Shown here: one piece after another, positions 1-64,000 of the stretch
Position numbering within the stretch: the first letter of the stretch is position 1
Layout: every line of letters starts with the position of its first letter
DNA from: Escherichia phage vB_EcoM_VR26
Strand: one strand, 5' to 3'
Length of the DNA stretch: 64,000 bases
Sequence record: NC_028957.1
Translations under genes and position numbers: made by a program
The notes under the pieces: generated by a model
What the model saw: only the letters and a program-made list of their open reading frames with translations
Databases searched by the model: none
Told to the model about the DNA's origin: nothing

Positions 1-2
1 TT

Positions 3-191
3 GACCCTGAAAGTTTACAGCCTACAGTTGCATTGTTAGCTCGTTATGCACTGACTGCGAACCCTTATACCGTTGCTAAAGACGATAAAGAAGCTCGCAT
101 TATTGATGGGGCTGATATGGATAAGATGGCTAACCAAAGTCAATTGAGTTCTTATCTTGGTGTTAAACTTCCACCACTGGAAAAAGAATAA
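3..191 (+). CDS. 24: capsid vertex/major capsid family protein (gp24-like), C-terminal fragment; 5' end outside window
   Basis: Open frame from window edge to TAA at 189-191 (…ALLARYALTANPY…); position immediately before rnlB matches T4 gene 24; followed by hairpin terminator. Confidence 0.45.
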   Translation, partial: DPESLQPTVALLARYALTANPYTVAKDDKEARIIDGADMDKMANQSQLSSYLGVKLPPLEKE

Positions 192-210
192 GGGCCTTGC
201 GGCCCTTTTT
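192..210. terminator. rho-independent-type hairpin (gggcc-ttgc-ggccc + T run), between convergent gene 24 fragment and rnlB
   Basis: Perfect 5-bp GC stem with 4-nt loop followed by TTTTT; lies between two convergent stop codons. Confidence 0.55.
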
Positions 211-211
211 A

Positions 212-1216
212 TTAACTAATTAATGCAATCCAAACATGTCTTAATGTATCTCTTACATTTGCAATGAGTTGCTTTTTAACTTCAACAGGATTTTCTGCAT
301 CGGTTAATTCTAATTCTTCACGGGACGCCTCTTCCAAAATATCTTGGGCTGTTAGTCCCATTACCTTTCCGAAATCCTTAGGCGTTACTTCACCAATCTT
401 ACTGATAACATTGTTAATACGGTTAACAGTCACATAATCAGTGAATTGCCACAGCAGGTCCATGTCATCTTGGGACAACACAACAGCAGCCTTGATAGGC
501 TTATCAGACTTTTTCTTTTCGCTAAATTTAGAGTTCTTACATTTAATCGCTACGCGCTCACCATTAGGTAACCAGGCAGGAGTATCAGGTTTAAGAACAT
601 ACCCTTCTGCAGTGAATACTTTACCTTCAACCTTTGCGTCAAAATCGGTGGTATTCGCGGTAGTCAAACCCGCATTATCTACTGTAAAATTGTAATCAGG
701 AACCACAGAATCCAGGTCGTTAGGGAGCTTAATCAAGTCTTCAAAGCTACCCGTAGCCAGGCGTGGGGCAACCTTAAATTTATGGATAATACAGAAGGCT
801 TCCATCAATGAATCAGTCAAAACAGATTCAGAGCCATCTTCCTTAGTAACGCGGATATCAAATACATAGAAATCTTTGTCACCATAATCCACATTCTTCT
901 GGATACCGGCCCCGGCAAACTCACCATAAATTTGGTATGATTGATAATTAATATCCTGTAAAAGTCTCTGCACAGTTTTAATGGAATCTGCATAGTTCTT
1001 GAGTACAATTTCGTAGCCATAGAAATCTTCTGCAGGTGGGATAGGTCCAGTGCGTTTCGCACATGTCACATTGTCTTGTTCAATGATTAATGAAAAGTTG
1101 GTGCCATGAATCTTTTCACGCGCTACCCATTCACCGCTGGTGAAGCCTTGCAGGCGAATCTTTTCAATGAACTTGTTGTTATAGTGATTTTCAAGGCTGT
1201 TGTATTTCTTAAACAT
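212..1216 (-). CDS. rnlB: RNA ligase 2 (Rnl2)
   Basis: 334 aa; N-terminus [19 protein letters not shown]… and adenylation motif EKIHGTN (KxHG) match T4 Rnl2 as recalled; same length as T4 Rnl2. Confidence 0.9.
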
Positions 1217-1235
1217 AATCTCTCACTTTTGATGT

Positions 1236-1243
1236 TATAAATA
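1236..1243 (+). promoter_or_regulatory. T4-type late promoter motif TATAAATA, oriented toward the collagen-like/hoc-like module
   Basis: Exact TATAAATA on + strand; next + strand gene starts at 1947; transcript would be antisense to the two minus-strand small genes 1346-1809. Confidence 0.4.
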
Positions 1244-1345
1244 TCATTATAAATTATACCCTCTATACTTTCTTTCTCTGAAAGGAATTAATCGTATCGG
1301 AAGGTCTAGAACCATTATACCACAATTTTATTTGAAGCAAAAAGG

Positions 1346-1609
1346 TCAGAATTTTACATACAGCATTGGTTTGTTATCTTGCCAGTCATAATTCCAGGTA
1401 AATGATGTAAATTTTTCTGCCCGCAGAAAATCAGATATCTTTGTGCGGTTTCCCTCTTCATACTCTTTTTCAGAAACTGCCATATTAACAGCATCTTTGC
1501 CATTCTCAGCAGCGGCAATAGCCACTTTGCGAAATATAACAATAAAGTCATTTGCAACTTTATCTTGTGATTCTTTAGCCATTTGACGTAGTTCTTCTGC
1601 GAATGTCAT
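1346..1609 (-). CDS. hypothetical protein (24.2-like by position)
   Basis: 87-aa ORF, overlaps next gene by 4 nt (translational coupling), position equivalent to T4 24.2. Confidence 0.55.
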   Translation of the reverse strand: MTFAEELRQMAKESQDKVANDFIVIFRKVAIAAAENGKDAVNMAVSEKEYEEGNRTKISDFLRAEKFTSFTWNYDWQDNKPMLYVKF

Positions 1610-1809
1610 TTCTTCACCTTTTTGTTAAACAACCGCTTGCGGTATACGATTTTCTCTCGTGACTTGAACTTTTCTTTAGCTTGTTCAACATCAACCCATG
1701 CCTTTGCCATTTCTTTAGCGGTCCCGCCTAATACCTTGGCGATTTCAATAAATGTCATACCAGTTTCATGCAGGAAATGTACTTTAACCTTATTCATAAC
1801 CATTCTCAT
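1606..1809 (-). CDS. small helix-turn-helix-like protein (24.3-like by position)
   Basis: 67-aa ORF; segment MTFIEIAKVLGGTAKEMAKAW resembles an HTH DNA-binding motif; basic C-terminus. Confidence 0.5.
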   Translation of the reverse strand: MRMVMNKVKVHFLHETGMTFIEIAKVLGGTAKEMAKAWVDVEQAKEKFKSREKIVYRKRLFNKKVKK

Positions 1810-1946
1810 GTTGAGTTAGTGAAGCTATCTTAACATGGAATTTTTAACTTGTAAACAGGAGTTTTATGCCAGATATTCTTGAACGTAAAGATTTACTTTA
1901 CAACCGTCACTACCTTAATAAATATTAAATTAATAACGGAGGATTT

Positions 1947-3473
1947 ATGACACAAACTACAGGTGAAAAAGAAGGCGTATTTTACGGTTATTCTCTTTAT
2001 GATTTGAATAAAGAAAAACTAATAACTTTTGATGAATTACTTACGGGTATTCAAGGAGAGCCCGGAGAAAATGGCGATATTGGACCAAAAGGCCCTATTG
2101 GTTTAACAGGTCCTCAAGGACCGAAAGGTGATATCGGGTCAAAAGGTATTAAAGGTGATACAGGTCCTCAAGGTATTCAAGGGCCCGCTGGCCCACAAGG
2201 TCCTCAGGGAGAAAAGGGAGTCCAAGGTTTAGCTGGAGTCCAAGGCATTCAAGGACCAGTCGGCCACCAAGGAGTGAAAGGTGATACCGGCCCTCAAGGT
2301 ATTCAAGGACCGAAAGGTGATACAGGAGCACAAGGCCCACAAGGTGACAAAGGCGAAATGGGTCCGGTGGGTCCGGCTGGTCTAACATGGAAAGGAACAT
2401 GGGACGCTGATGTAGAGTATTCTATAAATGAGGCTGTCGGATATGGTGGTTCTTTATATTTCGCCAAAACAAAAGTTCCTAATGGCGAAATACCAACACC
2501 GACTTCTAACTATTGGGGTGTTTTGGCTACCGAGGGTCCACAAGGTCCACAAGGTCAACAAGGTCTTAAAGGTGATACCGGTCCTCAAGGTATTCAAGGA
2601 CCTGTAGGGCCTGTAGGGCCGCAGGGTATTCAGGGACCAAGAGGACTTCAAGGGTCAGAAGGTGAAATAGGACCGCGGGGTATTCAAGGGCTAAAAGGCG
2701 AAACTGGGCCCGCTGGTCCACAGGGTATTCAAGGGCTAAAAGGCGAGGTGGGTGCTCAGGGTCCTTCTGGTTCTCCTGGACTTACAGGACCAGAAGGACC
2801 TCGTGGGTTAACAGGCGAAGCTGGAGCTCAAGGACCTCGTGGTGCTATAGGTCCTATCGGTTTAACAGGTCCTATCGGTTTAACGGGTCCTCAAGGTATT
2901 CAAGGTCCGAAAGGTGATACAGGTCCTCAAGGCTTACAAGGTCCTCAAGGCTTACGAGGTATTCAAGGAGCTCCTGGAGTAAAAGGAGAAGCGGGTGCAC
3001 AAGGTCCGAAAGGTGATACAGGAGCACAAGGTCCTATTGGTTTAACTGGACCTAAAGGTGATACAGGCCCGAGCCCTTATACTGTTTATAATTATTCTAA
3101 TGTTGCAACTGGTTATGCTGAAATGGTTATGCCTGGTGTGTCATCAAACACAGTATTTAGACTTCGTTCAGTTGGAACTAATATAGAATATAGTGTTCTA
3201 AGTAAAGGCGGAGCTAATAGATATGTAGATTGGCACTTTTCAATTCCAAGTGTTTCCGGCAATACAGTAAGTACTAATAGCGGAACTAATACATTAACTC
3301 CTACAGGTAATTTTACTATTGTGGCGACCGCTTATAATGGACTAAGGGGATTTACAATAACATTATGCGAGTGGGGTTCAAGAGCTATTGTTGATATCAC
3401 TGTTTATCATCATGGGCGTTCGGGAGACACAACCAAAGCTGTGGCTATTCGTATGACTACTACAAAATACTAA
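1947..3473 (+). CDS. collagen-like triple-helix repeat fibre protein with C-terminal globular domain
   Basis: 508 aa; two long uninterrupted Gly-X-Y runs (~nt 2052-2390 and 2534-3072) separated by a W/Y-rich knot (LTWKGTWDADVEYSINEAVGYGGSLYFAK…NYWGVLATEG); GGAGG Shine-Dalgarno 8 nt upstream; not part of the T4 gene set as recalled. Confidence 0.8.
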   Translation: MTQTTGEKEGVFYGYSLYDLNKEKLITFDELLTGIQGEPGENGDIGPKGPIGLTGPQGPKGDIGSKGIKGDTGPQGIQGPAGPQGPQGEKGVQGLAGVQGIQGPVGHQGVKGDTGPQGIQGPKGDTGAQGPQGDKGEMGPVGPAGLTWKGTWDADVEYSINEAVGYGGSLYFAKTKVPNGEIPTPTSNYWGVLATEGPQGPQGQQGLKGDTGPQGIQGPVGPVGPQGIQGPRGLQGSEGEIGPRGIQGLKGETGPAGPQGIQGLKGEVGAQGPSGSPGLTGPEGPRGLTGEAGAQGPRGAIGPIGLTGPIGLTGPQGIQGPKGDTGPQGLQGPQGLRGIQGAPGVKGEAGAQGPKGDTGAQGPIGLTGPKGDTGPSPYTVYNYSNVATGYAEMVMPGVSSNTVFRLRSVGTNIEYSVLSKGGANRYVDWHFSIPSVSGNTVSTNSGTNTLTPTGNFTIVATAYNGLRGFTITLCEWGSRAIVDITVYHHGRSGDTTKAVAIRMTTTKY

Positions 3474-3482
3474 GGAGCTTTA

Positions 3483-4346
3483 ATGGAACCGGTTAAAGCT
3501 GTGTTAGAGCCTGATGTAATAGATGTGGAATATGGTAATACATACTCGGCTACTGTAACTCTGTCTCCTATAGAAAATATTCCAGATGGTTCCGTGATAA
3601 GATATGATTGGGTTGTTAATAACAAGTTCGTTGGTACGGGTGAAGCTACTCGTACCACCCAACCATCTCAGACCGGAAATTATGTATTATCATGTAGAGT
3701 ATTCATTACTCCGCCTAATGAAAATACTGTAATGGTAACAACTAATAAATCATATGGGTATGTATATAAAAATTCCGATACAAGTCCAGTAGATGCAGAA
3801 ATATTATATGATAACAAGATATACCAAGTAGGAAGCAAAGTTAGATTATTAGCCGTTGCCAATAACCCAGATACCAACTTTGTTAAAGGTATTATATGGA
3901 AGGATGCTGATGGTAAGATAATAGGTATAGGTCGGGAATATATCCATACAATGCAATCAGAGTATGATATAGTTCGAGCTAAAGTTACAATGGATTCGCC
4001 TATAAGAGATGAATTTAGTAAGAACTTTACTATACATTTGTACGCTATAAATGTTCAAGAAGGAACATGTATAAGATATATTCATCCTTTAGACCACAGG
4101 GATGCAGGATTTATCTGGTGTGGTTGGTGGGTTATGGATGAAATCCAACGAGCGATAAAACTTGGGCTGGATTGGAAAAATCCAAAAGAGCTAGATTTAA
4201 ATTACAAGTGTGATTTAGAGACATTAGCGTTATTGCTCAAGACATATCCTGAAGCCGAAGTTCAAGAATCAAGACACGGATATATAATAACCAGACTACA
4301 AATTGAGACTGGCGGAATATATGAAAAACCATATGAAGTAAAATAA
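3483..4346 (+). CDS. Hoc-like capsid decoration protein paralogue (Ig-like domains + Hoc capsid-binding domain)
   Basis: 287 aa; C-terminus YIHPLDHRDAGFIWCGWWVMDEIQ…DW…YPEAEVQESRHGYIITRLQIETGGIY aligns with the C-terminal capsid-binding domain of the canonical Hoc encoded at 4372-5475; AAGGAG SD; start 9 nt after collagen-like stop. Confidence 0.75.
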   Translation: MEPVKAVLEPDVIDVEYGNTYSATVTLSPIENIPDGSVIRYDWVVNNKFVGTGEATRTTQPSQTGNYVLSCRVFITPPNENTVMVTTNKSYGYVYKNSDTSPVDAEILYDNKIYQVGSKVRLLAVANNPDTNFVKGIIWKDADGKIIGIGREYIHTMQSEYDIVRAKVTMDSPIRDEFSKNFTIHLYAINVQEGTCIRYIHPLDHRDAGFIWCGWWVMDEIQRAIKLGLDWKNPKELDLNYKCDLETLALLLKTYPEAEVQESRHGYIITRLQIETGGIYEKPYEVK

Positions 4347-4349
4347 AAA

Positions 4350-4367
4350 GGGCCGCAAGGCCCTTTT
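4350..4367. terminator. bidirectional hairpin terminator (gggcc-gcaa-ggccc + T run) between convergent hoc-like and hoc
   Basis: GC stem-loop flanked by A run (upstream) and T run (downstream), so usable on both strands. Confidence 0.55.
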
Positions 4368-4371
4368 ATCA

Positions 4372-5475
4372 TTAATAGACGTAATCGTATATAATACCAG
4401 CTTCCAATGCCGAACGGTGGACGATACGACCGTTACGAGATTCCTGTACATCAACTTCCGGGTAATCACTAAGCATTTTGGCTAATACCGCCAGATGACA
4501 ATAATATGGTGTATCCTCTTTAGTGGCTTTTTTCCAATCTGTACTTTCAGATGTTAATTTCTGAATAGCGTCCATAACCCACCAACCACACCAAATATAC
4601 GCAGTATTACGGACAGGAAGTGGATGTACATAAATTAAAGGACATTCTTCTGGAACAACAGGCTCTGCTTCTGTCACCGTAACAGACTTATTACCTGATT
4701 TAACTGAATTTGTAAAGCCTGTTTGTGATGCAGTAACTTCACAAGTATATGACTTCAAGCCTTCAGTGGATTCCGTTATTGCTCTTGTTGCTTCTGTTGA
4801 GTTGTCGTCCCATTTATATGCAAGAGTAGCGCCAGGAATAGCAGGGGACACAGAAGCTGTCAAATTGAATGGAACATCAACCGTTGCAGTAGACGGGCCT
4901 GAAATCTCAACAGTGAACTCAGGGAATGTATTGTTTTCGACCGTAACAACTACTGCATCAGGATTAATAACTTGGTTGTCATAATCTGCAGCAGAAATGG
5001 TAATTTGACAAGTTAAAGAAACCGGCCCTGCAACAGTAGCAGTACGAGTAATATCTTTAGTAATTTCACCAGTAGACCACAAATATGCTATTGTAGCTCC
5101 ACCAGGTTCACCTGTTACATTAGCCGAAGCGTTATATTCCTCGCCAACTTTAACGGTTGGAGTGGAAGTTGTTAATGTTGCAGTTGCAGACATAGTCTTG
5201 TTATTAACTGTAATAGTTGTTTGAGCCTCTGCCGTTTCAGGCTCTCCTTCTTCCGGCGTTGTGGTGGCAACAACTTTAATTACTTTTGAACCTGCTGGGC
5301 CAGCTGCAATATAATCCATAGTAGCAATAACAGAAGCTTGTGGAACCTCATCAACGGTCCATACAAAAGATTCGGTACCAGCGACAGCGGCTCCAGCCCC
5401 AGTAGCAGTAAAATTAGTTGTTGCACCTATAACCGCTGTAGGTGTTAAAGGGGCAATTGATACAGTATAAGCCAT
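4372..5475 (-). CDS. hoc: highly immunogenic outer capsid protein Hoc
   Basis: 367 aa; Ig-like repeat architecture and C-terminal YVHPLPVRNTAYIWCGWWVMDAIQK…YPEVDVQESRNGRIVHRSALEAGIIY match T4 Hoc as recalled. Confidence 0.9.
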   Translation of the reverse strand: MAYTVSIAPLTPTAVIGATTNFTATGAGAAVAGTESFVWTVDEVPQASVIATMDYIAAGPAGSKVIKVVATTTPEEGEPETAEAQTTITVNNKTMSATATLTTSTPTVKVGEEYNASANVTGEPGGATIAYLWSTGEITKDITRTATVAGPVSLTCQITISAADYDNQVINPDAVVVTVENNTFPEFTVEISGPSTATVDVPFNLTASVSPAIPGATLAYKWDDNSTEATRAITESTEGLKSYTCEVTASQTGFTNSVKSGNKSVTVTEAEPVVPEECPLIYVHPLPVRNTAYIWCGWWVMDAIQKLTSESTDWKKATKEDTPYYCHLAVLAKMLSDYPEVDVQESRNGRIVHRSALEAGIIYDYVY

Positions 5476-5503
5476 AAAACCTCCAAGGGCCGAAGCCCTT
5501 TTG

Positions 5504-6184
5504 TTAATTTAAACGAATAAAAGATGAGTTACGTGTTTCACGAATAAGAATGGAACCGTCACGATTGATATAGTAAATCAAACTAAACAATGTTTGGTGT
5601 GCGCTTGCATGAGTAAAAGAAGTAGGGCGTTCTTTCCAGTCTGGGGTCTCTTTAATCCACTGGTAAATCCACCAAGGGAGAGTACAATATCCAGGAGCTT
5701 TGCCCAGCATAAGCAGATTGGGGCTAAAATTTTTAGGCAGTGTAAATTTAGGAGTTTCAGCTTCGATGATTTGAGCGACAGCTTCTTCAAAGTCTTCGGA
5801 AACAAACGGCACTTCAATTTCAACGAGTTTAACTTCTGATTCAGGGACAACTTCCTGGGTAACTTCGACTACTTCAACGGGTGCTTCTGGAGCATCAAAC
5901 AAAAGAACAGCTTCAGGTTTAGCTGATTCTTCACCTTCAAACTTACTACCTGATAATTCATCATCGGCATTAATAAGGTCGGTGATGCTTAAGCCTTCGT
6001 TATCGTCCGGCATAGGCATGTCAGCAAATGCTTTAAGTCCTGCTTCCAGGTCAATCAACATATTATCGAAAGTTTTTGTTTTCTTAACATCAACACCAAG
6101 CGATGATGCATATTCAGCTAATTTTTCTTTGGCTTCTTTTTTCTCGAGGATACGAATTTCCTCAATATAGTTCTTGTCAATCAT
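5504..6184 (-). CDS. inh: Inh-like protein (inhibitor of prohead protease), capsid internal protein
   Basis: 226 aa, acidic Glu/Pro/Val-rich middle; position between hoc and uvsW as in T4. Confidence 0.65.
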   Translation of the reverse strand: MIDKNYIEEIRILEKKEAKEKLAEYASSLGVDVKKTKTFDNMLIDLEAGLKAFADMPMPDDNEGLSITDLINADDELSGSKFEGEESAKPEAVLLFDAPEAPVEVVEVTQEVVPESEVKLVEIEVPFVSEDFEEAVAQIIEAETPKFTLPKNFSPNLLMLGKAPGYCTLPWWIYQWIKETPDWKERPTSFTHASAHQTLFSLIYYINRDGSILIRETRNSSFIRLN

Positions 6185-6202
6185 GATGAACCTCGGTTAG
6201 TA

Positions 6203-6210
6203 TATAAATA
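6203..6210 (+). promoter_or_regulatory. late promoter motif TATAAATA upstream of uvsW
   Basis: Exact TATAAATA 29 nt upstream of uvsW ATG. Confidence 0.5.
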
Positions 6211-6238
6211 TAGATATATTTATTACCTTGGAATCATC

Positions 6239-7738
6239 ATGGATATCAAAATCAACTTTTTAAATTTTAGTCATGTACATGTTGAATGTGAAGATAGTAT
6301 CTTCTATGAACTCCGTGACTATTTCAGTTTTGAAGCCGAAAACTATCGGTTTAACCCTAAATTCAAAGCGGGAGTTTGGGACGGACGTATCCGTCTCCTG
6401 GATTATAACCGTAAATTACCGTACGGCTTAGTTAACCAGATTAAAAAATTCGCTGACCAGTTTGGTTATTCATTTTGGATTGACCCTCAAATCACCGAGA
6501 AAGAGGAAATCTCCCGTGTGGATTTCGATAAATGGGTCGAGTCAAAAGAAATCTATTCAGGCCATACCAAGATTACTCCCCATTGGTACCAAACAGACGC
6601 CGTATACGATGGTCTGGTCAACAGAAGAAAGATATTGAACTTACCTACGTCTGCAGGTAAAAGCCTCATCCAGGCGCTTCTGGCGCGATATTATCTCGAG
6701 AACTATGAAGGCAAGGTTCTTATCCTTGTACCTACAACTGCGCTCGTTGACCAGATGATTAATGACTTTGTTGATTATAGATTGTTCCCTCGAGAAGCTT
6801 GTCTCGGTATCCGTTCCGGAACTAAACGTGATTCGGATGCAATGATTTATGTGTCTACTTATCAGACGGCAGTAAAACAACCTAAAGAATGGTTTTCACA
6901 GTTCGGTCAGTTTATGAATGATGAATGCCATATGGCTACTGGTAAATCTATTTCGACTGTTATCGAAGGCCTGACTAATTGTATGTTTAAATTTGGTCTC
7001 TCTGGTTCTCTCCGTGACGGCAAAGCAAACCTTATGCAATATATGGGTCTGTTTGGTGATATCTTTAAACCAGTATCCACATCCCAATTAATGGATGAAG
7101 GACAAGTTACTGACCTTAAGATAAATAGTATTTTCCTTCGATATCCTGATGAATTCACCGTTAAAATGAAAGGCAAATCTTATCAAGATGAAATCAAGGT
7201 AATTACAAAAGCTACGCGTAGAAATAAATGGGTAACAAACCTTGCACTCAAGCTTGCTAAAAAAGATGAAAACGTCTTTTTGATGTTTAAGAATATCGAG
7301 CACGGTAAATCGATGTTTGAAATGCTTAAGGAAGCTGGTCATGAGAATGTGTATTATGTTTCCGGGGAAGTTGATACAGAAACACGTAACGCATTAAAGG
7401 TCATGGCAGAAAATGGAAAGGGAATTATCGTTGTAGCTTCATACGGTGTATTCTCGACGGGGATTTCCGTTAAAAACCTCCATCATATTATTTTCGCTCA
7501 TCCGGTCAAGTCAAAGGTAATTGTACTCCAGACAATTGGTCGTGTACTTCGAAAACATGAATCCAAATCGACCGCAAACGTGTGGGACATCGTGGACGAC
7601 ATGGGGGTTAAACCCAAATCAGCAAACGCTAAAAAGAAATATGTTCACTTGAACTTTGCACTGAAACATGCATTAGAGCGTATTCAGCGGTATGCAGACG
7701 AAAAATTCAATTATATCATTAAACAGGTGGAAATATAA
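6239..7738 (+). CDS. uvsW: UvsW DNA/RNA helicase (SF2)
   Basis: 499 aa; MDIKINFLNFSHVHVECEDS…; Walker A LPTSAGKS, DECH box (MNDECHMA); near-colinear with T4 UvsW as recalled. Confidence 0.92.
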   Translation: MDIKINFLNFSHVHVECEDSIFYELRDYFSFEAENYRFNPKFKAGVWDGRIRLLDYNRKLPYGLVNQIKKFADQFGYSFWIDPQITEKEEISRVDFDKWVESKEIYSGHTKITPHWYQTDAVYDGLVNRRKILNLPTSAGKSLIQALLARYYLENYEGKVLILVPTTALVDQMINDFVDYRLFPREACLGIRSGTKRDSDAMIYVSTYQTAVKQPKEWFSQFGQFMNDECHMATGKSISTVIEGLTNCMFKFGLSGSLRDGKANLMQYMGLFGDIFKPVSTSQLMDEGQVTDLKINSIFLRYPDEFTVKMKGKSYQDEIKVITKATRRNKWVTNLALKLAKKDENVFLMFKNIEHGKSMFEMLKEAGHENVYYVSGEVDTETRNALKVMAENGKGIIVVASYGVFSTGISVKNLHHIIFAHPVKSKVIVLQTIGRVLRKHESKSTANVWDIVDDMGVKPKSANAKKKYVHLNFALKHALERIQRYADEKFNYIIKQVEI

Positions 7739-7965
7739 TGAAGTCATTTGAAGAAATTATGTATGAAGCGGCAATTGAAAGCTTCATGTCTAAGATAGGT
7801 TCTTGTCAGACCATGGACGGTCTGAAGGAGCTGGAAGGTTATTATAAAAAGCGCAGTAAAGAAGCTGAATTGAAAGATTCCGATGATATCAGTGTTCGCG
7901 ATGCTCTAGCAGGTAAACGTGCCGAGCTTGAAGATATGGACGACGAAGAAGACGAAGATTTCTAA
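7738..7965 (+). CDS. UvsW.1-like small acidic protein
   Basis: 75 aa, ATG overlaps uvsW stop (ATAATG); acidic C-terminus DMDDEEDEDF. Confidence 0.6.
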   Translation: MKSFEEIMYEAAIESFMSKIGSCQTMDGLKELEGYYKKRSKEAELKDSDDISVRDALAGKRAELEDMDDEEDEDF

Positions 7966-8022
7966 ATAAAAAGGCCCCAACCAAAAAGGAAGGGGCAAAA
8001 CCAAAATGGTTAACAACACTAG

Positions 8023-8190
8023 CTAAATTAAAAGTTGGGTCTCGTTCAGTTGCTCTTGAGTATTTTCCGTAACTGGCAAACTCTGAACATAATTATAACA
8101 GGCGCCCGGATGCACCGGACCTTGGTCTGTATCCACAACCAATGCAGAATCGATTGGAGTTTTACAGACAACACAAATCTTATCTGACAT
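8023..8190 (-). CDS. small Cys-containing protein (55 aa), possible zinc ribbon
   Basis: Manually translated minus-strand ORF MSDKICVVCKTPIDSALVVDTDQGPVHPGACYNY…; below the 60-aa cutoff of the ORF track; CxxC…C pattern. Confidence 0.35.
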   Translation of the reverse strand: MSDKICVVCKTPIDSALVVDTDQGPVHPGACYNYVQSLPVTENTQEQLNETQLLI

Positions 8191-8329
8191 GATTGTCTCC
8201 TCAGTTAAACTTACATATCTATTTAGTGCTCTTCATTGCTGTGGCTTTTGCTTTCAATTCATTAACAATTTTGGTTATTCGGTTTGCAGAGATAACCATC
8301 TCGTCAAGAATCTTACTAATATTTTTCAT

Positions 8330-8563
8330 TTAACTTTCCTTAAAGTATCTCATACCAGTATCTATCCCCATATTGTGAGAATAGAATGCATCATCGATGT
8401 ATCCCGCAAATTTACCTTTAACATAGATAACATCTTCACCACAAGGGTGGTCAGCGCAGATACGAATATCTGCACGATTCAATTTCCATTCCTTCATCAT
8501 ATACTTAATTTCTTCTTCGAACTCTTCGTCTTGGTTAAACGCATCGTCGATAGAATATCGCAT
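8330..8563 (-). CDS. hypothetical protein (uvsY.-1/-2-like by position)
   Basis: 77-aa ORF immediately downstream of uvsY with ATG overlapping uvsY stop. Confidence 0.55.
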   Translation of the reverse strand: MRYSIDDAFNQDEEFEEEIKYMMKEWKLNRADIRICADHPCGEDVIYVKGKFAGYIDDAFYSHNMGIDTGMRYFKES

Positions 8564-8997
8564 TACTTGCCTGCCTCGAATTGTCTTATTTCTAACATAT
8601 GTTTAAGCGCGAAACTTCTCGACTTAACACCATCTAATGCAGCGCTACAGAAGTCCTGGAGCAGTGCCCAATATTGAATTGAAGTATCAATCTTAAGCAC
8701 GCTTGAATCTGCGGCCATAACTGTTTTCAATTCTGACTTCTCGTACACATCCATGCATACTTCTTCCCCTGGGTCACCCCTTCCCGTATAATGGTCTAGT
8801 CGTTTTTTCAGTGCAGTTTTCTTCTGAATCTCAAGACGCATTATTTCTTTCTTGCAGTTGGTATACAATCTCAACCATTTGCTATGCAACAAAACGTTGT
8901 TTTGTGTTTCATATTGAATTTGTGTACCATCAATTTTTAAATCTGCATCCAACTCATCCTGAAATACTTCCAACTTATATTCAATCTCTGTTTTCAT
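8563..8997 (-). CDS. uvsY: UvsY recombination mediator protein
   Basis: Matches T4 UvsY as recalled (…LHSKWL…KKEIMRLEIQKK…RGDPGEE…LKHMLEIRQFEAGK). Start set at internal ATG (MKTEIEY…) because the upstream ATG at 9025-9027 lies inside the -10 element of the promoter. Confidence 0.8.
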   Translation of the reverse strand: MKTEIEYKLEVFQDELDADLKIDGTQIQYETQNNVLLHSKWLRLYTNCKKEIMRLEIQKKTALKKRLDHYTGRGDPGEEVCMDVYEKSELKTVMAADSSVLKIDTSIQYWALLQDFCSAALDGVKSRSFALKHMLEIRQFEAGK

Positions 8998-9025
8998 AAT
9001 GTATCCAATGTAAGGGTCTAGAACC

Positions 9026-9050
9026 ATTATACAGCCATAAAATTAAAGCA
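9026..9050 (-). promoter_or_regulatory. MotA-dependent middle-promoter-like element (MotA box TGCTTTA + 12 nt + TATAAT) upstream of uvsY
   Basis: Minus strand reads ttaaTGCTTTAattttatggctgTATAATgg; matches T4 middle promoter consensus (MotA box at about -30, -10 TATAAT). Confidence 0.45.
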
Positions 9051-9440
9051 TTAACCGTTTTGACTTAACTGAATCCTGATTTGTTCGAGGGTGTCAGGGT
9101 CATCAACAATGCTGAACTGAACCGTTACGATGATGGAGTTATCATCATACATAGGGACAACCGCAACCTGCAGATTGCTTATCCTTGGTTCAAAGTTCCG
9201 CACAGCGGAGACGATGTTGCGTTTAATGGTATCTGTGATTAATGGTGTGATATTCTCAAAAAGCTGATTACTTATATCACATCCAAATTCAGGCATAAAA
9301 GGCCTTGACCCTTTTCTTGTGGTGATTATTCCCAGAAGACTGTTCTTAACAGACCTTGCACCAGTTACTTTAGCAACGTCTTTATCCCAACTTGTAGATA
9401 AGTCGGGAGACACATCGCTATACATTTTGTTTATATTCAT
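9051..9440 (-). CDS. 25: baseplate wedge protein gp25 (gpW/lysozyme-like fold)
   Basis: 129 aa; MNINKMYSDVSPD…SLLGIITTRKGSRPFMPEFGCD… matches T4 gp25 as recalled. Confidence 0.9.
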   Translation of the reverse strand: MNINKMYSDVSPDLSTSWDKDVAKVTGARSVKNSLLGIITTRKGSRPFMPEFGCDISNQLFENITPLITDTIKRNIVSAVRNFEPRISNLQVAVVPMYDDNSIIVTVQFSIVDDPDTLEQIRIQLSQNG

Positions 9441-10064
9441 TTACATAAACTTAAAGAATTCTTTAAGCCCCTTAATTACATGGACAGAATGCGCTCCACA
9501 CTCACAAGAGATAGGAATAGCCATTTGGACCTGTGGCTTGAGAAGTTCTTCCGTTAGTGCATTGATATCATCGAGGGTAATTGCATTGTACAGGTCCTCG
9601 ATTTCGGCCTCATTTAAGTCATCAACAACGATGCGCTCGCCGCCTTCCGTGATAATATATTCAATGCAACAAGCAATCATTTTTCCTTTATCACCGTCTT
9701 CAAACAGTCCAGGATAACGGAATTTAATTTTAAACGACCCGAAATCACGAATAACTTCAGACTCGTCCACGATGCTCGCGCGGCTTATTGTCACAGGAAT
9801 GTCTTGTTCCTTTCCGCACTCACATACCCATGTATGCTCGACGTTAACAGCTCCGAGACTATTTGCCCAGAGATTAATAAGAAGCAACTCGGCTTCCTGT
9901 TTGTTTAACCCTTTAGCATCAGTGCATTTATTAAGCAGTTCAATTATTGCAGGTTCCATACGCTTTTCTAATTTTGCCTGAAGCAAATCTTTATATTCGC
10001 GCAAGGTAAAAGCCCTACAATTTATAGTTTTATTTTTAATTTGGACAATAAATTCATAAGTCAT
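9441..10064 (-). CDS. 26: baseplate hub subunit gp26
   Basis: Start chosen at ATG preceded by AAGGAG SD (MTYEFIV…); 207 aa, close to the T4 gp26 length recalled (~208 aa); synteny 25-26-51. Confidence 0.8.
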   Translation of the reverse strand: MTYEFIVQIKNKTINCRAFTLREYKDLLQAKLEKRMEPAIIELLNKCTDAKGLNKQEAELLLINLWANSLGAVNVEHTWVCECGKEQDIPVTISRASIVDESEVIRDFGSFKIKFRYPGLFEDGDKGKMIACCIEYIITEGGERIVVDDLNEAEIEDLYNAITLDDINALTEELLKPQVQMAIPISCECGAHSVHVIKGLKEFFKFM

Positions 10065-10081
10065 AATTTGCTCCTTTACTG

Positions 10082-10093
10082 TATTTATAAATA
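10082..10093. promoter_or_regulatory. divergent late promoters (TATAAATA readable on both strands) between gene 26 and gene 51
   Basis: Sequence tatttataaata contains TATAAATA on + (10086-10093) and on - (10082-10089). Confidence 0.55.
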
Positions 10094-10117
10094 TCAATAA
10101 AGATAAAAGGGGATTCT

Positions 10118-10870
10118 ATGGCCAATATCGTAAGATGTGAAATGCCAGACGGAGTTCATCGTTTCAAACCGTTTACAGTCGCTGATTACCGTGATTTACT
10201 GCTTGTGCGAAACGACATGAACAACAAACCCGTCGAAGAACAAAAACAATTATTAGACGAACTGTTGGAAGATTATTTTGGAGAATATCCGAAAGCATGG
10301 AGACCTTACATATTCCTGAAGGTATTCACTTCCTCTATCGGTAAGACAAAAGTCCCGGTAGCGTTCGAATGTCAAAAATGTAAAAAGACAAAGCAGACTT
10401 TGTTTAACATGAGTCAAGGCCCATTGATAAATCCAACGATGGAAACTGCCGGGATAAAAATACAATTTAAGTTCCCTGAAGTGGAATATAAAGATAAGTC
10501 GGAGCTTGTTCTAAACACCATCCAGACTGTCGAAGACTCGGAACAAAAGTACAATTGGGAAGACCTCCCTGAAGAAACGAAGATGCAAGTTATCGATGCA
10601 ATTGATATAGAAAGTCTCGAAGAGCTCCTTAAGAAAATGCACTCGATTTATCTTCCATTTACATATGGTTGCTGCGAAAAACACAAAACCGAATATACAG
10701 ACTTGATTGATGTCTTTAAGCTTATCCTTAACCCGGATGAAGTCTTTGTATTTTATCAAATTAACCACTTGCTGGTAAAGAACCAATATACGCTGGATAG
10801 CATCATGCACATGATTCCTATTGAACGAGGTATTGCTTTATCACTAGTTGAGAAGGACTTGAAAAAATGA
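10118..10870 (+). CDS. 51: baseplate hub assembly protein gp51
   Basis: 250 aa, position and size match T4 gp51 (~249 aa as recalled); ATG overlaps next gene (ATGA). Confidence 0.8.
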
Positions 10871-12036
10871 CAGTTAAATCTATGCAGCGTGAAGGCTTTC
10901 CTAATATCAGCATCCGCCTTTATGAAGATTATGATGCGTGGCTTGAACACCGTTTTGTAGAACTAGCCGCCACCTTTACAACGTTAACCATGCGTGATTC
11001 CCTTTATGGAAGAAACGAGGGGTTGTTGCAATTCTACGATACGAAAAACCTGCATACAAAAATGAATGGTGAACAGGTTATTCAGATTTCTGTTAAGAAT
11101 GCCAACTCTGACCGAACCCAATCCAGAATATATGGAAGCAAACACTTTGCAGTTTCTGTGGATTCAAAGGGTGATAACATAATTACAATTCAACTGGCAC
11201 CTATTCACGAAATTGAAGACCTGAAATTTAGTCGTATGTTTTACCCGAGTGTACAAGAAACATTAGTCGAAATGACCGGGGTAATTTATCAAGACAGGCC
11301 CTTACTTGCTCCTCCTATAAACGGAATCAACGTTTATGCTCCTAATGTTCCATGGTGTGATTCGATGAACCAATATATGGAATTCATAAGGGAAGTGGGT
11401 CTTGCAGTTGAGTCTGATAAATTTGTATTTGTGTGGGAAGATATTGATGGCATCAGTATCCAGGATTATGAGTGGTTAACTGCACAAGAGCCAATTAACT
11501 TTGTCGTAGGGGAACCTCGATTGATTGGTCAGTTTGTGCAAAACCTCGATGCTCCGTTAGCCTTCGATTTTGAATGGTTAACAAAGGCAAACCAACACAC
11601 AAGAAAACCATATGAAAACGCAACCGTGTATGCGCATTCATTCCTTGACAAGAACGCAACCAGAATAACTTTTGGGGAAGGTCAAAACAGTATTCTGGTA
11701 TCTCGTTCCGGGGGCTATTCGGATTACACGTACCGAAATGGTTTCGAGGAAGCACAACGATTAATAACCATGTCTCAGTATGACGGTTACGCACATTGCA
11801 AAACGTACGGGAACTTTGAATTAACCCCGGGTGATAAGATAAATTTCTTTGACCCTAAGAACCAATTCAAATATGATTTTTACGTAGACGAAGTTATTCA
11901 TGAAGTGAGTAACAATACATCAATTACAAACCTCTATATGTTTACCAATGGTAAGCCTATCGAAGTTGAAGAACCACCGAAGGTTAAAAATGAACTTAAA
12001 ACTGATTCTGCCGACGAAGAAAATACAGCTGGGTGA
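10867..12036 (+). CDS. 27: baseplate hub subunit gp27
   Basis: 389 aa; synteny and size as T4 gp27 (~391 aa as recalled). Confidence 0.88.
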
Positions 12037-12508
12037 TAAAGAGATTCATGTACCCAAGCTTGGGCTTAAGCATCACAATCTGATTAAAAACGAGGCCAAC
12101 CCTTACGCTGCATTAAGAAAGGTTATGCAATCGATATTCCCTAATCTTACAGCAGCCGAATCCGACTTTGTATCCTTACATCTTCTGGAATTCAATGGTA
12201 AGCTAAAAGACAAACGCGAGATTAACGGATTTACATATAAGCTGGATGATGTTTATATCTGTCAACGTCTTGAATTCTCTTATCAAGGAAAGACATTTAA
12301 ATTCCGCTCGAATAAACCGTATGAAGAATTTGGGCCAGTTGACAATCTTCTGGAGACTCTTTATCTCGGGGAAGATGTTCCAGACTTTCTGGATATGCCT
12401 GCTTTTGTTGCTAAGTGGGCAGACGATATCACAAGCACATTAGCAATCCCGGGCCCGAATGGTCCTGTTAAGGGGTTACTGAAAATAATGGAACTCCTAA
12501 ATGAATAA
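11990..12508 (+). CDS. 28: baseplate hub distal subunit gp28
   Basis: Start set at [11 protein letters not shown]… (SD-like aagg 9 nt upstream); overlaps gp27 3' end; ~172 aa versus ~177 aa recalled for T4. Confidence 0.75.
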
Positions 12509-14246
12509 GAACTCCGAACAAACGAGCTTCAGACGCGGTGGACCGAATAAAAAGCTTATCGAAGAATTAGCACCACAAAGGAGGGCGGAAGCCCTCTCTG
12601 CTGAACAGAATGATGAACTATCGAATCTGAATACGACTCTTACAAATACTCAGGCTGCGACCGAACTTGTATCGGAAGCTATTGAGGATAAGGGTAATCA
12701 GATTATCGAGAATATCCAAACCAATAATGGAGTCCTCCAGGATATCAGTGCTGGGGTCGAACTGACGGCTGAAGCCACCGAGAAGACTCAACAAGGGATT
12801 AAAAACCTCACGGATATTCTCTCGGATAAGCTCGACAAACTCAGTGCAATGATAAGCGGTAAAATAGGCGTCACGTCTCCTGTGGCTGGTTCTGAAAGCC
12901 TTAAACCCGTTGAGGATGCATTACCAGAGCCTGAAGAGAATAAGCCTACAGCGAGCGTTCCAGCGCTTATACCACCCGAAGAACAAAAGCCAGATGCAGA
13001 CTTCATACCGGAACCGGAGCAGCCAAAGAATGATGCAGAAGGTAAAGAGACTAACACTTGGTCTCTCGGCGATAAGCTTGACACTCTTTCGAAGATAACC
13101 GAAAAAGGATTTAAGGCATCGGTTTCTGTAGCCGACCGAATCTCAGGGATGTTGTTCAAATACACAATAACTGCGGCAGCTGAAGCAGCTAAATTAATAG
13201 GCGGATTATTGTTGTTGGTATTCGGCATCGATGCAATACGAGTTTACTTCCAGTATTTCATGAAGCAATTCGAAAAAGGATGGGTCGAATTTAATGATAA
13301 GTTCAAAGAATGGGGGCCATTACTCGAAGGATTAATGACTTGGGCGAAGAATGCTGAAGCTATGTTTAGTGAAAGAAATTGGCTTGGCCTGGCAGAAGCT
13401 ATTATCCGTGGAATGGTTAACTTAACGAAGAATATGGCTCAACTTCTTATGCTTGGTATTTCAAAATTAATCTCGGCTATCTTAAGTAAAATCCCCGGGA
13501 TGGGTGACCTAGCAGATAATGTGGAAGCCTCTGCGTTGATGTCTTATCAGCAAAACACGGGCGCAACCCTTGATGATGAAGACCAAACAAAGATAGCTAA
13601 GTATCATGATAAACGTTCGGCCGAAGCAATGAAAACTGCGGAGAAGATGAATAAGAAGTATAAGGATAAACCTGAACTGATTAATCAAGCCGAAAAATAT
13701 GGCAACCTTACCAAGGAACAAGCTGACCAGCTTCGTGCAGGTGGTATTGACACAAGCTTCAGAGACCTTCCAGAAGAAGAACGTCTGGACTATTTCAAGA
13801 AGCGTGATAAAACCCAAGCCGATATTATTCGTTTAACCCAGACTGCAGATAACTTAATGAAGCCAGATGCAACCGATAAAAAGAATGCTGAAGCCTCGTA
13901 TAAAGCAATCCAGGAACAGTTGGCTGACCCGGTTATGTCAAAAGGTGGAGCTCCGAAAGACCTTAATATGCGTGCTCTCCTGGAAAAACTCGATAAGTCT
14001 CTTGAGAAGTTCAAAGACGAACCGAAAGTTAAACCACCTGATGTTAAGACTTCTCCGGACGCACAACAAGCCGCGAAGGTCGACGAAGGCATGAAGGCCA
14101 AAGAAAATAAATACAAGGATGCACCGGCTCAGGCACAAATTAACACGGTCAATAATATTCAGAAGACTTCAAGGACGCAATACAATATGCCTCCTCAAAG
14201 TTCAACCCCTGCCCCTGGCATGAGACAGGCCACGAGAATTAACTAA
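12501..14246 (+). CDS. 29: baseplate hub protein gp29 / tail tube length determinant (tape-measure-like)
   Basis: 581 aa, coiled-coil/Lys-Glu-rich; synteny 28-29-48-54. Confidence 0.85.
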   Translation: MNKNSEQTSFRRGGPNKKLIEELAPQRRAEALSAEQNDELSNLNTTLTNTQAATELVSEAIEDKGNQIIENIQTNNGVLQDISAGVELTAEATEKTQQGIKNLTDILSDKLDKLSAMISGKIGVTSPVAGSESLKPVEDALPEPEENKPTASVPALIPPEEQKPDADFIPEPEQPKNDAEGKETNTWSLGDKLDTLSKITEKGFKASVSVADRISGMLFKYTITAAAEAAKLIGGLLLLVFGIDAIRVYFQYFMKQFEKGWVEFNDKFKEWGPLLEGLMTWAKNAEAMFSERNWLGLAEAIIRGMVNLTKNMAQLLMLGISKLISAILSKIPGMGDLADNVEASALMSYQQNTGATLDDEDQTKIAKYHDKRSAEAMKTAEKMNKKYKDKPELINQAEKYGNLTKEQADQLRAGGIDTSFRDLPEEERLDYFKKRDKTQADIIRLTQTADNLMKPDATDKKNAEASYKAIQEQLADPVMSKGGAPKDLNMRALLEKLDKSLEKFKDEPKVKPPDVKTSPDAQQAAKVDEGMKAKENKYKDAPAQAQINTVNNIQKTSRTQYNMPPQSSTPAPGMRQATRIN

Positions 14247-14254
14247 GGAATAAC

Positions 14255-15355
14255 ATGAAAGTAAAAGAACTCGATTTCGATTTAGATATTGCGGGTTTAT
14301 TTAACGGAGGTTCTAAGACCTCCGCTGGGCAGTCAAAAGCTGCCCAGACTCAAGCTACTATTGTGGCGCAATATCCAGCAGAACGAGCTTCCGGTAATGA
14401 TTCTTCAGATGATATGCGAGTTAATGACCTTTATAAAAATGGTCTGTTATTCACGGCATACAATTTCAGTTCAAGAACATCTCCGGAATTACGCTCAGAC
14501 CGGTCAAGCCAATTGACTTCATTAAAGAAAGTTTCCAATGGTGCTTCATTTAACCCAGTTAAAAGTTTAACATCTTTTGCTAAATCAAAATTAACCGGCT
14601 CCGGTTCAACAGGTAAAAGTTTTGATTCGAACGCTGTTGCAAATATCCTGTTGCCTCGTTCAAAGTCTGATGTAGAATCCGTATCGCATCGATTCAACGA
14701 TGTTGGCGAATCTCTTATTACGAAAGGCGGCGGCTCAGCTACGGGTATTCTTAGTAACATCGCATCGACCGCAGTTTTTGGCGCGCTCGAATCAGTTACA
14801 AACGGTGTAATGGCCGACCATGGCGAACAGATTTACACAACGGCAAGAAGCATGTATGCTGGTCCGGATAACAGGACAAAAGTTTACACATGGGAAATGA
14901 CTCCACGTAGCGCGCAAGACTTAATCCAGATAGTGAAGATATACGAGATTTTCAACTATTATTCTTATGGTGAAACCGGTAAAAGCTCCTTTGCTTCCGA
15001 GCTGAAAGATAAAATCGATACGTGGTATAAATCCACCTTCAAAAAGGAAGCAATCGATAACTTTGACGGTAAGTTGCTCGGTGAAGAGATAACAAGCTTC
15101 TTAACGAACGTTCTGGTGGTCTCTAACCCTACTATCTGGTATATCCGTAACTTCGGTGATACAAGCTCATACGATGGCCGTGGGGAGCTATTTGGGCCAT
15201 GTCAGATTCAGAGCATAAGATTCGATAAATCTCCGGATGGTCATTTCGGTGGATTAGCTATTGCTCCTAACCTGCCATCGACTTTTGTACTTGAAATCAC
15301 TTTCCGTGAAATCATTACGCTTAACCGTGGCTCATTATATGCGGAAGGTTTCTAA
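14255..15355 (+). CDS. 48: baseplate-tail tube junction protein gp48
   Basis: 366 aa; size and position as T4 gp48. Confidence 0.85.
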   Translation: MKVKELDFDLDIAGLFNGGSKTSAGQSKAAQTQATIVAQYPAERASGNDSSDDMRVNDLYKNGLLFTAYNFSSRTSPELRSDRSSQLTSLKKVSNGASFNPVKSLTSFAKSKLTGSGSTGKSFDSNAVANILLPRSKSDVESVSHRFNDVGESLITKGGGSATGILSNIASTAVFGALESVTNGVMADHGEQIYTTARSMYAGPDNRTKVYTWEMTPRSAQDLIQIVKIYEIFNYYSYGETGKSSFASELKDKIDTWYKSTFKKEAIDNFDGKLLGEEITSFLTNVLVVSNPTIWYIRNFGDTSSYDGRGELFGPCQIQSIRFDKSPDGHFGGLAIAPNLPSTFVLEITFREIITLNRGSLYAEGF

Positions 15356-16314
15356 TGTTTACTTTACAAGAATTTCAAACACAAGCGATTAATATCGACT
15401 TGCAGAGGAATAACCTTTTTAGCGTGGTCTTCGCGACCGCGCCTTCCTCTAAATCTCAGAATCTTCTGGACCAGTTCGGTGGTGCATTATTCAGCAACCT
15501 TCCTGTTAACTCGGATTGGTTTGGTTTAACGCAAGGCGACTTAACCCAGGGAATAACAACTCTTGTTACTGCAGGAACTCAAAAGCTTATTCGTAAATCA
15601 GGAATAAGCAAATATCTTATCGGGGCAATGAGTAACCGTGTTGTGCAATCATTATTAGGGGAATTTGAGGTTGGTACTTACCTGCTTGATTTCTTTAATA
15701 TGGCTTATCCAACGGCCGGGCTATTAGTTCACTCCGTTAAGCTTCCGGACAACACATTGAACTACGAAATGGACCTTAACCATAACGCGCCAAATATCAA
15801 GATAACAGGGAGAGAATATTCTCCGTTGGTATTAAGCTTTAGAATGGATTCAGAGGCAGGGAACTTCAGAGCATTTAACGATTGGGTCAACTCTGTACAG
15901 GACCCAGTTACCCAGCTAAGGGCTTTGCCTGAAGATGTTGAAGCAGATATTCAGGTCAACCTTCACTCACGTAATGGATTGCCACACACGGTTGTTATGT
16001 TAACTGGTTGTGTTCCTGTAAGTGTATCTGCACCTGAATTGAGTTATGAAGGGGATAATCAGATAGCTACATTTGATGTGACTTTTGCTTATCGCGTTAT
16101 GTCAACTGGGGCGGTGGGAAGAAATGCTGCATTAGAATGGTTAGAAGATAAGGTTATTAAGGGTGTATCTGGTATTAGTTCAGATAACAACTTGAACGCA
16201 GAAGTTGCCAAATTGAGTCGCCTGTCTGGTGCCCAATCTGGATTAACAAGTCTGTACAATACGTTCACTGGTTCCGGGAGAGCAATCTCTGGTGGAAGTC
16301 AACGTATATTATAA
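15355..16314 (+). CDS. 54: baseplate-tail tube initiator gp54
   Basis: 319 aa; ATG overlaps gp48 stop; size and position as T4 gp54. Confidence 0.85.
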   Translation: MFTLQEFQTQAINIDLQRNNLFSVVFATAPSSKSQNLLDQFGGALFSNLPVNSDWFGLTQGDLTQGITTLVTAGTQKLIRKSGISKYLIGAMSNRVVQSLLGEFEVGTYLLDFFNMAYPTAGLLVHSVKLPDNTLNYEMDLNHNAPNIKITGREYSPLVLSFRMDSEAGNFRAFNDWVNSVQDPVTQLRALPEDVEADIQVNLHSRNGLPHTVVMLTGCVPVSVSAPELSYEGDNQIATFDVTFAYRVMSTGAVGRNAALEWLEDKVIKGVSGISSDNNLNAEVAKLSRLSGAQSGLTSLYNTFTGSGRAISGGSQRIL

Positions 16315-16321
16315 AAAGAAA

Positions 16322-16343
16322 GGGACCCGAAGGTCCCTTTTTT
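16322..16343 (+). terminator. rho-independent terminator after gene 54 (gggacc-cgaa-ggtccc + TTTTTT)
   Basis: 6-bp GC-rich stem, 4-nt loop, 6 T residues. Confidence 0.6.
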
Positions 16344-16632
16344 ATTTGCGGAATGAAATGAAACCTGCTACAGTCATTACAGCTTCTTTCTTAACAAAGA
16401 CTGTAATCGCAATTGGCGCTTCAGATTCAAGCTGTCCAGTTACTATACCATTAAAAATATTTTCTGTTTGTTCAGAATTTACAAAGTTTTCAACAGGGCG
16501 AAGGTCAAACTTCTTATCTTCACCAAACACGCGGCGCAATTCATTACCCACCGCGCTGTCAAACTCTTCTGAAGCTGGGATAACATTCTCAACTACCAGT
16601 TCCTGACCATTAAAGCGAAAAGATGATTTCAT
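16342..16632 (-). CDS. hypothetical early protein
   Basis: Start at ATG preceded by GAGGAAAACAAA leader (MKSSFRFNGQ…); own early promoter upstream. Confidence 0.55.
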   Translation of the reverse strand: MKSSFRFNGQELVVENVIPASEEFDSAVGNELRRVFGEDKKFDLRPVENFVNSEQTENIFNGIVTGQLESEAPIAITVFVKKEAVMTVAGFISFRK

Positions 16633-16663
16633 TTTGTTTTCCTCATGTGCAATTGATATGAAC

Positions 16664-16693
16664 ATTGTATCGCACTTCCTTGTGCTTGTAAAC
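16664..16693 (-). promoter_or_regulatory. T4-type early promoter (GTTTAC–18 nt–TACAAT)
   Basis: Minus strand: GTTTACaagcacaaggaagtgcgaTACAAT, followed by conserved leader cacatgaggaaaacaaaATG. Confidence 0.45.
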
Positions 16694-16695
16694 CC

Positions 16696-18747
16696 CTATG
16701 AAAGGAATTTAGGAGGAATACTTTCCAAATTAATACAACTAGCAAGAATACCAAGACCTTGGTTGACTTTCTTCGTCACCCTGGAGGATGCAAACGATGC
16801 GAAGTCAACAGATTCTTCTGGTTCCTCGCCTTTATAAACGACAAGCTCGCCAGTTTCCATCAACACATCACCATCATAGATAACTGCATTTTCATCCAGT
16901 TGGTCAGTGGTCTGAATGTCAGCTTCCAGCATTTTGACGTTCGCATTTCCTTGATACGACGCATCTGTAATCTTTGTAATCTTAACTATAGTTCCACGAG
17001 GAAGAATAACTTCCTGCTCGGATGGGTTGCCTGACAATTCACCAGGAACAATTACGTTAATTAAGTCCGCTCCAGAAATTTTCCAACCGACATGCATCAT
17101 TACGTGGTCGCGGCGGGCATCCGGCATATCTGGTAAAACAATTTCGTCATCAGCCTGGAAAGATGTCCCATCACGATAGTCCTGATGAACTGCGGCCATA
17201 GCAACGTTCGCCACCCAGCCACCAAAGATAATCGGTTTAAACGACGTTGATACATAGTTCCTGAAATAAAATAATTTAGATTTCTTAATTTTATCAAATG
17301 TAGGAACGTTTAAATATTGACCACGCCAAAGAGTTGTATTAGGCGGCAACTTATGTCCAATTTCAAAGGCCGAATCCAATTCCTTAATTGTTTCGACAAC
17401 TCTGTCTAGATTTAGGAATTCAGCTTCTTCTTCATAATATTTGCCCATCAAATAATTATTAATATCGGCATAGTTTGCTCCACAATAATCTGCAATTGCT
17501 TCTCGCTGGCCATAATGGAAACGGTTGTCAGTATACCCTGCTGTGAAATTAAGAGTATTTTCTGATGCTTCTTCGGCAAAGTCTTTAACTGCAACACGAA
17601 TGGCGCTTGTGTATTCTTTTTCCCAGAGCGTGGCTGCATAAGTGGCTGCATCCAGGTTAGGAGGAGCATCATTCATTTTTCTTTCGATAAATGCGGCTTT
17701 GCGAAGGTTAAGAATCTCTGCACATGATTCGGCAAAAATCTGCATCTGCTTCATACTACCAACTGGAGCACGTTTAAGTTCACGGTGCATACGGTTAAAA
17801 ATTGGGTCAGTATCTTCAACACGAATTTCTTCTTTCCAAACACCATTTGCTCGCATAGCCGTATCTGCTGCGCGCATACGTGCCATAGTATTCGTTTCAG
17901 AAGGCCGAACAAAAATTTCCAGTTCTTCGGCATCATCAATTAATTCAGCAGTTGCAGGTCGACTAAACTTAGCAGCTTCTGCATCAATTTCGTCCCAACC
18001 TTCTGGCACGGAATCACTTGGTGCGTACTGGGCTTGTGCAATAGCTCGGCGACTGATTTTAGTTTTCTGGGCAACAGCAGCGTCGGTCTTTTTGTTTGCT
18101 GCGTCAATCAGAACTTCGGCTGCGATTTCTTGTTTGGAGACTTGAGCACCTGTATCTTTATTGGTGAATACATCGCCAACTTTAGTTTCAACTTTTTGAT
18201 ATTTCTCAGGGACTGGTGGCATACCATCAACCGAAAGCAGGTCAACACCCTTTTTGTACATAATTACATAAGCGTTCTTTTTACCGAGGCCAGAAGCATT
18301 CGGAAGAACATGATAACGCCCGCTGGTTTTCATTTGAATCAGTCGATTCATAATACGAATAACAGCTTGGTCTTGTCCTTTCATCTTTTTGGATGGGAAA
18401 CGGAACAAGACTACATCAGGTTTACCTAGTTTAATGCTTTCCCAGACTGTAACAAAAATCAGGTTAATCGCGTCAAGAGGTTTTTCACCTAGACCACCCT
18501 TCAGAGGAACAGCATGGCCATGTGAAGTCCCGGATAACAGAAATACCTCGGCAATCGCATCACCGCGTTTATATTGTTTAACCGTTTCTTTGCCCGTGAA
18601 TTGCATCAAACGAGCCATAAGAGAATTTGTCCCAGGAACACCGAATTGCCAAACCTGTGGGACCTTGTATTTTGGGTTCATATTAATGACAGGATAACCG
18701 AAGGCTTCGATATATTTGTCAAAGAGTTCATTTAATTGTTCAGACAT
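16696..18747 (-). CDS. alt: Alt ADP-ribosyltransferase (packaged in virion)
   Basis: 683 aa; segment KVGDVFTNKDTGAQVSKQEIAA…KISRRAIAQAQ matches T4 Alt as recalled; ~682 aa recalled for T4. Confidence 0.88.
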   Translation of the reverse strand: MSEQLNELFDKYIEAFGYPVINMNPKYKVPQVWQFGVPGTNSLMARLMQFTGKETVKQYKRGDAIAEVFLLSGTSHGHAVPLKGGLGEKPLDAINLIFVTVWESIKLGKPDVVLFRFPSKKMKGQDQAVIRIMNRLIQMKTSGRYHVLPNASGLGKKNAYVIMYKKGVDLLSVDGMPPVPEKYQKVETKVGDVFTNKDTGAQVSKQEIAAEVLIDAANKKTDAAVAQKTKISRRAIAQAQYAPSDSVPEGWDEIDAEAAKFSRPATAELIDDAEELEIFVRPSETNTMARMRAADTAMRANGVWKEEIRVEDTDPIFNRMHRELKRAPVGSMKQMQIFAESCAEILNLRKAAFIERKMNDAPPNLDAATYAATLWEKEYTSAIRVAVKDFAEEASENTLNFTAGYTDNRFHYGQREAIADYCGANYADINNYLMGKYYEEEAEFLNLDRVVETIKELDSAFEIGHKLPPNTTLWRGQYLNVPTFDKIKKSKLFYFRNYVSTSFKPIIFGGWVANVAMAAVHQDYRDGTSFQADDEIVLPDMPDARRDHVMMHVGWKISGADLINVIVPGELSGNPSEQEVILPRGTIVKITKITDASYQGNANVKMLEADIQTTDQLDENAVIYDGDVLMETGELVVYKGEEPEESVDFASFASSRVTKKVNQGLGILASCINLESIPPKFLS

Positions 18748-18804
18748 AATAGGTTCCTTATAAAATATGATGTATTTATACTAAAAAAGGCCGAAGCCCT
18801 TTTG

Positions 18805-20337
18805 TTATTTTAACCCCGTCTGTGACCAGTCGCCAAATACTTCTTCGAAAGTATCTGCACGGTCTTTATCGAATCTGAACCCTTTGATAATCGGAAGGAA
18901 CAGTTTAACAGTATTATCTTTACGAGTTTCAGAAGTCAACCAACCATTACATTCACAATCAGCAATCATTCCAACTAATTCACCTTTACGAGCCTTAATC
19001 ATAAGAGCTTCGCGGTCCATTTCATGACGCTCATCAATTGGGATAATAGCCCATTTCTTAGTCTTCGGGTCTTTGACTTGTGTTGTATCTTTGAAGCCTG
19101 ACCCACAATTGGTAACAATTTTACCGCAAGAAGATTGAAGCACAACACCACCAATTTTATTTGGGTCTTTCTCGTGCTCATAGAATCCGATAATTTCCAA
19201 AGCGATGTCAATAACTTCTTTGAACTTGTACATATTCTTAGAACGCTTGTTTTCCCAAGGAGCTGCAGTGTTTTTAAGAATAATACCTTCGAGCTTTAAA
19301 GCAATATATTTCTTATAGATGGCTTTGGCTTCTTCGAGGTTATTAACCACGTGGTTTTCAATCAGAATCATGCGGTCGTAGCCATGAAGCACCACGTTAT
19401 CTGCAATCATCTTCTCTAATACCGCGAACCGCACATCATATTTCAGAGGGTTAAGAATTTTAACATCTGAATACACTTCAATCAACGGAACATAATCCCA
19501 GACCTGGAATTTCATGCCAGCTGCTTCAGTCGCAGTGATAGTTCCTTTTAATGATTTGTTCGCTAGACCGTTTGACTTAGTACGAGATTCCGCAGATTCA
19601 ATTTGAGTCTCGGCTTGCTCTGTATCGCCAAAAAGGAAGGCCAAACCGTCATTCTGGGGAGCTACTTTCTGTTCATGGTATACTAACTCGCCATCAATTA
19701 AAACGCCCTCAGGATGTCTCTCACGCGCTTCACGGGTGGCTTCAATCAGTTCCTTTTTAAGGAGGTCAAGCTTGAGGTATTCGTTACCGGCACGGGATAA
19801 CAATCGAACATCATCCAACTCATCACCACGAACTTCTGCAAAACACCTGGCACCATCGGCTTTCAATTGTGCAAAGGCCGGGAACTTAATGTTTTTAGCA
19901 ATACCTGCTTCATCATAAGAAGAAGCAAGCATCTGTGGCTGTTCAGGAATTAAACCTTTCCAAACTTTATTCGCAATCGATACGGATGCCCCACATTCCA
20001 GGTCACGCATCATCACACGGCGCAGGACTTCAACATCTGCTTTTTTACCATCAGCAATATAACCCGATAATTCCTCGATTGCAGCATTACCTGTTAATTT
20101 ACGAGGGGCTAATGTAAATTCGATAAAGTCAAGCATATCACTTATATTCAGCATACCAAAGCTTTGAGTCGTTGTCCCAGGTTTTGGCCATTTCTTGATA
20201 TAGAACTGAATGCCTTTGGAATATGTCAAACGATACACACGTTTAAGCGTTTCATTTTCAGAATACGATTCCAGGATAGCTTGTTTCTCTTTCGTAGAAT
20301 CGGTTGCAGCAATTTCATTTAAAATATCTAAAATCAT
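18805..20337 (-). CDS. 30: ATP-dependent DNA ligase
   Basis: 510 aa; MILDILNEIAATDSTKEKQAILE…; adenylation motif KADGAR; near-colinear with T4 DNA ligase as recalled. Confidence 0.93.
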   Translation of the reverse strand: MILDILNEIAATDSTKEKQAILESYSENETLKRVYRLTYSKGIQFYIKKWPKPGTTTQSFGMLNISDMLDFIEFTLAPRKLTGNAAIEELSGYIADGKKADVEVLRRVMMRDLECGASVSIANKVWKGLIPEQPQMLASSYDEAGIAKNIKFPAFAQLKADGARCFAEVRGDELDDVRLLSRAGNEYLKLDLLKKELIEATREARERHPEGVLIDGELVYHEQKVAPQNDGLAFLFGDTEQAETQIESAESRTKSNGLANKSLKGTITATEAAGMKFQVWDYVPLIEVYSDVKILNPLKYDVRFAVLEKMIADNVVLHGYDRMILIENHVVNNLEEAKAIYKKYIALKLEGIILKNTAAPWENKRSKNMYKFKEVIDIALEIIGFYEHEKDPNKIGGVVLQSSCGKIVTNCGSGFKDTTQVKDPKTKKWAIIPIDERHEMDREALMIKARKGELVGMIADCECNGWLTSETRKDNTVKLFLPIIKGFRFDKDRADTFEEVFGDWSQTGLK

Positions 20338-20347
20338 TAATCACCTC

Positions 20348-20626
20348 TTAGTCGTTGGCTCTATTATATGCCACGTCTTCCAAAAGCAAATCCAGACGCT
20401 TATGATAAGTGAACACAAATTTCGTGGCACCGTCTGGTTTCATTTTAGTCATGAAGTGAACATAAATGAACCCCTGCTCAACACATTCACGCCAAACGGG
20501 ATTATCTTTAGTCGGATTAATATCAAACGAGTAATCATGATTCACATGACGAATAAACTGGTTAACATGACCATAATCCATCGTAGTGGTTGGACCACGG
20601 TCAGAAATAGTATGAACGACAAACAT
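20348..20626 (-). CDS. hypothetical protein (30.1-like by position)
   Basis: ORF 20348-20668 trimmed to internal ATG to avoid 40-nt overlap with the upstream gene; start uncertain. Confidence 0.45.
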   Translation of the reverse strand: MFVVHTISDRGPTTTMDYGHVNQFIRHVNHDYSFDINPTKDNPVWRECVEQGFIYVHFMTKMKPDGATKFVFTYHKRLDLLLEDVAYNRAND

Positions 20627-20627
20627 A

Positions 20628-21446
20628 TTAACCCCTTCCACCAGTTGGTTGATTGTACCAGTATTCAATACCAGTACCTACGCGCTGACCATATTGGTAT
20701 GGATATGCTGGATTATATCCAGGAGTCCATTGTTGACCTGGCTGCCAGCCTTGCTGCATTTGTTGTTGAAGACGCCGAGTTTCACGAAACAGTTCTTCCA
20801 GTTTATGAAGTTCATCTGGTGTGAATTCTGGTTTGGTCGGTTCATCTTTGTGTTTCAGTTTAAGCTGTCCGGCAACATCGTCCCAATTAAAAACTTTGGA
20901 AGCTGTTTTAGGAATAGCATCACGTTCGCCACGAGCCATCCAATAAACTGGAACTGCAAGGATTTCACTCGCATGGTCGCAATGGTGAGCAAGGTCATCA
21001 ATATAACAAATGACATTATATTTGTCTTTTGCCTTCTGGAACAACTCCTCTTTAGAGGCTGTATGACCACACATCATAACTTCTTTAAACGCACCAGGGA
21101 ACAAAGCATTCAGGTTGAATTGACGATTCAGACGAGCATCAATGGAATCGCCCAGGGCTGTAACAGCCACAAAATCATATTGTTCTTTGAGGCTATTAAT
21201 AACCCTTAACGCATCTGCATAAGGAGACAAATAACGAATAAAATCTGAACAGTTATATTTCTCAATCAACTGTGCGCCCAACTCTTCATCACAATTGAAC
21301 AGTTTGCCAGGGGTCACAAATTTTTCATCCTGAATCATCTTAAGGATATGTTCCAGGGGTAAATTGTATTTTTGGGCGAAATAAGGCAAGCCAGACTGCC
21401 ATGACAAACATACGCCATCAATGTCTGTTAAAATAACGGGTTTCAT
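20628..21446 (-). CDS. HAD-superfamily-like hydrolase (30.2-like by position) with Gln/Pro/Tyr-rich tail
   Basis: 272 aa; N-terminal motif I LTDIDGV (DxDG[VT]), downstream VAVTA and CYIDD motifs typical of HAD phosphatases; low-complexity C-terminus QQMQQGWQPGQQWTPGYNPAYPYQYG. Confidence 0.6.
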   Translation of the reverse strand: MKPVILTDIDGVCLSWQSGLPYFAQKYNLPLEHILKMIQDEKFVTPGKLFNCDEELGAQLIEKYNCSDFIRYLSPYADALRVINSLKEQYDFVAVTALGDSIDARLNRQFNLNALFPGAFKEVMMCGHTASKEELFQKAKDKYNVICYIDDLAHHCDHASEILAVPVYWMARGERDAIPKTASKVFNWDDVAGQLKLKHKDEPTKPEFTPDELHKLEELFRETRRLQQQMQQGWQPGQQWTPGYNPAYPYQYGQRVGTGIEYWYNQPTGGRG

Positions 21447-21910
21447 AATGCATCTCTCAATTGGTTAAGTATGTCAATAAATTCTTGTTCAGTCAATATT
21501 GTATCATGAACAGTAAGGTGGCTCGCCATCGAATGCTTTAAAACTTTGCCCTTTGTAGCTTGTAATGCGTCGCGGAATCCTTTGTTTTGGAGAGCTGCTT
21601 CAAAATATGCACTTGTATACAACTCTTTCCATGCTGCAGAGTATCTTGAAAAGGGAATTCCAAGCCAGAAAAGCGTCCCACGGTCCGCAGCTCTTGCATA
21701 AGCTCTTCCAGTTTGTTGTGCGACCAGCCCGGACATCCCAAATATACGTTTTTGTTGTTCATAATTTCTCACCTTGCACCCTTGGAGGAAGCCTTCAAGA
21801 CCTCCAAACTGGATACCATCCATAACAAAAGGCCATTTGGCAAAGTTACTTAATGCACATGATGGCCACGGGAAATTGCTTCTGATTTCTAACTCAGACA
21901 TCTTTGACAC
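21443..21910 (-). CDS. hypothetical protein (30.3-like by position)
   Basis: 155-aa ORF coupled (ATGA overlap) to downstream gene. Confidence 0.6.
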   Translation of the reverse strand: MSKMSELEIRSNFPWPSCALSNFAKWPFVMDGIQFGGLEGFLQGCKVRNYEQQKRIFGMSGLVAQQTGRAYARAADRGTLFWLGIPFSRYSAAWKELYTSAYFEAALQNKGFRDALQATKGKVLKHSMASHLTVHDTILTEQEFIDILNQLRDAL

Positions 21911-22106
21911 TTATAATATCGATATCACACCAATGACCATAACCTGGTAGACGGTCTTCAACAGATAAACCGCTGACATATTTGAGCATCGTTGTTTTCA
22001 TTATAACAGGTTCAATATCTTGACCGCCTGGGCGAACGTCAGTCACGCGATAAGTCACTTCAACCATTTCTGTGCCCAAAATTTTCTGAATCAATTTCTT
22101 AAACAT
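21894..22106 (-). CDS. hypothetical protein
   Basis: 70-aa ORF in early-gene array. Confidence 0.45.
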   Translation of the reverse strand: MFKKLIQKILGTEMVEVTYRVTDVRPGGQDIEPVIMKTTMLKYVSGLSVEDRLPGYGHWCDIDIISVKDV

Positions 22107-22107
22107 A

Positions 22108-22302
22108 TTATCCTCGCTTTAAACATTTGATTACAGACAATTCTTGCCCCATGCGGACGTCTTCAGTTCCATCAACCCACAGGACTGCATAGGCTTCTTT
22201 AATGGAAATATTACCAAATTTGAAAGCAGGCAGGACCTTGGAAATCATTCCAGGAATACCCACACCTTTTAACTGAACAGTTTGTGATAAGAACAATTTC
22301 AT
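22108..22302 (-). CDS. hypothetical protein
   Basis: 64-aa ORF in early-gene array. Confidence 0.45.
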   Translation of the reverse strand: MKLFLSQTVQLKGVGIPGMISKVLPAFKFGNISIKEAYAVLWVDGTEDVRMGQELSVIKCLKRG

Positions 22303-22589
22303 TAAAACCTCGTCTGAAAACCGCGCGATTTAACATTCTTGCCATTGATATCAGAGGAATTAATTTCACGTGCTGCAATTGGGTCAATATCAATGTCGCG
22401 ACTAAGCTTGGTGATTGCTAGAGTATCGCGACCATTTACAGTGCGAAATTCTAGTGGACAAACTACATCAACATAGTTCTTAATGGAATCGCGTGTTGGT
22501 TCACACCCAGCAGGAACATTAGGGCCTTTTTTAGAGAAAACAACTTCACAGAAATTTTTACGAGTATCAAAATAAGTGGTCATAAACAT
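22302..22589 (-). CDS. hypothetical protein
   Basis: Start placed at ATG with GAGGA SD (MFMTTYFDT…); preceded by hairpin ggggcgaaagcccc. Confidence 0.5.
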   Translation of the reverse strand: MFMTTYFDTRKNFCEVVFSKKGPNVPAGCEPTRDSIKNYVDVVCPLEFRTVNGRDTLAITKLSRDIDIDPIAAREINSSDINGKNVKSRGFQTRF

Positions 22590-22625
22590 AATATTTTCCT
22601 CAAGGGGCTTTCGCCCCATTTAAGA

Positions 22626-22991
22626 TTAGATATCAAATTCATTAAGAACTACATCAAAGATTGCTTCCAGGTGTGCAGGTTTTGCTTTGTTGCTCAGAAT
22701 ATGGCGAATCCAAGTTTTAACCAGAAGCTTACGATTAACACCATTCCAGCAAGGATGAGTACCTAAATCACGTTCACGGAAATCATCATCCAGAGCGATT
22801 TTAAAGTTGGAACCTTCCATTGTGATTGAAAGAGTGATACCATTTTCAAATCGCATATAAACATAGTTGGGAGTCATATACTGTTCAATTTCACACACTG
22901 AACCATTTTTATGTTTCCATAAACAAATAACTTCAGAAGAACCTGGGATACAGTTGGAAACATATTTGCGTTCAAAGTTGATGTAGTTCAT
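22626..22991 (-). CDS. hypothetical protein
   Basis: 121-aa ORF. Confidence 0.5.
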   Translation of the reverse strand: MNYINFERKYVSNCIPGSSEVICLWKHKNGSVCEIEQYMTPNYVYMRFENGITLSITMEGSNFKIALDDDFRERDLGTHPCWNGVNRKLLVKTWIRHILSNKAKPAHLEAIFDVVLNEFDI

Positions 22992-23062
22992 TTTATTCTC
23001 CAGTTATTTTCATTTGTTGGTACAGGTTTATAATATCATAACCTGTACCAAAGTAAACTGTT

Positions 23063-23431
23063 TTATGCGACTTTAATCCAATTATCTAAATTTAATTCAC
23101 CCTTAGCTTTCATTTTTTCAATCAGAAGGTCTGCAGTGGTGCGACCATTTTGATACCATGTAACATCTTCAGAATAACCAGTTTCTTCATCTTCATAGGT
23201 CTTACAACGAATCTTACCAAGAATCAAAGTTTTCAGTTCGTAGGTATCACCAGTAAAAAAGTTTGTTACCAAAATTTTCCAGGAGAAGTCATCAGAAGGA
23301 CCTTCAGGAGTCATGCAACCAACAAATTCAAACTGTTCTTTATGCAAGTGCCATTGGAGTTCTTTAGTTTCAATGGCTTTATAACCGTCGTGGTCTTTAC
23401 CTTTGATGTATGAGTTAAGATTGATTTTCAT
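23063..23431 (-). CDS. hypothetical protein
   Basis: 122-aa ORF directly downstream of an early promoter. Confidence 0.55.
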   Translation of the reverse strand: MKINLNSYIKGKDHDGYKAIETKELQWHLHKEQFEFVGCMTPEGPSDDFSWKILVTNFFTGDTYELKTLILGKIRCKTYEDEETGYSEDVTWYQNGRTTADLLIEKMKAKGELNLDNWIKVA

Positions 23432-23472
23432 TTTATTCTCCAGTGTTTTATTGTGTAACTCAGTATGGAATC

Positions 23473-23502
23473 ATTATGCACTGGTCAAACCCTGTTGTAA
23501 AC
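23473..23502 (-). promoter_or_regulatory. T4-type early promoter (GTTTAC–18 nt–CATAAT)
   Basis: Minus strand GTTTACaacagggtttgaccagtgCATAATgattccatactgagttacac; shares the 22-nt taactcagtatggaatcattat cassette found at three other sites. Confidence 0.5.
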
Positions 23503-23514
23503 CTTTTTATGGAA

Positions 23515-23540
23515 ATAAAAAAGGGACTCCGAAGAGTCCC
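23515..23540 (-). terminator. rho-independent terminator (gggactc-cgaa-gagtccc + U run on minus strand)
   Basis: 7-bp stem; on the minus strand the hairpin is followed by TTTTTTAT; located 6 nt after the stop of the 53-aa ORF. Confidence 0.6.
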
Positions 23541-23545
23541 TGAAC

Positions 23546-23707
23546 TTATGCTTTCGGCTTACCAAAGCAAGCTGCATCGGCACGCAATACCGCACGAGCA
23601 CGAGCCTGAAGTTTATCAGTCACCTGATTGATTCGCTTGTTGGACGCACGCTTGTAACCAGCGCGTTTGGAGGAGCCATCAACAACTTTAACTTCTTTCT
23701 TAGCCAT
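23546..23707 (-). CDS. small basic protein (53 aa)
   Basis: Manually translated: MAKKEVKVVDGSSKRAGYKRASNKRINQVTDKLQARARAVLRADAACFGKPKA; below ORF-track cutoff; followed by strong terminator. Confidence 0.4.
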   Translation of the reverse strand: MAKKEVKVVDGSSKRAGYKRASNKRINQVTDKLQARARAVLRADAACFGKPKA

Positions 23708-24105
23708 ATTAAATTCTCTTTAAAATAGAATGCAGGACTTATTGACATTGCCCGCGCAAGCCCTCGAAGGGAACATTAGGTTTCGGATATTTAACGGCAG
23801 GATAACCATAAACCTCGCCATCATACCTTATAGCTCTTATCTGTTGCACACCGTTAGCTTAAAGGTTCCGGGTTCGATTACTCGAGGATAAGATATATAC
23901 TGATGGATATATAGGCCTTGAGGCGTACTCCCGATTGGCCATCACCTCGGGGTAGCATGCACTTGCCGCTATAAAATAACATTCAAGAGGTACACCATAA
24001 AACTGCCGAGGTCTTAAAACTATAATGATTCGCAAATCATTAATCAGACAGTTCGATGGCTCCTCGATTTTCTAGCCGCACTTAAGGTAGCGAATCACCT
24101 AAAAC

Positions 24106-24360
24106 TTACTTCAGAGTAACGACAAAATGGCGAACAGCTTTGCGAGCTGCAGATGCCAGCGGCTTAGCAAATTTCAGTTCATCTTTAGCTTCGAGCACAG
24201 CGCGAAGGTCGGTTTGTACCGGGTTAAGATGTTTGAAATACTGCAGAATTTCCAGTGCTTCGGCTTCAACATCAATAGATGCGCCGTAGTTTTCGTGACC
24301 GTTATTCCATGCAGTGCGTTGCAGTTCAAGAGCGTGTTGTAATTGTTTGTTTAAAGACAT
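24106..24360 (-). CDS. rIII: rIII lysis-inhibition accessory protein
   Basis: Internal start MSLNKQLQHALELQRTAWNNGHENYGASIDVEAEALEILQYFKHLNP…KAVRHFVVTLK matches T4 rIII as recalled; GAGG SD upstream of this ATG. Confidence 0.8.
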   Translation of the reverse strand: MSLNKQLQHALELQRTAWNNGHENYGASIDVEAEALEILQYFKHLNPVQTDLRAVLEAKDELKFAKPLASAARKAVRHFVVTLK

Positions 24361-24500
24361 TTTAGAAGCCTCAATATGAGGTGAATATTTGGTGGACACG
24401 TTCTTCTGAATTTCACTTCCTTTCGGCAAGTCTCTCAGTTGTAGTCCACCGTTTAGGATTCTCCGGGTAACTAACTGGTCCGGCAGCCAATCCATATTAT

Positions 24501-24508
24501 TATTTATA
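24501..24508 (-). promoter_or_regulatory. late promoter motif TATAAATA (minus strand) upstream of rIII
   Basis: + strand TATTTATA = minus TATAAATA, ~140 nt upstream of rIII ATG. Confidence 0.4.
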
Positions 24509-24517
24509 ACGCTAATT

Positions 24518-24841
24518 TTACTTATAAAGGCAAGGAACAGCTTTATAATGACAGGTCACAAATTTCTGCTTAACTTCTTTAGCCTGCTTAAGTCCCAAGG
24601 CAACCAGAGGATGTGGAACGTTTGCAATCTTGCCAACCGGAAGAGGAGTCAAATCACCTACTTCACAGAAGCCTTCAGGAACATCTGAACCAATCGAAAA
24701 TACTTCACACATCTCGGGAATTTCACCCTGATGAAGTTTTCCGATAACGATACCTGATGCCGTAGTTTCTTCGTCACCAGCTTGCTTTGGCTCAGAAACC
24801 AAAATAATATATTCACCTACTGCTTTAATTGGTAATTCCAT
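24518..24841 (-). CDS. 31: co-chaperonin gp31 (GroES analogue for capsid protein folding)
   Basis: …[32 protein letters not shown]…[26 protein letters not shown]…[15 protein letters not shown] matches T4 gp31 as recalled; start at second ATG. Confidence 0.85.
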
Positions 24842-24896
24842 ATTTAATCCATGTTGTTTGGTCATGTATTAATAATAACACGCGTTGTTTGAAGCA

Positions 24897-25196
24897 TTAA
24901 AGGACGAGCAGAGTCTCGGTCTGTAATCCATTCACAGAAATCAATTTATTGAAACAGAATGAACGCCACTCATTAAGCTTGGTATCAAATACCCTGATAT
25001 AGCTAACCGGTTCTTTACTAGCTTCTGGTCCAGGGGCCTGGATTTCTTTATACGGCAACAGGTCCAGGTCGCGAGTACAAGTCATACGACGGATGCTGCC
25101 ATCTGCTTTTTCAAACAGAACTTCGTGAAAGCCAACAGACAAGATAGTCTTGACTTTTTCACGGAGGCGAATTGTTTCTTGTTCAGTTAAAATCAT
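24897..25196 (-). CDS. hypothetical protein (31.1-like by position)
   Basis: 99-aa ORF between cd and 31. Confidence 0.55.
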   Translation of the reverse strand: MILTEQETIRLREKVKTILSVGFHEVLFEKADGSIRRMTCTRDLDLLPYKEIQAPGPEASKEPVSYIRVFDTKLNEWRSFCFNKLISVNGLQTETLLVL

Positions 25197-25198
25197 AA

Positions 25199-25432
25199 TT
25201 ATTCCAAAACAGTTTTAATGGTGGTTGTACCGCGCGATTTTAAAGCGCTCAACAGGTTTTTACATTTTTCAAAAACTGGGTCCGTTTTATACTTAATGCT
25301 TTCATCAATCCATTCGGATTTATAGTAAGACTTCCAGCGAGAGAAAAAGTTCTTTTTGTATTCTACTGAAAAAGCAATTATACCAGTTCCTCTTGAACTA
25401 AGCCCGGATATTTTAACCATACGAAATTTCAT
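25199..25432 (-). CDS. hypothetical protein (31.2-like by position)
   Basis: 77-aa ORF, ATG overlaps cd stop. Confidence 0.5.
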   Translation of the reverse strand: MKFRMVKISGLSSRGTGIIAFSVEYKKNFFSRWKSYYKSEWIDESIKYKTDPVFEKCKNLLSALKSRGTTTIKTVLE

Positions 25433-26013
25433 TATTCACCACAAAATTCGTTAATGTTTTCCCAGTTCAATTTGTCTAGACTACGCTTAGGCACATTGAA
25501 CACCTCAATTCCTGCATTCTTTAGGATATCATCCCAACCGGGAATATTCTTGTCATACGTTTCACAGTAAACCAATTTCTTGATTCCTGATTGAGAAATT
25601 GCCTTTGCACAATCAGGGCAAGGAGAAAGCGTCACGTACATAGTCGCTCCCTCAATTGACGACCCCATCCTTGCTGCGAACAAAATCGCATTAAGTTCTG
25701 CGTGGATTTCGTTGTTCTTTGACCATGCAGAATGTTCTTCACGATGAGCTTTCGCCAATACAAAACGGTCAACCTTACTGAATCTCACACATTCTGGCTT
25801 GTGGCCAGGGACGAGAACAGGTTTAGGTTTATTCAGTAACCAACCTTGCTCCTCTGCATGCTCGCAACAGTTAACCCCACCTGCAGGGGAACCATTATAC
25901 CCTGTAGAAATAATGCGACCATTCTTTTCAATAACAGCTCCCACTTTCCAGGAGCAGCATTTTGATTCTTGAGATACAAGGTACGCGATTTGCAGAACAG
26001 TAGTTGGTTTCAT
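25432..26013 (-). CDS. cd: dCMP deaminase
   Basis: 193 aa; zinc-binding motifs HAEEQ and PCPDCAK characteristic of deoxycytidylate deaminases. Confidence 0.92.
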   Translation of the reverse strand: MKPTTVLQIAYLVSQESKCCSWKVGAVIEKNGRIISTGYNGSPAGGVNCCEHAEEQGWLLNKPKPVLVPGHKPECVRFSKVDRFVLAKAHREEHSAWSKNNEIHAELNAILFAARMGSSIEGATMYVTLSPCPDCAKAISQSGIKKLVYCETYDKNIPGWDDILKNAGIEVFNVPKRSLDKLNWENINEFCGE

Positions 26014-26349
26014 TTACATCACCACGAGATAATTGGTTTTAATAGTTTCAACACGATATAATTCATGTCGCAATTTAGTAATGCTCTTAACATGTGTTGT
26101 AATTATACTATCACCATCACTGAAGCGTTTTTTCTTATCATCAAAAATCACCCCAAACATTCGCTCACCAATTTCTACAGGAGCTTCTGTGATAACAACC
26201 GCATCATAATTACTTGGGTGAATACTTTTAAACAGAGCATCATTCGCAAGCGTTACTTTAATAAATGCAGTTGTCTCCGGGTCCAACTTACGATGGTCAC
26301 CCAAATCATTTTTAAGTGCTTCCTGGAAAATATCCATCAAATTCATCAT
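26014..26349 (-). CDS. hypothetical protein (cd.1-like)
   Basis: 111-aa ORF. Confidence 0.55.
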   Translation of the reverse strand: MMNLMDIFQEALKNDLGDHRKLDPETTAFIKVTLANDALFKSIHPSNYDAVVITEAPVEIGERMFGVIFDDKKKRFSDGDSIITTHVKSITKLRHELYRVETIKTNYLVVM

Positions 26350-26579
26350 TGAATGTACACTCGCTGCGCTTCAACCAGACCATCAGAACCCAATTTCAAT
26401 TGAGTAAGCTGGTCACCATCTTTTGGATTAATGACAATCATAAAACTGCGTGCAGATTCCTGAATAACTTGCAAAGTCGCATTAGGGAATCGCTCTGATA
26501 CGCGGTTAATCATCGTTTGAGCAAATGCCTTCACTTTTTCGTGGAACTCTTCAACAGTAATTGGGGTTTCGCTAAGCAT
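26346..26579 (-). CDS. hypothetical protein (cd.2-like)
   Basis: 77-aa ORF. Confidence 0.5.
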   Translation of the reverse strand: MLSETPITVEEFHEKVKAFAQTMINRVSERFPNATLQVIQESARSFMIVINPKDGDQLTQLKLGSDGLVEAQRVYIQ

Positions 26580-27121
26580 CAGATTGTCTCCTGTTTTACT
26601 TGTTTAACGATAGAAGCTTTTGTGATATCGCCCTTGATAATATAGCAATCTTCTGCAGTACCACGGTTTAATAGGCGCTCTGCTTCGTCTTCCGCATATT
26701 CTTTTGATGTATGACGAGAGTTAATCTCAATCTTGCCATTTTTAACCACGAGTAATTTCCAAACTGATGCAAGTTTCACCGGTACAGGCTCAACTTCTGG
26801 CTTAACACCAACTTCCGCCTGGATGAAATAATCAAATTCATCAGACAATGGACCAGCAGAAACAAACATTGCTCCATGATGCCTGTTCTGTGTGCTAGAT
26901 ATTTTTGCCAAATCCACAAAATCATTTTCATCAATCAAACGAATCTCACAAACTTTTTTACCGCCGCTGATAGCATCAGGTACAATCTTAACTTCAAACG
27001 GAGTCATGCCGATGTATCCAGCAATTTGGTAATTAGCTGCCCAGCCTCCGGCAATAAATTGTTTTTTGGCATTTTCAGACGTGAATTTGTAAAACTTACC
27101 TTCTTCAAAGAAATTGCTCAT
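26579..27121 (-). CDS. hypothetical protein with N-terminal GKFY…AKKQFIAGG domain (paralogue of 40065-40433)
   Basis: 180 aa; N-terminus EEGKFYKFTSENAKKQFIAGGWAANY resembles METGKFYTLDPAAKKQFIAGSPDD of the ORF at 40065-40433; own early promoter and conserved leader. Confidence 0.6.
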   Translation of the reverse strand: MSNFFEEGKFYKFTSENAKKQFIAGGWAANYQIAGYIGMTPFEVKIVPDAISGGKKVCEIRLIDENDFVDLAKISSTQNRHHGAMFVSAGPLSDEFDYFIQAEVGVKPEVEPVPVKLASVWKLLVVKNGKIEINSRHTSKEYAEDEAERLLNRGTAEDCYIIKGDITKASIVKQVKQETI

Positions 27122-27150
27122 TTTGTTTTCCTCATGTGTTGATGAAATTC

Positions 27151-27179
27151 ATTATACACCATCCGTGGTGAAAGTAAAC
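27151..27179 (-). promoter_or_regulatory. T4-type early promoter (GTTTAC–17 nt–TATAAT)
   Basis: Minus strand GTTTACtttcaccacggatggtgTATAAT followed by leader cacatgaggaaaacaaaATG. Confidence 0.5.
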
Positions 27180-27181
27180 AC

Positions 27182-27493
27182 TTAAATTGCTTCGACAACT
27201 ACCGTTTGTTTCTGGAAGTCCATTTTGCATGAAATGGCCAAAATGCGGTTATCAATTTTAAACGGAACAATTGCAAATGCTGCACCAGGCGTGAGTTGAA
27301 CAGTGATTGCATCAACTGCATCCGGGAACATGATTTCCAGAATAGCAGACAAACGACCATGCACCTTTAGTTCAGTCGACACGTCGACGCTTTCGTATAG
27401 ATAATCAGATACAATCTGACTAAAAACTACTTTAACAATTTCAGAATACGTAGGAAACATTTTCTTTTCTCGCTTAGTTATTGGGGTATCCAA
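27182..27493 (-). CDS. hypothetical protein
   Basis: 103-aa ORF. Confidence 0.45.
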   Translation of the reverse strand: MDTPITKREKKMFPTYSEIVKVVFSQIVSDYLYESVDVSTELKVHGRLSAILEIMFPDAVDAITVQLTPGAAFAIVPFKIDNRILAISCKMDFQKQTVVVEAI

Positions 27494-27532
27494 AGGACCT
27501 AGACCCCATTATAACATAAAATTTTTAAAGCG

Positions 27533-27748
27533 TTAATGAACGGTATGCACCTTGACATTAACGATAAATCGGTCAATGACTTCAGTCAGCGGAACAAACT
27601 CAACATAGTACTCGCCTTTGTAACGTTCATTGAGGTCATTACGAAGGGCCGCTAGCGAGTTAATGAGGGCAGGAGACATATTCTGCCCTACCAGTTTCTG
27701 AAGCTCTTTATAAGCTTCTTCTTCAACTTCATGGTGTTTGTTATACAT
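27533..27748 (-). CDS. hypothetical protein
   Basis: ORF 27533-27817 trimmed to internal ATG to resolve overlap; start uncertain. Confidence 0.35.
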   Translation of the reverse strand: MYNKHHEVEEEAYKELQKLVGQNMSPALINSLAALRNDLNERYKGEYYVEFVPLTEVIDRFIVNVKVHTVH

Positions 27749-27937
27749 AATGTTCTTCCAAGAAGGCCAAGAGTTCTGGAGCGGATTTAAAAATACCACC
27801 ATCGACCTTGTCTTCATCTTTATAGTCCATCACATCCAGGCCAATACGTCCATCAGTTAAAGGCCATACGCCGAAGAAAAAGCATTTACGTTTTTCAATT
27901 TCTTCGATTGTACGAAAAATCTTTTCGATATTATTCA

Positions 27938-27938
<1 letters not shown>
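27741..27938 (-). CDS. hypothetical protein
   Basis: ORF 27741-27968 trimmed to ATG overlapping pseT stop; start uncertain. Confidence 0.35.
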
Positions 27939-29156
<1,218 letters not shown>

Positions 29157-29160
<4 letters not shown>

Positions 29161-29639
29161 ACACCAAGCTCCTTATAAAGTTCTTCGCGACAGGTTTTAA
29201 GGATTTTACCAGTTTCATAAGCTGCACTTTCAGAAACATCACCAAGTGCAGCGGCAGATTGCATTTGTCCATGGCGTTTAGCTGCATATTCAAAACTTTT
29301 TACTAGCTCACGAATACGTTCTTTTTCATTGTATTCTTCAATGAATTCAGGATATTCCCAAACTGGGCGCATCATACGATACCAATGCTGAATAGTAATA
29401 TAATTACTTCCATCCAGATTAATAATTTGCGAAGGCTTAATAGCGCCCGGAGCATAAAAAGTTACCTGTCTTACTACATCAATACCGTCCACAATAGCCC
29501 AAGCAAAATCGAAAGTGGCCTTCTTTTCAATTGGCGTGCTCGCACAAGACCCTAACTTTAAGAGCTTTTGTAATACAGGAGATTTAACTCCTGAAATGTA
29601 CACAGGATTAGCTACAAAGCTGTTATCACGTAATGACAT
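29157..29639 (-). CDS. hypothetical protein
   Basis: Start placed at ATG with GAGGA SD (MSLRDNSF…) because an early promoter lies inside the longer ORF. Confidence 0.45.
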
Positions 29640-29675
29640 AATAGTTTCCTCAAATATTTTATAATCCGTAGGAGC

Positions 29676-29704
29676 ATTATACTCTGCTCCCGTGAGTTTG
29701 TATA
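29676..29704 (-). promoter_or_regulatory. T4-type early promoter (TATACA–17 nt–TATAAT)
   Basis: Member of the repeated cassette family cattatactctg…ccc..gagtttgta(c/t)act. Confidence 0.45.
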
Positions 29705-29808
29705 CTACTTTCCGAAAAGACCTTGAACACATAAAGTGGCCGCAATCCCAAAACAAAAACAGAATGCACCAAATCTAACAATATCCCAACCAAGGCTACA
29801 GGTCTCTA

Positions 29809-30099
29809 TCATTTGCAACGTTCCTCTTTTAGTTCAGAACGATAATAACATAACATACCTTTTTGGTCATGTACATATCTTTTTACATCATTCATCCAAA
29901 TCCTGAATTCTTGCGATGCTTCAAAAGGCATACCAACCCAGGCTTGACCCTCAATTACCTTCACTTCCCATTGCTGCTTATAATCAGCCAATGCAACAGG
30001 CCAATTAGGATGAACTTGGATTGTGGGCTCCACAACGGGCTTCTGGGCACATGAAACGAGTCCGATAGCCAAACATACTGCCATGATAGATTTCATCAT
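29809..30099 (-). CDS. o-spanin (outer-membrane lipoprotein, Rz1 equivalent; T4 PseT.2-like)
   Basis: 96 aa; signal peptide with lipobox LVSC; ATG overlaps upstream i-spanin stop; T4 spanins are known to be pseT.3/pseT.2. Confidence 0.72.
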   Translation of the reverse strand: MMKSIMAVCLAIGLVSCAQKPVVEPTIQVHPNWPVALADYKQQWEVKVIEGQAWVGMPFEASQEFRIWMNDVKRYVHDQKGMLCYYRSELKEERCK

Positions 30100-30449
30100 T
30101 TGGTGAGCTCCTGGAAGTCCTGGGCAAACTTATCAAAGGACTGATTAATCTGTTTTTCAACTAATTTAGGCTTAGCTGCCACAACCTTAGTACGTTTTGC
30201 ATCTGCGCGAAGTTTATCATTTTCCTTCTGCAGAAGTTCAACATATTCCTGGCGCTCCTGGTCAAGGAGATTAATTTGATTAACCTGGTCTTTTATTGAT
30301 TGCAGATTTTTTGCGTTATCTTCTGCAACTTTGGTGACCGCAGCCACCTCTGTCTTGAGATTATCCACTTTTGCTTTTAGATAGAAACCACTACCAGCAG
30401 TTACTACCAGGGCAAGCATAAGCCCTGCGGTCAGATTACTTATTTGCAT
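30096..30449 (-). CDS. i-spanin (inner-membrane, Rz equivalent; T4 PseT.3-like)
   Basis: 117 aa; N-terminal TM helix LTAGLMLALVVTAGSGFYL followed by coiled-coil-prone region. Confidence 0.72.
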   Translation of the reverse strand: MQISNLTAGLMLALVVTAGSGFYLKAKVDNLKTEVAAVTKVAEDNAKNLQSIKDQVNQINLLDQERQEYVELLQKENDKLRADAKRTKVVAAKPKLVEKQINQSFDKFAQDFQELTK

Positions 30450-30943
30450 AACTTGATGATTACCTCAACAATATCATCCTGGGATAAACCATTCAGGAGG
30501 ATGTGATTTGTACTGTCAGATGCTGAAATGCGGAACTGATTACCAACTTCATCCGCCATATCATCCTGGGTTAACACTGGGTGTTTAATTCCCAGGCGGT
30601 GTTGAAGTGTCAGGGGTTCAACCACAACATAACAAACACATCCATTGATATGCACATTAGGTTGGGTCTGATTGATGAACACTTCTGCATCATATTTAAC
30701 CAAATGGTTCTTTAAGAAGTCAACCATTTCTGGAACAGATTCATGAAGGGCTTCTTTCCGCTCTTCTGATTTCTTATTGCGATATTCCTTCTGTTTGGTC
30801 TTCAACTTATTATCAGACGCCAGTTTCTTTCTTAAGTCAGTAAGGAACCCAACATTTTTGGAACCTTTATAAACATAGATTCCGTCATGGCGGTCACCAT
30901 ATACATCAACAATCATATCATTTGAAATCAGTTGCATATTCAT
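30440..30943 (-). CDS. alc: Alc-like protein (host transcription shut-off), by position and size
   Basis: Internal start MNMQLISNDMIVDVYGDRHDGIYVYKG… gives 167 aa, the length recalled for T4 Alc; located between spanins and rnlA as in T4. Confidence 0.5.
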   Translation of the reverse strand: MNMQLISNDMIVDVYGDRHDGIYVYKGSKNVGFLTDLRKKLASDNKLKTKQKEYRNKKSEERKEALHESVPEMVDFLKNHLVKYDAEVFINQTQPNVHINGCVCYVVVEPLTLQHRLGIKHPVLTQDDMADEVGNQFRISASDSTNHILLNGLSQDDIVEVIIKLCK

Positions 30944-30953
30944 AATATTTTCC

Positions 30954-31187
30954 TCAATAGCGGTTATAACCTCTAGGACCAAAAGAGTTTGCACCCAGGC
31001 GCTCATCTTTCTTTTTAGCTCTTGCTCTAAACCCAGAATCACCTGTTTGGTCTTTCAGTTCTTTTAACAATTTGGCCTTCAGGTCAGTAATGAAACCAAT
31101 CCGGCGGTCTCCCTTGTAGACATAGATTCCATCATTTCTGTCGCCATATGCCTTTGTAACTCTGTCATTTGAAATTAAGTTTAACAT
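30954..31187 (-). CDS. paralogue of the Alc-like N-terminal domain
   Basis: MLNLISNDRVTKAYGDRNDGIYVYKGDRRIGFITDLKAKL… parallels MNMQLISNDMIVDVYGDRHDGIYVYKGSKNVGFLTDLRKKL of the downstream gene. Confidence 0.5.
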   Translation of the reverse strand: MLNLISNDRVTKAYGDRNDGIYVYKGDRRIGFITDLKAKLLKELKDQTGDSGFRARAKKKDERLGANSFGPRGYNRY

Positions 31188-31218
31188 GTTTTGGTCCTCA
31201 TCAGTAGTTGATGGAACC

Positions 31219-31247
31219 ATTATGTATAGAAAGAAGGGGCTTGTACA
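31219..31247 (-). promoter_or_regulatory. T4-type early promoter (TGTACA–17 nt–CATAAT) overlapping a GC hairpin
   Basis: Minus strand …ggggTGTACAagccccttctttctataCATAATggttcc. Confidence 0.45.
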
Positions 31248-31258
31248 CCCCTTTTTTA

Positions 31259-32395
31259 TTATTCAGGCAGGATTACATCCGCTTGGTAGTCCGCTGGGAT
31301 GTAAAGTTTATGATTTTTAAGGAAAACATTATTGATTTGAGCGATAGTTTGCTCTGTTTCCTGGGGACGTTGATAGGTGTTCATTAATACAGAGAACAAA
31401 CCCGGATATGGTTTACACAGTTCTTGACCTTTAATCGCAAACTCGCGTCGGTCTTTTCCTGCCAACTGTTTCTGGGCATCAAGCAACAGTCCCAGGGTAT
31501 TGGACAGATAATCCAGATGGGTCAAAGTAAAGGCATTAACTTTTTCACGAGCATACTCATCGCCAGTAAACATGGCAATAACATCATCTGCACCGCCTGC
31601 AACAACAACTTCAAAAAGACGCTGGTTATTGTTAACAGAATCCTTTGTATGGTGTAAAGCACAATACCATTCTGTCTTAACTTTAAATTTGCGACCATCG
31701 ACCAGCTCATAGACAAAGCCTTCAATCTCTTTCATATCACGGACGTTTTCAATTGTAGCCGGGTCATATGCTTCAACCAGGAATGGACGAAGCGCTGCAT
31801 CTTTAAACAAATCCTGATAAGGGATATATTCACCAGTTTCATTATGGCGAACGTTCAGTAAAATCAGGTCACGTTCCTGGTAAGGCAAAACAATGCGGTT
31901 GGTTGGCGCAACATATTCCATATTGCATGTATAACCAGCTTCAGTAATTTCAGTTACGCGCTCACGGAAAGCTATACGGTGTTCTTGTTTGAATACCTGC
32001 AGCGCTTCTGCAGCCTGGGAGCTTTTGATTGACCCTTTGGATTTAAAAGCAATATTGGTCTGGTCCATATAAGTGGAGACAAGAGAGCCATCGGCCTTGG
32101 TCATGACCAGCGCAACTTCATCCATATTGATATCCATGGTCAACGGATTTTCGCCTAAGTTAAAGAACTTTTCCATAGGACGAGCCGCAATACGAACTGG
32201 ACCATCTGCATCCATTTCAAACATAATGCCGCGGCACTCTAATGCATCATCAAGGAGCCAATCACTATAGGAAGCATAGTTATAGCTAAAGATGCGGAAC
32301 TTGGTTTCAAATGGAGAAACGAAATCAGTATAGAAAAACTTACCTTTTTCAGATTCAGCACACAGCTTCATTAAGTTGTCATATAATTCAATCAT
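31259..32395 (-). CDS. rnlA: RNA ligase 1
   Basis: 378 aa; …YRIFSYNYASYSDWLLDDALECRGIMFEMD…MTKADGSLVSTY… matches T4 Rnl1 as recalled, including the ligase lysine motif K(A/E)DGSL. Confidence 0.92.
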   Translation of the reverse strand: MIELYDNLMKLCAESEKGKFFYTDFVSPFETKFRIFSYNYASYSDWLLDDALECRGIMFEMDADGPVRIAARPMEKFFNLGENPLTMDINMDEVALVMTKADGSLVSTYMDQTNIAFKSKGSIKSSQAAEALQVFKQEHRIAFRERVTEITEAGYTCNMEYVAPTNRIVLPYQERDLILLNVRHNETGEYIPYQDLFKDAALRPFLVEAYDPATIENVRDMKEIEGFVYELVDGRKFKVKTEWYCALHHTKDSVNNNQRLFEVVVAGGADDVIAMFTGDEYAREKVNAFTLTHLDYLSNTLGLLLDAQKQLAGKDRREFAIKGQELCKPYPGLFSVLMNTYQRPQETEQTIAQINNVFLKNHKLYIPADYQADVILPE

Positions 32396-32808
32396 TTCTT
32401 CACCTTATGTTGGTAGTTCCACGGGGGATTAAAAAGCTTTATGAACATCGGCTCTTCCAGAGACATAGTTTCGACTGACATCGTACCAAGTTCATTGGTC
32501 ATTGATAGATTGAAACATTGTCGTGCATAGAATACCACCTTTTGACCTGCATGTAAAGCTTCATGTATCATCCGGGATTTGTTTGAATCACTCGTTTGTT
32601 CTATACGATTGATTGCAGTCCGGTAATAATTGATTCGCTTCTTCAGGTTGTTCGTCTTACCAATATACACTAGTTCGTCGTCAACTGAAATAGCGTAGAT
32701 AACATTTTTCTTGTTCGCGAGTGTAAGGGTAGGGATTTTACCATCGACTAACTCTAACTCCGCATATTTTATAAAACTGTATTCGTCAGCGATTTGTTTC
32801 ATAGACAA
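32392..32808 (-). CDS. denA: endonuclease II (GIY-YIG family)
   Basis: 138 aa; GIY-YIG-like motifs VIYAIS…VYIGKTNNLKKRINYY; position between nrdB and rnlA as in T4. Confidence 0.82.
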   Translation of the reverse strand: MSMKQIADEYSFIKYAELELVDGKIPTLTLANKKNVIYAISVDDELVYIGKTNNLKKRINYYRTAINRIEQTSDSNKSRMIHEALHAGQKVVFYARQCFNLSMTNELGTMSVETMSLEEPMFIKLFNPPWNYQHKVKK

Positions 32809-32828
32809 AAAGGGCCGAAGCCCTTTCC

Positions 32829-34007
32829 TTATAGATATTTACGGAAACCAGCAAGAACATTCTCATCGACGTCATTGTCAATCTGGGCTACCAGGTAAGC
32901 GGACAACTCAACTTCTTGTGGCGCAGATTGCACATTATCAGAATTGAGATATTCGCGAATCCATGGAATCGGGTGCTTAGTAGATTCTAACACGATTTCA
33001 CAAGGGAGACCGCATTGCTTCATACGAGAAACTGTCAGGTAATCGATGAACCGGTTAAGAATCTCGACGCTCAGCCCGGGGAGTCCACCATCTTTAAACA
33101 GATGCACAGCCCATTCTTTTTCCTGGCGATTGACTTCCATAAAAATGGCTGCGGCTTCTGCTTCGCATTCTTGAGCGATTTTAACCCATTCGTCACCGTC
33201 AACACCGGTCTGCAGCTGACGAAGAATATATTGGGTCCCCTTAAGGTGGAGCTGTTCATCACGGGCGATGAACTTCATTATCTTCGCATTGCCTTCCATG
33301 ATTTCCATGTTCTTATGGAAGTTGAAAGTACAAGCAAAAGATACATAAAAACGAATGGCTTCCAGCGCATTAATGACATGAAGGCAGAGATAAAGAGACT
33401 TCATCAATGCTCGTTTGGCAATAGCTTCTTGTGTGATAGCTCGTTCCAAACGTTGGTCCGCTTCGGGAGTTTCTTTGGCTAGTTCAATAAAAGCAATCTG
33501 GTTTTGCCATTGACGAGTTTTATTCAGAACGTCGTCATAATAATGTCCGATGGATTCGGCTCGCTTCATGATTGCATCATCTAACAGGATTTCGTCGAAT
33601 ACCTTCGCCGGGTCTGTATAGAGATTTCGCATGATGTGTGTATAAGAACGAGAGTGAATTGTCTCGCTGAATGTCCAGGTCTGAATCCATGTATCAAGAC
33701 TTGGGTCAGAAACTAATGCGGCTAATGCTGCAGCTGGAGCACGGCCCTGGATACTATCCAGAAGTGATTGGTATTTCAGGTTATTGGTAAAAATATTTTG
33801 TTGATGTTCAGGAAGCTTATTAAATTGAGCCCCGTCCATCATCAGGTTTACTTCCTCGGGTCGCCAGAAAAAACTCAACTGCTTTTCACAAAGCTCTTCA
33901 AAAACTTTATGACGCTGGATATCATACCGGGCGATGCCCAATCCAGAACCAAAGAACATCGGCTCGGCTAAAACATCCACCGGAGTGGTATTAAAAACTG
34001 TACTCAT
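32829..34007 (-). CDS. nrdB: ribonucleotide reductase small subunit (class Ia beta)
   Basis: 392 aa, uninterrupted; diiron/tyrosyl radical protein family; no intron-sized insertion. Confidence 0.92.
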   Translation of the reverse strand: MSTVFNTTPVDVLAEPMFFGSGLGIARYDIQRHKVFEELCEKQLSFFWRPEEVNLMMDGAQFNKLPEHQQNIFTNNLKYQSLLDSIQGRAPAAALAALVSDPSLDTWIQTWTFSETIHSRSYTHIMRNLYTDPAKVFDEILLDDAIMKRAESIGHYYDDVLNKTRQWQNQIAFIELAKETPEADQRLERAITQEAIAKRALMKSLYLCLHVINALEAIRFYVSFACTFNFHKNMEIMEGNAKIMKFIARDEQLHLKGTQYILRQLQTGVDGDEWVKIAQECEAEAAAIFMEVNRQEKEWAVHLFKDGGLPGLSVEILNRFIDYLTVSRMKQCGLPCEIVLESTKHPIPWIREYLNSDNVQSAPQEVELSAYLVAQIDNDVDENVLAGFRKYL

Positions 34008-34045
34008 TTTATTTCCTCAATAGCTCATCCATGAGCATAATTATA

Positions 34046-36301
34046 TCAAAGTTTACATGCGGAGCAGTCTTCTGCTTTAGGAGCTTCGATTTCGTAATCG
34101 TCTGTTCCGGAACCGTCTCTAGTGTTATGATAATAAAGGTTTTTTCCACCAAAATACCAGAAGTACATCAAGTCGTCAAGCATAACTGACATCGGAACTT
34201 TTCCTTTCGGATAATTCTGCGGGTCATAATATGTGTTTGCTGATGCTGACTGACAAATCCATTTCAACATAATTGCGACTTGAGTCAGATAAGGTTTGTT
34301 ACCTTGCTTAGCCAGCACCCATGCGTAATCGTACAATCCTTTATTATGTTCGATATTAGGAACAACCTGGTTAAAGGAACCTTCTTTACTTTCCTTGATA
34401 CTTACTGGTCCACGCGGAGGTTCGATACCGTTTGTACTGTTAGAAACTTGGGAAGATGACTCACACGGCATAAGTGCTGATAATGTGCTATTACGGATGC
34501 CATGTGCAACCAGGTCTTCCCGCAGCTGCGCCCAGTCACAAACGTAGTTTGGAGCTGCGATTTGGTCAATCTTTTTATTGTACCAGTCGATAGGTAATTC
34601 GCCTCGAGCCCAACGAGTGTCTGAATAATATTCGCAAGGTCCTTTTTCTTTGGCGAGCTTGATTGACGCTCGGATAAGGCCATATTGTAATCTCTCAAAT
34701 AATTCATGGGTTAAATCGTTTGCATCAGCGTAAGAAGCGAAATTGCTTGCCAGCCATGCAGCATAGTTAGTAACCCCAACACCCAGGTTGCGGCGTTTTT
34801 TGGCTTTCAGAGCTTCTTTAACCGGATAACCCTGGTAGTCCAACAGGTTATCAAGAGCACGAACTTGAACTTCGGCCAGCTCGTTAATCTTATCTTGGTC
34901 CTGCCAGTCAAAACTATCCAGAACAAATGCAGAGAGGGTGCACAATCCGATTTCAGCGTCTTCGCTGTTCACATCAGTGGTCGGGATTGCAATTTCACAA
35001 CATAAATTCGATTGACGAATCGGAGCCTTATCGCGGATGAACGGAGTATAGTCATTCACGTTATCAACGAACTGTGGATAAACCCTGGCTGTACCGGAAC
35101 GTTCAGTCATGAATAATTCGAACAGGTCTTTTGCTTTGATGCGCTTCTTACGAACTGTCGGGTCTTTTTCCAAGGCTTCGTATAACTCACGGAATTTATC
35201 CGGGTTATCAAAATATGAATAATACAATTCACCACCAGCTTCATGTGGACTAAACAGAGTGATGTAATCATTCTTAGCCAGACGTTCCATCATCAAGTTA
35301 TTCAACTGGACGCCATAGTCCATATGTCTGATGCGGTTTTCTTCAACGCCCTTGTTGTTCTTCAGAACGAGCAAATTTTCAACTTCCAAATGCCATAAAG
35401 GATAATAAGCAGTAGCAGCGCCGCCCCGGATTCCACCTTGTGAACAGGATTTAACAGCCGTTTGGAAATGTTTCCAGAACGGAATAACACCAGTATGACG
35501 AACTTCACCCATACCGATTTTCGAACCTTCAGCACGAATCATACCAACGTTGATGCCGATACCCGCACGCTTACTGATATATTCGATGATTGAATTGGCA
35601 GTCTTATTGATTGACTTCAGGGAGTCTGCAGCTTCGATAACCACGCAGGAACTGAACTGCCGGGTAGGTGTTCTGGCGCCCGCCATGATAGGTGTGGGCA
35701 ACGAAACCTGTCTTGTGGATACTGCATCATAAAAACGGCAAACGTGCTTCAGACGGTCCGTTGGTTCATCCTGGTGCAGTGCCATGCCGATAGCCATGAT
35801 AGCGAATTGTGGAGTCTCGTAGATTTTACCAGTGGTTTTATCTTTAACCAGGTATTTCTCTTTAAGCTGCATCGCGCCTGCATAAGTCAGGTCAAAATCA
35901 CGTTCGTGCTTGATACGAGATTCCAGATAAGTAATCTCTTCGGCGGAGTAGCTTGACAACAGCTCTGGGTCATATTTGCCTTCATTAACACAATAAGAAA
36001 TCTGGTCAATAAAAGAACGTGGCTCGAATTGCCCATAAACATCTTTACGCAGAGCAAACATCGTAGCCTTCGCTGCAACATATTGATAATCCGGTTCTTC
36101 GACCGAGATAAGCCCAGCAGACACTTTGATGATAACCGTCTGAATATCGCGGGTAGTCATACCATCGCGCAGATGTGGTTTGATTGTTTCGTATAATTCA
36201 TACGGGTCGATATTAGTTCCTTCGCATGACCAGGAAAGAACTTTAATAATTTTCTGGCCATCAAAATCTTGAGAGACACCACTACTTTTTTGTACTTGCA
36301 T
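34046..36301 (-). CDS. nrdA: ribonucleotide reductase large subunit (class Ia alpha)
   Basis: 751 aa; N-terminal ATP-cone region, active-site NLCCEI motif and C-terminal redox cysteine pair DCSACKL. Confidence 0.95.
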   Translation of the reverse strand: MQVQKSSGVSQDFDGQKIIKVLSWSCEGTNIDPYELYETIKPHLRDGMTTRDIQTVIIKVSAGLISVEEPDYQYVAAKATMFALRKDVYGQFEPRSFIDQISYCVNEGKYDPELLSSYSAEEITYLESRIKHERDFDLTYAGAMQLKEKYLVKDKTTGKIYETPQFAIMAIGMALHQDEPTDRLKHVCRFYDAVSTRQVSLPTPIMAGARTPTRQFSSCVVIEAADSLKSINKTANSIIEYISKRAGIGINVGMIRAEGSKIGMGEVRHTGVIPFWKHFQTAVKSCSQGGIRGGAATAYYPLWHLEVENLLVLKNNKGVEENRIRHMDYGVQLNNLMMERLAKNDYITLFSPHEAGGELYYSYFDNPDKFRELYEALEKDPTVRKKRIKAKDLFELFMTERSGTARVYPQFVDNVNDYTPFIRDKAPIRQSNLCCEIAIPTTDVNSEDAEIGLCTLSAFVLDSFDWQDQDKINELAEVQVRALDNLLDYQGYPVKEALKAKKRRNLGVGVTNYAAWLASNFASYADANDLTHELFERLQYGLIRASIKLAKEKGPCEYYSDTRWARGELPIDWYNKKIDQIAAPNYVCDWAQLREDLVAHGIRNSTLSALMPCESSSQVSNSTNGIEPPRGPVSIKESKEGSFNQVVPNIEHNKGLYDYAWVLAKQGNKPYLTQVAIMLKWICQSASANTYYDPQNYPKGKVPMSVMLDDLMYFWYFGGKNLYYHNTRDGSGTDDYEIEAPKAEDCSACKL

Positions 36302-36334
36302 GTTTTCCTCTATAGTTCAAAAGGGTTGGGAACC

Positions 36335-36580
36335 TTAAATTGACTCTGGCAGTTCCGAAGACATTTCATCATTATATTCTTCTTCTGACTGGACGGTGAT
36401 GTCAAAATATGATTGGACGTCACCGGCTGCATCATGACAGTAGACACGTTCATGACGTTTGGCCAGAAATTTGATTCCGTCAATAGTGATATAAGAATTT
36501 GGTGCCGGTAAATCCTGTTCGGTAAATTGCAGCATTTCAAAAATGACTTCGCCGGTCTGGCGTTTAAATCGTAAATTCAT
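36335..36580 (-). CDS. hypothetical protein (nrdA.1-like)
   Basis: 81-aa acidic ORF. Confidence 0.5.
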   Translation of the reverse strand: MNLRFKRQTGEVIFEMLQFTEQDLPAPNSYITIDGIKFLAKRHERVYCHDAAGDVQSYFDITVQSEEEYNDEMSSELPESI

Positions 36581-36606
36581 AATTTCCTCTCATTAAATTT
36601 TAAATA

Positions 36607-36629
36607 ATTATATCACAGTGCCCTGAAGC
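36607..36629 (-). promoter_or_regulatory. possible middle promoter (GCTTCA MotA-box-like + 11 nt + TATAAT)
   Basis: Minus strand cgCTTCAgggcactgtgaTATAATtat upstream of 36335-36580. Confidence 0.3.
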
Positions 36630-36639
36630 GGAATCGTAT

Positions 36640-36939
36640 TTATGTTCCCAAATCCTCGAGCGAAAAGGTATCTTTGAAAAGTTTGTTAACGACCAGGGCG
36701 ATAACATCGCCATGGCATGCTTTTGGTTTGCATGTACAGGCCAATCGCATTCCGCGTAGGGTTTCTAGGTGTTCTCTTTTGATTTCGCCCGATTTAATCT
36801 TTGCTATGAAATATTCTTTAAAGTTCTTTATGTTTTCTTCTCGGGTACCATCTTTATATGGGTTTCCCCACATGGTACCCCGTTGAATATTCACATCAAA
36901 GTCGGATTGATATTTGTTAACAACCCGACAGGCTTTCAT
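36640..36939 (-). CDS. hypothetical protein, possibly DUF4326-type
   Basis: 99 aa; motifs GNPYKDGTREE…LACTCKPKACHGDVI resemble the DUF4326 signature as recalled; unverified. Confidence 0.45.
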   Translation of the reverse strand: MKACRVVNKYQSDFDVNIQRGTMWGNPYKDGTREENIKNFKEYFIAKIKSGEIKREHLETLRGMRLACTCKPKACHGDVIALVVNKLFKDTFSLEDLGT

Positions 36940-37000
36940 AGTAGGAAGTTAAGTCCGACCATTACGACCAGAAATAAAATACCGGCAATTTGAATTTTCA

Positions 37001-37203
37001 TTAGACCTCGACAATAAACCAGATAGACTGGTGTTGGGTTAAATCGTGATATTCATATGATTTAATCACACGCATAACATAAAGTTCTTTGTTCTGGACA
37101 AAAATCGTTGTTTTCTCTTTAGGCAGCTCATCGAGACTTATATTCATTTTTTCAAACAGCACCTCACGGGTGCCGTATCTATTGTTTACTATACGAATAT
37201 TCA

Positions 37204-37204
<1 letters not shown>
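37001..37204 (-). CDS. hypothetical protein
   Basis: 67-aa ORF. Confidence 0.4.
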
Positions 37205-38862
<1,658 letters not shown>

Positions 38863-38866
<4 letters not shown>

Positions 38867-39204
38867 TTTAATTCCTTAACTGCCTTTTTGATGGCAGTAA
38901 AATCTTTGCGAATATCGAGAACCAATTTGTAAAGATGTTTAATTGTATCTGTATCAAAATATGATACCGCGCAACGTGATTGGCGAATATCTTCTAATGA
39001 ATACTTGCTTTCACCTGCGCCATATCCAATGATACCACTAATGCACTTGTCATTAAGCGTATACTTCTGGGGGACATCAATAATATTTTTAGGATAGATG
39101 TAAAGACTCCAATCAAATTTTTGTTCAAGCGTATCAACCTTAACTTCAAGAACCAGTTCAGGATGCGCATCATCTTTAGCAAAACAAGTGTATTCAGCAA
39201 GCAT
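38863..39204 (-). CDS. hypothetical protein
   Basis: Start at ATG with GAGGA SD (MLAEYTCFAKDD…). Confidence 0.45.
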
Positions 39205-39214
39205 TATATTTTCC

Positions 39215-39454
39215 TCACGCTTTCTTAGCGATTTTCCAGTCAGCTTTAAATTGGTCAACATCAGAGTGGTGAATCCAGAAACCAGATGAGCTACCATCTT
39301 CATAAAGAGGGCAACCATCACACTCATCTTTCCAACCCATTGTACACAAAGTTTCTTCTGCTTTTTCCAGAGCTTCAGGATTGTTACCTTGGATTGTGAA
39401 GTACCATTTGCCTTTAACTTCTGAATCTTTGATGCTCTCACGTTTTAATTTCAT
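39215..39454 (-). CDS. hypothetical protein
   Basis: 79-aa ORF. Confidence 0.45.
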   Translation of the reverse strand: MKLKRESIKDSEVKGKWYFTIQGNNPEALEKAEETLCTMGWKDECDGCPLYEDGSSSGFWIHHSDVDQFKADWKIAKKA

Positions 39455-39512
39455 TTTATTCTCCTCAAGTTGGTAAGGCTATAGTATCATTACCATAGCC
39501 TGTTGTAAACAT

Positions 39513-39740
39513 TTATTTTTGGATTAAGCCCATATAAAATTCAGCATCTTCAACATGCATACCATCACAATACTCGTCAGTCATAAAACGAGTAAGGTCT
39601 TCAAGAGGACCTTGGATTTCAATTTGGATACTGAAGAATTGAGTATCTTTAATATAAGTCATACTCAAAGAAGGATAACGATTACGGATAACTTCGTAAG
39701 TGTATTCAAAATCAACAATATCAATATTAACTTTAGCCAT
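39513..39740 (-). CDS. hypothetical protein
   Basis: 75-aa ORF. Confidence 0.45.
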
Positions 39741-39808
39741 TTTATTTTCCTCACTTATTAGTTGATAGGTCTATAATAACATAATCATAGACATTGTATA
39801 CTACTTTT

Positions 39809-40075
39809 TTAAATTTTATCAAGCCATTTGCCAAGTTTAGTCATTTCTTTAGTAGCTTTTTCTAGACTTCTGAACTTGACTAACAAAGGATGAGTGTCTA
39901 CGCCCATGACTAAAGTGGTTACAAGACTATGCTCGCCTACAAGCCATAGAGAATACGTTTGAACATCAAGTCCGTAATTTCGGTCTTTATGAACACGTAC
40001 ACCCATCACTTCAAACTGTTCGCTGGCTTTTTCTACTGCATCCAGGAAATCATCTTTAGTCATATTAAATTCCAA
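39809..40075 (-). CDS. hypothetical protein
   Basis: 88-aa ORF. Confidence 0.45.
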   Translation of the reverse strand: MEFNMTKDDFLDAVEKASEQFEVMGVRVHKDRNYGLDVQTYSLWLVGEHSLVTTLVMGVDTHPLLVKFRSLEKATKEMTKLGKWLDKI

Positions 40076-40433
40076 AGGTAGCTTTAATCAGGGCAATGAC
40101 TTCAGCAGCATTTTTGTGATTAACTTGTACATGAATGGTTTGCGTGTCAACAACAGGAGCATCTTCATCAACTTCCAGGAAGTGACGGAATTCCCACTCA
40201 GCGAGTTCAAAGTACTCATCAGCACCATCCATACTATCCAGGATGGTGCCATCTTTCATTTCAACTTTTTCGACAAAATAATCGCCATCAATATAGCACA
40301 TATCCAGGACTTTGAAGGAACTGCCATGTTGTTCCATCAGCTTAATCATACGCGAATTGTCATCAGGACTACCAGCGATGAATTGTTTTTTGGCAGCAGG
40401 GTCTAATGTATAAAATTTACCAGTTTCCATCAT
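40065..40433 (-). CDS. hypothetical protein with N-terminal GKFY…AKKQFIAG domain
   Basis: 122 aa; N-terminus paralogous to 26579-27121. Confidence 0.5.
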   Translation of the reverse strand: MMETGKFYTLDPAAKKQFIAGSPDDNSRMIKLMEQHGSSFKVLDMCYIDGDYFVEKVEMKDGTILDSMDGADEYFELAEWEFRHFLEVDEDAPVVDTQTIHVQVNHKNAAEVIALIKATFGI

Positions 40434-40476
40434 TTTAATTTCCTCGGTTGTTTATCGTGTAACTCAGTATGGAATC

Positions 40477-40505
40477 ATTATGCCTTAGCTCAAAGGACTT
40501 GTACA
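40477..40505 (-). promoter_or_regulatory. T4-type early promoter (TGTACA–17 nt–CATAAT)
   Basis: Carries the repeated cassette gtgtaactcagtatggaatcattatgc. Confidence 0.5.
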
Positions 40506-40520
40506 CTACTTTTTGAAAAT

Positions 40521-40542
40521 AAAAAAGGGACCCGAAGGTCCC
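40521..40542 (-). terminator. rho-independent terminator after gene 32 (gggacc-cgaa-ggtccc; U run on minus strand)
   Basis: 6-bp stem preceded on + strand by AAAAAA; begins 7 nt after gp32 stop. Confidence 0.65.
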
Positions 40543-40548
40543 CTTATA

Positions 40549-41466
40549 TTAAAGGCCAGCCAGAAGGTCGTCAAGACCATCATCAGAAGGCTCTGGAGTG
40601 CTTGGAGCAGTCGCAGTGCGTTCAGACTTAGCAGGTTTACTGGAAGTGAAATCTTCCATATCTTTATCAAAATCGTCCAGGTCAGCGCCCAGTTTATCAG
40701 CTTGTGCAGCAGCTTTAGAAGCAGCGCCGCCGAGAGCAGCCGTACCCATTACTTTAGAGAATTTCTTCTGATTCTCTTCAAGGGATTTAAACACCAGCAA
40801 TTCATTCAGGTCAGACATTTCGTCCCAAAGTTTTTTCTGGAACGCTTCATCATTGATGCCAGCGATTTCAGACTGGTTCATGAATTTGGAATCATCGTAG
40901 TTTTTATAACCGGAAACCATTTTAGATTTCAGTACGAAGTTTGCACCTTCAAAAGGACAAGTTACATCAATAGCTGTTTCGCCCATGTCAACATCGACTT
41001 CAACCATCTGGTTGATTTTGTCCATGATTTTCTTACCGAAGCGGTATTTGAATACTTGGCCTTCGTTAGACGGAACAGCAGGGTCTTTAATGACCAGGAT
41101 GTTAGCCCAGTAAGAAGTATTACGCTTCAGTTTACGATATTCGGATTCGTTTGTATTGTACAGGTCATTCTTATTCATGTACGAACACACAGGGCAGTTT
41201 TCATAGTCGCCGTGAGTAGAAGTACAGTTTTCAATATACCATTGACCAGCATTTTTAAAGCCGTGGTTAACCAACTTAATGAACGGAGATGGATTTTCTT
41301 CATTCTTAGAAGGCAGGAAACGAATAACCGCAGAGCCGACGCCATCAGTATCTTTCAGTTTCCATTCTTTTTTATCGTCAGAAGAGAAACCAGAACCACC
41401 TTTAAGTGCATTCAGGGAAGCGGCGAGGTCAGCTGGGTTTTTACGTTTAAACATAGACATAGACAT
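40549..41466 (-). CDS. 32: single-stranded DNA-binding protein gp32
   Basis: 305 aa; …[36 protein letters not shown]…[14 protein letters not shown]… matches T4 gp32 as recalled; zinc-binding Cys/His cluster, acidic C-terminus; N-terminus has an ATGTCTATGTCTATG repeat, so the start could be M1 or M5. Confidence 0.92.
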
Positions 41467-41517
41467 AGTGATTTCCTTAGATTATTTGATTTTAACAGTT
41501 GTTTTGATTACGTATTA

Positions 41518-41541
41518 ATTATACTTCAGAGTGATTGAAGC
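41518..41541 (-). promoter_or_regulatory. possible middle promoter for gene 32 (GCTTCA + 12 nt + TATAAT) inside the 3' end of gene 59
   Basis: Minus strand aacGCTTCAatcactctgaagTATAAT. Confidence 0.3.
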
Positions 41542-42194
41542 GTTATTTGACAGTTTTTAACCGTCTCAATGAAAAGCTTACGAGCTTCAAGAGCATCTAT
41601 ATTTAAGATTTTCTTATAAGCATTTAGTTTGGTTGAATACTTGTCCCAAACCAAATCGTTAGTCTGTTCATCATGTTTATTTATTATATGCAAAAATGAG
41701 TCAAGCAAACAAAACGTTTCAAATGAAATAACATTCGATTGGAGAAGTTTGAAAATATAACTTGTGTTCACTTTAGTATTATACTCGAAAATCTCTTGAA
41801 GCGATTTGACTTCGACTTTCTTACTGAAGTAATAGATGTTCTTTATATCATCTTCGTATACTTGTTTAATTCTTTTAAGTCTGCCGATGTATTCCCTATA
41901 AAATATCAGAGCATCGGCATCACTTATATCACCTATCCATGCATCCTGGTTCGCGACCAGGTTTGACATGAATATTAACGTTAATTCTTTGAGAGTGTAC
42001 TTATCGCTAAGCTTTTCGAAAAAATACTTGTCACGACGTTTTTGATAAGCACTATCGGAGATTCGCATGGTCCAGTTATATTTGATAATATCATAACGAC
42101 CCGAAAAATGCTGTTTGATGGATAAGTACAGTTGATATACTGATTTACCATTTATGTATCGGTTGTTATTTGGAGGCATGCGAATCGTAATCAT
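41526..42194 (-). CDS. 59: helicase loader gp59
   Basis: 222 aa; …YINGKSVYQLYLSIKQHFSGRYDIIKYNWTMRISDSAYQKRRDKYFF…ANQDAWIGDISDADAL… matches T4 gp59 as recalled. Confidence 0.9.
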   Translation of the reverse strand: MITIRMPPNNNRYINGKSVYQLYLSIKQHFSGRYDIIKYNWTMRISDSAYQKRRDKYFFEKLSDKYTLKELTLIFMSNLVANQDAWIGDISDADALIFYREYIGRLKRIKQVYEDDIKNIYYFSKKVEVKSLQEIFEYNTKVNTSYIFKLLQSNVISFETFCLLDSFLHIINKHDEQTNDLVWDKYSTKLNAYKKILNIDALEARKLFIETVKNCQITLQSL

Positions 42195-42511
42195 AACAAA
42201 AAGTCCAGCGTATTAGTTTTCTGTGTACGAGACATACTCGGACGAAGCAGGTTATCATCATATGCTTCATTCATAATCTTATCAATGATCCCCGCGGGGA
42301 TATATCGCGCAAAATTACCCTCAGGAACACCACGTTCTTCCAACCAGGCAGTCGTAGCTTCCAGATAAGACATTTCAGTTGACTCAACCATGGCTTCAAT
42401 ATCAAGCCCGTTTTGCTGCTTACTAATCGCCCCGGAAGGTGATTCAGTTTTCTGTGTATCAAAATTAACTAAAGAGGACATCATAGAGCTCCACAGCTTC
42501 GGTTTTTTCAT
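42191..42511 (-). CDS. 33: late transcription co-activator gp33 (start uncertain)
   Basis: Position between dsbA and 59 as in T4; alternative ATGs at 42580, 42511, 42484/42481; overlaps dsbA 3' end. Confidence 0.55.
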   Translation of the reverse strand: MKKPKLWSSMMSSLVNFDTQKTESPSGAISKQQNGLDIEAMVESTEMSYLEATTAWLEERGVPEGNFARYIPAGIIDKIMNEAYDDNLLRPSMSRTQKTNTLDFLL

Positions 42512-42734
42512 CTTCAAAACGCTCACGAGTACCTTTATGATACAAGCCGAGCTGTGTATTGAACATCTTACCGTCAACACCTAATTCAGTTTTTGCCTTA
42601 TCTTTAAGGTCTTTAATTTCGTCCGCGTATGCTTCCATTTTTAATTTAGTATCGGAAGCAGCTTTAATCAGTTTGGCCAGTTCAGCGCCGTGAGTATCAG
42701 GACAAAATTCAACTTTCACTTTTTTCTCTTTCAT
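42465..42734 (-). CDS. dsbA: DsbA double-stranded DNA-binding protein (late transcription enhancer)
   Basis: 89 aa, same length as T4 DsbA as recalled; position between rnh and 33. Confidence 0.7.
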   Translation of the reverse strand: MKEKKVKVEFCPDTHGAELAKLIKAASDTKLKMEAYADEIKDLKDKAKTELGVDGKMFNTQLGLYHKGTRERFEDEKTEAVELYDVLFS

Positions 42735-42742
42735 AATATACC

Positions 42743-43687
42743 TTAATAAAATTCAGCAATATTTGCAGTTAGTTTAGACAGACCAGACTTAACAAAGTAA
42801 GGATAAACTTTACTTTTGGCTGGGATAGTGTAGTTATTATATCGTTCTAAGATTGAAGCGGATATTTCTGTTGGGATAAAGTCCATATCAATCAACAATT
42901 GGTTTTCACAGAATCTATTATATTGCTCTTCTGTTAAAAGCGTTTTCAGGACGTCATGGTCGTAATAGTTGAGCGCAATTTGTTCAAGCTCAGCAGCACG
43001 GGTCGGTGGAGTACGTTCCCCTTCTTCGTGAGTGTAATAAAAATCACCACGAACTTTGATGCTTGACACGTTATCTTTTTTGTCGCCTTTAACAACTTTT
43101 GTCACGCAATCCATAAGGGCATCGCCAGATTTTGTTTTTACATATTTTTTCTGCATCGGGGACCATTGTTTTACCCCAGGGAATTTATGCAACTGGGTAA
43201 AGTCGCCATCCGAAGAAACAATCATAACCGGATGTCCGAGACCGGTGAGCAACTTCGTTAAGACTGCAATATGGTCGTCTGCCTCAACTTTATCCATATT
43301 CATCACGATGTACGGCATGTATTTTTCCATTTCATCAATGATGATGTGCATGGCAGCATGTAGACCTTCCCAATCGAATTGAGACTCTTCACGAGCTTTC
43401 GCACGGTTTTTCTTATAATAATAAGATTTCGTTCGACGCCAATAACCATTCTTCGAGTTATCAACACAAATAATTGGAATCGTATAACCGAGCTTCTTGA
43501 ACTGCACAATATTTTTTCTGATGGAGTTCAGAACCAGGTGCCGGGTCATTGCGGTTGTTACCTTTGGATAACCAGCGTCTTTGCCGAATTCCTGGAAGGC
43601 TGCAGCCATGATGAGCTGACTAAAATCGAGTAACTGAAAACCATCTTTTTGACGGTCTTCTTCAGGGAGTAAGAAATCTAAATTCAT
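42743..43687 (-). CDS. rnh: RNase H / 5'-3' exonuclease (FEN-1 family)
   Basis: 314 aa; …DNSKNGYWRR…YYKKNRAKAREESQFDWEG…EADDHIAVL…VSSDGDFTQLHK…KKDNVSSIKVRGDF… matches T4 RNase H as recalled. Confidence 0.9.
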   Translation of the reverse strand: MNLDFLLPEEDRQKDGFQLLDFSQLIMAAAFQEFGKDAGYPKVTTAMTRHLVLNSIRKNIVQFKKLGYTIPIICVDNSKNGYWRRTKSYYYKKNRAKAREESQFDWEGLHAAMHIIIDEMEKYMPYIVMNMDKVEADDHIAVLTKLLTGLGHPVMIVSSDGDFTQLHKFPGVKQWSPMQKKYVKTKSGDALMDCVTKVVKGDKKDNVSSIKVRGDFYYTHEEGERTPPTRAAELEQIALNYYDHDVLKTLLTEEQYNRFCENQLLIDMDFIPTEISASILERYNNYTIPAKSKVYPYFVKSGLSKLTANIAEFY

Positions 43688-43744
43688 ATGTACCTCTGTA
43701 CAAGTAGTTAACTCAATTATATTAGCATAAAAATTTTAAAGCAA

Positions 43745-43752
43745 TATAAATA
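43745..43752 (+). promoter_or_regulatory. late promoter motif TATAAATA upstream of gene 34
   Basis: Exact TATAAATA 32 nt upstream of ATG. Confidence 0.5.
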
Positions 43753-43783
43753 CACATATACCAAATCAATAAGGATAAAGCAC

Positions 43784-46700
43784 ATGGCCGATATTTTAAA
43801 ACCAGCATTCAGAGCAACATCCGGTCTCGATGCTGCTGGTGAGAAAGTCATTAATGTCGCGAAAGCTGATTACTCAGTTTTGTCAGACGGCGTTAACGTA
43901 GATTTCTTTATAGAAGAAAACACAGTTCAACAATATGATGCAACGCGTGGATACAAAAAGAACTTCGCAGTTATTAATGATAACCGTATTTGGGTTGCTC
44001 AACGTGATATTGATGCTCCTGCTGGAGCATTTACCCCTCAGTATTGGTTAGCAACTCGTACTGACCCTAAATGGGAAACTGTTGCATCTCCGACTCGTCA
44101 GCTTAATTCGGGTGAATTTATCGCAGTTGACTCTGCTGCAAGCTTTACCACATTTACATTGCCTACAAACCCGGTCGATGGCGATACCATCGTTATTAAA
44201 GATATCGGCGGCAATGTTGGTTACAACGAAATTAAAGTGCAGTCAAGCAACGTACCAGGCGGCGGTAACCAAAAGATTGTTCGTTTTGGTAATCAGTATT
44301 CAGAAGTTTTAATTACCAAACCGTTCTCTTATAATATGCTTATCTTCTCGAATCGCTTATGGCAATTCTGGGAAGCTGGCAACGAAGAACGTGGCATCAG
44401 AGTAGAACCATCAACTGGTCGTTTCCATGCGCAAGCCGGCGACTTTATTATGCGTCGTTATACAACCGGTGCACCGATTACTTTCATTCTTCCTAAGTAT
44501 GCGAACCAGGGCGATATTGTCAAATCTGTTGATATCGATGGCCTGGGGCCAACATTCCACCTGATGGTTGAAACCTTTGACTCCAGTTCCAGTCTTGGTA
44601 AAGCTGGACAGCATCAAATGGAATTCCGCACCACGGGCGATGGCTTCTTTGTTTATAATGCCGCCGAAAAACTCTGGTATGTTTGGGACGGTGATTTTAA
44701 AACTCGTCTTCGCGTTATTCGCGATAACGTTAAACTTTTACCGAACGAAAGTGTCATTGTATTTGGTGAAGATAACTCAACTCCAGCGACGATTAATATC
44801 GATTTGCCAACGGATGTTTTGCAAGGTGACATTGTTAAAATTGCACTGAACTATCTCCGCAAATCACAGACTGTTAATATAAGAGCTGCTGCTGGTGATA
44901 AGATTGCATCTGACATTAAATTGTTGCAATTTCCTAAACGCTCCGAGTATCCACCAGATTCAACTTGGGTATTGGTTGATTCATTGACCTTTAATGGTAA
45001 CATCAGTTATACTCCAGTTATTGAATTGTCTTATGCCGAAGATAAATTGTCTGGAACAAGTTATTGGGTTGTTGCTCAAAACGTTCCGACTGTTGAGCGA
45101 GTTGACTCATTAAATGATTCCACGCGTGCTCGTCTTGGTGTTATTGCTCTGGCAAACCAGACTCAGGCAAACGTTGACCATGAAAATAACCCAGAAAAAG
45201 AACTCGCAATTACTCCTCAGACTTTGGCTAACCGTGTTGCTAAAGAGAACCAACGAGGCATTGCCAGAATCGCAACGACTGCCCAAGTAAATCAGAACAG
45301 TGATTTTGCATTTGTTGATGATGTAATTATTTCTCCGAAAAAACTCAATGAACGTACGGCAACAGAAACGAGACGTGGGCTCGCAGAACTCGCCACACAG
45401 CAAGAAACTGATGCAGGTGTAGATGATACCACAATTATCACTCCAAAGAAACTGCAAGCGCGTCAGGGCTCAGAATCGCTGTCCGGTATCGTGACTTACG
45501 TCCCGACCACTGGTGCAACTCCAGCTACTTCGCGTGAATTAAATGGTACAAACGTTTATAATAAAAATACCACTAATCTGGTAATTTCTCCGAAAGCTCT
45601 TGACCAATACAAAGCTACTTACACTCAGCAAGGCGCAGTTATTCTGGCCGTTGAAAGTGAAGTAATTGCAGGTACATCGCAATCTGGCTGGCCAAACGCT
45701 GTTGTTACTCCGGAGATGTTGCATCGTAAAACAGCTCTTGATTCCCGTATCGGTTTAATCGAAATTGCTACTCAGACAGAAACAAATGCAGGAACCGATT
45801 ATACCAGAGCCGTGACTCCTAAAACGTTAAATGACCGTAAAGCATCAGAAACGTTAACCGGCATAGCCGAGATTGCTACGCAATCAGAATTTGATACTGG
45901 AACTGATGATACTCGTATCTCAACTCCATTAAAAGTTAAAACTAGATTTAATAATACTGCTCGTACTTCTGTTAATGCATTAAGTGGTTTAGTAGAAACA
46001 GGGACGCTCTGGGACCATTATAACCTGAATATTCTTGAAGCAAATGAGACACAACGTGGTACGGCAAGATTAGCAACTCAGGGTGAAGTTAATACCGGTA
46101 CTGACGATAAAACAATCGTTACTCCGCTTAAATTGATGTCGAAAAAAGCCACTGAAAATGCCGAAGGTATTGTTCGCATTGCGACAAACGCAGAAGCGAC
46201 TGCCGGTACATCGAAAGTTCTGGCCATCAGTCCGTCTGCGCTGAAATATATTGCACAAACGGAAACAACCTGGGAAGCATCTGAAACACTGCGTGGATTT
46301 GTTCGTTTATCTTCTGGCACAGCTACTTCGGCCGCAACTACAACGACTGGTGCAGGATTTACATATGAGAATGGTGTATATACCCCGGACCCAAGTAAAC
46401 TGGTTAACTACGTAAAATCTGGCTATGCAGTTTCGCCTTACGAATTAAACCGCGTATTGCAAAACTTCTTACCGATAAATGCGATGGCTGTTAATGCCGA
46501 AAAACTTGATAGCCTCGATTCAACCCAGTTTATTCGTCGTGATATTGCTCAGACTGTTGAAGGTGTGTTAACTCTCACCAAACAGACAAATTTATCCGCT
46601 CCGGTTGTATCGACGAGCACTGCAGTGTTTACTGATGTAACGGCTGGCACTTCGACGTTCGGAACTGTGAATGTTGTTAATGGAACCAACAAGTGGAAAA

Positions 46701-47797
46701 TCACTGCTCCTTCCACCGGAACGACAATGACTATTGGCGATACGACTAACGTATTGACATTAAACACTGCCTCGGGCAATGTTGCTGTATTGAACAACCT
46801 TAGTGCCGGAAACGATGTTCAAGCCAAAAATAATTACGTTCTAAACGGTCGTACTATTGCAACCACGACGGGTGAAGCTTCTGGTGCAACTCTGGCCCTG
46901 GGTGATAACTCGCAGAATTTAGTGCTCAAAACTCTTGATGCTGGTAATATCATAGCAAATGGTGGCGGTGCATTTAAAGTCCTGACCGAGAAAAACGCTG
47001 TTGAGATTGTTGATAGAAACTTTGTTAACCAAGCGGGCGATACAATGTCTGGTATGCTCCGTGTGAATGCTCCGGTCCGTGTATTCGGTACGAAACCAAG
47101 TCTTATCGCACAAGCCCCAACTGCGGAAACTGTTGGCTTCTGGTCTGTTGATATTAATGATGAACCGACTTACAGTCAGTTCCCCGGTTATTGGACAATG
47201 ATTTTAAAACGTCAAATAAACATTGATACCGTTCAAACTAAACCGGCCGGTATGTCCGATGAAGTTTGGAATAGTTCTGGTTGGTTAACAGAAAACGGCA
47301 AGAATGGTAAATTACCCGGTGGACAAGAATTGGGTCCCGATGGACAACCGATTACACCACAGCCTCCGGTTGTACCAATTCATTATCGTAAACCAGATGG
47401 AACTTTAGGTGACCCAGTTAGTACACCAGAGGCTCCTATACGTGGTACATGGTTTGACTATTCAGTTCGTGACAAACAAATTAAATATCCTGGTACATTG
47501 ACTCAGTTTGGTAATACGCTGGATTCATGCTATCAAGATTGGGTTTGCTATCCTACTGGATTAAACGGTGGTACTATTCGTTATACTCGCACATGGCAGA
47601 AAAATAAATCAGCCTGGACGACTTTCGCAATGGTTTACACCGCGGATAACCCTCCGTCTGCAGAGGATGTTGGTGCATTACCGGCGGACAACACAACAAT
47701 GGGGAACTTGACCATTCTTGATTGGTTACGTATCGGTAACGTGCGTATCATCCCAGACCCGACCACTAAATCCGTTAAGTTTGAATGGGTTGAATAA
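43784..47797 (+). CDS. 34: long tail fibre proximal subunit gp34
   Basis: 1337 aa; repetitive fibre protein; synteny 34-35-36-37. Confidence 0.9.
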   Translation: MADILKPAFRATSGLDAAGEKVINVAKADYSVLSDGVNVDFFIEENTVQQYDATRGYKKNFAVINDNRIWVAQRDIDAPAGAFTPQYWLATRTDPKWETVASPTRQLNSGEFIAVDSAASFTTFTLPTNPVDGDTIVIKDIGGNVGYNEIKVQSSNVPGGGNQKIVRFGNQYSEVLITKPFSYNMLIFSNRLWQFWEAGNEERGIRVEPSTGRFHAQAGDFIMRRYTTGAPITFILPKYANQGDIVKSVDIDGLGPTFHLMVETFDSSSSLGKAGQHQMEFRTTGDGFFVYNAAEKLWYVWDGDFKTRLRVIRDNVKLLPNESVIVFGEDNSTPATINIDLPTDVLQGDIVKIALNYLRKSQTVNIRAAAGDKIASDIKLLQFPKRSEYPPDSTWVLVDSLTFNGNISYTPVIELSYAEDKLSGTSYWVVAQNVPTVERVDSLNDSTRARLGVIALANQTQANVDHENNPEKELAITPQTLANRVAKENQRGIARIATTAQVNQNSDFAFVDDVIISPKKLNERTATETRRGLAELATQQETDAGVDDTTIITPKKLQARQGSESLSGIVTYVPTTGATPATSRELNGTNVYNKNTTNLVISPKALDQYKATYTQQGAVILAVESEVIAGTSQSGWPNAVVTPEMLHRKTALDSRIGLIEIATQTETNAGTDYTRAVTPKTLNDRKASETLTGIAEIATQSEFDTGTDDTRISTPLKVKTRFNNTARTSVNALSGLVETGTLWDHYNLNILEANETQRGTARLATQGEVNTGTDDKTIVTPLKLMSKKATENAEGIVRIATNAEATAGTSKVLAISPSALKYIAQTETTWEASETLRGFVRLSSGTATSAATTTTGAGFTYENGVYTPDPSKLVNYVKSGYAVSPYELNRVLQNFLPINAMAVNAEKLDSLDSTQFIRRDIAQTVEGVLTLTKQTNLSAPVVSTSTAVFTDVTAGTSTFGTVNVVNGTNKWKITAPSTGTTMTIGDTTNVLTLNTASGNVAVLNNLSAGNDVQAKNNYVLNGRTIATTTGEASGATLALGDNSQNLVLKTLDAGNIIANGGGAFKVLTEKNAVEIVDRNFVNQAGDTMSGMLRVNAPVRVFGTKPSLIAQAPTAETVGFWSVDINDEPTYSQFPGYWTMILKRQINIDTVQTKPAGMSDEVWNSSGWLTENGKNGKLPGGQELGPDGQPITPQPPVVPIHYRKPDGTLGDPVSTPEAPIRGTWFDYSVRDKQIKYPGTLTQFGNTLDSCYQDWVCYPTGLNGGTIRYTRTWQKNKSAWTTFAMVYTADNPPSAEDVGALPADNTTMGNLTILDWLRIGNVRIIPDPTTKSVKFEWVE

Positions 47798-47805
47798 GAG
47801 GTAAT

Positions 47806-48936
47806 ATGGAAAAATTTATGGCAGAGTTTGGACAAGGATACGTCCAAACGCCAGTTATATCAGAAAATAATGCCGTTAAATTTAAAATGAGTATAGCAGG
47901 GAGCTGTACTCTTTCCACGGTGAAATCGTATATCAAATTTCAGGACGAACGAATCGGGCCAACTACTTTTGGTAATGGTCTGACTCTATTGGAAATTGAT
48001 ACAACTACGAATAAAATTGTTAACACGAAAAACTATTCATTAACCAGCACACACGATGCAATCAGTCAGGCATTAATTACCTTTGTGGAATCTGTTCCAG
48101 CCGGAAGATTAATTGCATTTATTTCTTCCGGTAAGCTAAATGCTTCACAGACATTAATTGACTGGATGCGATTAAAGGGGTCAAAGGCATTCCCTGAAAA
48201 ATGGCTAATCGACAAAGTTGACACATCTTACTCGGCATTCTATATCTCTGGTCGAAATGTAATCGTCTCCGAGCATGTAAAATATAACGATGGCAAATTT
48301 GTTGAAGATGTATCCACCCCATTAGAAGTTGTTTATGATACCTTTAGTGATATAGGAGCAACAGGCTATCCTGTGCGCATAACGGAAGACGAGAGCACGT
48401 ATTCATCAACAGGTGATGGAACACCAGCCACAATTAAAAGGTTCCCTAGAGAGGACCTGGTGACTCCTATGGCTGGCTACAACCTTTTGCCTTTGGATAT
48501 GCTTTATCTGAAGTTTCAGATGTCATTTGATGCTGCTCTGAAAGCCGCTGGGACTGTAAGGACTTCGGTTCGATTCTTTAAAAGCCCCAGCACCTCTCCT
48601 ATATCAAATACAAACATCGATATTGCAACAAACGTTCCAGCCGGTGCATGGGCGAGTTTTGAAAGATATGTCGAGATTCCAGCAGGTGCCGATGGTTTTA
48701 CAGTAGTAACGTCAAGAACTGTAGCTGTGGGAACTGGGTCAATACGTAATATTGTTATTGGTGAGATAACCAGAGACGACTCTGCGTTCAAACCAGCTGA
48801 ATTTGGTGTCAACGGCATAAGGATGTCATATGCAAACGATGCAACAAATACAGGCAATACAATTGTAACATTCCCTGATGCACAAGCTCCGCGTGCAGGC
48901 AAGATTTATGCAGCCGAACTTCGAGAAAAACAATAA
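47806..48936 (+). CDS. 35: long tail fibre hinge connector gp35
   Basis: 376 aa; size and position as T4 gp35. Confidence 0.85.
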   Translation: MEKFMAEFGQGYVQTPVISENNAVKFKMSIAGSCTLSTVKSYIKFQDERIGPTTFGNGLTLLEIDTTTNKIVNTKNYSLTSTHDAISQALITFVESVPAGRLIAFISSGKLNASQTLIDWMRLKGSKAFPEKWLIDKVDTSYSAFYISGRNVIVSEHVKYNDGKFVEDVSTPLEVVYDTFSDIGATGYPVRITEDESTYSSTGDGTPATIKRFPREDLVTPMAGYNLLPLDMLYLKFQMSFDAALKAAGTVRTSVRFFKSPSTSPISNTNIDIATNVPAGAWASFERYVEIPAGADGFTVVTSRTVAVGTGSIRNIVIGEITRDDSAFKPAEFGVNGIRMSYANDATNTGNTIVTFPDAQAPRAGKIYAAELREKQ

Positions 48937-48957
48937 GGACCTTCGGGTCCTTTTTTC
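48937..48957 (+). terminator. rho-independent terminator after gene 35 (ggacc-ttcg-ggtcc + TTTTTT)
   Basis: Hairpin immediately 3' of gp35 stop followed by T run. Confidence 0.6.
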
Positions 48958-48959
48958 GT

Positions 48960-48967
48960 TATAAATA
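48960..48967 (+). promoter_or_regulatory. late promoter motif TATAAATA upstream of gene 36
   Basis: Exact TATAAATA 37 nt upstream of ATG. Confidence 0.5.
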
Positions 48968-49003
48968 TTGAATAATGAATAAGCTGACCGAAGAGGATTT
49001 GAA

Positions 49004-49651
49004 ATGGCTGATTTAAAATTAGGTTCAACCGCCGGAGGTTCAGTCCTTTGGCATCAGGGTAATTTCCCTTTAACACCAGTTAGTAATGATGTATATTACA
49101 AAACTTATAAAATTTATTCCGAATATAATAAGCCACAGGCAGTAGATAATGATTTCGTTTCTAAAGCTCTTGGTGGTAATTATAAAGCAAACGTATATTT
49201 CGAACAAGGTCTGACCTTTAACGATTCAAATGGTTATGGCATTAAACTCGGAGCAAGAACAGGCGGTGCACCATTTACAGCTTCATTCCGTATAAAAGGT
49301 CCGTTTGGTTTCGAAACCGAAACAGGCACGCCATTTGTTATTTTTGACCCCGATACTACAACCGGAGCAAAACGTTTTACTGTTATGGGTGATACGCTGG
49401 CTCGTCAAGTTTATGATGATTCGGGTCGTGTATTTTCCCCAGGGAACACTCCGTCGAAAGCTCAAGTTGGTTTAGGAAACGTAACTAACCAGCAACAGGT
49501 AGAACTAAATAATAGTACATTACAATCAATGACAGGAAACTTGTCAGCGCCCAATTTTTTCTCTAGGAACCCTGCATCAGACCCGGCTCACGTGCCTCGT
49601 TTTGACCAAATCGTTCTTAAAGACTCCGTACAAGACTTTGGATATTATTAA
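49004..49651 (+). CDS. 36: long tail fibre distal subunit connector gp36
   Basis: 215 aa; size and position as T4 gp36. Confidence 0.85.
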   Translation: MADLKLGSTAGGSVLWHQGNFPLTPVSNDVYYKTYKIYSEYNKPQAVDNDFVSKALGGNYKANVYFEQGLTFNDSNGYGIKLGARTGGAPFTASFRIKGPFGFETETGTPFVIFDPDTTTGAKRFTVMGDTLARQVYDDSGRVFSPGNTPSKAQVGLGNVTNQQQVELNNSTLQSMTGNLSAPNFFSRNPASDPAHVPRFDQIVLKDSVQDFGYY

Positions 49652-49659
49652 GAGGCATT

Positions 49660-52600
49660 ATGGCTACTTTAAAACAAATACAATTTAAAAGAAGTAAAAT
49701 TGCTGGTGTCCGCCCAACCCCAACTGTATTGGCTGAAGGTGAACTCGCAATTAACTTGAAAGACCGCTTGTTATTCACAAAGGATGATACCGGAGCTATT
49801 ATTGACCTTGGTTTTGCTAAAGGTGGCAATATCGATGGTAACGTTATCCATAAAGGCAATTACAACCAAACGGGCGATTATACCCTCAATGGCACATTTA
49901 CCCAGACAGGTAATTTTAATTTAACCGGAATTGCTCGTGTAACTCGTGATATTATTGCTGCAGGTCAGATAATGACTGAAGGTGGCGAACTGATTTCTAA
50001 GAGCGCTTCTACTTCACACCTTCGTTTCTTTGATGGCGATGACCGAGAACGCGGTATTATCTTTTCGCCAAATAATGCGGGTCTTACCAATCAAGTAGTT
50101 AATATTCGTGTCCAAGACTACGCCGCTGGTAGCGAAAGCACCTACGCGTTTTCAGGCAGTGGCCTATTTACTTCACCAGAAGTATCAGCATGGAAATCTA
50201 TTTCTTCGCCACAAATTCTTACCGATAAAGTTATTACCAACGGCAAGAAGGCAGACGATTATGACATCTATTCGTTGGCTGACAACACTCCTTTAACCGA
50301 AAGCGAAACAGCAATTAATCATCTTCGTGTCATGCGTAATGCCGTTGGTTCTGGTATTTTCCATGAAGTTAAAGATAATGATGGAATAACTTGGTATGCT
50401 GGTGATGGGCTAGAGGCCTATCTATGGTCGTTTACATGGTCTGGTGGATTGAAAGCGGGTCATTCCATTTCTATAGGCACCCCAGGCGGCCCCAAAGGAT
50501 ATTCCGAATTAGGAACGGCTTCAATTGCCCTCGGTGATAATGGCACCGGATTTAAATGGCATCAAGATGGATATTTTTTTACGGTAAACAACGGTACAAA
50601 AACTTTCCTTTCCGGTCCGGCGGAAACTACTAGTCTTAGAAAAATGGTTATGGGTTATTCTGTAAATGGTACTGATTTGACAACGCCGCCGGAAGAAAAC
50701 TATGCCCTGGCAACTGTAGTTACTTACCATGATAATAACGCCTTTGGTGATGGTCAAACCCTTTTAGGATATTATCAAGGTGGTAATTACCATCACTATT
50801 TCCGTGGTAAAGGTACTACAAACATTAACACCGCCGGCGGATTGTTAGTTACTCCAGGTAATATTGATGTTGTTGGTGGTTCGGTTAATATCGACGGACG
50901 TAGTAATGCTTCTACTGTGCTTTTTAAAGGAAATACTATAGGACATAGTTCAGTTGATAATATAGAGCTCAAAGTTTGGGGCGATACTTTTGCTACTGTA
51001 GGTGGTACTCGCAAAAACGTAATGGAAACATCTGATGCTACCGGCTGGATGCAGTATATTCAGCGAACTACAGCAGGTAAAGTCGAATCTTATTTAAACG
51101 GCGCGATGAACATCGTCGAAGGATTAAATGTAGGTCAAGATGCATCCTTAAAACGCAATCTGTACGTTTCCAATGAAATTAAAGTTCGCGGTTCTAGTGG
51201 ACTTCGTATTTGGAACGATAAGTACGGCGTTATTTTCAGGAATTCAGAAGACCAACTACATATTATTCCAACTAATATTAACCAAGGCGAAAGTGGCGGA
51301 TTAGGTCCATTACGTCCATTGAGTATTACATTAGACACTGGTCTGGTTAAAATTCCCAATTTGGCAGCTGGCCAGGTTTCTTTTAGTAGTACAGGCGTAT
51401 TGGAATTTCCCGCCGGTAATGGCGGCTCTTATGCCAACCAGAACACGGCTAAAGCCCCACTGTATCAAACATTAGGTTCGTCGTCGGCTCAAGCATTCTA
51501 TCCTATTACTAAGCAGAAAAATACTGTTTCGAATGTAACTGTTACTCAAGGTATGGACCGAACTACAAGTGAATACCGAATTGTTGCTCAAGGCGATTTG
51601 CTTGGTGATGGTGATGCTACTGGATTAAAATACTGGCGCTTTACTAAAGAAGGTCACTTCATAACTCAGAGCCGCTTATATGCTGGTACAGCATTCTTGA
51701 ACACTGACGGTAACATTGCTGGTTCTATCTGGAACAAATATTCTGGTTCCACTAACCTTGATGCAGCAGTGAGTACTCGTGTCGGTAAAAGCGGTGATAC
51801 AATGACCGGAAAATTGACTATTGAGGCTCCGGGTGATGCATTAGTATTGAGAACAACCACAGGTAATAGCTCGCATATCCGTTCTGATGTAGGTGGTACA
51901 GGTAACTGGTATATAGGCAAAGGCGGCGACGACAATGGTCTAGGTTTCTACAGTTACGCTACACAAGGTGCTATATACATAACAAATAATGGCGAAATAT
52001 CTCTCTCTCCTCAAGGTCAAGGAACATTTAATTTTAACAAAGACCGTATTCATATAAACGGTACACAATGGACTGCACACCAGGGTGGTGACTGGGCCAG
52101 TCAATGGCGTCAAGAAGCTCCTGTGTTTGTGGATTTTGGTAATGTCGGTAATGATAGTTATTATCCTATTATTAAAGGAAAATCTGGTATTACTAATGAA
52201 GGTTATATATCTGGTGTAGATTTTGGTATGCGCCGTATCACTAATACATGGGCCCAAGCTATTATCCGTGTTGGTAACCAGGAAAACGGTCATGACCCAC
52301 AAGCTGTCTACGAATTCCACCATAGTGGTACTTTTTATGCCCCTGGGTTGCTCAAGAGTAGCAGGGTATCAGCAGGTGGTGGTGACCCCGCCTGGTTAGG
52401 GCCGTGTATTGTTCTTGGCGATAATGACACAGGTCTAGTTTGGGAATCTGATGGTGTCTACAACCTTTATGCAAATGGGCAAGGTGTATTCAGTATTCGT
52501 GCTGGACTGGCACAAACATATGCTAACGTAGCGTTAAACGTCAACGCTGGGATGTATGTTCGAGATAACATTGATGTTAACGACGTTTATATCCGTTCTG

Positions 52601-52917
52601 ATATTCGTTGTAAGTCAGAAATTAAGCTTATTAAGAACGCTCAAGAGAAATCTAAACTCTTAGGCGGCTATACTTATCTGCTTAAAAACTCTGTTACAGA
52701 CGAAGTTAAACCATCTGCAGGTTTAATTGCTCAGGAAGTTCAAGAAGTATTACCTGAACTTGTTTCTGAAGATAAAGAGACCGGCTTGCTTCGTTTGAAC
52801 TATAACGGTATTATCGGTTTAAATACTGCTACTATCAACGAGCATACTGACGAAATCAAGGAATTGAAATCTGAAATTGCCGAATTGAAAGCATTAATTA
52901 AATCATTGATAAAATAA
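49660..52917 (+). CDS. 37: long tail fibre distal subunit gp37 with C-terminal intramolecular chaperone (peptidase S74-like) domain
   Basis: 1085 aa; last ~109 aa (YIRSDIRCKSEIK…GLIAQEVQEVLPELV…LNYNGIIGL…, nt 52588-52914) match the auto-cleaving intramolecular chaperone signature. Confidence 0.9.
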   Translation: MATLKQIQFKRSKIAGVRPTPTVLAEGELAINLKDRLLFTKDDTGAIIDLGFAKGGNIDGNVIHKGNYNQTGDYTLNGTFTQTGNFNLTGIARVTRDIIAAGQIMTEGGELISKSASTSHLRFFDGDDRERGIIFSPNNAGLTNQVVNIRVQDYAAGSESTYAFSGSGLFTSPEVSAWKSISSPQILTDKVITNGKKADDYDIYSLADNTPLTESETAINHLRVMRNAVGSGIFHEVKDNDGITWYAGDGLEAYLWSFTWSGGLKAGHSISIGTPGGPKGYSELGTASIALGDNGTGFKWHQDGYFFTVNNGTKTFLSGPAETTSLRKMVMGYSVNGTDLTTPPEENYALATVVTYHDNNAFGDGQTLLGYYQGGNYHHYFRGKGTTNINTAGGLLVTPGNIDVVGGSVNIDGRSNASTVLFKGNTIGHSSVDNIELKVWGDTFATVGGTRKNVMETSDATGWMQYIQRTTAGKVESYLNGAMNIVEGLNVGQDASLKRNLYVSNEIKVRGSSGLRIWNDKYGVIFRNSEDQLHIIPTNINQGESGGLGPLRPLSITLDTGLVKIPNLAAGQVSFSSTGVLEFPAGNGGSYANQNTAKAPLYQTLGSSSAQAFYPITKQKNTVSNVTVTQGMDRTTSEYRIVAQGDLLGDGDATGLKYWRFTKEGHFITQSRLYAGTAFLNTDGNIAGSIWNKYSGSTNLDAAVSTRVGKSGDTMTGKLTIEAPGDALVLRTTTGNSSHIRSDVGGTGNWYIGKGGDDNGLGFYSYATQGAIYITNNGEISLSPQGQGTFNFNKDRIHINGTQWTAHQGGDWASQWRQEAPVFVDFGNVGNDSYYPIIKGKSGITNEGYISGVDFGMRRITNTWAQAIIRVGNQENGHDPQAVYEFHHSGTFYAPGLLKSSRVSAGGGDPAWLGPCIVLGDNDTGLVWESDGVYNLYANGQGVFSIRAGLAQTYANVALNVNAGMYVRDNIDVNDVYIRSDIRCKSEIKLIKNAQEKSKLLGGYTYLLKNSVTDEVKPSAGLIAQEVQEVLPELVSEDKETGLLRLNYNGIIGLNTATINEHTDEIKELKSEIAELKALIKSLIK

Positions 52918-52947
52918 TAAAAGGGCCTTCGGGCCCTGGAGGTTTAT

Positions 52948-53748
52948 ATGGCAGTAGTAGGAATTCCTGGTTGGATTGGGACTTCAGCCGTCGCTGAAAC
53001 CGGGCAAAGATGGATGTCAGCCGCTTCGAGGGAACTTCGTTTAGGAAACCCTTCATGGATGTCTCAATTCGCCGGCCGCTCAAGAGAAATTATTCACACA
53101 CTCGGAGCAGACCATAACTTTAACGGGCAGTGGTTTAGAGACCGTTGCTTTGAAGCCGGTGGCGCACCTATTGTGTTTAACATCACAGGTGATTTAGTGT
53201 CTTATAACAGGGACGTTGCGTTATTCTTTATGAATGGAGATACTCCTAACGAATATGTTACTTTGAATATTCATGGTGGAGTTCACATGTGGGGACGCGG
53301 TGGACATGGAGGTTGGACCCACTCCGGCGGCGACGGCAACGGGCAGTGGGGTGGTGATTGTATTGTTAACCATATAGGCACCCGTTTACGTATATGGAAC
53401 TATGGTGTTATCTGTGGTGGTGGTGGCGGCGGTGGCGGTATCGCTTATCGTCCTCACTCCGGCGCTAACTGGCAGGATATTGGTGGCGGTGGTGGAAGAC
53501 CATTTGGCCCAGGCGGAGGTGGTGCTTATTCAGGAGGTGCCGCTTCTTATGGGGGCCCGGGTGGTGGATATAACTACGGTAACGCTCACTCTGGGCAGGG
53601 TGGCGATGCTGGTGCAGCCGGACAAAACGCCTGGTCTGATGGCGGGAAAGTGCTTAAAGTGGGTGTTGGAGGTGGTTCTGGTGCAGCTGTTGCAGTAACA
53701 GCTCCTGCATGGGGAGCAACAGGTACTATCTATGGACCATGGCTATAA
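52948..53748 (+). CDS. 38: tail fibre adhesin gp38, T2-type with glycine-rich motifs
   Basis: 266 aa; conserved N-terminal gp37-attachment region [24 protein letters not shown]…[46 protein letters not shown]; poly-Gly motifs separating variable segments. Confidence 0.88.
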
Positions 53749-53759
53749 TACTTTTGCGC

Positions 53760-53767
53760 TATAAATA
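53760..53767 (+). promoter_or_regulatory. late promoter motif TATAAATA upstream of holin gene t
   Basis: Exact TATAAATA 19 nt upstream of ATG. Confidence 0.5.
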
Positions 53768-53785
53768 TCTTTAAAGGAGAAAAGT

Positions 53786-54439
53786 ATGGAACCAAAAGTA
53801 GGAATCTCAATACCCGACCTACTTTTTGGACTTCTTGATAGAATTTTTAAAGATAATGCGACCGGGAAAGTTGTCTTTTCCCGGGTACTAGTTATTGTTC
53901 TATTATTTTTAATGGCGGTAATCTGGTATAAAGGTGATGCAATTTTAGATGCGTATAGGGATGCTTCATATGCCTCGTACACGGAAATGATAAGGCAAGA
54001 CCAAGATAACAGATTTAAAATTGCAGCTATCGAGCAAATCCAGATAGTCCATTCATCAAGCGGAGCAGACTTTACAGCGATATATTCCTTCAGACCTACC
54101 AACCTTAACTACTTTGTGGATATGGTTGGCTACGAAGGGAGATTGCCTGATACAGTTGACGAGAAAAATTTGGGTGGGTTTCCAATAGATAAGACTTCAG
54201 CGGAATATTTGGCGGGGGTTAATGGTAATTATTTTGAATCCAGTAATGAATTTGTATTCTTACCAACAAAGAAAAAAAGCAGCTTCGCATATATGTTCAG
54301 CTGCCCATTCTTTAATCTAGAGAACGTTTACGCAGGTACAGTTTCTTTGTATTGGTACGTTCAGAAACCAGACCTTGGTTTTGATAGGCTTTCTGCTATG
54401 TGTGGACAAGCAGGTCGTACGCTCGGGCGTACACGTTAG
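53786..54439 (+). CDS. t: holin T
   Basis: 217 aa; …DLLFGLLDRIFKDNATGKVVFSRVLVIVLLFLMAVIWYKGD… single TM near N-terminus and large periplasmic domain; matches T4 T as recalled. Confidence 0.9.
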   Translation: MEPKVGISIPDLLFGLLDRIFKDNATGKVVFSRVLVIVLLFLMAVIWYKGDAILDAYRDASYASYTEMIRQDQDNRFKIAAIEQIQIVHSSSGADFTAIYSFRPTNLNYFVDMVGYEGRLPDTVDEKNLGGFPIDKTSAEYLAGVNGNYFESSNEFVFLPTKKKSSFAYMFSCPFFNLENVYAGTVSLYWYVQKPDLGFDRLSAMCGQAGRTLGRTR

Positions 54440-54711
54440 AATCCGGAGGTATACATCATAAGATATCGGTGTATATCTTCGAATCCTTCGTTAAATTGTT
54501 CAATGATTTGTTCAATTTCATCTTCAGATAAACTTTTAAACAACTTGTTAAACGATACATTGTTTAACTCATTCCCATTCTCATTCCTCAATCCCAACTC
54601 ATTCAAAAACGCGATAAACACATCACGCTTCATCGTAATATCTTCCCGGTCGGTTTTAATCAAAATTGAAGTAACGGTAACAATTTCAGAAACGATTTCA
54701 AATTTAGTCAT
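54436..54711 (-). CDS. asiA: anti-sigma-70 factor AsiA
   Basis: 91 aa; …EIVTVTSILIKTDREDI…FIAFLNELGL…FNEGFEDIHRYLMMYT matches T4 AsiA as recalled. Confidence 0.8.
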   Translation of the reverse strand: MTKFEIVSEIVTVTSILIKTDREDITMKRDVFIAFLNELGLRNENGNELNNVSFNKLFKSLSEDEIEQIIEQFNEGFEDIHRYLMMYTSGF

Positions 54712-55023
54712 TTTATTTTACTCAAGTATTCAATAAGACATTCAATTATTCAGTAAGGATATTGTACTATTATTCCTCTGGGTTGTACACATGATTTTCC
54801 ATCTGTACAACATATGTCTGATACATATCTTCAATTGGTTCCTGGAACTTAAAATCAGCTCCAAGGAATTCCTCAAAGCAAGCCTGCTCGTGCGTACGCT
54901 GACCAGTGATGGTGTTCTCTAAGTTATGACTCATAGCCTTTACCCTTATGTTTCTGTTTGCGATTGGATTCTTTAAAGTTTTTCTTCTTGTCCTTATGGA
55001 CAGACGCCTTATTGAAATCGTGC

Positions 55024-55305
55024 TTAGCTACCAGATTGTTCATCATGCAATTTCCTTAATTGATATTCTAAAGAGCTAATAATTTCTTTATTAGTTGCTA
55101 TATACATATCACGCAGGAATGGCTTCAGGCCTTCTCTAACTCTATATGTGTTATCACTAATATCCTTTATATATTCATGCTCTAAAGCATCCCATGCCGG
55201 TTGGTTAACATAAGTTCCCCAGTTTTCTTCCATCATAGTATTCAAACGTTTGATATGATTAATATGGACTTCGATTGCATCAATCTGGAGTTGTTTAAGG
55301 TTCAT
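55024..55305 (-). CDS. hypothetical protein (arn-region)
   Basis: 93-aa ORF between asiA and motA; size close to T4 Arn (~92 aa as recalled) but identity unverified. Confidence 0.45.
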   Translation of the reverse strand: MNLKQLQIDAIEVHINHIKRLNTMMEENWGTYVNQPAWDALEHEYIKDISDNTYRVREGLKPFLRDMYIATNKEIISSLEYQLRKLHDEQSGS

Positions 55306-55772
55306 TAGTAAAGGTCCTCTGAATAAAGTTCTTTCTCACTACCGCCGCGTTCAATACGCACCTGATTTGCATAAGTCGCAATAATCATTGCTTCTTCACG
55401 AGTCCAGTAATTGCTGTACTGGTCAATGAATCCTTGATTATCACCACAAACATGGTCTGACACAAGTTTATCACTTACCTGGTCAAGCACTTCTGCCATA
55501 TCTTTTGAATAATGTCTGGCTCCAGGAATAACCAGAGTCCCACCATCTTTTAGCTTAAAGCGGTTAGCTGCACATACAATCCTGCGCTGATATTTTTCAT
55601 TATTGTTCCAATGAGCAATCTGCCAACAGATTTCCGGGACTTCATTCAAAACATCTTGTTCGGAATATTCGGTGTAGTCACCATAGGCCTGTAATTTAGC
55701 AGCAAGACTCTCTGGAGTCTCACGCGATAAAGCCAGGTCTAATAGTTCAAGGCGTTCTTTGAAGGTTTTCAT
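55305..55772 (-). CDS. hypothetical protein (arn-region)
   Basis: 155-aa ORF with conserved-looking core RIVCAANRF…[12 protein letters not shown]…[21 protein letters not shown]; function unknown. Confidence 0.55.
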
Positions 55773-56116
55773 TTGATAATCACCTTATAACCATTATATT
55801 TCACGAATTCATGAATTTTATCACCAATACCAATCAGCTCGCCTTTGTCAGAAGAAGCTAATTTGATATCAACTGTTTGACATACACCAAACGAAGTTAT
55901 GGATACTTTTTCTATAGTAATAATCTCAAGAAAACGTGATAACTGCATACCAAACTCAAGAGGAACATTATCAATCTGGAGATGAAGGTTATAAATTACC
56001 TTAATACCATTCACCAGGGCACAGCGCTCATCCCAAGCATTACGTTGTTCTTCAATCAATTTAAGGGAATGGCCTTCGCCATCCCAATTTAGTTCCATAG
56101 GAATCATTTGAACCAA
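55769..56116 (-). CDS. hypothetical protein (arn-region)
   Basis: 115-aa ORF. Confidence 0.45.
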
Positions 56117-56436
56117 CCTTTAACACGTTGCCACAGACTTTTCTGTTGAGCTTTATTAACACCAATTGAGCGAATAACTGGTTGTGATTCCTGATATTCT
56201 TTGTAGTCAGCTTTATAGACTTCATATGCCGCTGGAACAAAGGCACCAATTGCCGCCATGAAGTTCTTGCGAACACCAAACGGAGCTGCTGCATCATCTT
56301 GGCGATGGATAAGATATTGACCAGCTTTGACCTTGACAATAGTTCCAAGGTAAGCGCCATGATACCAAACATCCCAACCCTCTTGAGTAGGTTCTACACA
56401 AGCACGCAGTTCATTAACAATATTCAGCTTATTCAT
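56104..56436 (-). CDS. hypothetical protein (motA.1-like by position)
   Basis: 110-aa ORF. Confidence 0.45.
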   Translation of the reverse strand: MNKLNIVNELRACVEPTQEGWDVWYHGAYLGTIVKVKAGQYLIHRQDDAAAPFGVRKNFMAAIGAFVPAAYEVYKADYKEYQESQPVIRSIGVNKAQQKSLWQRVKGWFK

Positions 56437-56443
56437 AATTTCC

Positions 56444-57052
56444 TCACTTTAAGATGTTAATAACATGTTGAATGTTTTCAGTTGACATATGATTGTCAAT
56501 GTAGGTATTCAATCCACCTACTTTAACGCTAAATCCCACGTCTGTAAACTGTTTTACTATCTTTTGTTCAGTATTATACGCATGCACGCGAATCTGACCA
56601 TCACGTCGCACATCAATCTGTTTTAATGTCTTGACACGCTTGAACTTCACAATCAAATTACTGCGGTCTTCTGAAATGCTCTTAAAGTCAATACCAATGG
56701 ACAACAATTGCTCTTTGATATATTCTGCAGTCGCTTCCATTTCATCAGTCACACCGCGTTTTGTTCTTGTCTTCTTTACTTCCAGAAGGTCAGGATTATT
56801 TTCATTTGCCCAAAGTTCAGCTGCATCCAGAATAAGGTCAACACCCTTTTCTGTAATCATCAAACCATCACCAGAAGCTTCAACATAGTTGTTATTCAAC
56901 AATGTCTGTACGCTATCAATTGATGTGTTCTGCTGGTCTAAAACAACCTCAGGACGAACAAAGTTGTTTTTGTATACAAACACCAGAGCATTAACATCAG
57001 TCTCGTGTAGAGCGTTCTGGGAGCATTTAACGATATAATTTAACTTGTTCAT
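56444..57052 (-). CDS. motA: MotA-like middle transcription activator
   Basis: 202 aa (T4 MotA ~211 as recalled); shared segment …ASGDGLMITEKG… and position between asiA-region and gene 52. Confidence 0.7.
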   Translation of the reverse strand: MNKLNYIVKCSQNALHETDVNALVFVYKNNFVRPEVVLDQQNTSIDSVQTLLNNNYVEASGDGLMITEKGVDLILDAAELWANENNPDLLEVKKTRTKRGVTDEMEATAEYIKEQLLSIGIDFKSISEDRSNLIVKFKRVKTLKQIDVRRDGQIRVHAYNTEQKIVKQFTDVGFSVKVGGLNTYIDNHMSTENIQHVINILK

Positions 57053-57054
57053 AA

Positions 57055-57282
57055 TTATCCCTTAATAGATTTCATGTAATTGGATGCATATGATTGTACC
57101 ACAGTACGCTTCATATGGGAAGTAGAAACAATAACATCAATCGCTTGTTTACGTTCTTCTTTAGAATTTGCCAGTTTGAACATGTCAAAGTAGTAATAGC
57201 AAGCTTCTTTGTTAGATTTGAATTTAGCGTTGATGTATTCTTGACCTTCATTCTGTTGTGCAGTAAACATTTTATTCTCCAA
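57055..57282 (-). CDS. hypothetical protein (52.1-like by position)
   Basis: 75-aa ORF. Confidence 0.45.
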   Translation of the reverse strand: MENKMFTAQQNEGQEYINAKFKSNKEACYYYFDMFKLANSKEERKQAIDVIVSTSHMKRTVVQSYASNYMKSIKG

Positions 57283-57319
57283 AGTTTTTGTGATTCAGTG
57301 TGTAACTCAGTATGGAATC

Positions 57320-57348
57320 ATTATGCATCCGGTCAAGGGGATTGTACA
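57320..57348 (-). promoter_or_regulatory. T4-type early promoter (TGTACA–17 nt–CATAAT)
   Basis: Carries the repeated cassette gtgtaactcagtatggaatcattatgc; follows terminator. Confidence 0.5.
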
Positions 57349-57362
57349 CTACTTTTTAAAAT

Positions 57363-57384
57363 AAAAAAGGACCCCGAAGGGTCC
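57363..57384 (-). terminator. rho-independent terminator downstream of gene 52 (ggaccc-cgaa-gggtcc; U run on minus)
   Basis: 6-bp stem, 4-nt loop, preceded on + strand by AAAAAA. Confidence 0.6.
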
Positions 57385-57390
57385 TAGTTT

Positions 57391-57480
57391 TTAAGAATCA
57401 ATCACTTTGCCAATAACCCAGGCAATCAACAGGCCAGCTACAGCAGCACAAATCACTGCGTATTCATTTTCTATGCTCAT
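57391..57480 (-). CDS. candidate 29-aa hydrophobic peptide coupled to gene 52
   Basis: Manually translated MSIENEYAVICAAVAGLLIAWVIGKVIDS; ATG overlaps gp52 stop (ATGA). Confidence 0.3.
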   Translation of the reverse strand: MSIENEYAVICAAVAGLLIAWVIGKVIDS

Positions 57481-58808
57481 AGAGCCTCCAAGTCATTAAG
57501 GTATTCAGTTTTAACATCAGTTGCCTTCCAGTACTCATGCTCAGCTTTCTTAGCCTTTGCTTCGTCTGCAAGCTTCTTGGCTTCGTCAGAGGTCATATGG
57601 TAGATGTTCATCGCCACTAACTTTTCTGCAAACTCACCATAGATTTCACTTTCTTGCAATTCTTCAATCAACTTCTTACGAGGTTTCCCCTGGATAACAA
57701 CCTTGCCGTCAATCACTTCTTTAATAAAGAAGACTTTCGCCCGGGCCAGTTTAAATGCTGCTTCAGTTTCTTTAATCTTGCTATCAATTCGCACTTGGAC
57801 ATAAGTCTTACGGACATCAACGAAATCGCGAATCAGGTCAAGAGTGTTGGTATATTCAGCCAGTTTGCCTTTGTGATTAAGCACTGTTAAGTTCTGGGAG
57901 AGCTTTTCAATCAGACCAAAGTCTTTCATGATTTTCTCATGGTTCTCTTCTTCAGTTCCATCCAGCTTGTATTCTTTACGGAATTTAATCTTAAATCCAA
58001 AACCATGCTCGCCGCAGTTGTCTTTCCAGGTTATAAAACCTTTCTCTTCCAGCGGGTCCAGGATTTTACTTGTATACTTTTCCAGGTTCCATTGGACTGG
58101 GATTTCAGTAATTTCCATTTGAGTTCTGGAAGTCATTTTGTACGTGCCATGAAGTTCATACTTACCAGGCTCTTCCAGCTCAACAACTTTACCACGGAAT
58201 TCTGGATATTTTACTTTCGGAGCAACCGGCTCACGACCTTCCACGATAGCTTTAACAGCTTCCTTGACGTCCTGGAACGAATGAGGAAGAATATCAGTAG
58301 CGAAGCCAACAGCAATCCCAGAAGTGGCGTTAAGTAATACAGTAGGAATAACAGGAAGATAAAAAGCAGGAGGCTTATGTTCTTCATCAGGATGGACCGG
58401 AGCATATTCTGTATCCTTAAACAGGTTGTAAAAGTTTTTTGAAACCCTTGCGAATACATAACGAGCTGATGATGCTTCTGGCACCATTCTGGAACCAAAG
58501 TTGCCCTGTCCATCAAACATAGGGTATTCATTTTTATATGTTGCGACCAAACCAGAAGTTGCTTCTTCAGCTGATGCTTCACCATGGTGATAACCATAAT
58601 CAGCTACGCCACCTGCGATGGATGCAACCTTATGGAATTTATTCTTATCACCACGAGCCAGGTCTAATGCTCTCGCCATAACAAATCTGTGAACTGGTTT
58701 AAAACCATCAATCATGTTTGGAATGGCGCGACCTTCCACAGTGTAGATAGCATATGACAATGCTTCCACGTCAATAATGTCTTTTAAATCACGTTTATTC
58801 AGTTGCAT
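57477..58808 (-). CDS. 52: DNA topoisomerase II medium subunit gp52
   Basis: 443 aa; GyrA-like N-terminal region …AIPNMIDGFKPVHRFVMARAL…; size as T4 gp52 (~442 aa as recalled). Confidence 0.92.
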   Translation of the reverse strand: MQLNKRDLKDIIDVEALSYAIYTVEGRAIPNMIDGFKPVHRFVMARALDLARGDKNKFHKVASIAGGVADYGYHHGEASAEEATSGLVATYKNEYPMFDGQGNFGSRMVPEASSARYVFARVSKNFYNLFKDTEYAPVHPDEEHKPPAFYLPVIPTVLLNATSGIAVGFATDILPHSFQDVKEAVKAIVEGREPVAPKVKYPEFRGKVVELEEPGKYELHGTYKMTSRTQMEITEIPVQWNLEKYTSKILDPLEEKGFITWKDNCGEHGFGFKIKFRKEYKLDGTEEENHEKIMKDFGLIEKLSQNLTVLNHKGKLAEYTNTLDLIRDFVDVRKTYVQVRIDSKIKETEAAFKLARAKVFFIKEVIDGKVVIQGKPRKKLIEELQESEIYGEFAEKLVAMNIYHMTSDEAKKLADEAKAKKAEHEYWKATDVKTEYLNDLEAL

Positions 58809-58812
58809 ATTT

Positions 58813-58953
58813 TTACCATATCAGTGAATGTACTGCCATTATAGCATCAGAAATAAAAAGCACAACCTGCACTAATGCAAACATAACTCCATAATACAAC
58901 GCTACCAATAAGGCAGCAAGGGCCAACGAGTAGCCCAAGATTTTCTTAATCAT
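58813..58953 (-). CDS. candidate 46-aa small membrane protein (ac/stp region)
   Basis: Manually translated [36 protein letters not shown]…; ATG overlaps upstream stop; ends 5 nt before gp52 ATG. Confidence 0.35.
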   Translation of the reverse strand: MIKKILGYSLALAALLVALYYGVMFALVQVVLFISDAIMAVHSLIW

Positions 58954-59135
58954 TTATTAATAGCCGATTCAAGAAATTTGACTAAGGCATCCAGTACAAA
59001 CCATGTGCAAATAAATCCTGCAAAAAGAGTACTTGGGACCCATACACCTGTAGCAAAAAGAGTCACAGCAACGATAACAGCTACGAGCCAGATAAAAGTA
59101 AAAACTGTTTGCATATTTTCCTCAAGGGCGTCCAA
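58950..59135 (-). CDS. small membrane protein (ac/stp region)
   Basis: 61 aa; two predicted TM helices ([21 protein letters not shown]…[11 protein letters not shown]). Confidence 0.5.
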
Positions 59136-59203
59136 AGACGCCAGTTAATTTCAGATTATGACGATGCCATTGCATCACATGTTCGTTATGGAAATTACTC
59201 ATA

Positions 59204-59653
59204 TTAATAGCTCTGTAGAATGAATTTAAAGTTATCAGCAAGCATGCGATTCATTTCTGAAAGGGTCTGGCAATCAGAACTATGCGAGCGAGTGAACGCC
59301 ATCGCAATTTGACCTTTACCATAACCAGTTGTCAGAGGTTTCATTTTAGAAACCGGGACAAACAGGACTTCATAGATAACCCCATTGTTCGCCATTGTGC
59401 GAGACAGTTGAGAACGCTGTTTGCGGATGTGACTTAATACAGTGTCAAACCCTTGTTGTGAACGTTGGTTACCAACATAAAAACGTGCGGCAACAATACG
59501 TGATTCGCCTTCACCTTTGACCACGAAATAAAAACCTGGTTGGGTAATAGCTTCTTTAGTTGGACGACCTGCAACATAATTACCATTATGGATGTAAGCA
59601 ACAGTGGTAGCGCCAGCATTCAGTACGTCACGACGAGTCATGTAAGTAGTCAT
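59204..59653 (-). CDS. ndd: nucleoid disruption protein Ndd
   Basis: 149 aa; …[35 protein letters not shown]…[19 protein letters not shown]…[17 protein letters not shown] matches T4 Ndd as recalled. Confidence 0.85.
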
Positions 59654-59697
59654 ATTAATTTCCTCAGTAAGTTAAAGTTTTGTGCTCCAGTGGGGTC

Positions 59698-59726
59698 ATT
59701 ATACTCTGACCCCAAGAGTTTGTACA
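59698..59726 (-). promoter_or_regulatory. T4-type early promoter (TGTACA–17 nt–TATAAT)
   Basis: Family-2 cassette cattatactctgaccccaagagtttgtacactat. Confidence 0.5.
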
Positions 59727-60071
59727 CTATTTTTGAAGTTGTTCTAAAATAAATCCGCTGGTGTAAAGGCTTGCATTATACAGGCGGTCAAGAGACAATG
59801 AATCCAATCCATAAGCTTCACGAATTGCATTTATAACACTTTCATAACTTGTATAATAAACATCGCGATAATCACGGTCCATAGTCATACGGAACTTAAT
59901 AAATTTATAGAAACCAGTTTCAGGGTCCTGATAGAATGCAAATTCTGCAGACATCAAATTTTTAAGGTGAACAACTTTTGTGCCACCTGAATAACTTAAA
60001 TCAAATGCTTCTGATACGCTAATCTGTTTAAAGAACATAATGTTGCGATTACCAAAAAATACTTTAGACAT
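59727..60071 (-). CDS. hypothetical protein
   Basis: 114-aa ORF. Confidence 0.45.
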   Translation of the reverse strand: MSKVFFGNRNIMFFKQISVSEAFDLSYSGGTKVVHLKNLMSAEFAFYQDPETGFYKFIKFRMTMDRDYRDVYYTSYESVINAIREAYGLDSLSLDRLYNASLYTSGFILEQLQK

Positions 60072-60109
60072 AATATTTTCCTCAATTAAATTTTATTATC
60101 CACGGGAAC

Positions 60110-60138
60110 ATTATACTCTGCTCCCAAGAGTTTGTACA
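60110..60138 (-). promoter_or_regulatory. T4-type early promoter (TGTACA–17 nt–TATAAT)
   Basis: Family-2 cassette cattatactctgctcccaagagtttgtacactat. Confidence 0.5.
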
Positions 60139-60384
60139 CTATTCTACATCTACCGCGCCATCCCACAAGTCAACTTCTTCTGATGATTCCATCAGTTCAT
60201 CAACTGTGAAGCACTCAGTATTATTTTCAATTGCAAAACGCTTCTGATAAAAAGGATAATCCAAACAGTTTTCAGTGCGCACAGGGCGCTCGCTGTTATC
60301 CATTAAAGGCGAAATGCGAATCAGTTGTTGACCATTACCAAGGACAAATTTTTCACCAACTGCAATGTCTTTAAAAAGTTTCAT
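60139..60384 (-). CDS. hypothetical protein
   Basis: 81-aa ORF. Confidence 0.45.
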   Translation of the reverse strand: MKLFKDIAVGEKFVLGNGQQLIRISPLMDNSERPVRTENCLDYPFYQKRFAIENNTECFTVDELMESSEEVDLWDGAVDVE

Positions 60385-60587
60385 TGCTTAGCTCCATTCC
60401 AAATTACATCAACAACAGACTTCAAACCATTATCCTGGATTTGTGTGAACACTTCAGCAGCAATCCAGACCTGGAAACCAATCATTGCAATGGCACCAAT
60501 GAAAATCAGGATAATCATCGCCACGATAAACTTGAACATAAAGTCAAAGCGACGATTGGATTTCTGAAATTGTGAATTGTAATTCAT
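60381..60587 (-). CDS. small membrane protein
   Basis: 68 aa with hydrophobic core FIVAMIILIFIGAIAMIGFQVWIAA. Confidence 0.5.
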   Translation of the reverse strand: MNYNSQFQKSNRRFDFMFKFIVAMIILIFIGAIAMIGFQVWIAAEVFTQIQDNGLKSVVDVIWNGAKQ

Positions 60588-60597
60588 AATATTATCC

Positions 60598-60744
60598 TCA
60601 GTTAAATTTAGTCATTCCACGAAGGCACCAAATGTGTGCATAGTTTAAATTATCAAAAGAAAAGACGCTTAATGAATGAATAGAATCAATCTTTTTGCCA
60701 CATTCATAGCAATGATATTCTTTAAACTTTTTCATAACTATCAT
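60598..60744 (-). CDS. small zinc-ribbon-like protein
   Basis: Start at ATG with GAGGA SD (MIVMKKFKEYHCYECGKK…HIWC); CxxC…H..C. Confidence 0.4.
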   Translation of the reverse strand: MIVMKKFKEYHCYECGKKIDSIHSLSVFSFDNLNYAHIWCLRGMTKFN

Positions 60745-60754
60745 AATATTATCC

Positions 60755-60871
60755 TCAAAAGAAATAGTTAAAGTAAACACGTACATGGTCAATCATAAAA
60801 ACGATTGGGAAAATGCTCAGGACGACAAACAGTACAAACATGTTCCAAATGGCTTTAAGTAACTTTTTCAT
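60755..60871 (-). CDS. candidate 38-aa hydrophobic peptide
   Basis: Manually translated MKKLLKAIWNMFVLFVVLSIFPIVFMIDHVRVYFNYFF. Confidence 0.3.
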   Translation of the reverse strand: MKKLLKAIWNMFVLFVVLSIFPIVFMIDHVRVYFNYFF

Positions 60872-60897
60872 AATCATCTCCAGTAGTTGATAGGTTC

Positions 60898-60925
60898 ATT
60901 ATACTACATCCACCGGAGATGTACA
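60898..60925 (-). promoter_or_regulatory. T4-type early promoter (TGTACA–16 nt–TATAAT)
   Basis: Minus strand TGTACAtctccggtggatgtagTATAAT. Confidence 0.45.
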
Positions 60926-61010
60926 CTCTTTTATGCTGTTATTAATAAACTAAAACACACACAAATCATTGGAATGGATAATACCCAGATAAGACACCAA
61001 TTTTTGCTGC

Positions 61011-61277
61011 TCAAAATACCACCTCTTTAATTTCAATCAATCCATCAGACAATGCAGTGCGGAGGTCATAAAGAATATCTATACCATCAATATTGTCCAG
61101 CTTACCATCAATAAGCTTTTTTAAATCACGCTTTGATGCAACCAATGGGCGAAGAAATTTACAATCAGAAAGAGATAACTCTGTAGTAACATCATCACCA
61201 TCACCTGACGCATCATACATAGCGGCAACAACCATACCTGTAACTTTGTGTTTGGCGTAGTATAATTTAATATCCAT
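61011..61277 (-). CDS. hypothetical protein
   Basis: Start at ATG with GAGGAAAA SD (MDIKLYYAKHK…). Confidence 0.45.
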   Translation of the reverse strand: MDIKLYYAKHKVTGMVVAAMYDASGDGDDVTTELSLSDCKFLRPLVASKRDLKKLIDGKLDNIDGIDILYDLRTALSDGLIEIKEVVF

Positions 61278-61287
61278 TTTATTTTCC

Positions 61288-61494
61288 TCAATAATCAGCA
61301 AGTAAATCAACAATAGAATCACGAAGGCATTTGTTCGCAATACGTTTAAGAGCAATTTCAGTTTCTGGAGCATTTTGAATAATCATTGAATTCAATTCAG
61401 CTTCAGCAAATTGCAATTCTTTAACTAATTCAGCTTTATGCTTGCCTTCACCTGGTTTTGCTTTAGCACGTTTTAATTCAGCAGTAGTAAACAT
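61288..61494 (-). CDS. hypothetical protein
   Basis: 68-aa ORF. Confidence 0.45.
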   Translation of the reverse strand: MFTTAELKRAKAKPGEGKHKAELVKELQFAEAELNSMIIQNAPETEIALKRIANKCLRDSIVDLLADY

Positions 61495-61529
61495 TTTGTT
61501 TCTCCAGTTTGGTAACTCAGTATGGAATC

Positions 61530-61558
61530 ATTATACATAGACTCCATACTGATGTACA
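61530..61558 (-). promoter_or_regulatory. T4-type early promoter (TGTACA–17 nt–TATAAT)
   Basis: Carries the repeated cassette ggtaactcagtatggaatcattatac. Confidence 0.5.
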
Positions 61559-61569
61559 CTATTTTTTAA

Positions 61570-61845
61570 TTAATTGTGCATTTGTTCTTTAACTTCTTTG
61601 TATGCACCAACTGCATTCACGACCCCAGTAAAATCTGCAGTCCCACGATAGAGATAGAAAGCAATTTCAGTCAGGTGGTAGACTTCAAATTCTGAAAGAT
61701 AAACGATAACGTCATAATAGGCAACTTGACCCTGGACTTCGTTGAATACCACATCAAAAATTTCATGGGTTGGAAAATTGATGTTGTTGTTTTTGAGTGC
61801 TTGAATGAGAATTTGTTTGATGTGGTGAGTAGTAATGTGTTCCAT
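61570..61845 (-). CDS. hypothetical protein
   Basis: Start at ATG with GAGGA SD (MEHITTHHIKQ…). Confidence 0.45.
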   Translation of the reverse strand: MEHITTHHIKQILIQALKNNNINFPTHEIFDVVFNEVQGQVAYYDVIVYLSEFEVYHLTEIAFYLYRGTADFTGVVNAVGAYKEVKEQMHN

Positions 61846-61892
61846 GATAATGTCCTCATTTGTTGGCGTGAGGACATTATTACACAGTTGGT

Positions 61893-62486
61893 TCAGCTTG
61901 TAAACCGGTGATAGGGAAATTTTTCTTCTGAACAAGAACGGAGGTACCAACCATCCCCTTGTGACTTCTGTACAAGTCCAGACTCAGGAACGAAAGCACC
62001 AGGTCCAGCAAGGAATTTTGGTTTAAATCTATAACCTTTGATAGTCTCTTTAACATTGAACATAATCATAAGGTCAGCAAGCTTGTGCTGCATAAAGGGT
62101 CCAAGATTAACCCCATAACCATGTGGATAATCACCCTGGTGGCCAGTATGAACGGATATCCATTTGGAACCAGACTGATGAGTCTTGACTTCGATTCTTA
62201 CCCCTTCTTTCGAAACTACATCAAATGCAAAGGAATAAGGATTATCGTAATCTTCATCACCACCACACAAGAAACCGGAGGTCCATTTGGCGATAGCTTG
62301 TTCGGCCATTGTGGCCACCATACATCTTTGCATGACTTGCTCACGGTCCTGGCCTGGGTCTTTACGCAATGAATACCTGGCAGTGTCTACAATCTTTTGC
62401 AGGGATTCGGGGGTTAAGTCTTCCTTTGTATAAAGAAAGGAGGGCATCTTTTTCAGATGCTCCCATGTTTTACTCTTCTGAATCAT
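61893..62486 (-). CDS. denB: endonuclease IV DenB-like
   Basis: Start at MIQKSKTWEHLKK…; …DPGQDREQV…GGDEDYDNPYSFAFDVVSKEGVRIEVKTHQSGSKWISVHTGHQGDYPHGYGVNLGPF… resembles T4 DenB as recalled; adjacent to rIIB. Confidence 0.75.
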   Translation of the reverse strand: MIQKSKTWEHLKKMPSFLYTKEDLTPESLQKIVDTARYSLRKDPGQDREQVMQRCMVATMAEQAIAKWTSGFLCGGDEDYDNPYSFAFDVVSKEGVRIEVKTHQSGSKWISVHTGHQGDYPHGYGVNLGPFMQHKLADLMIMFNVKETIKGYRFKPKFLAGPGAFVPESGLVQKSQGDGWYLRSCSEEKFPYHRFTS

Positions 62487-62490
62487 AATG

Positions 62491-62811
62491 TCATCCTTTA
62501 AAATACATATCGGATTTTTCGACAATATCTAAAGAATTTTGCTCAGCTTGCTCTTGATAATCGCTGCCAATATAAACTTTGTCCACATGAACGACGCCAT
62601 AATAAATTCTGGCACTTTCGGCTAGTGTAGAATGGTCCAGACTACGAAGTTCTTCTTTCGTTGCAAGAATGATGTCCCTCGCATATAACCGCCCAGTTGA
62701 CTTTGTAGAAGCATAATGACAATCCACACAATAAACAATATCCGCAACATGATTACCATGCAACCGGATTTCGTTAATAGATTCATCGCCAACGTTCATA
62801 TAGTTAATCAT
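62491..62811 (-). CDS. hypothetical protein
   Basis: 106-aa ORF. Confidence 0.45.
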   Translation of the reverse strand: MINYMNVGDESINEIRLHGNHVADIVYCVDCHYASTKSTGRLYARDIILATKEELRSLDHSTLAESARIYYGVVHVDKVYIGSDYQEQAEQNSLDIVEKSDMYFKG

Positions 62812-62814
62812 AAT

Positions 62815-63012
62815 TTATTCACCAAAATAAGAGATACGGATTGCCAGTACATGAGCATATGCGCCCATCGCATCCAGTTGGGCAATCAAAAGACCTTGTT
62901 GACGGATATCAAGAGTTTCAAAAACACCACCCTTAATAAACTCTTCAAGAGCATTGATTTTCAAAACCAGCTGGTCATATTCTTCAACTACACGTGCTTG
63001 GAAACCTAACAT
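62815..63012 (-). CDS. hypothetical protein
   Basis: 65-aa ORF immediately downstream of rIIB. Confidence 0.45.
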   Translation of the reverse strand: MLGFQARVVEEYDQLVLKINALEEFIKGGVFETLDIRQQGLLIAQLDAMGAYAHVLAIRISYFGE

Positions 63013-63045
63013 AAAGCCTCATTAGGGGCCGAAGCCCCGATTAAT

Positions 63046-63999
63046 TTAGAATTGTTCAGTTACGTCATCAAGGACCAGATAACCACAGACCCTCATCTTA
63101 CTATCCCCGTAATCCACCGGGATACTTACAACATCACGCGGGTGAACTTTACAGGATACGATACGGCCATCACCATGACCAAAACCGCTTCCAATATAAC
63201 CTTTAGAGCAAACATGCAGTCCGGTTGAACAGGTCTGTTCGTCATTGTCATTTACACGAGAGCGCGGCATTTTAACATATTGACCAGGGCTGTTGTCGAA
63301 TGTATTTGAGTGACAATCTTTGTAGGTTGAACGAACCATTTTCCATGCAATGAAATGACCGTCTTCGGTGATTTCGATATCGTTTGCAACCAGGAAGTCA
63401 AACAAACGCTGTACTGCTTTCTCGCTTGGGTTCTCAAGGAGATTCTCAAGGAAAGGCAGATAGAATTCAAAGTCTTCGCCATTTTGCATTGAATTGATGA
63501 TACGAGTAACCAAACCAGAGCGCAGTTCAATTCCCTGATAGAACAGACTACCACCTTCAATACGCACATCGCCTTTCACATATTTTTGCACTGCAGCTTT
63601 GATAGAAATAAACTCGATAGCATCATCAAAACGAGATTCTTTGAGTGCCTGGATAATAGCATCAAAGTGTTTATGGTCTTTCGTTGCATTCCAGACTGTA
63701 CGACCTTCAGTAATGGAAACGAATTTGCTTGATGCATTCCATACGATTTCCGGTCGGCTTCCACCAATTGTATCAGTAACTGGGACCACTTGAGGTTCAT
63801 TAGGAACCGTTACTGTAATATTTCTGGTAATAACTACTTCAGAAGGCTTAAATTCTTTATCATTTTTCAAAACGCGACGAATGGTATCAACTGAAATATT
63901 GTACCAGTCAGCTAGTTCCTGCTGTGTATAGTTACCTGAAGCATACAGAGAAACAATTTGTTTTTGTTCGTATTCAGAGACGCATTTAATATTGTACAT
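63046..63999 (-). CDS. rIIB: rIIB membrane-associated protector from prophage-induced early lysis
   Basis: 317 aa; MYNIKCVSEYEQKQIVSLYASGNYTQQELADW…SVDTIRRVLKN…FYLPFLENLLENPS…RLFDFLVANDIEITEDG…HPRDVVSIP…DDVTEQF matches T4 rIIB as recalled. Confidence 0.9.
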   Translation of the reverse strand: MYNIKCVSEYEQKQIVSLYASGNYTQQELADWYNISVDTIRRVLKNDKEFKPSEVVITRNITVTVPNEPQVVPVTDTIGGSRPEIVWNASSKFVSITEGRTVWNATKDHKHFDAIIQALKESRFDDAIEFISIKAAVQKYVKGDVRIEGGSLFYQGIELRSGLVTRIINSMQNGEDFEFYLPFLENLLENPSEKAVQRLFDFLVANDIEITEDGHFIAWKMVRSTYKDCHSNTFDNSPGQYVKMPRSRVNDNDEQTCSTGLHVCSKGYIGSGFGHGDGRIVSCKVHPRDVVSIPVDYGDSKMRVCGYLVLDDVTEQF

Positions 64000-64000
64000 A

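Follow-up and report, generated by a model that had tools for sequence, protein, structure and literature searches.

The window analysed here, a stretch of 64,000 nucleotides from Escherichia phage vB_EcoM_VR26 (NC_028957.1), carries an arn block of the Gaprivervirus type, resembling those of SP18, VR7 and TH15. Positions 54770-56436 are filled by six minus-strand ORFs located between asiA and motA (Table 1). In order from arn.4 to sORF-A, neighboring genes are joined by two 4-nt overlaps (ATGA), a 1-nt overlap (TAATG), and overlaps of 23 and 11 nt. A Shine-Dalgarno-like motif is observed 5' of most starts in the island.

Table 1. Features of the arn block and its boundaries in the window.
Feature	Position	Strand	Description
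motA, upstream boundary	56444..57052	-	PF09114 and PF09158; phrog_1345, E 3e-72
arn.4 orthologue	56104..56436	-	110 aa; begins 7 nt past the motA stop; strong SD (GAGGA)
ORFan	55769..56107	-	112 aa counted from ATG; cassette at the arn.4/arn.3 junction
arn.3 orthologue	55305..55772	-	155 aa; two modules and a low-confidence linker
Arn.3 residues 1-33, CmdA-antitoxin-like two-helix module	55674..55772	-	
Arn.3 residues ~58-155, core domain phrog_839/PF26092	55308..55601	-	
arn.2 orthologue	55024..55305	-	93 aa; predicted alpha-helical hairpin
sORF-B	54924..55046	-	40 aa; lysine-rich peptide (DUF7230)
sORF-A	54770..54934	-	54 aa; acidic; T4 AsiA.1 homologue by position and N-terminus
asiA, downstream boundary	54436..54711	-	PF09010, E 8e-21; phrog_1166, E 3e-37
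Terminator-like hairpin past gene 52	57368..57385	-	consensus scan only

All six ORFs match PHROG families (E 1e-23 to 1e-72), and dN/dS values calculated against SP18, UPEC01 and VR7 reveal clear purifying selection in five of them (0.03-0.24): 0.04-0.10 for arn.4, 0.07-0.09 for the ORFan, 0.06-0.09 for arn.3, 0.10-0.24 for arn.2, and 0.03-0.18 for sORF-B. The six ORFs are real, translationally coupled genes, and the tightly packed, mostly overlapping minus-strand arrangement described in an earlier sequence-only reading is borne out by the coordinates, the dN/dS values and the PHROG matches. It is extremely improbable that chance non-coding frames account for some of them, chiefly the two sORFs and the ORFan. 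These frames are short, and the constraint on sORF-A is weaker (dN/dS 0.39-0.84, with few substitutions underlying the value). Against this, sORF-B is found in 1,209 phage records and has its own Pfam family (PF23876, E 2.6e-13; phrog_1359, E 8e-23), the ORFan is under the constraint given above, and both Shine-Dalgarno motifs and start/stop coupling are present. The earlier reading had taken the two sORFs to be unannotated; both exist, 10-20 nt away from where it placed them, and both are CDSs in SP18, VR7 and UPEC01.

The operon of T4 and T2 (arn.4-arn.3-arn.2-arn.1-arn, followed by asiA.1 and asiA) occupies the same position between motA and asiA, and the shared genes lie on the same strand and in the same order here. 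Orthologues of arn.4, arn.3, arn.2, the DUF7230 peptide and AsiA.1 are common to both. Arn.3 is 73% identical to its T4 counterpart, Arn.4 is 76% identical over its full length to T4 DNA, and Arn.2 is more divergent (38% identity, E 9e-23). The assignment of the island to the arn region thus holds for its placement and for these three orthologues, but not for arn and arn.1, for which tblastn finds no homologue in the 64-kb window (E>0.2), while the 112-aa ORFan is additional here. Among the genes of the T4 cluster, only arn has a proven anti-defence role, its product being a DNA mimic that inhibits McrBC; the best match to Arn anywhere in the window has an E of 3.4, and arn is not annotated in SP18, VR7 or UPEC01. 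As arn is missing, the analogy with T4 brings no proven anti-defence gene to this locus.

Promoter-like sites at 57348-57309 follow the terminator-like hairpin, suggesting that a unit comprising a motA.1-like gene, motA and the island probably begins there. Transcription of the island therefore probably starts in the promoter region that precedes motA. A further promoter-like site lies near asiA (54789-54761); like the others, it comes from a consensus scan only. A search for a MotA-box middle promoter upstream of arn.4 found none. The window also lacks the 70-nt intergenic region of the T4/T2 operon and the pairing site for ArcZ in T4/T2 arn.2, CCAGGGAAAT. Regulation by ArcZ as in T2 was rejected for the absence of this site, and the best duplex with the ArcZ seed (-18.6 kcal/mol) is no better than that of shuffled sequences (mean -18.7).

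Arn.4 belongs to phrog_1594 (E 7e-53), is annotated as arn.4 in SP18 and VR7, and is matched over its full length by tblastn in 1002 phage records, T4 included, with no match in Pfam, NCBIfam, PADLOC or PDB. The ORFan is represented by only 6 clusters among 5.8 billion proteins and occurs in 48 phage records, all from Gaprivervirus or Dhakavirus. It is joined at both ends by ATGA overlaps, to arn.4 and to arn.3, and is flanked by an 8-nt repeat, TCAAATGA; VR7 has the corresponding empty site. The ORFan is a lineage-restricted cassette inserted at the arn.4/arn.3 junction. Its first ~18 residues are the same as the leader with which Arn.3 begins in other phages, and beyond its PHROG no family or PDB match was found. 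The AF2 model of Arn.2 is a helical hairpin, unlike the beta-alpha-beta-beta-beta-alpha fold of a RaiA/HPF-like ribosome hibernation factor. This candidate, raised by a weak phmmer match (E ~0.5) that did not improve with a profile, was discarded.

A 39-aa homologue of sORF-B lies unannotated in T4 between arn.1 and arn. ArfA-like peptides (Pfam PF03889) served as a comparison for sORF-B, and an ArfA-like role in ribosome rescue was rejected: DUF7230 is its only Pfam match at E<=1 and no PDB chain matches at E<=10. sORF-A matches phrog_5245 (E 1.6e-34), is present in 81 phage records, and shares 12 of 28 residues with T4 AsiA.1 in BLASTP (E 7e-6). At E<=1, Pfam yields none of the labels given in the EAWsc9 record (YqfC, YozE-SAM-like, thioredoxin). 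Homology and fold searches return no function for Arn.2, Arn.4, the ORFan or the two peptides, and only the N-terminus of Arn.3 leads further, to CmdA. The earlier statement that none of the ORFs could be matched from sequence is correct for function and incorrect for family.

Arn.3 (phrog_839, E 6e-72; PF26092 precomputed on all homologues) is, according to its AF2 model (pLDDT 86.9), a protein of two modules. An N-terminal pair of helices (residues 4-16 and 20-29) is connected by a linker with a pLDDT of ~60 to a C-terminal core of ~95 residues with values above 95. The core is predicted to adopt a beta-beta-beta-alpha-beta-alpha arrangement with SEDLY at its end. Residues R86, H87, Q113, G114, F115, R125 and Q137 are invariant, and together with the C-terminal SEDLY they confirm the conserved core that the sequence-only reading had noticed in the 155-aa protein. 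The core family is very widespread in phages, with 2,591 clusters, and has polar and aromatic residues (R, H, Q, R, Q, E, Y) that do not vary from Pseudomonas to Escherichia hosts. No solved structural relative of the core was found; Foldseek against BFVD gives three weak matches (E 1e-3 to 1e-2, TM ~0.35), all to proteins of the 'large polyvalent protein-associated domain' kind. In proteins of 214-434 aa, the regions fused N-terminally to the core contain no Pfam domain. A Pfam survey of 86 neighbors of the core gene shows mostly replication and nin-region genes. A general tie to phosphoesterases or RNA repair, which phiKZ gp246 (HD_4) and phi92 gp097/096 had suggested, was rejected in view of this survey and because 44 non-redundant locus groups have no common neighbor.

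The N-terminal module resembles the antitoxin CmdA of CmdTAC, a toxin–antitoxin–chaperone system of P2 prophages that aborts T-even infection (Vassallo 2022, 2024). In this system, titration of the SecB-like chaperone by the phage capsid protein leads ClpXP to degrade CmdA, which frees CmdT, an mRNA ADP-ribosyltransferase. CmdT and CmdA together are toxic when CmdC is missing (PMC11618068). CmdTAC is specific to Tevenvirinae, the group that bears Arn.3. The PADLOC model PD-T4-9_B matches Arn.3 of the window with an E of 1.4e-6, over positions 1-33 of 77 only, and 13 of 38 members of the Arn.3 family match as well (best 2e-12; SP18 1.5e-9). The CmdA reference was recovered through a published primer sequence from a cmdT-cmdA-secB operon, whose genes match PD-T4-9_A, B and C with E values of 4e-97, 3e-38 and 7e-61. 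In hhalign, the 13 Arn.3 N-termini align with CmdA with a probability of 97.7% (E 1.4e-12; 44% identity over 32 columns), and tblastn of CmdA against the window gives a single match, residues 1-33 of Arn.3 (E 5e-5). These comparisons, made along independent routes, are robust support for homology between the two-helix module of Arn.3 and the N-terminus of CmdA ahead of its chaperone-addiction tail, spanning only ~33 residues. Arn.3 has neither an unstructured chaperone-addiction tail nor an Ala-Ala (LAA) ClpXP degron, and ends instead in the folded domain with SEDLY. [quoted passage not shown]

Arn.3 alleles were compared with published CmdTAC efficiencies of plating (EOPs) for 12 T-even phages that are related to one another, a kinship for which the statistics are not corrected. 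The CmdA-like MKTF allele is present in both insensitive phages (Bas35 and Bas38) and in one of ten sensitive ones (Fisher one-sided p=0.045 on this uncorrected set); the other nine (T2, T4, T6, Bas39-42, 44 and 45) carry a degenerate MNPF allele (PADLOC E 2.6e-3). Arn.3 of the window and Arn.3 of Bas35, a fully insensitive phage (EOP 0.85), share 94% identity. The association is suggestive, with allele and phenotype agreeing in 11 of 12 phages. The exception is Bas36: its N-terminus resembles CmdA most closely (17/32 identical; PADLOC 5.6e-8), but CmdTAC of ECOR22 still lowers its plating ~10^5-fold, indicating that the module is not sufficient against this system. T4 escape mutants from CmdTAC mapped to alt.-3, not arn.3, and differences in the capsid or in Alt.-3 could be the cause of the insensitivity of Bas35 and Bas38.

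Within this arn.4-to-asiA.1 block, we tentatively regard Arn.3 as the likeliest counter-defence gene, possibly an orphan antitoxin of the CmdA type. Arn.3 would dock on CmdT-type toxins and neutralize them as a degradation-resistant antitoxin, and its conserved core would stabilize the protein or add a further activity. T4-like phages have a counter-defence of this orphan-antitoxin type in Dmd, directed against RnlA and LsoA. The anti-defence role suggested earlier for the whole island thus gains support from sequence in the case of arn.3, through CmdA, while for the other five genes it follows from location only.

It is also quite possible that the N-terminal helices are a portable interaction or dimerization unit exchanged between phages and prophages, with the core of Arn.3 acting on a process unrelated to CmdTAC, such as phage or host nucleotide, RNA or DNA metabolism. 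The module occurs inside an unrelated 320-aa protein (gp063) of Klebsiella phage Geezett and may therefore serve interactions in general; it is missing from most core-family clusters, and Bas36 is sensitive although carrying it. The core gene lies near topoisomerase II in phages of the T4 and Vi01 types, and in the nin/replication regions of lambdoid phages, which also agrees with such a role. However, the module resembles an antitoxin whose system acts specifically on the T-even group, the allele fits the phenotype in all but one of the phages compared, and no other partner was identified. A more ambitious form of the counter-defence reading, in which degron-free CmdA-type docking helices bring a core of new fold to CmdT-type toxins and the standalone family is an unrecognized anti-toxin module, is speculative, and we consider it quite unlikely.

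We think it rather unlikely that the island is ordinary cargo of a hyperplastic region, namely host-takeover or fitness genes, suited to certain hosts and conditions, that come and go as cassettes and have no anti-defence role. Its content does vary among close relatives (VR7 has arn.1 and lacks the ORFan, the reverse of the situation here, and the UPEC01 block carries an additional 58-aa ORF), the cassette boundaries at the 8-nt repeat are clean, and five of the six genes have no defence-related match. On the other hand, Arn.2, Arn.3, Arn.4 and the DUF7230 peptide are present in about 940-1,550 phage records and are under strong purifying selection, the same operon of T4 and T2 encodes the McrBC inhibitor, and Arn.3 is related to CmdA. 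A core that binds or hydrolyzes nucleotide immune signals (a sponge or nuclease for CBASS, Thoeris or Pycsar) or ADP-ribosylated nucleic acid seems very unlikely. Consistent with such an activity, the core stands alone as a small domain whose polar and aromatic residues named above are invariant across hosts, adjoins an HD_4 phosphohydrolase in phiKZ (gp246) and a metallophosphoesterase/RNA-ligase cassette in phi92 (gp097/096), and gives the weak Foldseek matches described above.

The arn.1-4 genes have had no known function since the annotation of T4, and this was still the case in the literature as of June 2026; the homology between Arn.3 and CmdA is a new link to a T-even-specific defence. 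It makes Arn.3 a directly testable counter-defence candidate and suggests how the so far unexplained insensitivity of two BASEL phages to CmdTAC might arise. It also draws attention to phrog_839/PF26092, a phage domain family that is very large, shows enzyme-like conservation and lacks a solved structure. Were the bipartite anti-toxin model true, it would explain why Bas35 and Bas38 ignore CmdTAC, and the core family of ~2,600 clusters, from virulent and temperate phages, would act against ADP-ribosylating or nucleotide-based abortive-infection toxins. If the counter-defence hypothesis fails, the island is conserved T-even accessory cargo without arn.

Standalone phrog_839/PF26092 proteins (Vi01_015, phiKZ gp245, phi92 gp098 and lambdoid nin-region ORFs) have the same core and invariant motifs as Arn.3, without its CmdA-like module. 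In CmdA of CmdTAC (PD-T4-9), the ~32 N-terminal residues are homologous and a helix pair is predicted as in Arn.3; in contrast, the module of Arn.3 is joined to a folded phage domain of 95 aa, and arn.3 has no adjacent CmdT or SecB-like gene. A precedent for the proposed role is AdfN (gp30.3) of T4-like phages, an orphan antitoxin against DarTG1, whose toxin is also an ADP-ribosyltransferase (PMC11257639). The homology of AdfN, an enzyme, extends over the entire NADAR domain of DarG1, whereas Arn.3 shares only a short binding-type module; in both cases, a standalone phage relative or mimic of a bacterial antitoxin would counter an abortive-infection toxin.

From 54770 to 56436, the interval between motA and asiA is filled by six minus-strand ORFs with start/stop coupling. 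A Shine–Dalgarno-like motif lies upstream of most of their start codons, and all six have PHROG matches (E 1e-23 to 1e-72), in every case to a family of unknown function. Together with the dN/dS values, these features confirm the tightly packed ORFs described in the sequence-only reading: all six are genes and no chance frames. That reading took the two smallest, sORF-A and sORF-B, for unannotated and placed them 10–20 nt off; SP18, VR7 and UPEC01 all have both annotated as CDSs.

Features of the island, its flanks and the loci compared. Coordinates are those of the window unless another phage is named, when they count within the locus compared; the junction is with the gene in the next row; dN/dS was computed against three related phages; records were counted among 50,697 phage records.
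Feature	Coordinates	Strand	Junction	dN/dS	Records	Remarks
Terminator-like hairpin	57385-57368	-				after gene 52
motA.1-like gene	57055-57282	-		near 0		71-75 aa, phrog_17275
motA	56444-57052	-				PF09114/PF09158
arn.4	56104-56436	-	ATGA	0.04-0.10	1,002	110 aa
ORFan	55769-56107	-	ATGA	0.07-0.09	48	112 aa; junctions at about 56100-56110 and 55765-55775
arn.3	55305-55772	-	TAATG	0.06-0.09	at least 1,553 (core)	155 aa
arn.2		-	23-nt overlap	0.10-0.24	942	
sORF-B	54924-55046	-	11-nt overlap	0.03-0.18	1,209	40 aa
sORF-A	54770-54934	-		0.39-0.84 (few changes)	81	54 aa
asiA	54436-54711	-				PF09010, E 8e-21
gp38 gene	52948-53748	+				266 aa
T4 39-aa ORF	NC_000866 2581-2700	-				overlaps arn.1 end and arn start
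T4 arn.2-arn.1 interval	T4 2807-2876					70 nt
T4 arn.4	T4 3628-3967					annotated 68 aa (NC_000866)
Bas35 arn.3	Bas35 4377-4844					
Geezett protein	Geezett 1698-2660					320 aa
EAWsc9 labelled genes	EAWsc9 971-3612					

The 2.7 kb around the island share 96% identity with Escherichia phage TH15 and 91–94% with SP18, UPEC01, VR7 and VR20, all Gaprivervirus (Straboviridae, Tevenvirinae). The flanking genes can be identified without ambiguity: asiA and motA, holin t and a glycine-rich gp38 on the opposite strand, and topoisomerase gene 52 farther upstream. Promoter-like sites follow the hairpin, and these consensus scans suggest a single transcription unit spanning motA, the motA.1-like gene upstream of it and the island; a second promoter-like site, from the consensus scan only, precedes asiA. 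The motA.1-like gene occupies the same slot as T4 motA.1, which encodes a 49-aa predicted membrane peptide, but is unrelated to it. The gp38 before the holin is a T2/T6-type adhesin, not a T4-type chaperone; since its counterparts at the equivalent position in SP18 and VR7 have only 181 aa, the receptor-binding module is unlike that of the closest annotated relatives.

The record counts identify four of the six genes as near-core accessory genes of enterobacterial T-even phages; across the same records, sORF-A and the ORFan are confined to Gaprivervirus and Dhakavirus. The ORFan has the form of a clean cassette: both of its junctions read TCAAATGA, an 8-nt direct repeat formed by the stop/start overlap, and the empty site in VR7 carries a single TCAAATGA copy. 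The ORFan's N-terminal ~18 residues are identical to the leader with which Arn.3 begins in other phages. Gene gain and loss at this site seems to occur via recombination at the conserved stop/start junction.

Sequence searches of Pfam, NCBIfam, PADLOC and the PDB gave no significant match for Arn.4, the ORFan, Arn.2 or sORF-A, and DUF7230 as the sole match for sORF-B. A RaiA-like identity for Arn.2 was rejected: the match is weak (E ~0.5) and restricted by the profile to one helix, and AF2 predicts a helical hairpin (pLDDT 83) whose structural neighbours are all generic coiled coils. A preprint of 2026 reports for T2 that ArcZ, a host sRNA, makes the arn transcript more stable via the 3′ end of arn.2; it gives the functions of arn.1–4 as unknown. 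The ArcZ site of T2 arn.2 is absent here, and none of the ArcZ duplexes examined was above chance. In the EAWsc9 record, the name 'YozE-SAM-like' is given to the sORF-A homologue, 'sporulation protein YqfC' to the ORFan and 'thioredoxin' to the motA.1-like gene; in many records, arn.2, arn.3 and arn.4 go by 'anti-restriction nuclease'. All of these names lack Pfam support at E ≤ 1 and seem to have been propagated between records or guessed from structure.

Residues 1–33 of Arn.3 match positions 1–33 of PD-T4-9_B, the PADLOC model of CmdA (E 1.4e-6), as do 13 of the 38 Arn.3 family members (best E 2e-12). CmdA is the antitoxin of the defence system CmdTAC, for which PD-T4-9 is another name, alongside the mRNA ADP-ribosyltransferase CmdT and the SecB-like chaperone CmdC; when T4 infects, CmdC is lost to competition from the capsid protein, ClpP degrades the antitoxin, and CmdT then shuts translation down. 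As a guard against a PADLOC-model artefact, we recovered a real cmdTAC operon via a published primer from a P2-like prophage of E. coli N2250, whose genes match PD-T4-9_A, B and C with E 4e-97, 3e-38 and 7e-61, respectively. Alignment of the 13 Arn.3 N-termini with N2250 CmdA (N-terminal sequence MLSFEQRMALLNKALQQYNPESLYEKLSSYPA) by hhalign gave a probability of 97.7%, E 1.4e-12 and 44% identity over 32 columns. The same Arn.3 site is the sole tblastn match of CmdA in the whole window (E 5e-5), where no counterparts of CmdT or CmdC were found. BLASTP of whole Arn.3 against whole CmdA, with default composition adjustment, returned no alignment. The AF2 model of Arn.3 shows helices at 4–16 and 20–29, a low-confidence linker and then the core. 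Homology and model together thus describe Arn.3 as a CmdA-like helix pair fused to a phrog_839 core, lacking the chaperone-addiction tail and degron of CmdA.

The core corresponds to PF26092, which is precomputed on Arn.3 homologues and missing from the local Pfam copy used for the window searches. A profile search of 1.84 billion representatives recovered 2,591 core clusters at E ≤ 1e-3, mostly standalone proteins of 90–110 aa equivalent to Arn.3 residues ~58–155; a few are C-terminal fusions to regions without a Pfam domain. Across this diversity, R-H, Q-G-F, R, Q and a C-terminal L-x-S-E-x-L-Y are invariant, the kind of pattern usually seen in enzymes or ligand binders. The core is present in Vi01 (adjoining topoisomerase II, as in T4-like phages), phiKZ gp245, phi92 gp098 and lambdoid nin regions. 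Among 80 viral loci (44 non-redundant groups) surveyed for neighbouring genes, the core had no conserved partner. Foldseek against BFVD weakly matched proteins labelled 'large polyvalent protein-associated domain'.

CmdTAC is reported to cut plating of T2, T4, T6 and 10 of 12 BASEL Tevenvirinae by 10^2 to 10^6, without effect on Bas35 (EOP 0.85) and Bas38 (0.32). We compared arn.3 from 12 phages with published CmdTAC data (the T2 record is labelled an escape mutant). The CmdA-like allele, MKTF(K/E)ERL... (PADLOC E 3e-6 to 6e-8), occurs in the insensitive Bas35 and Bas38 and in the sensitive Bas36; a degenerate allele, MNPF(I/V)NRLKMLNVPL... (E 2.6e-3, measured for T4), occurs in T2, T4, T6 and Bas39, 40, 41, 42, 44 and 45, all sensitive. 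The association (two of two insensitive versus one of ten sensitive phages; Fisher one-sided p = 0.045, the phages being mutually related) is suggestive only; differences in gp23 or alt.-3 may instead account for the insensitivity of Bas35 and Bas38. As Bas36 shows, the CmdA-like module is insufficient against ECOR22 CmdTAC. Arn.3 of Bas35, a Tequatrovirus (WilhelmHis), is 94% identical to that of the Gaprivervirus window and only ~74% identical to other Tequatrovirus alleles, so arn.3 alleles move between genera. Bas35 has an additional 51-aa ORF between arn.4 and arn.3.

In the best-supported mechanistic reading, still a tentative one drawn from sequence comparison, Arn.3 would be antitoxin-like, an orphan factor directed at toxins of the CmdT type; T4-like phages offer a precedent in AdfN, an orphan antitoxin resembling DarG1. 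Nearly as plausible is a reading in which the helix pair would be an interaction module that is portable and shares no function with CmdA, as favoured by the presence of the same module in an unrelated protein encoded by Klebsiella phage Geezett. This acidic, proline-rich protein carries the module internally, at residues ~105–132 (PD-T4-9_B, E 2.7e-9). The literature searched holds no report of an Arn.3–CmdA link or of a phage CmdTAC inhibitor.

The T4 order is motA, arn.4, arn.3, arn.2, arn.1, arn, asiA.1, asiA; in the window it is motA, arn.4, ORFan, arn.3, arn.2, sORF-B, sORF-A, asiA. The island is therefore the arn region, as first proposed, but arn itself is absent: searches through the whole 64-kb window found no homologue of Arn or Arn.1, so the window lacks the one gene in the T4 cluster whose anti-defence role is proven. 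The proposed anti-defence function is a matter of location alone for five of the six genes, while Arn.3 now has specific, testable sequence evidence for counter-defence. sORF-A is the AsiA.1 counterpart (N-terminus 12/28 identical to T4 AsiA.1, E 7e-6). The T4 homologue of sORF-B is a lysine-rich 39-aa ORF, MNNLVAKHNFNKASVHKDKKKAFKESNRKQKHKGKVYDY, unannotated in RefSeq, whose DUF7230 homologues are widely kept under purifying selection. Over its full length, the window Arn.4 aligns end to end with T4 DNA at 76% identity, and BASEL T4-like phages have arn.4 annotated as ~109 aa; the RefSeq start of T4 arn.4 is probably too far downstream. The T4 arn.2–arn.1 interval, treated as a non-coding 'intergenic region' of T4/T2 in the ArcZ/RNase E preprint, translates in the arn.1 frame to NSKSDYFNSLNDKDKNLIRHFIVE, which matches the N-terminal half of VR7 Arn.1 (65 aa) and looks like a decayed or mis-started piece of arn.1.
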